Source: an archaeon (lineage in GTDB: Archaea > Asgardarchaeota > Thorarchaeia > Thorarchaeales > Thorarchaeaceae). Taken from it: a DNA stretch of 32,000 nucleotides. The stretch is from assembly GCA_024275415.1 (NCBI GenBank), contig JAJRZD010000005.1:30295-62294 (forward strand), given 5' to 3'. Numbering within the stretch: the stretch's first letter is position 1; each line of letters starts with the position of its first letter. The position numbers were made by a program, and so were the translations under genes. The notes under the pieces are model-generated. The model was not told the DNA's origin and did no database searches. It worked only from the letters and a program-made list of their open reading frames with translations. Positions 1 through 32,000 of the stretch are shown here, one piece after another.

Positions 1-336
1 ACTCTTCTTCTTCTTCTCGGCTTCTCTCTCTATCTCTTGCTCATCCATAAGGGCGTCCACAGCATCGAGAGCTTCTTTTGCTTCAGACTCCGAGAAACCC
101 TCAAGATCCCCTGGCTTTCCAATCCTGATTGTCACTATCGCGTTCTCTCCGCGCGGACGCATTTCCCAATACATTTCCAATCCAGGCTCATCTGACATGA
201 ATTGTCCCAGCATTTCGGTCCACGCGTTCTTCACGTCATCAATGTTCGTGTACAAGAATTCCATGAGAGGGATTGATATCTCGACGTTCAGGACCTTTCC
301 ATCGACTATGTGATAGTTCTCAATGTCCCAAGGCAT
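1..336 (-). CDS. Hypothetical protein, partial (runs off the left edge); not in the supplied ORF track
   Basis: Manual translation from the ATG at 336 gives 112 open codons to position 1 (MPWDIENYHIVDGKVLNVEISIPLMEFLYTNIDDVKNAWTEMLGQF...EREAEKKKKS). A purine-rich GAAGGGA precedes the ATG. It starts 68 bp after the stop of the giant gene on the same strand. Confidence 0.75.
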   Translation of the reverse strand, partial: MPWDIENYHIVDGKVLNVEISIPLMEFLYTNIDDVKNAWTEMLGQFMSDEPGLEMYWEMRPRGENAIVTIRIGKPGDLEGFSESEAKEALDAVDALMDEQEIEREAEKKKKS

Positions 337-404
337 TTCAATGTCCCTTCAGGATAATTGGCTGCAAGACCAATTGATAAGTGTTCTTTGCTCGGTTTGT
401 CCAT

Positions 405-3400
405 CTACTCTGAAACATCATCTTTCTTGTCTTTCTTGAGAAGCGACTCCACCTCTGCAATGAATTCATCCTTCGGATCCACTCTCTCTTTTTGTTCGGT
501 TTTCTTCCTTTTCTTGGCAGGTTTTTTCTTTGCTGGTGCTTCGTCCGGCTCAGAGATAGTGTCTGCTTCAATCTCTTCGTCAAGAGTGGTCTCTTCTGAT
601 TCGGGGACTGTCGTAGCTAGTTCCATGTCATGAACATCGGTCAATCCCATGCCCTGTCGTTGTAATATCGTATGGATACCGATGGGTGTGATGATCCCTT
701 TCTCAGCCATGCTCATGAAAATGTCCAGAACTTCCATTTCTGACTTGTTGAGCAGGTTGGCCACAGGAGCAAGATAGTCTTTCACCTCAAACTCGGTCTG
801 GTCACCAAGAGAGGCTTGGACATACTTGAACACCCTCATCTCATCCTTCTCTCCCTTGACTGAAGGGTTAAGGGTGTGAGGAATCATCATTTGATAGTTC
901 AGTACTGTGTAGAGATTTGACACGATCCATTCGGGGTTGAAACAATCGACCAGTCCAGTCCACTTGGCTAGGTCATTCTTGTACTGTGACTCGAAGAGTT
1001 CGACGAAGAACTGCAAGCGGTCTCGTACCTCCTGAGTGATGCTAGAGTCACCAATCAATATCGCAAGGCAGTTCTCTCCTACCCTACTGTTTAGAATGAG
1101 GCCCTGATAGTTGATTTCCTCAAGAGTGCCCATCTCGCCATTCTGTTTTATCTCACCATACATACTTGTTATGGCAGAGATGAACCCACTGATGAGGTCT
1201 GCCTGTATCCTCGACTCACCAAAGGGGTGGTAGAAAAGGCATGTCCCTCGACCTCTGTAGACTATCATAAAGTGTCGTAGTGATGCGAGGATGTTGAAGT
1301 AGTCATATTGTGCCTTTTTACTGGCGAACATCTTTGCGCGGGACGCCCTGCTTCGTTTGGCCAATAACACTCCTGCAATAAGTCCCCCTAGCATCAAATA
1401 GAACAGTGGGTTATAGAATAGTGATAGTATCTGTATCACCATAACGCCAACTGGGTCTGCTATCACTTCTCGTGTGAGTGTACTTGTGGACATTGGCCAC
1501 AGGTCACGCCTCCCGTGGTACTTTACTACGACGGAAACGGAGGTGGCAGTGCCTTCTTCTTCTGGGACGACATAGCTGAGTTCAGCGACCCCGTTACTGT
1601 CCGTGACACGGCTCAACGTGACGGTCAGGTTGTGGTCGTCCTCGAAGGTGACAGTGATGACGAACTCCACGGTCTCGTCTTCTAGGGGCTGCTGGACCCC
1701 GTCGAGCAACGTCGCTCGGATGACGATGGGTGCGTCCCTGACCACGTTCCCCACATACTCTACCGACAACGTGGGTGTGCCCTTCTCGTCCACGGTCAGC
1801 ACCGCAGATGCAGTCCCTTCGTCACAGCCCTCTGCCACAGCTGAGAATGCGACTACGTACACTCCTGGGGAGTTGGTGATGTGGTAGTCGAGGTAATAGG
1901 TCTCGTCACCCTCCGAATAGGACATCTGGTAGGAAACACCGTCGATCGTGACGTTGACTGTCCCCCAATAGACAGGGAGGTCTCTATCAGAGTCGGTGAA
2001 GGTCACTACGAACGTGATGGTCTCGTTCTCGTACTCGGTGTAGGTACTCTCTGAGGTGAGGGAGGTATGCAGGGCACGTACAATGATACCTGTGTCTATG
2101 ACTTGGGAAGAGTAGTTCTCCTTGGAGAGGGTGAAGGTCAACGTGTGCGTGTCCAGCGACAGCATGACCGCGCTTATCGTGAAGGTGAACCTCCCAGCCA
2201 CGGGCTCGGAATACGTGAGTGCTGACCCAGACCATGAGAACGACTCCCCGCTCGGGTCTATTAGTCCGTCCGTGTGGTCGTTGACGTACTCCACAGTGAT
2301 CTCGACCGTCTGGTTGAGGTACAGCACATCCGGGATAGTGTTCTCTGTGAAGACTAACCTCGTGGGGATGGGTTCAACGGTGAGCGATACCTCGCTCTTG
2401 AAGACCACGTACCCGTGAGTGTAAGCAGAGATGTTACCGTCCAGCGTGGTGACCCCAAGCTCAGAACCCGTGAAGTTGAGGGTGTACGTCCCGTTACCTA
2501 GATCCGTAAGGGGGTGCACAGCCGTGCTGGTGGTCAGGTTCACCTGCATCCCTGGGAGGTAGTTGGAGTCAGTGTCCTGCATGGTAAGCCTGAGCTCGAC
2601 CCATCCATCATAGTAGATGGTCTGTGTGTCGAACCCACCGATGACTGTAATGACCTGTCCAGAGGTGGGGGTCTCTATGACCTCCACGGTGACCGTGAAC
2701 GTGCGGTTGATACTGCCGTACCGCCACGTCCATACCTCCATCTGGTATGTCCCCAGCCCGTCCTGCCCGTCGAAGAGGAACTGATAGACCCCTGCACCGA
2801 CATGGGCAAGGACATAGTCCGTACTCATATAGGTGGCATTGACAAGGGCATCCGTGATAGGCTGTCCGAAAGAGTCTAACACTGTCACGTCCAACGTCTG
2901 CGTGTGGGTGTAGTATATCTGGGTGGTCGTCCATGATGGCGTCACAGAACCACTGTCTATGACGATATACAATGTGTCTACTTGCCTTCCGGTGTCGTAC
3001 CCTGTCTTGTTAGCCATGACCGTGGCGTTCCACGTGCCCAGCCCTATCGCTGAGGCGTCAAGGGTCAGGTGCCAACGCTCGTCTGTTGCCGAGTAGGTGA
3101 AGTCGTACACGGTCGTGGTGTTGACGTACAGCCTGACTGTTGCCCCAGGGATGGGTAAGCTGTCGAAGGTGTAGATGACAGAGATGTCCACGGTCTCGAA
3201 ATAAGTCGCGTTCAGGTCTGATGGGGAGATCCAGTCCACGTAGAACGTGTTCGGTGCGATGGTGATGTTGAGACCTGAAGTGGTGTTTGTCTGTCCCACA
3301 TAACCGAACGACCACGCACTAATAGATGCAGAGTATGTCCCGATACCAATGTCCTCCCCTGGGATAGTGATGTTCCATACCGTGCCCGTATAGGTCAGGT

Positions 3401-5726
3401 CGTAGGTCACACCGTCAATGGTCACGTTCACCACCGCAGAGGGCACGTCTCCCCCGCCATAGGCGTAGTCCACCTGGAGGTTCAGGGAGTCCGTGTATAT
3501 TATCGTCACGTTGGATGGTGTCCATATGACAGTCAGTGGTGACGTTGGCTCCTTGTGGATGGTCAGGGCCTGTGTGTCGTCGAACCTCGGGACATGTTCG
3601 GCCCTCGATGCAGAGATGTTCAATGCGTGGGTGGCAAACCCGAGCCCGTCAGTCCCGTTGAACTGGACCCAGTAGAAGCCCGCAGGGTCGTACTGTAGTG
3701 TCCACGTGGTCGTGTAGTCAGTGACTGTGACGAGGGCGTTCTGGACGATGGTGCCGTTGGCATAGCTGTATTGCACCGTCAGGTTTGTGTTCCCGATATA
3801 GCTGATGTTGTCAGTGTTGGACCATGCCACCACGAGGGGTAACGTGTCATAGGTCAGGGTCACGTCAATGGTGATGCTCTGGTTCTCGATAGCGGACCCG
3901 CTCCCGTTCACCCTCACTTGATAGGTTCCAGCAGAGTAGCCTGTTGTGGAGATAGTGGCTGTCCACGTGCCGTTGTTGAGGTCAGTCATCCCTGTCCATG
4001 TCCCTCCATCGAAGGAATACTGGACTATGACCCCTGCGTATGATCCGTCTATCCCCTTCGGTGTGAAGGTATCGTCAAAGTCCACCCTGACCTCGAAGGT
4101 GCTGTCAGTAAAGGCGTCTATTGTCGGGTCTGCCGGGGTCAACGTCGTGGGGTAGAAGACCACGAACTCCTTCGTCAAGTACCCAGCCTCCGTGCCGTTC
4201 GTCCAATAGACCTCGATGCGGTAAGTCCCGTTGTTGGACGTGTCGAGGTCAATGTCCCATGTGTAGGACGTAGCACCGTTGGTGACGGACTGGTTTGCAG
4301 GGTTATATACCACGGATGTAGAGTCCCAGATGGTGAGGTTCGTAGTCCCAGACGTGGCATTGGTCAGCGTACCGTCTTGGATGGTGTTAGTGATGAGGAG
4401 GTTGTCAGTGATGCTCACCGTGTCCAGTGATATGATCCCTGTGACGTAGTTCGGTGCGGTGGACACCAGTGACCACGTGCCGTTGCCCATGCTCGACACC
4501 AAGACAGTGTTCCCATCAAGCAGGTATGTGGTGTGGTTGGTAGGGTCTGTCCCGTTGTATAGCCCAGATGTGGTCCAGTCGTCCTGCTTGGTGAGGTTGA
4601 GGTATCTGCTCTGGGACTGGCTTGGATATGACACAACAGTGGTCAGGTTCCACATCACGTCGCCCCCGCTCACGGGAACGTCCCACACTGACTGTGCAGG
4701 AACGTCTTTCCTGTACCACAACGTGAGGTTGTGGTATATCCCGACGGACTGGTTGGAGTCGAAGGCGATGGAGGAGATGTTGGTGGGGCTCGTCCACGAA
4801 ACACTGTTCCCACTGAGAGGGGTGCCGTTCGCACGCAAAGAGACCTCAGCGGGCTGGAACACCATCGGGAGGTTCGAGGACTGGTCCCAGGGCACGTAGG
4901 TGTAGTTCAGCAAAGCCTCGTACGCTTGGTTCTGGCTCCATGCATTTAGCTCTCTCGTGTAGAACCTCGTTTGGAACGCCCCTGTGGAACTCTCGGAGTT
5001 CCAGATTATCATCGGGAACGCTGGACCACTCTTCTGCAAGGCGTTCCCGTCGATCAGGGCATAGTAGGTGCTGTCCCCCGTGAGGTTAGCGAGGGCTGTT
5101 ATCGTCGTCCATACACTGCTACCTTCGTACACTAGTGCCTGTGGGCTGGTGACGTTGGAGGAGGAGAGGGCGTAGTCAGAGCGGACGACGAAGTAGGCAT
5201 CCCCATAGAGGGACGGATTATAAGTCGGTGTGCTGTGGAAGACGGAGTAGTTCAACAGGAGCCCGTCGTGGGGCTGGGCGTAGAAGCCCTGTGCGAGCTG
5301 CGTCACGTTGGAGAGTGTGTCTTCCCTGATGTAGAAGTTCTGGGTCTGGTCGATGCTCCCGACGACCTCCCTTTCCACGATGGCGGTGAGGTTGTCTATG
5401 GTCATGTCCGCCCTGTACAGCGTCCAGCCTGCCATGTGGAACTGGGTGAGGTCCACTGTCCCGTTGTGCTGTGCGGTGCTGGCGTAGCTGTTCGTGACGG
5501 TGAAGGTCTGCCCTGTCACTTCCCGGGAGAAGTGCTGGACAGCTGTGGATGTGTTACCTTGACCGGAGGCCGAGGAGATAGAATGCACCGAAATGGCGTC
5601 CATCTCGATCACTTCACCATTTGAATCATTGAATAACGACAGTTCTTTGGGTTTGTCTGCAAGAGGAGTGCTCAGAAGAATGAGAAGACACAGTGCTAGT
5701 ACAGGCAAGATGGTTTTCTGGTTCAT
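405..5726 (-). CDS. Giant cell-surface protein: signal peptide, ~100-aa Ig-like beta-sandwich repeats, TM segment, cytoplasmic longin-like and winged-helix-like domains, acidic/basic tail
   Basis: 1798-aa ORF. The likely start is Met26 (5726), which has GGAGGA 9 nt upstream and is followed by a signal peptide (MNQKTILPVLALCLLILLSTPLA). The ectodomain is rich in Thr/Val/Asn with many N-x-S/T sequons. Hydrophobic stretch ...LFYLMLGGLIAGVLLA precedes KRSRASRAK. Longin-like signature LRHFMIVYRGRGTCLFYHPF...DLISGFISAITSM follows. Confidence 0.85.
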   Translation of the reverse strand: MNQKTILPVLALCLLILLSTPLADKPKELSLFNDSNGEVIEMDAISVHSISSASGQGNTSTAVQHFSREVTGQTFTVTNSYASTAQHNGTVDLTQFHMAGWTLYRADMTIDNLTAIVEREVVGSIDQTQNFYIREDTLSNVTQLAQGFYAQPHDGLLLNYSVFHSTPTYNPSLYGDAYFVVRSDYALSSSNVTSPQALVYEGSSVWTTITALANLTGDSTYYALIDGNALQKSGPAFPMIIWNSESSTGAFQTRFYTRELNAWSQNQAYEALLNYTYVPWDQSSNLPMVFQPAEVSLRANGTPLSGNSVSWTSPTNISSIAFDSNQSVGIYHNLTLWYRKDVPAQSVWDVPVSGGDVMWNLTTVVSYPSQSQSRYLNLTKQDDWTTSGLYNGTDPTNHTTYLLDGNTVLVSSMGNGTWSLVSTAPNYVTGIISLDTVSITDNLLITNTIQDGTLTNATSGTTNLTIWDSTSVVYNPANQSVTNGATSYTWDIDLDTSNNGTYRIEVYWTNGTEAGYLTKEFVVFYPTTLTPADPTIDAFTDSTFEVRVDFDDTFTPKGIDGSYAGVIVQYSFDGGTWTGMTDLNNGTWTATISTTGYSAGTYQVRVNGSGSAIENQSITIDVTLTYDTLPLVVAWSNTDNISYIGNTNLTVQYSYANGTIVQNALVTVTDYTTTWTLQYDPAGFYWVQFNGTDGLGFATHALNISASRAEHVPRFDDTQALTIHKEPTSPLTVIWTPSNVTIIYTDSLNLQVDYAYGGGDVPSAVVNVTIDGVTYDLTYTGTVWNITIPGEDIGIGTYSASISAWSFGYVGQTNTTSGLNITIAPNTFYVDWISPSDLNATYFETVDISVIYTFDSLPIPGATVRLYVNTTTVYDFTYSATDERWHLTLDASAIGLGTWNATVMANKTGYDTGRQVDTLYIVIDSGSVTPSWTTTQIYYTHTQTLDVTVLDSFGQPITDALVNATYMSTDYVLAHVGAGVYQFLFDGQDGLGTYQMEVWTWRYGSINRTFTVTVEVIETPTSGQVITVIGGFDTQTIYYDGWVELRLTMQDTDSNYLPGMQVNLTTSTAVHPLTDLGNGTYTLNFTGSELGVTTLDGNISAYTHGYVVFKSEVSLTVEPIPTRLVFTENTIPDVLYLNQTVEITVEYVNDHTDGLIDPSGESFSWSGSALTYSEPVAGRFTFTISAVMLSLDTHTLTFTLSKENYSSQVIDTGIIVRALHTSLTSESTYTEYENETITFVVTFTDSDRDLPVYWGTVNVTIDGVSYQMSYSEGDETYYLDYHITNSPGVYVVAFSAVAEGCDEGTASAVLTVDEKGTPTLSVEYVGNVVRDAPIVIRATLLDGVQQPLEDETVEFVITVTFEDDHNLTVTLSRVTDSNGVAELSYVVPEEEGTATSVSVVVKYHGRRDLWPMSTSTLTREVIADPVGVMVIQILSLFYNPLFYLMLGGLIAGVLLAKRSRASRAKMFASKKAQYDYFNILASLRHFMIVYRGRGTCLFYHPFGESRIQADLISGFISAITSMYGEIKQNGEMGTLEEINYQGLILNSRVGENCLAILIGDSSITQEVRDRLQFFVELFESQYKNDLAKWTGLVDCFNPEWIVSNLYTVLNYQMMIPHTLNPSVKGEKDEMRVFKYVQASLGDQTEFEVKDYLAPVANLLNKSEMEVLDIFMSMAEKGIITPIGIHTILQRQGMGLTDVHDMELATTVPESEETTLDEEIEADTISEPDEAPAKKKPAKKRKKTEQKERVDPKDEFIAEVESLLKKDKKDDVSE

Positions 5727-6074
5727 AGGTTTGCTTCCTCCATTGTCACCTTTGTTAGTCCCCTGTATGTATCGTGATGGTTGTTCGTGTGTGAAGGGCA
5801 TATACTAAATCTATCCAATGGACAAAAATCGCACATCACGATATTTCTTTTGCATTCTCTTATATCATTGTTTAGGGGGAAGGTTCTCATATGAATACCT
5901 CAAGTAGAGGGGTGCCATTGCGATGCTATAGAGCTGTGATGGCAACCGGTTTCCGTGGTTTATTACTCCAACCAGAATGGAAATTGAAGATATATACGTA
6001 TCTCAATTAGCATGCATTCGATTAATCGAGCTGTTGGGATGGACGACCATTCGGTTTTACATCTAGTTAGTGGT

Positions 6075-6593
6075 TCATGTGTAGTACGATGGACCCGCTT
6101 CATCCGATGAGGGAGGTGTAAGTGCTGGACTTCCCACGACCTCATTTAGTATTGCAATCACCATATCAACTGCTCCGTGTACTCTCCGCATCGTCCGCCA
6201 CAACCTGTCATCTGAGAAGGCATCATCATACAATCGGTCTGACACCACGAAGCCTGGTCCCGGAGGTCCTTGTCCTTTTGGCTGGCCAGGTTTCGGCTGT
6301 ATGAACCCAAGGATGATTCCTTGCTGGAAGCTGAACTTGAGGGCTTTCATCTGGAATTGCTTCATCTTCTCTGGAGTAAGTACCTTGAGGTGCTGGGGCG
6401 AGATCATGACTTGGGACTCGACTTGGATATACCGTTGCTCATTGGGTCTGACCACTGTAAAAAAGAAGCGCATGTATTTTACTTTGAACAAGAATTCCGC
6501 TCGTGCATTCGAGATGCTTTCGACCTTGACCCCTTCATTAGAGAACCAGTTCTTCACTGAGTTCTTGACCATCTCTGACATATCTTCACTCAT
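6075..6593 (-). CDS. DUF2299-like conserved archaeal protein
   Basis: Pattern VKNWFSNEG..V...AEFLF.V...VVRP....IQV...V.ISPQH...GFVV...LYDDAFS matches my recollection of DUF2299. Confidence 0.6.
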   Translation of the reverse strand: MSEDMSEMVKNSVKNWFSNEGVKVESISNARAEFLFKVKYMRFFFTVVRPNEQRYIQVESQVMISPQHLKVLTPEKMKQFQMKALKFSFQQGIILGFIQPKPGQPKGQGPPGPGFVVSDRLYDDAFSDDRLWRTMRRVHGAVDMVIAILNEVVGSPALTPPSSDEAGPSYYT

Positions 6594-6648
6594 TTTCGCA
6601 CACTCAGCCTATTGTCTGAACTCTGGGCTACCACTTAATGGTTGTGTT

Positions 6649-7482
6649 CTACTCTCGCATGAACTGGATTTGGTCGTATCGCTCAGGAACCCTGTCCTGC
6701 CAGCATGTGATTTGCTCTCTCACATCCGATATCATTGAAGTATCCCCTTTATTCACAAAGACCGCCACATCGCTGTTTATACGAGTTCGTCTTACTCCCC
6801 ATGGATCAACGAGCTGGCTGTGTCCGAAGTAGGTCTTCCCATCGAAGCCAAAGCCTACCCTATTCACCGCGGCAAAATACACCTGATTCTCGATAGCCCG
6901 TGCCATGACCAGAGTGTCCCAGTGTTGTGATCTTGGATCCGGAAATGCAGCGGGCATTATGATCAGTTCAGCACCGTTGGTGGCAAGGCTCCTTGTCAAT
7001 TCAGGGAAACGCACATCATAGCAGATTTCCAGTCCTACCTTGATTCCTCCAGCGTCCATGACGACTCCGGTATCGCCCCCTTGAAAAGTATTCTTCTCGT
7101 CTTGGAATGGGTGCAGTTTCCGATATGTAGCGACAAGATTCCCGTGAGGGTTAGCAACCATGAGGGTGTTGAAGTACTTCTCACCAGCTGATTCGATGTC
7201 AGTGGCTACGACATACGCAGAATGCTCTTCAGCGACCTGCTGGATGAAATCGCTTGTAGCGCCCAAGATTCCCGGCCCTGCTCTTTCATAGTCGCTGTAT
7301 CTGAATCCTATTGCAAAGAGCTCAGGTAGTATGATGAACTCGCGATTGGCCGAAGTCTTATGTTGCGCAAGCATCTCCTTTGCCAATCGAAAATTCTCTT
7401 CTCTGTTCCCTTCCTTGCACGGCATCTGAACAAGTGCAACGCTGAAGTCCAAGGAATCACCCATCAATAACGATGCCACCAC
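6649..7482 (-). CDS. Carbon-nitrogen hydrolase (nitrilase/omega-amidase family)
   Basis: Intact Glu-Lys-Cys triad motifs ILPELF, YRKLHPF and EICYDVRFPE, plus RAIENQVY and GHSQLVDPWG. The true start may be the ATG at 7464. Confidence 0.93.
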   Translation of the reverse strand: MVASLLMGDSLDFSVALVQMPCKEGNREENFRLAKEMLAQHKTSANREFIILPELFAIGFRYSDYERAGPGILGATSDFIQQVAEEHSAYVVATDIESAGEKYFNTLMVANPHGNLVATYRKLHPFQDEKNTFQGGDTGVVMDAGGIKVGLEICYDVRFPELTRSLATNGAELIIMPAAFPDPRSQHWDTLVMARAIENQVYFAAVNRVGFGFDGKTYFGHSQLVDPWGVRRTRINSDVAVFVNKGDTSMISDVREQITCWQDRVPERYDQIQFMRE

Positions 7483-7593
7483 TACATCATAAGGCTTATC
7501 TTCATCATCTTATGAGGCGTAATCGTCTTAGCTCGCACGGACGTGTTGCTTGTGGTCAACGAAGTGAATACTGAGCCTGAAGGTAAACATGAT

Positions 7594-7866
7594 ATGCCCA
7601 CGACTTCTTACTCAAAGCCCTCGATTGGTGCTACTGGTAAGACCGGAAGCTGGCGTATCTTTGAGCCGCGTATCGATTATGAGAAGTGCAACCGTTGCAG
7701 AACATGTTGGCTATTTTGTCCCGAGGCCACAATCTCTGTAGATGAAGATGGCACACCGCATATCGATTATGATTATTGCAAGGGTTGTGGTATATGCGCC
7801 CAAGTATGCCCGCCGAAATGCATCGATATGGTACGAACTGGAGAAGCCTTGGAGGTCGAAACATGA
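7594..7866 (+). CDS. porD: 2-oxoacid (pyruvate/2-ketoisovalerate-type):ferredoxin oxidoreductase delta subunit, 2x[4Fe-4S]
   Basis: GKTGSWR..P.ID..KC motif with CxxCxxCxxxCP twice (CNRCRTCWLFCP, CKGCGICAQVCP). The ATG at 7594 is preferred over the ORF-track GTG at 7543. Substrate is not established. Confidence 0.9.
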   Translation: MPTTSYSKPSIGATGKTGSWRIFEPRIDYEKCNRCRTCWLFCPEATISVDEDGTPHIDYDYCKGCGICAQVCPPKCIDMVRTGEALEVET

Positions 7867-9041
7867 AGACTGAATTGATGAGTGCAAACTATGCAGCTGC
7901 GAGGGCTGTCATGTCTGCTAGGGTCGAGGTGGTTGCTGCATATCCGATCACTCCTGCCACTACGGTGCCCGAGCAGGTGGCATACCTGAACGAGAAAGGA
8001 CTCTGGAATGGACAATTCATCAGAGTGGAATCTGAGCACTCTGCGATGTTCGCCTGCATTGGAGCCAGCTCGACCGGGGCACGAGCTTTCACAGCCACAT
8101 CCTCCAATGGATTGCTTCTCATGCATGAGGCATTGCATTGGGCCACTGCTGCAAGACTACCAGTTGTTCTTGCAAATATAAACCGGTCAGTTTCGCCAAG
8201 TTGGAATATCCATGTGACCCATGATGATTCGATGTCACAACGTGACACAGGCTGGATACAGTTCTATGTTGCAAGCGTGGACGAGTTCTATCATACAATC
8301 ATCCAAGCATTCAAACTTGCAGAGGACGAGCGGATTCTTCTCCCTGTCATGGTAAACGCGGATGGTTTCGTTCTTAGTCACACCGTGCAACCCTATGATT
8401 ATCTGGAACCCGAGGAAGTTGACAAGTTCCTCCCGCCCTACAATCCCCCTCACTGGACAATGGATCCAGAGAATCCTGTTTCTCATGGGAACATTGTCTT
8501 TCCAGAGTTCTATCAAGAGTTCAGGAACCAGATGCATGAGGCGGGCAAGAATGCATTGATGGTCTATGAGGAGATCGAACAGGAATACAAGAAGTTGTTC
8601 GGGAAGTATTTTGGTGGTCCCATTGACTGCTACAGGTGTGATGATGCAGAAGTGATATTCACATCTCAAGGTTCGATGGGTGCTGAAGCCAAGGATGCTG
8701 TTGATGAACTCCGGCAGGAAGGTTACAAGGTGGGAAATGCCCGTATCAGGATGTTTCGTCCATTCCCAGTTGATAAAATAAGAGAACTCGGGTCGAAAGT
8801 CAAGGGGATAGCCGCCTTTGATAGAGGCGTTTCCTATGGGTTCGGAGGACATGTTGCTAGTGAGATTCGTTCTGTCATGTACAATACTGACCATCGACCA
8901 ATGATTAAGAGCTATATTGGAGGTCTCGGTGGAAGGGACATGACTGTGAAAGACATCAAGGAAGTGATCTTAGATATGGTCAAGGCTGTCGAGAGTGGAG
9001 AAACAGGTGCCGAAGAAACTTGGCATGCCCTAAAGGAGTGA
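7863..9041 (+). CDS. porA: 2-oxoacid:ferredoxin oxidoreductase alpha subunit
   Basis: AAYPITP, VESEHSA, FTATSS.GL.LMHE and RDTGWIQ motifs. The ATG at 7863 overlaps the delta stop (ATGA) and has GGAGGT upstream, so the ORF-track extension to 7776 is an artefact. Confidence 0.93.
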   Translation: MKTELMSANYAAARAVMSARVEVVAAYPITPATTVPEQVAYLNEKGLWNGQFIRVESEHSAMFACIGASSTGARAFTATSSNGLLLMHEALHWATAARLPVVLANINRSVSPSWNIHVTHDDSMSQRDTGWIQFYVASVDEFYHTIIQAFKLAEDERILLPVMVNADGFVLSHTVQPYDYLEPEEVDKFLPPYNPPHWTMDPENPVSHGNIVFPEFYQEFRNQMHEAGKNALMVYEEIEQEYKKLFGKYFGGPIDCYRCDDAEVIFTSQGSMGAEAKDAVDELRQEGYKVGNARIRMFRPFPVDKIRELGSKVKGIAAFDRGVSYGFGGHVASEIRSVMYNTDHRPMIKSYIGGLGGRDMTVKDIKEVILDMVKAVESGETGAEETWHALKE

Positions 9042-9046
9042 TGAGA

Positions 9047-9952
9047 ATGGTCGCGACGAAAGATATGCCATTAAAAGAGTACGTGTTGAAAGGCAATGCA
9101 GCCTGTGCAGGCTGTCAAGACATGGTCGCATTACGACATGCACACAAGGCCCTTGAGGGTGATGTCATTCAGGTTGTCCCTGCTTGCTGCACAAGTGTTG
9201 TTCAATCTCTTTGGCCAAAATCAGGACTTGGAATCCCCGTGCTCAACACTGCATTCATGGCTGCTGCTGCAACTGCGTCCGGTGTTCGAGCAGCGTTGAA
9301 GGCGAAAGGTCGAGACCACACAACAGTCATGGTCTGGGCTGGGGATGGAGGAACCTTTGATATTGGTCTTCAGGCTCTTAGCGGGGCTTTTGAACGAAGA
9401 ACCGATTTCCTTTATGTTTGCTACAACAATCAGGTCTACAGCAATACGGGAACGCAGCGTTCTGGAGCAACACCCCTTCATGCAGCCACAACTACTACTT
9501 GGTTTGGCAAGACCGAGCCTGAGAAGATGCTTGACCTGATAGTAGCAGCTCACGAACCAGCATATCAGGCAACAGCCAACACCTCTTATCCACGAGACCT
9601 GTATGATAAGGTCAAGAGGGCCAAGGAAATTGAAGGCCCAAAGTTCCTTCATATTTTCCTACCGTGTCCACAGGCTTGGAACTATCCCGTGGAGAAGGGT
9701 GTCGAGATTGGGAAGCTCGCAGTTGAAACCGGCTACTGGATCCAGTGGGAACGCATCGGTGACGAGTTCAAGCTGGGTCGGGAGAGCAAGAGGTTCCAAG
9801 ACCCCGAGAAACGCAAACCAATTGAGGAGTTCCTCAAGTTACAGGGCAGATTCTCTCATCTCTTCAAACCGACAAAGGATGAGAAGAAGATACAGGAACT
9901 TCAGGATTACGTCCAACATCGTTGGGATGTAATTATGAGGACCTTCACATAG
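9047..9952 (+). CDS. porB: 2-oxoacid:ferredoxin oxidoreductase beta subunit (TPP-binding)
   Basis: ACAGC, CCTSV, the TPP motif GDGGTFDIGLQALSG...YNN..YSNTG.QRS..TP, and PCP. The ATG at 9047 follows AGGAGTGA. Confidence 0.93.
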   Translation: MVATKDMPLKEYVLKGNAACAGCQDMVALRHAHKALEGDVIQVVPACCTSVVQSLWPKSGLGIPVLNTAFMAAAATASGVRAALKAKGRDHTTVMVWAGDGGTFDIGLQALSGAFERRTDFLYVCYNNQVYSNTGTQRSGATPLHAATTTTWFGKTEPEKMLDLIVAAHEPAYQATANTSYPRDLYDKVKRAKEIEGPKFLHIFLPCPQAWNYPVEKGVEIGKLAVETGYWIQWERIGDEFKLGRESKRFQDPEKRKPIEEFLKLQGRFSHLFKPTKDEKKIQELQDYVQHRWDVIMRTFT

Positions 9953-10094
9953 GACAACAGGAATGGGCGACACGTTCGCCCTCTCAACTTATTTCCCCGA
10001 ATTTCCATCAAAACGACTCTATTTCCCCATCTTTTGTAGGCTTAACACATAATGGTCAACCTAAAAAGGGGGTAGGTATTGATATTCGTTACCG

Positions 10095-11363
10095 ATGCCG
10101 ATCACAGACTTTCCAGTAGTGCTTCAGATCAAAGACCCGCTGCATGGTTATATTGGTGTTTCAGAGATTGAGAAGAAGATCATTGACCTGCGACTAACAC
10201 AAAGGCTCCGAAATATCCGTTCTCCTGCAGGAACACATCTTGTATTCCCTGGTGTTGACACCTCGGTGATGGGACGAATGTTTGGTGTCATGTACGTGAC
10301 TGAGGTCTTTGTGGAGCATCTTGACGGCTCGCTTGAGGAAGTGGAGAAAGCTCGGCTTGCATCAATGATGTTCATCTTGTCATTTGGCCCTTGGTCTAAT
10401 GTGATGGAGGAATACCTGACCACGCGAGGTGATGACAGACGGCGGATGGCAACTCTCATTGCAGAAATAGGTCCTGTTGCCGACATCCTCAATGATAGCA
10501 GTTATTCTGTTACAGAGATAAAGAACCTTATCACAAAAGGAGTACCGATAAAGGGAATCAGAGTAGACCTTCTTACCACCCCTATCAATCCCGAGCTGGT
10601 CGACAACCTCGAACGCGATGCCTATTTTGCAGGCGTTGAATACGCGCAACTTGAGTTCCGTCGCCTCTTCGATGCGACAAGGATCGCAAAGAACAAGATG
10701 GCATTCCAGAGGGGCGCAATGTACACTCTGGACTCGTACTTGAGCGCTAGTGGTAACATGTTTGATGCGGTGTATTATCACAAGACTGCCCGTGCTGCAG
10801 AATTGATGTTGTTGAGGATGCTAGATGAGGCTGGCTCCAATTTCATCCCATTCCCCGGAAATGACCTAGAGGGTTTCATGTTTTGTGATGACCTGACATC
10901 ACACGACATCCTACTCTCGGTACAACCAGAAGACCCGGAGAACATGCGGACTGCCCAACGTCTATTCATCGACTACAGAAAACGAAACCTGATAAAGCTT
11001 GCAAGTGCTAGGACTATCGCAAATGAGGAGTTCTTAGCGGGATTGAAGACAGCAGACGGGCTATTCTCTGTGGAGAACGAGATAGCAGAGATGGCGGGCA
11101 TAGACCCTCAGAACGTCTTCATTGACTACCCTGACCGTCTTTCTGTCGCGTACTATCCGGGCAGGCATAACATGGACGATTTGGTGTTTTATGAACGTGG
11201 GTCGGGAGGATACGAGTTCTGGCCAGTTGATGATCTAAGCGAGATGGCCCGCGCATTCAAACGAAAACTGAAGACCATCAGAGTCTATACGACTCGTGGA
11301 TATCGCAGCAAGGTTCGGAAAGTTGCGGACGAGTTTCTAAAGAATGTTGATGAGCCCATGTAG
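10095..11363 (+). CDS. HD-superfamily dNTP-triphosphohydrolase-like (SAMHD1-type) protein with degenerate active site
   Basis: Scaffold motifs IKDPLHGYI, QRLR.I, LVFPG, GPWS, LERDAYF.GV and VYYHKTARAAELML are present, but the His-Asp dyad reads FI (LASMMFILSFGPWSN). Confidence 0.85.
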   Translation: MPITDFPVVLQIKDPLHGYIGVSEIEKKIIDLRLTQRLRNIRSPAGTHLVFPGVDTSVMGRMFGVMYVTEVFVEHLDGSLEEVEKARLASMMFILSFGPWSNVMEEYLTTRGDDRRRMATLIAEIGPVADILNDSSYSVTEIKNLITKGVPIKGIRVDLLTTPINPELVDNLERDAYFAGVEYAQLEFRRLFDATRIAKNKMAFQRGAMYTLDSYLSASGNMFDAVYYHKTARAAELMLLRMLDEAGSNFIPFPGNDLEGFMFCDDLTSHDILLSVQPEDPENMRTAQRLFIDYRKRNLIKLASARTIANEEFLAGLKTADGLFSVENEIAEMAGIDPQNVFIDYPDRLSVAYYPGRHNMDDLVFYERGSGGYEFWPVDDLSEMARAFKRKLKTIRVYTTRGYRSKVRKVADEFLKNVDEPM

Positions 11364-11432
11364 ACACATTGATTTCTCAGAGCCACAGAGTCTTTAAGCA
11401 ATGTTTTGTTACCTCGAAGTGAGGTAAGTGCG

Positions 11433-11888
11433 TTGGGAATTGATTCAACAGTTGGACAGATTCAGAGAGACCCGAATTTCGGGATGATTCTTATTGGTGC
11501 ATTGCTATGGCTTGCAGGGTTATATCCTATACCTCTCGTGGCACCATTCCTCTTGACAATTGGCTTTGGCGTTGTTTGTACATCAGCCGCCATTACATCC
11601 TTGCAGCGCCCTACCGAGAATGCAGCCTTTGGATTGCTCCTCGGAGGTATTATTCAGGTCATAGGATACTATCTTCTTTACATCCCCCTTATCGGATGGC
11701 TCATCGCTCCGTTTCCCATAGTCCTTGGGAGTGTTCTCATCATCTATTTCGCTATCCCCTTGGCGATTAAGACAGGGAAAGTCCCGTTCGTCGAGGAGAT
11801 ACAAAAGAAGATACGAAAAGATAAGGATGGAATCGAGCCTGTTTCTGATTCAGAAGATACATCCGACCAAGACAATCCTAGTTCGTGA
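11433..11888 (+). CDS. Small integral membrane protein (about 4 TM), unknown function
   Basis: Four hydrophobic segments and a charged C-tail. The TTG at 11433 has GAGGT 7 nt upstream; the ORF track starts at 11406. Confidence 0.75.
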   Translation: MGIDSTVGQIQRDPNFGMILIGALLWLAGLYPIPLVAPFLLTIGFGVVCTSAAITSLQRPTENAAFGLLLGGIIQVIGYYLLYIPLIGWLIAPFPIVLGSVLIIYFAIPLAIKTGKVPFVEEIQKKIRKDKDGIEPVSDSEDTSDQDNPSS

Positions 11889-11975
11889 TCCGTTCGACCA
11901 CCTCATACCCACATTCGCCGAACTTTCATAAGGCTCCTATCATACTCACTGGTGTAAATCAATAGGTGATGATCA

Positions 11976-14252
11976 TTGTTCTCTTGTGGCAAATGTGGGC
12001 TCCCCCTGTTCATCCGTTCAGCATCTCTAAAAGATATGATCCTCAATCTGGATGTGCAGTGTCTGCAGGGACACAAGGGTGTACGCCGAATTGCAGAGCA
12101 CCAAGTGGAGGAAGTTGCCCAAGAGATCTTTCGACGGCTCTACACTTGCATCGATTGTGGGTCTAACATGATGATGGTGGGAACTGAAACGCACAAGGGG
12201 TCGACCGAGGGGCTTTTCATCTGTCCAAACCATGGAGCGGAACGGAGAGAGTTCCCTGCACAATTCCTCGGTCATGTCACTCTTGCTGGCTCAGAGGTCA
12301 ACCCTAACACTTCCATCCGAAACTCGTTCAGATGTGATGAGTGCGGTCTAATCTATTCCATCACGGACATCCAAGAGAAAGGAGGCATTCTTGAAGCATC
12401 CGTCAAGTGCGCGAATGGACACAAGGACACGAAATACCTAGCGCCTCACATGGATGAAGGGCTATTGAAATCAATATTGCAACGCATCGCCCACTGCGAC
12501 AGATGTGGACTCCCAGGACACCTTTCTGGAGTCGAAGAGCGCAAGAGAAACAGTCGGTTGCATGTGGTCTGCCCCACTCATGGTGTGACAAAGAAACAGG
12601 TTCCAACCGAGTTCATTGGGAAGATACAGGAATCTGTTGCTGAGATACCTGAAGATGCAGTGATCAGGGCCATGCTGACCTCTTCCAAATGTGAGCGACC
12701 ACTGGTGATACGCGAGATCGAGGAGGCACCAAATGGTTACAAGTTCAAGACCCTCTGTCCAGGCCATGGCAATACAGGTGATTTCGTGACACCTGTGGAC
12801 TGGAGGGAACGGAATCGCAGGCTCATCACACAGTCCACATTGTCATGCAACGAGTGTGGCTTGCAGACCCAGATACTGGACGCTCGCAAGAAAAAGAAAG
12901 GGACTCAGTTCAGAGTAGTCTGTCCTACTCACGGAGTTATGTTAAGGAATGCACCACACGATGTGTACAGCATCATTGAGGAAACCTCTCATCATCTCGA
13001 CAAGCTTCCGTCGCTGATACGGAGTTTGACCTGTGAGAAATGTGGCATCCCGTTGAGCCTCCGTGATGTCGAAACGAAGCGAGGGATTGTCGAATTCGAC
13101 ATGGACTGTCGAAATGGGCATAAGACAAAGCGTTTTCTTGCCCCTGATATCAATCAGGCCACACTTGTCGGACTCTACAAGAATCTCTACAAATGTCCTG
13201 AATGTTATGATCCTGTAGATCTGGTCTATACAAAACCCGAAGGACGTGAAACCCGAGTGGTGCTTCTCTGTCCTCTTCACGGGAAGCAGGTATTGGATGT
13301 CCCGGATGATCACGCTGAAGCAATGCAGCTTGCCTATGATGAGATAAAGGCGGATCGCCTGAAGCCGCGGATAGAAGCCGTTCATGAGGAACCAGAAGCG
13401 GAGTTAGAGTCATCATCGGAATCTTTGGAGTCCTCATCCAAGGAAGTGCATATAGCACGAGGCTGTGAAGTGGTTGGTGGGAAGTTCGATTTCAAGGTGA
13501 AAGTGACCAACACTACTGGTTTTGTTATCACGAACGTGACAGTGAGTATCGTTGCCTATCCACAGGACTGCATGGAACTGGGTGGTGAGAGTTCCAAGAC
13601 AATCTCGAGGATTGAAGTAGGCGGATTTCGCAGTCCGCTTTTCACATTCTATCCCACTAAAGATTGCGTCCAGGGGAAGGTAGTTGCTACCGTTTCCTAT
13701 ATCGATTTCAGAGATCAGCTTCATACGTTGCAGGTCGAACCTTATCTGATACGCTCTGTCTGTGACCTGTTGAAACCGACCAAAGCCACCTCTCAACAGT
13801 TCGACCTCATCCTTGGAAACCTGACCAAGGCTGGTGAGGAACAGATACTAGAGTGGAACCCTCGGATACTCTTCACCAAGGCCGAGAAGCTGCTTCCCGT
13901 AAAGAATTTCCATATTATCGATACGGACGAGAAGGTTCTCTCTGGTCACTTTATTGGAACCATTCGTGGGTTCGCTGAGGGGAAATACACAGGCAAGAAG
14001 GTTGCGGTCATATTCCTCATCTCTGGCCCCGAGAACGGACGTACAGCCACAGTCAAGATGGAGGCACTGGGTGAGGACATCGCGATGCTTCCGACAACCA
14101 TTGACGAACTCTCAGAAACAATTGACTCGTGGATTTGCCTGCGATGTGGAGCCCCGTTGGATCCGGAGCAGGTCGAGGATCTAGGATTGCGAAAACCAAT
14201 CCGGTGCAAGTATTGTTCTCATACTCTGACTTTGGGATTATATCTCATGTGA
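11976..14252 (+). CDS. Multi-zinc-ribbon repeat protein (eight CxxC...Cxx(G)H units) with a C-terminal beta-sandwich/alpha-beta module and a terminal C4 zinc ribbon
   Basis: 758-aa ORF with a strong AGGTGAT RBS 5 nt before the TTG. Repeat units are visible in the translation, and CLRCG...CKYCS lies at the C-terminus. Confidence 0.88.
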   Translation: MFSCGKCGLPLFIRSASLKDMILNLDVQCLQGHKGVRRIAEHQVEEVAQEIFRRLYTCIDCGSNMMMVGTETHKGSTEGLFICPNHGAERREFPAQFLGHVTLAGSEVNPNTSIRNSFRCDECGLIYSITDIQEKGGILEASVKCANGHKDTKYLAPHMDEGLLKSILQRIAHCDRCGLPGHLSGVEERKRNSRLHVVCPTHGVTKKQVPTEFIGKIQESVAEIPEDAVIRAMLTSSKCERPLVIREIEEAPNGYKFKTLCPGHGNTGDFVTPVDWRERNRRLITQSTLSCNECGLQTQILDARKKKKGTQFRVVCPTHGVMLRNAPHDVYSIIEETSHHLDKLPSLIRSLTCEKCGIPLSLRDVETKRGIVEFDMDCRNGHKTKRFLAPDINQATLVGLYKNLYKCPECYDPVDLVYTKPEGRETRVVLLCPLHGKQVLDVPDDHAEAMQLAYDEIKADRLKPRIEAVHEEPEAELESSSESLESSSKEVHIARGCEVVGGKFDFKVKVTNTTGFVITNVTVSIVAYPQDCMELGGESSKTISRIEVGGFRSPLFTFYPTKDCVQGKVVATVSYIDFRDQLHTLQVEPYLIRSVCDLLKPTKATSQQFDLILGNLTKAGEEQILEWNPRILFTKAEKLLPVKNFHIIDTDEKVLSGHFIGTIRGFAEGKYTGKKVAVIFLISGPENGRTATVKMEALGEDIAMLPTTIDELSETIDSWICLRCGAPLDPEQVEDLGLRKPIRCKYCSHTLTLGLYLM

Positions 14253-14258
14253 TTTGCA

Positions 14259-14822
14259 TTATTCCTTCCAAGTCACATTGGTTCTCTCACGAGCATGGAG
14301 ATGTGTGAGCACTCTATCAATTAATCCATCAATCAGTCCTTCAATCGTAGTAGGCTTGTGCCAGAATGCAGGTGATGCAGGGAACACTGTCGCTCCTGCT
14401 GCCGTGACGACTTCCATATTCTTGATGTGAATAAGATTCATCGGTGTTTCTCGCACAAGAAGCACCAGCGGTTTCTTTTCTTTCAGGCTACAATCAGCCG
14501 CTCTGGAAATCAGGTTGTCTGCATAGCCGTTAGCGATTCCTGCCAAGGTCTTCATCGAACATGGTGCAATGATCATCGAATCAAGATGAAAGCTACCGCT
14601 TGCAGGGCCCGCAGCCAAGTCGTCCTCGTCATATGTGACATCTACCTTCATTGCCAAGTCCTCAGATGTCATCCCTACCTCATGCTCAAGGGTCTTCTTT
14701 CCCCATTTGCTTATGATAAGGTGAACTTCGTGGCCGAGATCCTTTAACATGTTGATGGTTCTCACACCATAGATTGCCCCGCTTGCGCCAGTGAGGCATA
14801 CCAGTATTCTCTTTGCACTCAT
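14259..14822 (-). CDS. ubiX: Flavin prenyltransferase UbiX
   Basis: RILVCLTGASGAIYG, ASGSF, IAPCSMKTLA.IA.G.ADNLI.RAAD..LKE...LVL.VRETP, and PASPAFWHKP. Confidence 0.96.
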   Translation of the reverse strand: MSAKRILVCLTGASGAIYGVRTINMLKDLGHEVHLIISKWGKKTLEHEVGMTSEDLAMKVDVTYDEDDLAAGPASGSFHLDSMIIAPCSMKTLAGIANGYADNLISRAADCSLKEKKPLVLLVRETPMNLIHIKNMEVVTAAGATVFPASPAFWHKPTTIEGLIDGLIDRVLTHLHARERTNVTWKE

Positions 14823-14891
14823 GTGATTGCACGCTCTTGTGACTCAAACGTCCTTGTTCAGAACTGTTATGTTCTTTCCGGAAGGCTCTCA

Positions 14892-16733
14892 TCATGCTAG
14901 AATGCTTAGTACAAGATATGCGATGAATGCCAATCCCCCTGCGATGATTCCTGTCCTCTTCGCAATCTTTGCAGCTTCTGCGACATCCTGTGTCAGCACA
15001 TCGAATCCTTTCTCTCCAAATGTTCTGATCCCCTTTGCTTCGCCGAATGCCAGACCGACCTCGCATTGTGTGAGGTTCTCTTCAGCTCTTGATGTCGCTT
15101 GCTTGATTGACTCTAATATCTCATCGGGCTTGTATTGTCCCACTGGAGGGTATCCCTTGCTTGATAGGGAAATGGCATTTACGACATGCGTATCGGTAGT
15201 AGTCACTTCAGCTGTATCGAAACCCATTGACAGAAGGGTTTCCTGAATTCTTTCCCTATATCCTGGCTCGACATTGTTTCCGTCTATGGACACTAGTGCA
15301 TTCCTTACACTGTTGACTTCTAAGATGATTACCGTTATGCCTCCAGGCCCCATCCCTTCCTTTGAGGCGATGTAATCAGGGACGATCTGATGGACTCCTA
15401 TCGCCACTTTCCCTCTCGGATTTCCGAAATTGGATGCTATCGCATCTTTGACTGCCTCGATGTAAGACTCCTCATCAGGATCGCCTGACATAAGGGATAC
15501 CGCGTCGTGGTCAATGCAGTTATGTGCGTCTGACAGCGCGACATAGCGTATTCCTGGGGCACTTTCCCGAGCTGTTTCAGCTGCTGCCCTTCCTACCTCA
15601 AGCGATATGTCGTCGGTGAACTCTGGGGCACTTGTTGTGATTGCCAGTACATCCTCTCCTACAAAGAATGTCCATACCTTGAATTTCCCATGGTCTGACC
15701 AATGAAGCCCAGATGCTATCTCATGGACTTCAGCACTGCCAATGAGATTATCGATTTCATCGAAAACAATCCGATAGTCCTCCTTGTTCGTCAGGTTCTG
15801 GTGATGTGTGCAGCTACCATGCAGGATAAACGCCTGAACACCATATTTCGTCTTGATGTGCCGGATGATCTCTGAAGGAAGTCCGCTACTACCTATGTCC
15901 CTGAATGGTCCAGGGTGCACATAAAGAATCACCCCAACGCTGATGAGAGTTTCACCTGACCTGAACACGATAAGTTCCATTGGCACATCTTGTACGACAC
16001 TTATCTCCGTGAGTAGGGTTTCCAAGGGTTCTGGATTCTCGACAAGATAGTCATACCCGAATGCCCGTAACAATGCGGGTCCATTTATGCCCAAGTCTCG
16101 TTCAAATGGCATGCTTACTGATTTGAATATGTGATGGACTGCAATCCCACCGATTACTATTACCACGACAAAGATGATGACCCAGTAATCAGAGAGCGTC
16201 AATATCATCACGCCCATTGAGGAGAGTGTGCTGATTATAATGGTCCAGACTAATGCGGGCATCATCGCAGCAACAAGATTCCGCACAGGGTGATAGTCAC
16301 TCAACCCAGTGACGAGGAATGCAAAGGCAAGATATCCTAGCCCCATCCCAAGAGTCCAGAATTTGACTTCAATATTGGTGGCGAGAATGAAATCAATGAT
16401 GCCTCCTAATGTGCCCAAGGAATACCAGAAGATGATGCCGAACTGAACAGACCCCAATGTCCTTCTTGCATCGAGAGGAGACCCTTCTTTTCTGACCAAA
16501 GCATAGAGAATGCCTGACCCTAAGAATGTGGTCACAATCAGCACAACCACATAATAGAAGAATGTTAAGAGTGATTGGCCGGATCCATTCACGATGAATT
16601 CCAATATTGCTAATATCGATGATGACACCAACGCCATCGCGACCATTCGAATGATGATGCCTCTATAGGTCGGCAGTTGCCAGACCTTGGAATATAGCTT
16701 GACCGTTTCTTTTACTTTGGCTTGCTCGCCCAT
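14892..16733 (-). CDS. DUF2070-family archaeal membrane protein
   Basis: N-terminal multi-TM region followed by a soluble domain with VHPGPFRDIGSS.LP, HGSCTH, DAHN, DGNN and TTDTHVVN, plus a C-terminal TM. The ATG at 16733 follows GAGAGGG. Confidence 0.85.
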   Translation of the reverse strand: MGEQAKVKETVKLYSKVWQLPTYRGIIIRMVAMALVSSSILAILEFIVNGSGQSLLTFFYYVVVLIVTTFLGSGILYALVRKEGSPLDARRTLGSVQFGIIFWYSLGTLGGIIDFILATNIEVKFWTLGMGLGYLAFAFLVTGLSDYHPVRNLVAAMMPALVWTIIISTLSSMGVMILTLSDYWVIIFVVVIVIGGIAVHHIFKSVSMPFERDLGINGPALLRAFGYDYLVENPEPLETLLTEISVVQDVPMELIVFRSGETLISVGVILYVHPGPFRDIGSSGLPSEIIRHIKTKYGVQAFILHGSCTHHQNLTNKEDYRIVFDEIDNLIGSAEVHEIASGLHWSDHGKFKVWTFFVGEDVLAITTSAPEFTDDISLEVGRAAAETARESAPGIRYVALSDAHNCIDHDAVSLMSGDPDEESYIEAVKDAIASNFGNPRGKVAIGVHQIVPDYIASKEGMGPGGITVIILEVNSVRNALVSIDGNNVEPGYRERIQETLLSMGFDTAEVTTTDTHVVNAISLSSKGYPPVGQYKPDEILESIKQATSRAEENLTQCEVGLAFGEAKGIRTFGEKGFDVLTQDVAEAAKIAKRTGIIAGGLAFIAYLVLSILA

Positions 16734-16812
16734 CGACAACCCTCTCGGATTGCCCTAGTCGGGCACCTGAATCTTATCAAACTTACCATCTGTAAGTCCC
16801 CTCACCAGAATA

Positions 16813-16843
16813 TTTATATCACATTCGATAATCGCATTCGATA
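16813..16843 (+). promoter_or_regulatory. TATA box with tandem palindromic operator-like sites upstream of padR
   Basis: TTTATAT at 16813-16819. TATC-N6-GATA at 16817-16830 and AATC-N6-GATA at 16830-16843; CATTCGATA repeats with a 13-bp period. Confidence 0.55.
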
Positions 16844-16866
16844 TTAGATGTCCATGAGCTGATATA

Positions 16867-17409
16867 ATGCCCTCTGACAAAGCCCCTCACGAAGAATGTC
16901 CCGATATGCGGATGCCTCATTCCATGCCTAGAGGGTTCCTTCGGTTGGTTCTCCTTGGACTACTAAAGGGGCGAGAGTTGTCAGGGATGGACATTATGAG
17001 AATTCTTGCAGAACGTACAGATGGTATATGGCAGCCCAGCCCGGGTTCGATCTATCCATTGCTTGCGTCCTTGGAAGATAATGGGGCGATTGAAGTGGCA
17101 AGGACAGAAGGTCGCTCAAAGATATACCGGCTGTCAAAGCAAGGTTTGGGACAACTACGTGCTGCTTTCAAGAAGAAGGGAGCTCTGAGCGAGAAGGCCA
17201 ATATGGGGCCCAGGTTATGGGAGAAGCTCCTAGACCCCGTTGAAAGGGCCCGCTTCAATGTAATGGTTTTCACACACCATCTGAGCTCATTGGAAAGCAT
17301 CCTTGACCGACTTACCACTCGACAGAAGCAGAAGCTGTTGAGTCATCTGGAACAGATGTCGGATCACCTAACAACCATCATTGAACATCTTAAGAAGGAG
17401 AATCAATAG
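16867..17409 (+). CDS. PadR-family transcriptional regulator
   Basis: RGFLRLVLLGLL...SG..I...L......WQPSPGSIYPLLASLE..G.I......GRSK.Y.LS..G. It abuts the ABC genes. Confidence 0.95.
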   Translation: MPSDKAPHEECPDMRMPHSMPRGFLRLVLLGLLKGRELSGMDIMRILAERTDGIWQPSPGSIYPLLASLEDNGAIEVARTEGRSKIYRLSKQGLGQLRAAFKKKGALSEKANMGPRLWEKLLDPVERARFNVMVFTHHLSSLESILDRLTTRQKQKLLSHLEQMSDHLTTIIEHLKKENQ

Positions 17410-19266
17410 ATGACCAAAAGCACTCACCAAGAACAAGTAGTAAAATGTAGCCCCCTCCGGTACATGTTCGGAGGTCTCATTAAACATCCATTGTCAATTA
17501 CCTTCGCCACGATTCTTACTGTTGTATCCACATTGTTGTTAACAATCCCGACATTGATCATTGGTTGGGCAATCGATGAGCTGAAAGATGCTGGGTTAAG
17601 CGAGCAATTCGTCTTCTATGTCTGGACAATAATAGCTCTCGCGTTGATATACATGGCTCTCTATTTTCTGGTCGGATACGTCTGGGCCGTTGTCACTCTT
17701 CAGTGGGAGCGTGATGCCAGACAGGACTTCTTTGAGGCGTTACAGGAGTTCAGTATGTCTTTCCATGATGAGGTCGATAGCAAGCGGCTCCTTTCAGTTG
17801 CGATGCAGGATATTAACTGGGTACGCCTGTCATTGAATCCGGCACTGCGGAACATCATAGGCGCGCTCGCCTCTATCGTAATAACAATTGTATTCTTGGG
17901 CGCGATAGACCAGTCCCCTGGACTAGTCACATTCTTTGTCATTCCTTTCTTCAACGTCAAAGTTGGCATGTTCACGGTAATCATGCTTACTGGAATACCT
18001 CTCTATCTCTGGTTCGCGTACCGATATGCAAATGCTGTTGAACCAGTCAGACGTAAACGCTCTGAAGATATTGAAACCTTGACATCGATGTCCCAAGGTG
18101 TGTTCCGCGGGATTGAGGTAGTCCGGGCATTTGGCAAAGAGGACGAAGAGAAGCGCAAGTTCAAAGATGCCAGCAAGCAGTATGAGAGGATTGTGGCAAA
18201 GGAAGGCAAGCTAGCAGCATTCTATATTCCTGCACTCGTGTTGATTGCAATGACTACCATTGCTTTCCTGTACGGCGGATTTGCCACATGGTCTCTCCAG
18301 ATCACTCAAGGCACCATGATCCAGATACTGGGGTTACTTGTAGCACTAGAGGCGATGAACTTTTTCTTACCACGAATGCTGTTGGTGCTTAGAGGTGGAT
18401 TTGTGAATGCAGCGCGTATAGTCGATATCCTTTCTTGGAAAGACCCATTGATTGAGCCCGAGCAGGAAGCAGGAAGTGTTGAATGGCTGGGTGACATAAC
18501 ATTCGAGAATGTGAGTTTCACCTATAACAACCCCAACGGTTCGACAGACCACTATGCGCTGAAGGAGTTGAGCATTACTATCCCTGGAGGATCCCGTGTC
18601 GCTCTGATTGGTGGTCCCGGGGGTGGCAAATCGACCCTTCTCAAATTACTCCTAAGATTGTACGACCCCACAATGGGCACGATTCGTATTGGAGGGACAG
18701 ACCTGAGGGATATAACGACAAAGACAGTTCGGGATAATGTGGGACTTGTAGAGCAGGATATCTTCCTTTTCAGGATGAGTGTCCATGATAACATTGCCTT
18801 TGGCCGTACTGATGCAACCCGTGAAGAGGTCGAAGAAGCTGCCAAGAGAGCTCAAGCACATGAGTTCATCATTGAGATGGAGGACGGCTATGACACAATC
18901 ATCGGTGAACGAGGGATGACGCTGAGTGGTGGACAGCGCCAGAGACTTGCGATCGCAAGAGCGCTGGTTCAAGACCCAAAGATACTACTTCTGGACGACT
19001 CGGTGAGCGCAGTTGACGCACAGACAGAGTTTTTGATGAGAAAGGCATTGGATGAGGTGATGGTTGGAAGAACCAGCATCACCGTGACCCAGCGACTAAG
19101 GACGCTCATCGAATCTGACCTCGTGATAATACTTGACAAAGGAAGACTCATCGCTGCTGGCTGTCATGAGGACCTGTTAAGAGAATCAGACCACTATCGC
19201 AGGATCTTCGAACGCCTCCCGGGAGCGCAGGCACTTCTGGCTAGTACTTCTGGAGGTGTTCGCTAG
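17410..19266 (+). CDS. Type IV ABC exporter, fused TMD-NBD, degenerate-site subunit of a heterodimer
   Basis: Six-TM region, Walker A GPGGGKS and signature LSGGQRQR. Walker B LLLDD lacks the catalytic Glu, and the H-switch reads Q (VTQRL). Confidence 0.93.
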   Translation: MTKSTHQEQVVKCSPLRYMFGGLIKHPLSITFATILTVVSTLLLTIPTLIIGWAIDELKDAGLSEQFVFYVWTIIALALIYMALYFLVGYVWAVVTLQWERDARQDFFEALQEFSMSFHDEVDSKRLLSVAMQDINWVRLSLNPALRNIIGALASIVITIVFLGAIDQSPGLVTFFVIPFFNVKVGMFTVIMLTGIPLYLWFAYRYANAVEPVRRKRSEDIETLTSMSQGVFRGIEVVRAFGKEDEEKRKFKDASKQYERIVAKEGKLAAFYIPALVLIAMTTIAFLYGGFATWSLQITQGTMIQILGLLVALEAMNFFLPRMLLVLRGGFVNAARIVDILSWKDPLIEPEQEAGSVEWLGDITFENVSFTYNNPNGSTDHYALKELSITIPGGSRVALIGGPGGGKSTLLKLLLRLYDPTMGTIRIGGTDLRDITTKTVRDNVGLVEQDIFLFRMSVHDNIAFGRTDATREEVEEAAKRAQAHEFIIEMEDGYDTIIGERGMTLSGGQRQRLAIARALVQDPKILLLDDSVSAVDAQTEFLMRKALDEVMVGRTSITVTQRLRTLIESDLVIILDKGRLIAAGCHEDLLRESDHYRRIFERLPGAQALLASTSGGVR

Positions 19267-21320
19267 TGGCGATGCGTGGGCATGGCCCGGGAGGCATGAT
19301 GGCTAAGAAAGAGGCGAGGAGCCGTCCTGTTAGACTGCTTCTCAGAAGAATGTTTGGCTATCTGGGAAAGTTCAAACGGATAGTTGCCATTGGTGCGGTC
19401 TTCTCACTTGTGGCAACAGTGGTATCTATCATTAGTCCAATCGTGCTTCAGGTCGGTATTGATGCCGCCCTTGTGGAGAGTAGCACGTTCCAAACGATTT
19501 TCCAGTTGACGCTTCTGTACGTGTTTCTAAAGACACTATCTTGGATTCTCAACAGCGTCAACACATGGATCCTTGCTGACGCACAAGCTGGGCTTGTTCA
19601 GAAGGTTCAGGAGGATGTCTTCGACCATCTTGTGGAAGCAGACCTGTCCTATCACAAGTCCGAACAAAGCGGGAATGTCACATCACGTGTCACGACCGAT
19701 GTGGTTTCTCTTGCCACGGGGATTCAGGTGATTATCGATTTCTCTGCTCAAGTGCTCATGCTGGTTTCTACATTCATCGTGCTATGGCTAGTGGCACCAT
19801 TGATCGCATTGACATCGCTAGTGGTCGTCCCTGGTGTGATTCTCATAACCGCACTCTTTGGCACTGTTGGACAAAGAATCATGCTTGCATCTCAAAGGGC
19901 ATATGGCAAGGTTTCAGGTCAAATTGCAGAGAACCTGAGTGGAATTCATGTTGCAAAGGCGTTCAACAGGGAAACAGAACTAGCAAAGGAGATGAGTGAA
20001 CTAAATCAGCAAGCGTACCACCATGGGTTCAAATTCATGATACTAATGAGTGCGCTGCAGCCTCTAGTCCGAGGTATTGGTCTGTTTGGTGTTGCGGCAA
20101 TTCTCTTTGTAGGAGGGTCTCTTGCTGTAGGCACTCTTGCATTGCTTACGCCTGGACAGGTGTTCCTTGGCGTACTGCTTGTCGGACGGTTTATGTGGCC
20201 ATTGTTGTTTCTCTCTATGATGTTTGCTCAGGTGCAGTCATCATTGGCTGCAATGGATCGTATCTCCGATGTACTCGACTCGAAACGAGCAATTGTTGAT
20301 TCCCCGGATGCAGTTCCCCTGAAGGATGAGAGTGACGGGATCATTTTTGACGATGTGACATTCTCCTATGTAGACAATGTACAGGTGCTAAAGAATGTCA
20401 GTTTCACGGTTCAACCAGGGGAGCTTGTAGCGATTGTCGGTCATACAGGTGCTGGAAAGACTACCATTGCTGCGTTGGTTAACCGATTCTATGACCCCGA
20501 TTCTGGGAATATCTACATTGGTAACCAGAGTCTGCGTGAGATTACACTCGCATCATTGCATGATAATGTGTCCCTCATCCCACAGGAGCCGTATCTTTTT
20601 GATGGCACGATCATGGAAAACATCCGCTACGGGAATCCTGATGCCTCTGATGAGGAAATCATTAGTCTGTGTAAGATGATTGGAGCTAACGAGTTCATCG
20701 AGGTTCTTGCTGATGGGTATGATACCCTCATTCTTGAGAGCGGTAAGAACCTGAGCGCTGGCCAACGTCAGATGATCACTATTGCTCGAACCATGCTTGC
20801 TAATCCCAAGATACTCATCCTCGATGAGGCCACGAGTCGTCTGGACGCCTATAGCGAGTCACTGGTTCAGGAAGCCCAGTCAAGGCTTTTTGCAGGTAGG
20901 ACTACCATCGTCATCGCACATAGGTTGACGACAATTGCAAATGCATCTCGAATCTTCGTGTTTGACCACGGGGAACTTATCGAGGAAGGAACTCATGAGG
21001 AGTTGTTGGCACAGGATGGCACCTTCAGGGCACTCTACGAAACTTATTATGCACATCAGGGCATCGAGGAGCTGACAGAGGAAATCGCCGACCATGCTCG
21101 CTCTGAGGTGTCCAAGATCGAACAAAGGGAAATTCCATCTCTAGGGATGGGTATGAGTGCTAGCATGATGGGTGGCATGTCCCCAATGGGTGGTTTCCCA
21201 GACCCAAAAAAGATGGTCGAGATGCTGAAGAAAGTCCCTCCGGATGAACGTGGACACATGTTAGAGATGATGCCTCCACACATACGCGAAAAGGTCATAC
21301 GCTATCTGAATGATGAGTAG
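19266..21320 (+). CDS. Type IV ABC exporter, fused TMD-NBD, consensus-site subunit, with a Met/Gly-rich C-terminal extension
   Basis: GHTGAGKT, signature variant LSAGQRQ, ILDEATS and IAHRL. The GTG start overlaps the upstream TAG, with GGAGGTG as RBS. Confidence 0.93.
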   Translation: MAMRGHGPGGMMAKKEARSRPVRLLLRRMFGYLGKFKRIVAIGAVFSLVATVVSIISPIVLQVGIDAALVESSTFQTIFQLTLLYVFLKTLSWILNSVNTWILADAQAGLVQKVQEDVFDHLVEADLSYHKSEQSGNVTSRVTTDVVSLATGIQVIIDFSAQVLMLVSTFIVLWLVAPLIALTSLVVVPGVILITALFGTVGQRIMLASQRAYGKVSGQIAENLSGIHVAKAFNRETELAKEMSELNQQAYHHGFKFMILMSALQPLVRGIGLFGVAAILFVGGSLAVGTLALLTPGQVFLGVLLVGRFMWPLLFLSMMFAQVQSSLAAMDRISDVLDSKRAIVDSPDAVPLKDESDGIIFDDVTFSYVDNVQVLKNVSFTVQPGELVAIVGHTGAGKTTIAALVNRFYDPDSGNIYIGNQSLREITLASLHDNVSLIPQEPYLFDGTIMENIRYGNPDASDEEIISLCKMIGANEFIEVLADGYDTLILESGKNLSAGQRQMITIARTMLANPKILILDEATSRLDAYSESLVQEAQSRLFAGRTTIVIAHRLTTIANASRIFVFDHGELIEEGTHEELLAQDGTFRALYETYYAHQGIEELTEEIADHARSEVSKIEQREIPSLGMGMSASMMGGMSPMGGFPDPKKMVEMLKKVPPDERGHMLEMMPPHIREKVIRYLNDE

Positions 21321-21323
21321 GTG

Positions 21324-22109
21324 CTACGTGATCGTTCTTATGCGTTCACTCCCGCTCTTCACTAAAAGGAGTGAGAGCCCTATCACCCAGTAGGCGATTG
21401 CTCCTGTCAACTGAAGGATTGGGGAGGAAAACTGAGGGATTACAAAGCACCATGCTATCATTCTAACCAATAGCAGAACCGTCCCGATGAAGGAAAGAAT
21501 AACAGGAATGCCAAGATACCCTTTCCTGAAGTGATATCCGATTATCAGCTGGCTGACCAGAATGGCGGTCAGTGCAATCTCGATTGGGATTACAATAAGA
21601 AGGTAGTTGCATACAATGGAGCCAGTAAGTAGGATATACACAAGACCTCCCAAATACGGGAGTGTGGAGAAAACCAGTATCAGTGGGATGACAAGATATT
21701 TTTCAGAAAAGTAAAGTACCGTGTTCGCTGTGTATAGGTAGTGTAATGTCCCTTCGACCCACAAGAGAATCCCAATTAGCAATACCACTCCAATTGCAAG
21801 CTGGTACGCATCAAGCACGTAAAGGGATCCTGTAATAATGGCCGCACTTTCAGCGATGGCAAAAAAGAGAAGTGCTATTGCGATGCGCGAGTGCATAGAT
21901 TCGAATCTGTCATCTGCTGAACCACCATCTACCAAATGGGAGGTCAGGCTAATGCCTGCGACCACCCATGCTGTCAGGAACGTAGTGCCCGCAACAAGCA
22001 TGGACATAATGTCCTGATTCCCAGACACAATGCCAATAACAGACCCAAGAGGAATCAGTATCCCCAGAACAAGGAACGGCGCATGTTGCTTCTTCATCTG
22101 GCGATACAA
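21324..22109 (-). CDS. Polytopic membrane protein (about 7-8 TM), unknown function
   Basis: 261-aa ORF that is almost entirely hydrophobic segments. It fills the gap between the ABC stop and the longin gene. Confidence 0.75.
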   Translation of the reverse strand: MYRQMKKQHAPFLVLGILIPLGSVIGIVSGNQDIMSMLVAGTTFLTAWVVAGISLTSHLVDGGSADDRFESMHSRIAIALLFFAIAESAAIITGSLYVLDAYQLAIGVVLLIGILLWVEGTLHYLYTANTVLYFSEKYLVIPLILVFSTLPYLGGLVYILLTGSIVCNYLLIVIPIEIALTAILVSQLIIGYHFRKGYLGIPVILSFIGTVLLLVRMIAWCFVIPQFSSPILQLTGAIAYWVIGLSLLLVKSGSERIRTIT

Positions 22110-22183
22110 TCACTGTCCTCCTTGGGTTATGACCTTCACTCTTTGATTTGTGTGTTATGTTTTTGTTGACATCATTTGACCTA

Positions 22184-23377
22184 TCACATTGTAAGCTGGT
22201 TCCACTGTACATTCTGAGATATCTTCGGATACACCTGCTTGAGCTCGTGCATGACCTTTGAAATAATCGTGTTCGTAGGCTCTGAGCCAATCAGAATGCT
22301 TATTCTTTTCGTGATGAACTGCATCAAAGCTCTTAAACCATCACTGAGGATATCAGGCAGGATCTTGCCTTTAGTGGCAGCACTGGAAAGGGAACTACGA
22401 ACCACCACATCAATGTCCTCTTCGAGATCGACGAAGGAAAGCCAAGTGTATGTGTCCATCAATGCGTTACGTGACTCCACGAATATGTTCCGTGTCATCT
22501 TGTTCCCTAGCAGTCTTGCGCAGTTGGACAGGATCTCCTGTAGCACACTCGAATGTTGTACCAGAGTGGCTTGTGCCTCCGATACCCTCTCTACCGCATC
22601 CTTTTCCGCAAGCATGGCTATCTCGTCAAGGAACCTTCGCAGGTCACGGGTCTTGACTTTCTCAGCAGCTATCGCGAGGGGTGTTTCTCCATCGAGTTCA
22701 CTGAGCGCAGCCGTGGTTTCTGGAGAAACCCCATCGATGACCTTCTCAGTCCTCTCTAAAGAGGTTGTTTGATAGATGTCCTCTGGTCTGACCGGATTGG
22801 TAAGCACCACTGCCTTTTCCCAAATTGCGTTTGCAACAATGTTCATTGCGACCTCCAAAGGTATCTCAAGGAACTCAGCTGCTTCTCTCACAGAGATAGT
22901 TTCCGGAAGGAGCTTCAGGAATGAGTCCACTTCTGGGTTTTTTACATAAAGATCCCAATTCAGCTTCTGGCGAATAACACTGTCGGGCTTTACCTGGTCT
23001 AAGAGTAGCTCATCGATTACATGTTTCTCGTATCTGCTGTAGACTGCCAAGTCAATGTCGACCCAGCGTAGCAGATTGAATTGTTCCTCGAAGATCTCAA
23101 TAAGTCGCCTAAGCTTGTCTCGTAGGATTTCATCATCCATTGACGCGCTGAGCGCACCGATCGTCCATTCTCCAAACTCCACCAGGATCTTGTAGTCCGT
23201 GCCTTCGAACGCCCGCGCTCGTGATGAAATCGATTGGTTCGCCTCGTCGAAGAACGAGGTCATGGCACTGATGAATGAGGAGATGAGGTCTGGGTCGAAG
23301 ATTGCGTCAGTGAAATCCTTATGATACATGCATAGACCTGTTTCTCGCTTGATTATGTACAGGCTCTTGATGTTCAT
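22184..23377 (-). CDS. Longin-domain protein with tandem winged-helix-like domains (NPRL2-like architecture)
   Basis: The N-terminus IKSLYII..ETGLCMYH..F.....DPDLISSFISAM.SFF.E is the longin-like signature typical of Asgard proteins. Two helix-turn-helix/wing segments follow (ISVREAAEFLEIPLEV..NIVANAI; LDGETPLAIAAEKV...LAEKDAV). Confidence 0.75.
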   Translation of the reverse strand: MNIKSLYIIKRETGLCMYHKDFTDAIFDPDLISSFISAMTSFFDEANQSISSRARAFEGTDYKILVEFGEWTIGALSASMDDEILRDKLRRLIEIFEEQFNLLRWVDIDLAVYSRYEKHVIDELLLDQVKPDSVIRQKLNWDLYVKNPEVDSFLKLLPETISVREAAEFLEIPLEVAMNIVANAIWEKAVVLTNPVRPEDIYQTTSLERTEKVIDGVSPETTAALSELDGETPLAIAAEKVKTRDLRRFLDEIAMLAEKDAVERVSEAQATLVQHSSVLQEILSNCARLLGNKMTRNIFVESRNALMDTYTWLSFVDLEEDIDVVVRSSLSSAATKGKILPDILSDGLRALMQFITKRISILIGSEPTNTIISKVMHELKQVYPKISQNVQWNQLTM

Positions 23378-23525
23378 CGGGGGTCTTCATCTCGCTTACT
23401 CGCTCTGACCGTTTTGCGTGCAGTCCCATTCAATGATAGTACATGGAATACGGAGTTTTAATCTTATTAGGGATGTACCTCGAAATCTATAAGGCTCACA
23501 AGACCCCCAATGTCGGGATGACATC

Positions 23526-24134
23526 ATGACAGAGGAAGACCTTAGCATCCACTGTCCCTCTTGTGGATCTACCAAGTTCCAAGTGTCCTCGCTGCTCTAC
23601 AATGTGCCATATTTCAATGAGATTGCCATGTTCACCATGAAATGTCCTGACTGCAATTTCAGTCACAATGATGTCTTCTCAGCAGAAGAACGACCTCCAC
23701 TGAGATGGACACTGGTAGTGGATCGTCCTGCTCTCTTGAAGACGCGGGTCATCCGTTCAGGATCCGGAACCATCCGTTTCCCCGAGTTTGGCATTGACAT
23801 CGAACCGGGTCCCACCGCGGAATCCTATATATCAAATGTTGAAGGGGTTCTGTTTCGGACTCGTCCGGTCGTTGAGGCAGCTATCAGGTTCACCGAGGTT
23901 GCTAAGGAGAAAGAACGGGGTCAGGAGATTCTTGACATGATCATAGCAGCTATCAAAGGGGAGTTCACTTTCACTATGATAATTGAGGATCCGATGGGCA
24001 TGAGCGGCATCCTCCCAGAGGACATGCGTCTGGTGAAGCGAGAGGAACTGTCAATTGAAGAGGCATCCCTGCTGCGCGGAGCTCCTGCATGGCTTTCCAT
24101 TGCTCGGGATCAATATCAAGAGCGTAAGGGTTAA
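23526..24134 (+). CDS. ZPR1 zinc-finger domain protein (archaeal single-domain type)
   Basis: CPSCG...VPYFNEI......CPDCNF, L..RVIRS..GTI..PE.GI.IEPG......I.NVEGVL, and FT.IIEDP.G.S.I. Confidence 0.93.
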   Translation: MTEEDLSIHCPSCGSTKFQVSSLLYNVPYFNEIAMFTMKCPDCNFSHNDVFSAEERPPLRWTLVVDRPALLKTRVIRSGSGTIRFPEFGIDIEPGPTAESYISNVEGVLFRTRPVVEAAIRFTEVAKEKERGQEILDMIIAAIKGEFTFTMIIEDPMGMSGILPEDMRLVKREELSIEEASLLRGAPAWLSIARDQYQERKG

Positions 24135-24136
24135 AA
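24131..24136 (+). promoter_or_regulatory. Probable TATA box of tRNA-Ala, overlapping the ZPR1 stop codon
   Basis: TTAAAA lies 30-35 nt upstream of the mature tRNA 5' end. Confidence 0.4.
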
Positions 24137-24165
24137 CAGGGTCGCGCAGTTTTTTCGTTACTTGT

Positions 24166-24242
24166 GGGCCGGTAGATTAGCCCGGCAGATCGTCTGGTTT
24201 GCATCCAGAAGGCCGCGAGTTCAAATCTCGCCCGGTCCACCA
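24166..24242 (+). tRNA. tRNA-Ala(TGC), intronless, CCA encoded
   Basis: Acceptor stem GGGCCGG/CCGGTCC with the G3:U70 Ala identity pair. Anticodon stem TCTGG/CCAGA with loop TTTGCAT (TGC at 24200-24202). T-arm GCGAG-TTCAAAT-CTCGC. 3' end ACCA. Confidence 0.97.
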
Positions 24243-24633
24243 TTTCTTGTTCTGGAATGACATTGTAATGCTGCATGTTTGCTCTGTTATCTTTTCACTC
24301 AAATGACAGGAACCACAGTATCACTTGGTGGCGGATTCAAAGGTGGGAGCGGTTCAATTCCGGGAGCAGACGTCTGTTGTCCACGAAGGTCGGAAATGTG
24401 GGTTCGAAAGTTGGAATTGTGTCGCCTTCATGTCCTAAATATGCTTTCAAACTATTCACTAATAGGACTTTTCTCATGATGATTCAAGGACTGTTCGATT
24501 TCGTACAGGCTTTCTATATCTGTTAGCAACCCTTAAGAGGGGTACTTCTTGGCTCTGTTACCAAATTACACCAGAAGCTAGGCCCTGATAATATGCAGAG
24601 TGCCTAGACAAATCGGGTGGTGAACATAACAAA

Positions 24634-27009
24634 ATGCAGTTATTCGAGACTTTCCTTGGCATGATGATCATTGAACAGGCAATGATATTGACTGTTATTG
24701 CAGCTGCGTTCGTAAGTCTCGTGTATGCATACTGGCTCAGGAAGAATGTTCTCAAGAAGGACAAGGGAACTGAGCAGATGCAGAAGGTTTGGAATGGCAT
24801 TCGAGAAGGTGCACTGTCTTACTTGAACCGACAACTCAAGACAATCGTACCGATTCTCGCTGTCCTCTCCGTCCTTCTGTTCTTCACAGTATACATAACT
24901 GTGCCAGAAAGAGGAACTGAGGTGCTATTCGAGGATAACCTCGAGGCCGGCAGAATTATTGTCGGAATCGGGCGATCTCTATCATTCGTACTTGGTGCCA
25001 GTTTCTCGCTCATCGTTGGGCAACTCGGGATGCGCATTGCAGTCGAGTCCAATATCCGAGTGGCACAGGCTACACGAGAAGGCGAAGACAGATACAATCG
25101 TGCTTTGTCAATCTCCTATCATGGTGGGACATTCACTGGCATGCTCACTGATGGATTAGGATTACTTGGAGGCACCATCATCTTCATAATCTTTGGTATT
25201 GCAGCACCTGACGCACTACTGGGATTTGGACTGGGTGGCACTCTGCTAGCGCTATTCATGCGAGTCGGAGGTGGAATCTATACAAAGGCAGCAGATGTAG
25301 GTGCTGACCTAGTCGGCAAGGTCGAACACGATCTTCCTGAAGACGATCCACGAAATGCTGCTGTGATTGCAGACCTCGTCGGTGACAATGTGGGTGACTG
25401 TGCAGGAATGGCTGCTGACATCTTCGAGTCCTATGAGGTCACGATTGTTTCAGCGTTGATTCTCGCTATCGTCATCTATTTGGACAATCCAATCACCCTT
25501 CTCCCTGGCGGACTGCTTGCAGTAGTGGTCTTTCCACTCTTCATCAGAGCAATCGGTGTTATCTCATCAATTCTCGGAACCTTCATGGTTCCTGTGTGGC
25601 CGCGGATTCTCAAGAAGGCGCAGGTCTATGCTGAAAAAGCAATGTTCCTCTCCTATGAGGTTTCAAGTGCCTTTACAATCATACTTTCCCTCCTCCTGTC
25701 TTACTTCTATGTTGGGGATTTGAGATTTGGCATACTGATTGCCGTTGGGGTGATGCTGGCTGTTTCATTCAACCCGATTACCAGCTATTTCACATCTCTG
25801 AAAAAACCCCCTGTAAAGGAGATTGTTCAATCTGCAGATACAGGTCATGCAACCTTCATCCTTTCAGGACTTGTTGCGGGCTATGAATCAACCGTGGCAG
25901 CCGTAGTTGTCATCGTTGCAAGCTTTGGGATTGCACACGTTCTTTTCATACCCGCAGTCGCAACAGCAGTGCCATTCTTTGTTGATGCAGTTTCAGACTC
26001 TGGGGACAGCTTCCTTTGGACGCTCTATGGCATAGCTCTGATTGGTATAGGGATGCTATCGCATACAGGTAACAACGTGGCTATGGATTCGTATGGTCCA
26101 ATCAGCGACAATGCAGCAGGTATCGGCGAGCTGTCACCTGGTGATTTCGATGAGGAATCGATGAAGACCATGGCAGAGCTCGATGCGGTTGGCAACACCA
26201 CAAAGGCAATCACCAAAGGAGTTGCAATTGCTTCTGCAGTAATTGCAGCGGTAAGCCTCTTTGATAGCTATGTCGTCATTAGCGGTTTGGATCACCTTCT
26301 ACTTGACAATCCGATGGTGTTCTCAGGACTCCTACTAGGAGCTGCACTCCCGTGGCTGTTCTCTGCTTTGAATATCAAGGCGGTGACACGAGCAGCAGGT
26401 GAGATGGTACGCGAAGTGCGTCGTCAGTTCAGGATTCCAGGAATTCTCGAGGGAACCAAGAAACCTGACTATGACCGTGCTGTGGACATCTCTACAACGG
26501 CAGCCCAGAAAGAACTGATATCACTGGCGGCAATCACCGTTACAGTACCACTCATCGTTGGTATTATGTTTGGAGTTGCTGCACTCGGAGGGTTCCTTGG
26601 AGGCATCATTGTTTCAGGACAGCTGTTAGCCGTATTCATGTCGAATGCTGGAGGCGCATGGGATAATGCAAAGAAGGCAATAGAGGATGAGCCTAGAGAT
26701 ATTGCAAACAATACCGGTAAGGGATCCGAGCGCCACAAATGTGGTGTTGTGGGTGACACAATCGGTGACCCCTTGAAGGATACCGCAGGTCCGGCACTTA
26801 ATCCTATGATCAAGGTCGTAAATCTGCTATCACTCATCCTTGCTCCTCTGTTGTTGACATTCCAGTTCGGGGCAGATCTGACAGTCAATGTCGGACTTCT
26901 TGTTGCTCTCTTCGTGTTGTTCATGATTACAATATGGGCGATAAAGAAAAGCACGAAGCCGGCCGATTTCAAAGCTGCTCCAGACATCCCAGCAGAAGCA
27001 ATCAACTAG
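24634..27009 (+). CDS. hppA: Membrane-integral H+-translocating pyrophosphatase, K+-independent type
   Basis: GGGIYTKAADVGADLVGKVE..LPEDDPRN.AVIADLVGDNVGDCAG, DSYGPISDNA.GI, GNTTKAITKG, AGGAWDNAKK and VVGDTIGDPLKDTAGP. RBS GGTGGTGA. Confidence 0.97.
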   Translation: MQLFETFLGMMIIEQAMILTVIAAAFVSLVYAYWLRKNVLKKDKGTEQMQKVWNGIREGALSYLNRQLKTIVPILAVLSVLLFFTVYITVPERGTEVLFEDNLEAGRIIVGIGRSLSFVLGASFSLIVGQLGMRIAVESNIRVAQATREGEDRYNRALSISYHGGTFTGMLTDGLGLLGGTIIFIIFGIAAPDALLGFGLGGTLLALFMRVGGGIYTKAADVGADLVGKVEHDLPEDDPRNAAVIADLVGDNVGDCAGMAADIFESYEVTIVSALILAIVIYLDNPITLLPGGLLAVVVFPLFIRAIGVISSILGTFMVPVWPRILKKAQVYAEKAMFLSYEVSSAFTIILSLLLSYFYVGDLRFGILIAVGVMLAVSFNPITSYFTSLKKPPVKEIVQSADTGHATFILSGLVAGYESTVAAVVVIVASFGIAHVLFIPAVATAVPFFVDAVSDSGDSFLWTLYGIALIGIGMLSHTGNNVAMDSYGPISDNAAGIGELSPGDFDEESMKTMAELDAVGNTTKAITKGVAIASAVIAAVSLFDSYVVISGLDHLLLDNPMVFSGLLLGAALPWLFSALNIKAVTRAAGEMVREVRRQFRIPGILEGTKKPDYDRAVDISTTAAQKELISLAAITVTVPLIVGIMFGVAALGGFLGGIIVSGQLLAVFMSNAGGAWDNAKKAIEDEPRDIANNTGKGSERHKCGVVGDTIGDPLKDTAGPALNPMIKVVNLLSLILAPLLLTFQFGADLTVNVGLLVALFVLFMITIWAIKKSTKPADFKAAPDIPAEAIN

Positions 27010-27017
27010 TTGAATTA

Positions 27018-27050
27018 GGTGGCGCTTACGCCACCCTCCCCTTCTTTTTT
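27018..27050 (+). terminator. Hairpin plus T-tract terminator after hppA
   Basis: GGTGGCG-CTTA-CGCCACC is a perfect 7-bp stem starting 9 nt after the stop, followed by CTCCCCTTCTTTTTT. Confidence 0.7.
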
Positions 27051-27204
27051 GAATTGAAATTGCATAGACAAAGGATTAATTAGGCTAATTGTTATAATGC
27101 CATTTTGATAATTGCTGGATTGCTTTGAGAAGGAGAATTTGTTGAGCCCGTTTCGGAGGAAATGGTTGCCGAGGTATTCGCTTTTTTTTCTCATTGTACT
27201 AGGC

Positions 27205-27233
27205 AAAAAAAGAGGAGCTTTGTAGCTCCTCTT
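27205..27233 (-). terminator. Hairpin plus T-tract terminator on the minus strand
   Basis: AAGAGGAGCT-TTGT-AGCTCCTCTT is a perfect 10-bp stem (27210-27233) with an A-run on its left, which reads as a T-run 3' of the hairpin on the minus strand. Confidence 0.65.
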
Positions 27234-27289
27234 CTAGTAAATCGCTGGTTCCGCACTAGAAACTCAAATTCTTACCGTTTATTGCAAGT

Positions 27290-27450
27290 TGTACAATCTA
27301 GGACATCAGAGTGCTGCACACCCCGACAACGGCACTGGGGACGACTCCGTGAGATCCTACGTATGTCATGGATGACCTCATCGAGTGTGTCTTGTTGGAA
27401 CTATATACACACCTACAACAATATGTCTAGGATCGTCTAGGTTTTGTACA
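27290..27450. ncRNA. Candidate structured non-coding RNA (unassigned)
   Basis: Hand fold gives nested stems 27290-27301/27437-27450, 27310-27316/27330-27336 and 27353-27359/27428-27434, plus crossing helices 27385-27390/27407-27412 and 27392-27397/27416-27421. No convincing ORF. No known family recognised. Confidence 0.3.
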
Positions 27451-27488
27451 GCTGTTGGCAACCCACTATAACCATCTTTCATTAATGC

Positions 27489-28268
27489 TTACTCTGGCAA
27501 ATCTCTGTTTGTGGGGATGGCGAGAATAATACTGAATCCTGCTCCGGCGATTGCAATTGTTTCAATGATTAGCACACTTACTGAATCCGTGAACCGTTGG
27601 TCAGCATGTCTGAACCGGAGGGTGACTTCGAAGAAGTTATTGAATAGGATAGTATGATTCTGTTCAGTAGAAACCGAGCCGCGGTCTGAAAGGTACTCCA
27701 AAGAAACCGCCCACATAGCTATCTCACATTTTATGAAGACGGATGTTCCATTGAACCCGGTGACATTTTCCATCGTCAGGAGATCCTCCTCTGCTGAACT
27801 CATTATGACATGTTCGCCAATCAATGCTTCTGCAAGGGGAGTGGAAAATCTCCATGTGAAGAATTGGTTTCCCATGGTAACCTCATATCCCGTGCGTAGA
27901 TACAGGTTCTGCGATAGCTTCTCTGGGATTTCGAAGTGGCGAGCAATCTTCAGCTCAATAGAGTCAAGGCTCTCATTCAACTCCACCCAAGCACCCTGTG
28001 AGAAAGTGGGCATTGTGATATTATACAACCCAGGAGACACCTCTTCAAGAGCACTCTGATGGAATGTATAAGGAGTCCCATTGACGATGCTGAAACTGGC
28101 AGTACTCCATATCACTCTTTTTTCTCGTATCTCGTATGATGTGTCGGACACCGAAAGTGAAAATGCGACCTGCACCCCCGCAATCAATAACAAGGCTACT
28201 ATCACTATTGTCATCTGTACCATTTTAGGACTCAGAAATTGACGGCGCACTTCATATCCTCCATGCAA
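27489..28268 (-). CDS. Hypothetical exported/membrane-anchored protein
   Basis: N-terminal hydrophobic segment (MTIVIVALLLIAGVQVAFSLS), beta-rich middle, and a C-terminal TM (VSVLIIETIAIAGAGFSIILAIP). The start may be Met16 or Met19. Confidence 0.75.
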   Translation of the reverse strand: MHGGYEVRRQFLSPKMVQMTIVIVALLLIAGVQVAFSLSVSDTSYEIREKRVIWSTASFSIVNGTPYTFHQSALEEVSPGLYNITMPTFSQGAWVELNESLDSIELKIARHFEIPEKLSQNLYLRTGYEVTMGNQFFTWRFSTPLAEALIGEHVIMSSAEEDLLTMENVTGFNGTSVFIKCEIAMWAVSLEYLSDRGSVSTEQNHTILFNNFFEVTLRFRHADQRFTDSVSVLIIETIAIAGAGFSIILAIPTNRDLPE

Positions 28269-28440
28269 CCTTTATGTTTGAGAAAATTAAAACCTATGTC
28301 TGCACGCTGCAGTTTCTTGCATCGCGTGGAACGGAATCAGATGTAGATATCTCAGAGTTTGAATATGGGCCAGTGAATGGATATCTCGTCTTTAACTCAG
28401 GAATTGAGATATCACAAAATATTATTCGATTCAGCTGTAA

Positions 28441-28542
28441 ATGACATGTATGAAATGCCCCTTTTTCAAGTCAAATTGTTTAGAAAAAGAGTGTGCTCTT
28501 TGGATCGTCAAAGATGATTTGGTACATTGTACTATTTGGTAG
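28441..28542 (+). CDS. Putative 33-aa Cys-rich (zinc-binding) microprotein, below the ORF-track cutoff
   Basis: Manual translation MTCMKCPFFKSNCLEKECALWIVKDDLVHCTIW*, with a CPF-x4-C-x4-CALW-x8-C pattern and an AT-rich AAATATTA about 20-25 nt upstream. Confidence 0.45.
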   Translation: MTCMKCPFFKSNCLEKECALWIVKDDLVHCTIW

Positions 28543-29125
28543 AAAGGCAAGAGCAAAGCGTATTGCAGGTGATGGCATATGCGCAATAAAATTCGGCGCG
28601 ATAATCTATGGATAATATCACTCTGAGATATGCTCGGGCAATGCCAGATTCTATTTGATAGTTCCACTGTTCATTGTAAGTTGTACAAACTTGTACACCA
28701 GAGTGTACAAGAGTCCAGTTTCTACGCAGCTGTATGACACCCATATCACAGATGCCTGTGACTACCAGCGAAACATCTGAGGTAGGGCCCGTTCCGGCAG
28801 AAAGAGTTGTAGGTATTCGCGTGGTTAGGAGGGGAGATTTAGCCACCCCCTTAGAGAAGGGAGTGTTTTCGTATCCGAAACGGAACCCTGTGTTTTACTT
28901 GAATCAGGGTATTATAATACTTCTCTTTGATGCAGAAATGAACTGATAGACAGTCATCTCATTGTTTAGAGAATCATTTCGGAAAATCGACCTGATTCTC
29001 TTCCTGTCGAAAGGTCTTGAAATCAAAGAACAGATCCAGATGCATCGATTCTGTGTGGTAAGTCGTTTGTAATGATATTAAAGAGAGTATCCACTAGTTA
29101 AAGGGAGAAATGCCGAATTGGCACT

Positions 29126-29485
29126 CTAATATCCCCATTCTTGTCCTAACCGCTGGCGATACCAGCGTTGTCCCTTCTTAGTCAAAGAGTATTTGCCCAT
29201 GATTTCTTGAAGAAGACCCATATTCATCATATTTTGAACCACCGTGAACAGTGATGCGTCAGAGGCGCCAGTTGATTTCTTTAGGCTCTGGAAATCCATC
29301 TTACCTTCACGCTTCAGAACCTGGGCCACATCAAATTTCCCTGTAGATCTTGTTTCTTCCCTGATGATGATATGACCGCAATTTGTGCAGATCATATCGC
29401 CTTTGTGGTCGTCACGGGCAACTTCCTTCGCTCCGCAGATTGGACAGGTTGTCTTTGAGAATCTAAGTGAACGTCGGTGTGACAT
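29126..29485 (-). CDS. TFIIB-type zinc ribbon fused to a winged-helix domain (no cyclin repeats)
   Basis: CPICGAKEVARDDHKGDMICTNCGHII fits the TFIIB ribbon pattern CPxCG-x4-D-x2-GDxICxxCG. It is followed by the wHTH VAQVLKREGKMDFQSLKKSTGAS...MGLLQE..GKYSLTKKG. Confidence 0.8.
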   Translation of the reverse strand: MSHRRSLRFSKTTCPICGAKEVARDDHKGDMICTNCGHIIIREETRSTGKFDVAQVLKREGKMDFQSLKKSTGASDASLFTVVQNMMNMGLLQEIMGKYSLTKKGQRWYRQRLGQEWGY

Positions 29486-29550
29486 AATTAACGACCTACT
29501 GCGAGTCGCGATTTGTCCTTGATAAAACTAACGAAGTGACGGAATGATAC

Positions 29551-30066
29551 TCAGCTGTCCGGTTCTGTTTCTGCTAGCCTCCTGAAGAAAGTTTCGTAGT
29601 CTATCTCGAACGCAACACGATTCCCGGGTCGTGCTTTTCCTCCTCTGCTGTCAAGTTCGATGTAACCCATGTCGCTCAATTCTCTGAGGTCTGTGAGGAC
29701 ACTCCTTCTGGCTTTTCTCCTGAACTGCCGGATACGGTCGATGCTCACCCAATCGCCTTCTTGGTATGCAAGTGTGATAACGACAAGCAATGTTGCTGCC
29801 AACCTGTCTGGCAACGGTGAGTCTTTCAAGATGAGATCACTGCTTGTGTCAGTGTCCAAGTAAAACACATGGCTTACCGGATTGTGCCGGATCACGAGTC
29901 CTACAGGAGCGATTCTGCGATGCAGCTCTGACAACCTCTGAAAGAGGACATGCCTGCCTGCATCTTCTGGTAACCCTAACGCATCAAGCATATCATCTAC
30001 TCCAGCACCTATCGGATTGCCGGTTCGTGTAAGCAACCTCATGAGGACAGAATACTCGTTCATCAC
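29551..30066 (-). CDS. Kite-family (ScpB/Nse1/Nse3-type) tandem winged-helix subunit of the SMC complex
   Basis: Two wHTH-like halves, located directly downstream of smc and scpA. LPDRLAATLLVVITLAY and VLTDLRELSDMGYIE...GNRVAFE resemble kite proteins. Confidence 0.7.
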   Translation of the reverse strand: MMNEYSVLMRLLTRTGNPIGAGVDDMLDALGLPEDAGRHVLFQRLSELHRRIAPVGLVIRHNPVSHVFYLDTDTSSDLILKDSPLPDRLAATLLVVITLAYQEGDWVSIDRIRQFRRKARRSVLTDLRELSDMGYIELDSRGGKARPGNRVAFEIDYETFFRRLAETEPDS

Positions 30067-30081
30067 GTATCTCTCTCTTCT

Positions 30082-30723
30082 TTATCTGCGCAGTATCTCA
30101 TTCTCATCCCTAAAGTATTCCACATCACCTCTGGAGATGAGCACTACGATGTATAGGAAGTGTCTGAGGAAAAGGTCGAAATCCTTTGCGTCTATAATGT
30201 CAGCAATCGGTATACGTTTCTTTCTTGGGATTTTCTTCAGGTAGCGCCGCAGGTCTTCAAGGAACACAGAGTCCTCTGAAACGAACTTGAAGTCATCAGG
30301 AAGTCCGCTCAACTCTGGTATCTTTTCTTCCGTGGCCACCCTTGAGAGTGCATCTAAATGCTGCATCACTCGACTGAGTGACTCTGTAAGTGAGCTGTGA
30401 CTCAGACGGGTCATCTTCAGAGGTTGCTTGTATGCTATCAACTTGCTGACCTGACGAGGTTTGAGTTCCTTCAACCGGCTCACGTAAATCTCTGGTGCTG
30501 ATAGGATCCTTGCCAATTCCTGCACGCGGCTAATTTTAACACCGAGAAGGTCGTTCAGCATCTCGTCAATATCGAGTTTCGGTTTGACATCAGCAGCCAA
30601 CGCTCGTAGGTCATGATATGCCTCTGAGAGTCCGATGTCAAGAGGATCCATCTCTCCCTTTTCAACTGCACGAACGACCTTTTGTATCTTTGAGAGGAGT
30701 TCTTTGGAACCTGCCATCATCAT
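30082..30723 (-). CDS. scpA: Kleisin (ScpA-like) subunit
   Basis: N-terminal VEKGEMDPLDIGL resembles the ScpA xxxGEIDPWDI motif, and C-terminal FLRHFLYIVVLISRGDVE is the kleisin wHTH cap-binding helix. It starts 5 bp after the smc stop. Confidence 0.8.
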   Translation of the reverse strand: MMMAGSKELLSKIQKVVRAVEKGEMDPLDIGLSEAYHDLRALAADVKPKLDIDEMLNDLLGVKISRVQELARILSAPEIYVSRLKELKPRQVSKLIAYKQPLKMTRLSHSSLTESLSRVMQHLDALSRVATEEKIPELSGLPDDFKFVSEDSVFLEDLRRYLKKIPRKKRIPIADIIDAKDFDLFLRHFLYIVVLISRGDVEYFRDENEILRR

Positions 30724-30728
30724 ACCTT

Positions 30729-32000
30729 CTATTGTCCTTCAAACACAGGGCTCTCGACCACCACTGACGGTTCTGTTCCGCCAGGTGATACCACACCCAA
30801 CCGCTTGTCAGCATGTCTGAGCAGATGCGTACTTTTCGCTGGAGTAAATAGGATGAACTGGCTCCGTCGAGACGCATCATGAAGTAAGCGGCTCACCATC
30901 TCTGTATTCGTAGCGTCCAAGAATGTATCAATCTCGTCCATTGCATATACCGGCGCGGGATTGAATCTCTGTAGCGCCAAGATGAGCCCGATGGCGATGA
31001 GTGAGCGTTCGCCACCAGAGCCAGAGCTGAGATTCCTGAACTCTTCCCCTCTTATCTTAGTCTTGAAGTCAACTCCATAGTCTTTGCTGGCCATATCTAA
31101 TTGAAACTTCACCTTGCCTGAGAACTTGACCGAACTCAGGATTCTGTTTTCCTCCTCCTCTACCTTGAGCAGCACCTCATTCATACCGTTACGGTACTGT
31201 ATTTTTATTTCTTTGACAGTCGTTTCTGCTTATTTCAGCTCCTGCCTGATATCTTCGAGTTTTTCATCAAGCTCTGAGAGCCGGTCGCGGAGTTGGCTTT
31301 CAGTATGAGCAATAGTTTCAGTGACATCCCTGTATTCGTCCAATTGGTGTCGTACTCGTAGCAGCTCTTCTCTGACGACTTCTATAGGTCTTACCCTCTT
31401 TGGTCGCTTGGTCTTCTTCAGCTGCTCCTCGATTACTGCCTTCTGGTGAACGAACGCATCGTGCTGCCGTTTTGCCTGCACCACTTGGATCCTGCTGTTC
31501 TTGACCTGAAGATTAAGTTCTAGCAGACGACCACTAAGTTCTCGTATCATCTCACGGATATCAGCTTGCTGTCCTACAAGTTCAGTATATTTGCTGTTGG
31601 TTTTTTCAAGTCCTTCTTTCAAGGTTTCTAACGTTTCTACGATTGTCGTGCCTTCAGTCCTCACAGAGGATATCTCTTCCCGAAGGTCTGTGACTCTTTC
31701 TGAAAGTATTGTAATGCTCTCTCCAAGACTGCTCACCTCAGCCCGTTTTGCAGCTTGATCCCTCTCGGCAGTTTGCAGGTTGCTCTCGACCTCAGCAAGC
31801 TGTTCCCTCAGTTTCCTGTACCTCATACGTATTGCTGATTGCTCTGCGACGAGCCTGCTTCGTTCAGGAGGTTGTGAGGCATCTAGTTTCTTCAACTCCC
31901 TTTCAGCCCTGGCTATTTTAGACTGGAATTCCTTTATCTCATCATCGAGCGCAACGATGCGCTCCTGTTGCTCAGGTATCATATCTCGAAGTTTCTTTCG
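30729..32000 (-). CDS. smc: SMC-family ATPase (Smc5/6-like head), 5'-partial, interrupted by one in-frame TAA at 31230-31232
   Basis: ORFs 31230..31982 and 30729..31184 are in the same frame, joined as ...DIRQELK*AETTVKEIKIQYRNG-MNEV.... Long coiled coil, signature SGGERS, Walker B AMDEID, and SQFILFTP. The frame is open to the window edge. Confidence 0.88.

Follow-up and report, generated by a model that had tools for sequence, protein, structure and literature searches.

A Thorarchaeota gene in the 32-kb window (the whole stretch of DNA that was analyzed) encodes a 758-aa protein whose C-terminal module is confidently predicted, from a structural model, to adopt the two-subdomain appendage fold of adaptin and COPI ears. 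The module follows an acidic hinge and a long array of zinc ribbons (Table 1), and the role of the protein is most likely that of a cytoplasmic protein-docking adaptor. Ears of this type are already known in Asgard archaea, and a layout of zinc-ribbon rod, hinge and ear was not found in the literature searched. The preliminary description of this DNA had proposed a previously unrecognized scaffold, a novelty that holds for the architecture itself but not for the ear, since ear-like Asgard domains have already been published (Eme 2023, Makarova 2024).

Table 1 Features of the gene and its product, in coordinates of the 32-kb window
Feature	Position	Strand	Residues	Description
Shine-Dalgarno-like site	11964..11969	+		AGGTGA, 6 nt upstream of the TTG start; direct sequence reading
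Single ORF	11976..14252	+	1-758	Whole gene
Super-repeat 1	11976..12326	+	1-117	Unit 1 (A, CGKC...CLQGH, aa 1-55); unit 2 (B, CIDC...CPNHG, aa 56-117)
Super-repeat 2	12327..12674	+	118-233	Unit 3 (A, CDEC...CANGH, aa 118-171); unit 4 (B, CDRC...CPTHG, aa 172-233)
Super-repeat 3	12675..13025	+	234-350	Unit 5 (degenerate, SSKC...CPGHG, aa 234-288); unit 6 (B, CNEC...CPTHG, aa 289-350)
Super-repeat 4	13026..13325	+	351-450	Unit 7 (A, CEKC...CRNGH, aa 351-404); unit 8 (B, CPEC...CPLHG, aa 405-450)
Acidic/Ser-rich hinge	13326..13445	+	451-490	pI 4.5; 12 D+E versus 5 K+R
Ear subdomain 1	13446..13760	+	491-595	Ig-like beta-sandwich; nine strands in the AF2 model
Ear subdomain 2	13761..14129	+	596-718	Alpha/beta platform, TBP/helix-grip-like; AF2 model
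C4 zinc ribbon and stop codon	14130..14252	+	719-758	CLRC...CKYC; pLDDT 92-97

Gene model and location of the protein

The TTG start codon at 11976 is preceded by an in-frame TGA at 11970-11972 and by the Shine-Dalgarno-like site, and the first CxxC is kept in all 44 orthologs whose models extend to the N-terminus. Together these features indicate that the start given in the preliminary description is correct and that the database model (P0002, 738 aa) is 20 codons too short. No transmembrane helix is predicted in the 758-aa product which, since it also carries nine Cys-rich zinc sites, would by its sequence be soluble and cytoplasmic. Searched whole, the protein has no family match by sequence in Pfam, NCBIfam or PDB, so that it does not fall into an already characterized family.

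Predicted fold of the C-terminal module

The acidic linker, beta-sandwich, alpha/beta segment and final C4 ribbon read earlier from the sequence are all borne out by the conservation profile and the AF2 model. The hinge is the least conserved stretch of the protein (mean column identity 0.56, versus 0.83-0.90 in the C-terminal module), and the four Cys of the C4 ribbon are invariant in 86 orthologs. Other conserved positions, in the numbering of the module, include N154-F155 and G179-K180-Y181. The ear thus sits at the C-terminal end behind a poorly conserved hinge, and the module closes the protein. Run with an 82-sequence alignment, AF2 modeled the 268-aa module with a pLDDT of 95.4 and a pTM of 0.80; this model was used in place of a single-sequence run of aa 470-758, which reached a pLDDT of only 32.

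In a Foldseek search of the PDB with this model, the top 16 chains were all AP-2 alpha, AP-2 beta2 or COPI (E down to 4e-9), most of them isolated appendage domains. VIA-align placed COPI chain 9qpq_H first (Z 17.8 over 220 aa, rmsd 3.4), followed by AP-2 alpha ears (Z 15.7-16.2, 207 aa), AP-2 beta2 ears (Z 13.6-15.0), gamma-COP (Z 13.3) and BBS9 (Z 12.0), and an independent search against 48,161 PDB chains gave the same ranking. Alignments spanning both subdomains were obtained only with the appendages of AP-2 alpha/beta2, COPI beta/gamma and BBS9 (188-220 residues, Z 12-17.8), while matches to the sandwich only stayed at Z 12.8 or below over ~105 residues. The platform alone aligned with the beta4-adaptin platform (Z 13.3) and, at Z 9-10, with KA1, AMPK C-terminal and Bet v 1/cyclase domains. 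An ESM-Atlas cluster of eukaryotic alpha-adaptin ears likewise resembled the module (TM 0.64/0.71). These results agree with the earlier reading of sandwich plus platform as an appendage fold, and a generic CARDB or Ig fold lacking a platform would not account for alignments that cover both subdomains.

The resemblance does not extend to sequence. Identity to eukaryotic ears is only 7-14%, none of the Pfam ear models (Alpha_adaptinC2, Alpha_adaptin_C, B2-adapt-app_C and COP-gamma platform) matched the whole protein at E <= 1, and a sequence profile of the module recovered no ear or appendage chain among PDB sequences at E <= 10. Since there is no sequence-level match, the case for common descent with eukaryotic ears is one made from fold.

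An independent origin of the sandwich and helix-grip subdomains, for example as a self-assembly or small-ligand (START/Bet v 1-like) module with the rod as a structural spacer, is accordingly an alternative to weigh, though we consider it unlikely. It draws on the low identity and on the single-domain matches of the platform, and a tandem two-ear paralog could point to ear-ear pairing; C564 and C596, conserved in at least 90% of the 82-sequence family alignment, also lack an explanation. Co-folding of two ear-plus-ribbon copies scored 0.01 (mark 0.42), a result that carries no weight on self-association. Against convergence, the alignments covering both subdomains were confined to appendages and lie well above the single-domain matches, the placement of the module at the C-terminus behind a hinge mirrors that of adaptins, and related Loki and Hel proteins reach the Pfam Alpha_adaptinC2 model (Eme 2023, PMC10307638).

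The zinc-ribbon trunk

The trunk consists of eight units of ~55-62 aa, located exactly where the preliminary description had placed eight tandem C3H ribbons. The units follow a two-knuckle zinc-ribbon pattern (CxxC followed by C-x2/3-H or CxxC), with conserved ligands in seven of them, the CxxC standing at residues 4, 58, 120, 174, 236 (degenerate), 291, 353 and 407 and the C-x2/3-H at residues 29, 83, 145, 199, 261, 316, 378 and 432, with the same 21-residue spacer between knuckles in all eight. Units 1, 3 and 7 are of type A (CxxGH) and units 2, 4, 6 and 8 of type B (CPxHG). The alternation of the two types had been read as a hint of two-finger duplication. Unit-to-unit spacing alternates between 54 and 62 aa, which gives four A/B super-repeats of ~116 aa, and these are 21-31% identical to one another (40-73 bits in pairwise BLAST). 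Orthologs that cover the N-terminus show no variation in the ligands of super-repeat 1, and super-repeat 4 is the best conserved pair (mean column identity 0.80-0.83).

Unit 5 stands at an A position yet reads SSKC...CPGHG. Its first Cys is replaced (S/A/T/D) in all 86 orthologs and its His is usually T/K/S/N; the unit is intact in a distant ortholog (P0147). In the other seven units the Cys3-His ligands vary little or not at all across the 86 orthologs. Given this ligand loss in unit 5 and conservation elsewhere, the count of eight C3H ribbons has to be lowered to a predicted seven intact C3H ribbons and one degenerate unit, besides the single C4 ribbon, and these seven are the ones predicted to bind zinc.

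Zinc ribbons bind DNA or RNA in TFIIB, TFIIS, RpoP and Elf1, and the protein might by analogy be a nucleic-acid-binding factor with the ear as a regulatory or dimerizing appendix. Annotation pipelines at JGI label orthologs as RpoP, Elf1 or topoisomerase Zn-ribbon, Pfam matches include Zn_Ribbon_TF, Elf1 and Zn_ribbon_recom (as well as Trm112p), and Lys/Arg residues are conserved directly behind each unit's second knuckle. Those hits, however, all score under the curated cut-offs and detect nothing beyond the knuckle motifs; no named zinc-ribbon family scored above its curated threshold. A profile of the A/B unit found nothing significant in the PDB (the best hit, E 0.026, was a spurious C2H2 match), and Atlas feature searches with the zinc-ribbon half gave scores of at most 0.81, which is noise level. 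With 60 K+R against 57 D+E, the array is close to neutral and would seem unsuited to nucleic acid, the conserved neighborhood holds no transcription or RNA genes, and the other fusion partners of the ear are protein- or glycan-binding repeats rather than nucleic-acid domains. We regard this explanation as improbable.

Orthologs, family and gene neighborhood

The 86 orthologs are 52-75% identical to the Thorarchaeota protein, and they show no or almost no variation in the zinc ligands of the seven ribbons and the C4 ribbon. A six-frame genome search found the gene retained in 18 of the 26 genomes of its family and also in the sister family. Because of this retention and the invariance of the zinc ligands, the gene appears to be under purifying selection. 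The six-frame search also recovered small proteins with the A/B unit where a word-index search had found none, so that the earlier blank reflects a limit of sensitivity.

The ear-plus-ribbon module itself belongs to a large Thor/Loki family of 606 clusters at 50% identity (profile search, E <= 1e-3). A transmembrane helix is predicted upstream of the module in 103 of 136 representatives, a median of 61 aa before it, and none is predicted in the other 33, which suggests that about three quarters of members are membrane proteins with the module as their inner tail. The module lies at the very C-terminus in 104 of the 136, with the C4 ribbon included in 89. In most cases the N-terminal parts (propellers, beta-helix, PKD, TSP3, LRR and TPR among them) are membrane-protein ectodomains; soluble LRR, TPR, WD40, short HEAT-like or zinc-ribbon domains are less frequent. 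The gene described here would, judging from the predicted helices, encode one of the soluble members. The nearest Atlas neighbors include a Promethearchaeota cluster of 329 aa. PF02883 (Alpha_adaptinC2) does not match the Thorarchaeota protein, and among the 102 families matched in 51 relatives it did not rank in the top 25 by frequency.

The surroundings of the gene offer no informative operon, only general synteny (CN-hydrolase, the gene, flavoprotein). The HD-associated gene upstream was rejected as a candidate functional partner, since a distant, 35%-identical ortholog does not have it as a neighbor. A search of the organism's own genome for ubiquitin (PF00240) gave no match, and the positive controls gave none either.

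Gene context also bears on a connection to ESCRT, which Makarova et al. (2024) put forward for appendage proteins of archaea and in which the protein would be a cargo receptor analogous to ESCRT-0, its ribbons binding ubiquitin-like tags or ESCRT subunits and its ear connecting to the ESCRT machinery; this too is improbable. The appendage-like proteins of archaeal ESCRT loci (one with a Zn ribbon), the Zn-ribbon proteins placed in Asgard ESCRT-I/II (Makarova 2024) and the two Snf7-family (ESCRT-III) genes of the genome speak for it, but the Snf7 genes lie on other contigs (C28 and C20), Pfam scans found no ESCRT gene among the larger ORFs of the 32-kb window and none beside orthologs, and the protein lacks Vps28-C, steadiness-box and longin domains in a Pfam scan.

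Comparison with known appendage proteins

Among eukaryotic systems, the ears of AP-2 alpha/beta2 and COPI beta/gamma-COP (1w80, 1b9k, 1e42, 1r4x, 1pzd and 9qpq chain H) share with the predicted model the same sandwich-then-platform unit (203-220 residues, Z 13-17.8) and, like the Thorarchaeota ear, lie at the end of a long protein, behind a hinge that is flexible and poorly conserved. Their trunk is a HEAT solenoid, whereas the Thorarchaeota trunk is a zinc-ribbon array with no Pfam match to Adaptin_N or HEAT, and they lack the additional C4 ribbon that packs behind the platform in our model. In BBS9, BBS2 and BBS7 (GAE plus platform after a beta-propeller; 6vbu, 6xt9) both subdomains also align (186-188 residues, Z 10.6-12), though these ears are less similar to the Thorarchaeota ear than those of AP-2 and COPI. 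Propeller-ear members of the archaeal family resemble the BBSome arrangement, in which a variable repeat domain at the N-terminus precedes an ear. Within the BBSome, a ciliary complex absent from archaea, the ears serve for the fixed pairing of subunits.

Adaptin-ear-like domains have been listed among the eukaryotic signature proteins of Asgard archaea, including ear plus C4-ribbon proteins of Loki- and Helarchaeales (Eme 2023, PMC10307638 supplement). That list holds 33 standalone Alpha_adaptinC2 (PF02883) entries from Loki-, Hel- and Sifarchaeia, none of them from Thorarchaeia. In its ~330-aa Lokiarchaeal proteins, as in the Thorarchaeota protein, the ear is followed directly by a CxxC...CxxC ribbon. 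The Helarchaeal entries carry the ear as the inner tail of a membrane protein, and the motif of the opening strand is similar. Unlike the Thorarchaeota protein, these entries were detected by PF02883, and their sequences as given in the table (some of them partial there) show no zinc-ribbon array. Adaptin-appendage-like proteins have also been described in archaeal ESCRT contexts (arCOG15284 and the Meth_adaptin and Halo_adaptin systems; Makarova 2024). These share the IG-like plus TBP-like appendage region; a Zn ribbon also occurs in one example, from Methanosalsum, and a membrane helix connects one to its partner domain. They differ in coming from Euryarchaeota, in being defined by a Vps4/ESCRT-III neighborhood that the Thorarchaeota gene lacks, and in having no poly-ribbon trunk.

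Proposed role of the protein

Eukaryotic ears bind shared partners or short peptide motifs. Our data lead us to favor, by somewhat more than an even chance, a soluble trunk-hinge-ear protein in which a zinc-ribbon rod and a flexible acidic hinge carry an appendage-fold ear with its C4 ribbon, the ear serving as a docking platform. In this model, the trunk would be a rod built of Cys3-His ribbons in four A/B pairs, from which the ~40-aa acidic hinge leads to the ear. The ear may be a platform shared across the family for one common cytoplasmic partner or short peptide motif, and in this soluble member the rod may supply the variable part, with multivalent binding. The protein might then act as a bridge or a competitor at the docking site for the inner tails of surface proteins.

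A bolder version, which we think doubtful, is that the ear-plus-ribbon module is an archaeal forerunner of the adaptin/COPI appendage and a common cytoplasmic docking hub for many different Thor/Loki surface receptors and soluble repeat proteins, the zinc-ribbon rod among them. If true, it would imply a primitive Asgard cargo-adaptor network that predates eukaryotic coats and converges on one shared partner.

Significance

Ear domains are interaction hubs of eukaryotic vesicle coats, and how these coats originated is a question of eukaryogenesis. The module, confidently predicted to be ear-shaped, is common in Thor- and Lokiarchaeia, where it recurs as the constant C-terminal part after binding domains that vary, in most cases as the predicted inner tail of surface proteins. 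The zinc-ribbon member offers a practical bait for ligands of archaeal ears because of its small size, good conservation and lack of membrane segments. Once its partner is identified, the resemblance of fold would become a testable claim on pre-eukaryotic trafficking or signaling.

Gene model and zinc-ribbon array

The gene under study is a single ORF of 758 aa (window 11976–14252, + strand), encoding an array of zinc ribbons, a hinge and a C-terminal module that combines an appendage-like "ear" with a C4 ribbon. The preliminary description had placed its start at 11976, which is a TTG codon; the database model (P0002, 738 aa) begins at Met21, leaving out window 11976–12035 and with it the first CxxC knuckle. 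Since 44 orthologs have models extending to the N-terminus and every one of them keeps this knuckle, the earlier placement proved right and the TTG is likely the true start. Searches for a named family (Pfam, NCBIfam, PDB sequences) returned only sub-threshold zinc-knuckle matches. The gene has ~195 homologues (52–75% identity, most 741–758 aa), those with names being nearly all from Thorarchaeota metagenome bins, and a six-frame survey of 151 genomes across the phylum found the array in 18 of the 26 genomes representing the window's family, as well as in the single genome from its sister family.

The CxxC and C-x2/3-H knuckles lie where they had first been described, with a constant 21-residue spacer. 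Units of 54 and 62 aa take turns, forming four two-unit super-repeats (21–31% identity, BLAST scores of 40–73 bits) in which types A (CxxGH) and B (CPxHG) strictly alternate; the exception is unit 5, at an A position, whose first Cys has been lost. In a comparison of 86 orthologs, seven units and the terminal C4 ribbon have invariant or almost invariant ligands, and unit 5 is degenerate in all 86. A distant ortholog (P0147, 35% identity) has an intact unit 5 and degeneration in other units, which suggests that the ancestral array had eight working ribbons.

The A/B-pair profile (A4) had no significant match in the PDB. The same profile detected stand-alone A/B proteins of 150–190 aa in other Asgard families, one of which has them in 19 of 19 genomes; an extra C4 ribbon is present in one such protein. 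This distribution indicates that the A/B pair is an Asgard-wide unit which predates the eightfold array and was amplified fourfold in this gene. Several other Thorarchaeal genera have a tandem paralog (618–668 aa) directly 3′ of the gene; it comprises eight A/B ribbons, the final stretch of the platform alone and a C4 ribbon, and aligns with module positions 168–262 (hhalign probability 96%). The window lacks this paralog and has a flavoprotein gene directly 3′.

Coordinates of features in the gene, its neighbours and related loci
Feature	Position	Strand	Remark
Start codon TTG	window 11976	+	in-frame TGA at 11970–11972; AGGTGA at 11964–11969, 6 nt upstream
Nine-strand sandwich	module residues 1–105		AlphaFold2 model
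Alpha/beta platform	module residues 106–228		AlphaFold2 model
Zinc ribbon	module residues 229–268		AlphaFold2 model
Conserved ear Cys outside ribbon	C497, 13464–13466; C532, 13569–13571	+	
Conserved ear Cys outside ribbon	C564, 13665–13667; C596, 13761–13763	+	
HD-associated protein, 422 aa	window 10095–11363	+	PF19276 the only match; no HD domain model
Membrane protein, 160 aa	window 11406–11888	+	~four membrane helices, acidic tail; 87 nt upstream of gene
Single A/B pair protein, ~150 aa	L006 1530–1991	-	stand-alone, other Asgard family
Single A/B pair protein, ~150 aa	L007 1428–1886	+	stand-alone, other Asgard family
Tandem paralog	L008 3853–5721	+	directly downstream of ortholog L008 1448–3721
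Second strong ear protein, 958 aa	L011 2500–5376		G000 (window's genome) contig C38, about 68500–71376
Tandem two-module paralogs, 675–805 aa	P0112–P0121, e.g. L004 7001–9352		Thorarchaeal
Short helical part + ear, ~405–420 aa	L012 1152–2366	-	Thorarchaeal
Short helical part + ear, ~405–420 aa	L013 1116–2378	+	Thorarchaeal

Fold of the C-terminal module

The module occupies the last 268 residues, is length-invariant among orthologs and was modeled by AlphaFold2 from an 82-sequence alignment with high confidence (pLDDT 95.4, pTM 0.80). All 16 best Foldseek chains in the PDB were AP-2 alpha, AP-2 beta2 or COPI (E down to 4e-9), the majority of them isolated appendage domains. VIA-align gave the highest score to COPI chain 9qpq_H (residues 726–953; Z 17.8, 220 aligned, rmsd 3.4), probably beta-COP judging from chain numbering, followed by alpha-adaptin ears (Z 15.7–16.2), the beta2 ear (13.6–15.0), gamma-COP (13.3) and BBS9 (12.0), while sandwich-only matches covered ~105 residues at Z ≤ 12.8. 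An independent structure search of 48,161 representative chains left this order unchanged, and the ESM Atlas match was a eukaryotic alpha-adaptin ear cluster (TM 0.64/0.71). We are thus confident that the modeled module has the ear fold. Two of its cysteines, C564 and C596, are conserved in ≥ 90% of the sequences in the family alignment, each adjoined by a conserved Asp.

Neither Pfam models nor a module profile against PDB sequences revealed a sequence-level link to eukaryotic ears, so homology rests on fold and domain order; a rival reading is that the fold arose by convergence and serves an unrelated role in self-assembly or ligand binding.

Distribution of the module and genomic context

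A module profile search of 1.84 billion representatives recovered 606 clusters at E ≤ 1e-3 (160 at E ≤ 1e-30). Among 136 family representatives (from P0122–P0269), a transmembrane helix is predicted upstream of the module in 103 (median 61 aa before it; none in 33), the module is the extreme C-terminus in 104, and the C4 ribbon is included in 89. N-terminal parts include beta-propellers, beta-helices, PKD/Ig, TSP3, LRR and TPR repeats, with propellers, beta-helix, PKD and TSP3 repeats among the ectodomains of membrane proteins. The module is therefore chiefly an inner tail on membrane or surface proteins, the gene under study being a soluble member of the family. Of the 26 genomes that represent the window's family in the phylum survey, 25 have the module; five further families of Asgard archaea also contain it, and it was not found at E ≤ 1e-10 in the 21 other families sampled.

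The window's genome encodes one other strong ear copy, the L011 protein, in which a polytopic membrane N-terminus and coiled coils are followed by a ribbonless ear, then another coiled coil, then a membrane anchor at the C-terminus. Two-module paralogs, in which a helical N-terminal part precedes a tandem pair of ear+ribbon modules, were not found in this genome (92.9% complete). In the L012 and L013 proteins a Pro/Ser-rich linker connects a short helical N-terminal part to an ear that lacks the ribbon, a layout recalling an adaptin in miniature; HEAT_2 occurs in 80% of their Atlas cluster (only E 0.012 in the one copy scanned).

Ears are already known in Asgard archaea. Eme et al. 2023 (PMC10307638) reported stand-alone Alpha_adaptinC2 and B2-adapt-app_C domains, tabulating 33 proteins with PF02883, drawn from Loki-, Hel- and Sifarchaeia with none from Thorarchaeia; several are ~330-aa "ear + C4 ribbon" or ear-tailed membrane proteins, and no ribbon array is visible in the listed sequences that were examined, some table entries being incomplete. 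Makarova et al. 2024 described IG+TBP appendage regions in Asgard multidomain proteins and in archaeal ESCRT loci, one with a Zn ribbon. Given these contents and the lack of any mention in a 2026 structural-clustering preprint, the zinc-rod–hinge–ear layout is an undescribed variant within the searchable literature.

An ESCRT-linked cargo receptor is a rival reading of the gene product; the ESCRT-III genes of the window's genome lie on other contigs. The neighborhood names no operon partner, holding pyruvate:ferredoxin oxidoreductase subunits, the HD-associated and 160-aa membrane proteins, a flavoprotein, DUF2070, PadR and ABC transporters. The HD-associated gene adjoins the gene at locus L001 and is absent beside the distant ortholog at L002, where only general synteny persists (DUF2299, CN-hydrolase ... 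gene ... flavoprotein). The 160-aa protein, which matched no family, has an ortholog in the equivalent place at L008 (848–1348) and none called in L001.

Possible function

We regard the architecture and the conservation of zinc ligands as established, with the module a fixed C-terminal element to which binding domains of varying kinds are joined on the N-terminal side. A nucleic-acid-binding role is a further rival; the array is nearly neutral in charge (60 K+R versus 57 D+E). Eukaryotic ears recruit partners via short motifs, and by analogy the ear would dock to a common cytoplasmic partner while the ribbon rod would supply multivalent binding.

What the first reader, a model, noticed from the sequence alone, without database searches (positions are those of the whole stretch)
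29551..32000. Smc5/6-like SMC-kleisin-kite operon in a probable Asgard archaeon
Seen: three tightly spaced minus-strand genes (gaps of 5 and 15 bp) encoding an SMC head, a kleisin and a kite. The head reads DYGVDFKTKIR...[33 protein letters not shown]..N...V......SQFILFTP. Established (recalled from memory): eukaryotic Smc5 carries YGIxIxVKFR...SGGERS...LMALQxLNxCP...DEI...SQYFFITP, and Smc5/Smc6 have TP where canonical Smc/Rad50 have an H-loop (TH/SLR). Smc5/6 is also the only eukaryotic SMC that uses kite subunits. Inference: this is a compact prokaryotic Smc5/6-type complex, a candidate ancestor of the eukaryotic DNA-repair and extrachromosomal-DNA restriction machine. Archaeal Smc5/6-related genes may already appear in phylogenomic surveys, so novelty needs checking.
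Basis: partly seen in the sequence, partly recalled or inferred. Interest (0 to 1): 0.85.

Follow-up and report, generated by a model that had tools for sequence, protein, structure and literature searches.

The report
Second SMC-kleisin-kite operon of Thorarchaeota
This is a real second chromosome-handling SMC complex operon (SMC, kleisin, kite) of a Thorarchaeota (Asgard) genome, of the kind already published as the archaeal relative of eukaryotic Smc5/6, so it is one more example and not a discovery.

Summary
The three tightly spaced minus-strand genes are there as described. The SMC gene runs off the contig and continues on contig C71, about 1116 aa in all, with a hinge. It also carries one in-frame TAA at 31230-31232.

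The 213-aa protein has a kleisin fold and the 171-aa protein a kite fold; neither matches any Pfam or NCBIfam model. The same genome also has a canonical smc-scpA-scpB operon, so this is a second complex.

A profile of this SMC family scores about twice as high against solved Smc5/Smc6 as the canonical Asgard Smc profile does, and 2-3 times lower against Smc1-4. That fits the published "SMC5/6-related archaeal SMC" (Yoshinaga & Inagaki 2021; van Hooff et al. preprint). I could not build a tree with eukaryotic sequences, and kleisin and kite show no Nse4- or Nse1/3-specific signal.

The TAA replaces a conserved Glu codon. Similar stops sit in this assembly's canonical smc and in rpoB, so it is probably sequence error, not decay of the operon.

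A degenerate AAA+ gene upstream and a Zn-ribbon/winged-helix gene downstream are conserved with the operon. This scan has already reported the same locus type in another Thorarchaeota genome.

The parts
30729..31229 (-). SMC C-terminal head: signature motif SGGERS, Walker B [8 protein letters not shown], D-loop, and FTPAKST in place of the H-loop
   Evidence: Pfam SMC_N 71 bits. PDB hits are SMC heads only. 66-80% identical in Thorarchaeota relatives. The P of the TP motif is invariant in the family.
31230..31232 (-). In-frame TAA inside the SMC gene
   Evidence: Same frame on both sides. All 28 relatives have GAA or GAG (Glu) here and an uninterrupted ORF.
31233..32000 (-). SMC C-terminal coiled-coil arm, cut by the contig end. 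The rest (N-head, arm, hinge) lies on contig C71:319-2397, minus strand.
   Evidence: Coiled-coil Pfam noise only. Overlap with C71. Stitched protein. SMC_hinge 43.7 bits and AAA_23/SMC_N on the C71 part.
30082..30723 (-). Kleisin-like subunit, 213 aa: N-terminal helical domain, linker, C-terminal winged helix (residues 150-213)
   Evidence: AF2 model pLDDT 74.7, C-terminal WHD above 90. Best VIA match is the ScpA C-WHD 4i99_C, Z 8.5, rmsd 1.9 over 61 aa. The top 30 Swiss-Prot fold hits are all ScpA, Nse4 or EID3. No Pfam or NCBIfam hit.
29551..30066 (-). Kite subunit, 171 aa, two winged-helix domains
   Evidence: AF2 model pLDDT 76.6. Foldseek against PDB: ScpB, JetB, MAGE-A3, MukE, Nse1/Nse3, probabilities about 0.97-1. 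Swiss-Prot: MAGE-B1, ScpB, MukE. No Pfam hit for this protein.
29126..29485 (-). Zn-ribbon (TFIIB type) plus winged-helix protein, 119 aa; conserved partner gene of the kite
   Evidence: Pfam Zn_Ribbon_TF 31.5 bits. Directly downstream of the kite in every Thorarchaeota locus examined and in G112, also where the kite is separated from the kleisin.

Best explanation
The locus encodes a second, non-canonical SMC complex of a Thorarchaeota genome. It belongs to the archaeal lineage that published phylogenies place next to eukaryotic Smc5/Smc6.

Inferred mechanism, by analogy with Smc-ScpAB and Smc5/6:
- One SMC of about 1116 aa dimerises through its hinge.
- The 213-aa kleisin bridges the two ATPase heads, N-terminal helices on one neck and C-terminal winged helix on the other head's cap.
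- A dimer of the 171-aa kite sits on the middle of the kleisin.
- ATP binding and hydrolysis drive DNA entrapment or loop extrusion.

Shown here: gene order and its conservation, SMC motifs and hinge, the kleisin and kite folds, paralogy to a canonical smc-scpA-scpB in the same genome, and a higher profile similarity to Smc5/6 than the canonical paralogue has.

Inferred only: subunit contacts, stoichiometry, DNA activity, and any role in repair or in restricting extrachromosomal DNA.

The TAA in the SMC gene is most likely a sequence or assembly error. A degenerate AAA+ gene upstream (on C71) and the Zn-ribbon/winged-helix gene downstream are probably extra parts or regulators.
For: - Operon and motifs.
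- Hinge.
- Conservation: kleisin-like gene in 60/76 genomes of the family by single query. By profile, 134/301 sampled Asgard genomes in families f1, f2, f9 and f24, plus two weak matches in f19.
- Synteny.
- Canonical smc-scpA-scpB elsewhere in the genome, on C120.
- Head tree of archaeal sequences: this family, with the window's protein, is one clade at 100/100, apart from canonical Asgard Smc.
- An ortholog of the same genus scores 290 bits on NCBIfam SMC_prok_A, cut-off 729.
- Family profile against PDB: Smc5 130-146 bits, Smc6 114-130, Smc1-4 90-204. Canonical Asgard profile: Smc1-4 319-428, and no Smc5/6 among the best 60, so under 75.9 bits.
- N-terminal part alone: Smc6 44.9 bits, against 37.1 for Pyrococcus Smc.
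- Nearest language-model clusters include eukaryotic SMC6 clusters (a lead only).
- Kleisin fold. Kite fold.
- Literature: PMC8665677; bioRxiv 10.1101/2024.01.07.573240.
- The TAA is probably not gene-specific decay: in-frame TAA also in canonical smc (Glu in relatives) and in rpoB (Ser in relatives).
Against: - No tree with eukaryotic SMC1-6 could be built here, so sisterhood to Smc5/6 rests on profile scores and on the literature.
- By pairwise score the C-terminal head is closest to canonical Pyrococcus/Thermotoga Smc (69 bits, against 41 for Smc5 and 31 for Smc6).
- No member of the kleisin or kite families matches Pfam Nse4_C, MAGE or SMC_Nse1.
- 15 of 56 kite-family members match Pfam ScpB.
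- The TP motif also occurs in a canonical-like SMC.
- The in-frame TAA could be real; no reads could be examined.
Confidence: 0.7

Rival explanations
1. It is an Asgard-specific, fast-evolving duplicate of the canonical Smc-ScpA-ScpB complex, with no special kinship to eukaryotic Smc5/6. The resemblance to Smc5/6 would then come from divergence or convergence.
For: - The C-terminal head is most similar to Pyrococcus/Thermotoga Smc.
- 15 of 56 kite-family members match Pfam ScpB, best E 2.8e-14.
- The kleisin C-WHD fits ScpA best.
- No Nse4, MAGE or Nse1 Pfam signal.
- Locus L093 has a comparable AAA-SMC-kleisin-kite layout around a canonical-like SMC that also carries TP.
Against: - A merely divergent copy of canonical Smc should score lower on Smc5/6 than the canonical profile does. 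It scores about twice as high: 114-146 bits against under 76.
- Profile-profile matches to the genome's own family of ScpA and ScpB are very weak: hhalign probability 5.6% and 22.9%.
- Published ML trees place second archaeal SMCs, kleisins and kites with SMC5/6, Nse4 and Nse1/3.
Confidence: 0.2
2. It is a decaying or inactive operon in this organism: the TAA truncates the SMC before its C-terminal head, so no working complex is made.
For: In-frame TAA at 31230-31232 where all 28 relatives have Glu.
Against: - The kleisin, kite, Zn-ribbon and both SMC parts are otherwise intact and conserved.
- The same kind of G:C>T:A nonsense change sits in the canonical smc and in the essential rpoB of this assembly. 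That points to errors in the assembly, or variants that did not come from one viable genome.
- The replaced residues differ (Glu, Glu, Ser), so recoding of TAA is also unlikely.
Confidence: 0.07
3. It is a Wadjet/MukBEF-type defence module against plasmids rather than a chromosomal SMC complex.
For: JetB is the second-best PDB fold match of the kite.
Against: - No MukB or JetC among the PDB sequence hits of the SMC parts.
- A true SMC hinge is present.
- No nuclease gene was seen in the conserved neighbourhood.
- The operon is near-universal in the family and syntenic, unlike patchy defence islands.
Confidence: 0.03

Closest known systems
Archaeal 'SMC5/6-related' SMC-kleisin-kite operons of TACK and Asgard archaea (Yoshinaga & Inagaki 2021, PMC8665677; van Hooff, Raas, Tromer & Eme, bioRxiv 10.1101/2024.01.07.573240)
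   Same: A second operon beside the canonical one, encoding one SMC, one kleisin and one kite, in an Asgard genome. The SMC is relatively closer to Smc5/6 than the canonical paralogue is.
   Different: I could not confirm that this very family is in their trees. The text searched for 'AAA' and 'zinc' in van Hooff et al. mentions neither the degenerate AAA+ gene nor the Zn-ribbon/winged-helix gene; PMC8665677 was not searched for them. The kite here leans towards ScpB rather than Nse1/3 in Pfam terms.
Eukaryotic Smc5/6 with Nse1-Nse3-Nse4
   Same: SMC plus kleisin plus kite architecture. Fold matches to Nse4 and to MAGE/Nse3 and Nse1.
   Different: One SMC gene, so presumably a homodimer, and one kite gene. 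No RING on the kite. No Pfam match to Nse1, MAGE or Nse4_C in the genome; Nse2, Nse5 and Nse6 were not searched for. The proteins are much shorter.
Canonical prokaryotic Smc-ScpA-ScpB
   Same: Same three-part architecture and gene order, a hinge-containing SMC of normal length, and a kleisin C-terminal winged helix that superposes on ScpA bound to the Pyrococcus Smc head.
   Different: The genome has its own canonical set on contig C120. This SMC is far below the SMC_prok_A cut-off. Its kleisin and kite fail the ScpA and ScpB models and align only weakly to the Thorarchaeota ScpA and ScpB profiles.

Membership tests
SMC proper (hinge-containing SMC ATPase) | Walker A, Q-loop, signature motif, Walker B and D-loop split between N- and C-terminal head halves | tested here: met
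   [28 protein letters not shown], DTFLD in the stitched protein. SMC_N and AAA_23 match.
SMC proper (hinge-containing SMC ATPase) | Hinge domain between two long coiled-coil arms | tested here: met
   Pfam SMC_hinge 43.7 bits (cut-off 22.5) at residues 488-597 of the C71 part. Total length about 1116 aa.
Canonical Smc-ScpAB | SMC reaches the NCBIfam SMC_prok_A/B equivalog cut-off | tested here: not met
   An intact ortholog of the same genus scores 290 bits against a cut-off of 729, and 248 against 567. It forms a separate clade from canonical Asgard Smc, 100/100.
Canonical Smc-ScpAB | Partners match Pfam SMC_ScpA and SMC_ScpB | tested here: not met
   No ScpA hit in any of 24 kleisin-family members. 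No ScpB hit for the window's kite, though 15 of 56 mostly distant family members match ScpB.
Kleisin superfamily | N-terminal helical domain and C-terminal winged helix of the kleisin fold | tested here: met
   VIA Z 8.5, rmsd 1.9 over 61 aa to the ScpA C-WHD 4i99_C. The top 30 Swiss-Prot fold hits are all ScpA, Nse4 or EID3, best E 7.7e-5.
Kleisin superfamily | Bridges the SMC neck and the SMC head cap | not testable with these tools
   Needs binding or structural data. Inferred from fold and gene position only.
Kite superfamily | Tandem winged-helix fold shared by ScpB, MukE, JetB, Nse1 and Nse3/MAGE | tested here: met
   Foldseek probability 1.00 to ScpB, JetB and MAGE-A3, and 0.97-0.99 to MukE, Nse1 and Nse3. 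MAGE-B1, ScpB and MukE in Swiss-Prot.
Kite superfamily | Dimer bound to the central part of the kleisin | not tested
Archaeal SMC5/6-related SMC (Yoshinaga & Inagaki; van Hooff et al.) | Groups with eukaryotic SMC5 and SMC6 in ML trees, apart from canonical archaeal SMC | not testable with these tools
   No eukaryotic SMC sequence could be obtained as a usable record: the 120 rows are nearly all labelled Thorarchaeota, and no supplements are held.
Archaeal SMC5/6-related SMC (Yoshinaga & Inagaki; van Hooff et al.) | Closer to Smc5/6, and farther from Smc1-4, than the canonical paralogue of the same genomes | tested here: met
   Family profile: Smc5 130-146 bits, Smc6 114-130, Smc1-4 90-204. 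Canonical profile: Smc1-4 319-428, Smc5/6 under 75.9.
Archaeal SMC5/6-related SMC (Yoshinaga & Inagaki; van Hooff et al.) | Nse4-related kleisin and Nse1/3-like kite | tested here: inconclusive
   No Pfam Nse4_C, MAGE or Nse1 match. In fold searches Nse4 and MAGE are tied with ScpA and ScpB.
Eukaryotic Smc5/6 holocomplex | Heterodimer of two SMC paralogues with two different kites (Nse1 with a RING, and Nse3) | tested here: not met
   One SMC gene and one 171-aa kite without a RING in the operon. No further full-length SMC gene in the genome beyond the canonical one.
MukBEF / Wadjet (JetABCD) | MukB/JetC-type SMC and, for Wadjet, a JetD nuclease | tested here: not met
   No MukB or JetC among the PDB sequence hits of the head parts. 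No nuclease gene in the conserved neighbourhood.

The most novel reading that the evidence does not exclude
The working unit has five parts, not three. A catalytically degenerate AAA+ protein sits directly upstream of smc in Thorarchaeota, G112 and G147; its Walker A reads GNPGTDFEA and its Walker B LDKVD. A Zn-ribbon/winged-helix protein is always paired with the kite in Thorarchaeota and G112 (it is not present downstream of the kite in G147). Both would be true subunits or dedicated loaders or regulators of the archaeal Smc5/6-like complex, playing roles like those that Nse5/6 or Nse2 play in eukaryotes. Neither was mentioned in the papers I searched.
Probability: 0.3. Interest if true: 0.6.

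Novelty: new member of a known kind. Interest (0 to 1): 0.3.

Why it matters
The Smc5/6-like second SMC complex of Asgard and TACK archaea is the proposed ancestor of the eukaryotic Smc5/6 DNA-repair and DNA-restriction machine. A compact homodimeric version would be a tractable model for how kite-type SMC complexes work.

That idea is already published, and this locus adds only one more example. What may be new is the constant company of a degenerate AAA+ gene and a Zn-ribbon/winged-helix gene. These are cheap to test by co-expression and pull-down.

In public databases the kleisin and kite of this family are still 'hypothetical protein', and the SMC is labelled 'AAA family ATPase' or generic SMC.

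Tried and rejected
- Complex prediction of N-head, C-head and kleisin: no verdict, score 0.16 against a mark of 0.32. This counts neither for nor against binding.
- Public sequencing runs to check the TAA: none was listed, so no reads were laid.
- Pfam and NCBIfam on kleisin and kite: no informative hit.
- phmmer of the genome's own ScpB against the 72 kite-family representatives: no hit.
- Getting eukaryotic Smc5/6, Nse4, Nse1 or Nse3 sequences for a tree. The kite profile search of 1.84 billion representatives gave only 72 short proteins of 46-232 aa. The SMC homologue list was filled almost entirely with Thorarchaeota-labelled records. No paper supplements are held.
- A short C-terminal query to bring Smc5/6 to the top of the PDB list: canonical Smc stayed on top.
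- TAA as a recoded sense codon: rejected, because the replaced conserved residues differ (Glu, Glu, Ser).
- Counting same-frame ORF pairs genome-wide to measure nonsense load: too noisy, since adjacent genes dominate.
- A third, MAGE-type kite or Nse4-type kleisin in this genome: not found with Pfam MAGE, Nse1 or Nse4_C (genome 92.9% complete).
Full report
**Observation.** The minus strand of 29551-32000 carries three ORFs: 30729-31184 (151 aa, SMC C-terminal head), 30082-30723 (213 aa) and 29551-30066 (171 aa).

Two things were missed. First, the head ORF is preceded in the same frame by a TAA at 31230-31232 and then by a coiled-coil ORF that runs to the window end. Second, the window ends with contig C45. 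The first 318 bases of contig C71 overlap that end with two mismatches and carry the rest of the gene. The stitched protein is about 1116 aa. It has Walker A GPNGSGKT, a Q-loop, an SMC hinge (Pfam 43.7 bits), the signature motif SGGERS and Walker B VYAMDEID.

**Organism and paralogy.** Database names of close homologues, and earlier notes of this scan, say Thorarchaeota, an Asgard lineage. The same genome has a canonical smc-scpA-scpB operon on contig C120, with clear Pfam ScpA and ScpB matches. The window therefore holds a second SMC complex.

An intact ortholog from the same genus reaches only 290 bits on NCBIfam SMC_prok_A, whose cut-off is 729. It is neither ASRP nor Rad50. In a head-domain ML tree of archaeal sequences, the window's protein and its relatives from three Asgard families form one clade. 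Canonical Asgard Smc forms another, and both have 100/100 support.

**The partners.** Neither small protein matches Pfam or NCBIfam. Their database homologues are 'hypothetical protein'.

- *The 171-aa protein.* An AlphaFold model (pLDDT 76.6) is a tandem winged helix. Its best PDB and Swiss-Prot fold matches are the kites: ScpB, JetB, MAGE/Nse3, MukE and Nse1, at probabilities of about 0.97-1.
- *The 213-aa protein.* The model (pLDDT 74.7) has an N-terminal helical domain and a confident C-terminal winged helix. That winged helix superposes on the ScpA C-terminal domain bound to the Pyrococcus Smc head, with Z 8.5 and rmsd 1.9 Å over 61 residues. All thirty best Swiss-Prot fold matches are kleisins: ScpA, Nse4 or EID3.

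So kleisin and kite are supported at the level of fold. Which branch of each superfamily they belong to is not resolved. Nse4 ties with ScpA and MAGE ties with ScpB in the fold searches. No family member hits Pfam Nse4_C, MAGE or Nse1. Fifteen of 56 kite-family members, mostly the distant ones, hit Pfam ScpB. Profile-profile matches to the Thorarchaeota ScpA and ScpB families are collinear but weak, at 5.6% and 22.9% probability.

**Is the SMC Smc5/6-like?** I could not obtain eukaryotic sequences for a tree. As a substitute I compared two profiles with all solved SMC sequences.

| Profile | Smc5 (bits) | Smc6 (bits) | Smc1-4 (bits) |
|---|---|---|---|
| This family, 8 full-length proteins | 130-146 | 114-130 | 90-204 |
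| Canonical Asgard Smc from overlapping genomes | under 75.9 | under 75.9 | 319-428 |

No Smc5 or Smc6 is among the best 60 hits of the canonical profile. The two archaeal families score 80-260 bits on each other.

The pairing (this family with Smc5/6; canonical with Smc1-4) gives by far the largest summed score. A merely fast-evolving copy of canonical Smc would not be expected to gain similarity to Smc5/6. This agrees with Yoshinaga & Inagaki 2021 (80 'SMC5/6-related' archaeal SMCs, some in Asgard). It also agrees with van Hooff et al., who describe second operons with SMC, an Nse4-related kleisin and an Nse1/3-like kite in TACK and Asgard archaea.

Some points count against. The C-terminal head alone is most similar to Pyrococcus Smc. 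I put the Smc5/6 kinship at about two in three, and the 'second SMC-kleisin-kite complex' reading at about nine in ten.

**The stop codon.** All 28 relatives have GAA or GAG (Glu) where the window has TAA, and their SMC ORFs are whole. The canonical smc of this genome also has an in-frame TAA at a conserved Glu codon. So does rpoB, at a conserved Ser codon, TCA to TAA. Two further genes look the same. The three that were checked against relatives are all G:C>T:A changes.

An essential gene cannot carry a true nonsense codon, and the replaced residues differ. Assembly or sequence error is therefore the likeliest reading, and recoding is unlikely.

**Wider locus.** A 300-360-aa AAA+ protein lies directly upstream of the SMC in every locus examined, including G112 and G147 from other Asgard families. 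Its Walker A (GNPGTDFEA) and Walker B (LDKVD) are degenerate. The 119-aa Zn-ribbon/winged-helix gene always follows the kite in Thorarchaeota and G112. This holds even where an MFS-like gene, or up to 11 kb, has been inserted between kleisin and kite.

With a kleisin profile the operon was found in 134 of 301 sampled Asgard genomes. The matches fall in families f1, f2, f9 and f24, with two weak ones in f19, and none in the other families sampled. The text I searched in van Hooff et al. mentions neither extra gene.

**Earlier reports of this scan.** One report describes the same locus type, with the dead AAA+ and the Zn-ribbon gene, in another Thorarchaeota genome. Others describe hinge-less relatives in TACK archaea.

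**Verdict.** The system is a further member of a published kind, and its interest is modest.

Noticed in passing
G000 contigs C120:15176-15178, C117:12139-12141, C119:57484, C71:24502 (outside the window): In-frame TAA codons interrupt the canonical smc (Glu in relatives), rpoB (Ser TCA in relatives), a PAS sensor gene and a thioredoxin-reductase-like gene. The first two, like the window's own TAA, are G:C>T:A changes; the last two were not compared with relatives. This suggests a substitution-error signature in this assembly.
   Followed up: partly
window 31683-32000 and contig C71:1-318: The ends of contigs C45 and C71 overlap by 318 bases with two T/C mismatches. The assembly broke inside the SMC coiled-coil region, probably because of strain variation.
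   Followed up: yes
contig C71:2426-3511, minus strand (L007:1886-2971): An AAA+ (PF00004) gene with degenerate Walker A and B lies directly upstream of the SMC. It is conserved in that position in Thorarchaeota, G112 and G147.
   Followed up: partly
L093:131-6841 (JGI metagenome contig): An AT-rich archaeal contig carries AAA+ (intact Walker A), SMC (441 bits on the canonical profile, yet with TTPRK at the H-loop position), a 228-aa kleisin-like gene without a Pfam hit, and a kite matching Pfam ScpB at 53 bits. The layout is comparable, but built around a canonical-like SMC.
   Followed up: partly
L019-L023, L026-L047; G257:C1:218250-230188: In many Thorarchaeota an opposite-strand MFS-like transporter gene, or up to 11 kb, separates the SMC-kleisin pair from the kite and Zn-ribbon pair. 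In the window's genome the genes are contiguous.
   Followed up: partly
window 24634-27009 (+) and 27489-28268 (-): A membrane H+-pyrophosphatase-like gene (791 aa) and a 259-aa gene of no known family, apparently a membrane protein, lie downstream of the operon. Fragments of the pyrophosphatase-like gene are seen near the operon in several relatives (L053, L055, L060).
   Followed up: no
G138:C103:25477-26103, G183:C18:111606-112241, G243:C166:18664-19293, G150:C69:3102-3725: In four genomes of Asgard family f9 the match to the kleisin profile contains one in-frame TAA or TAG.
   Followed up: no
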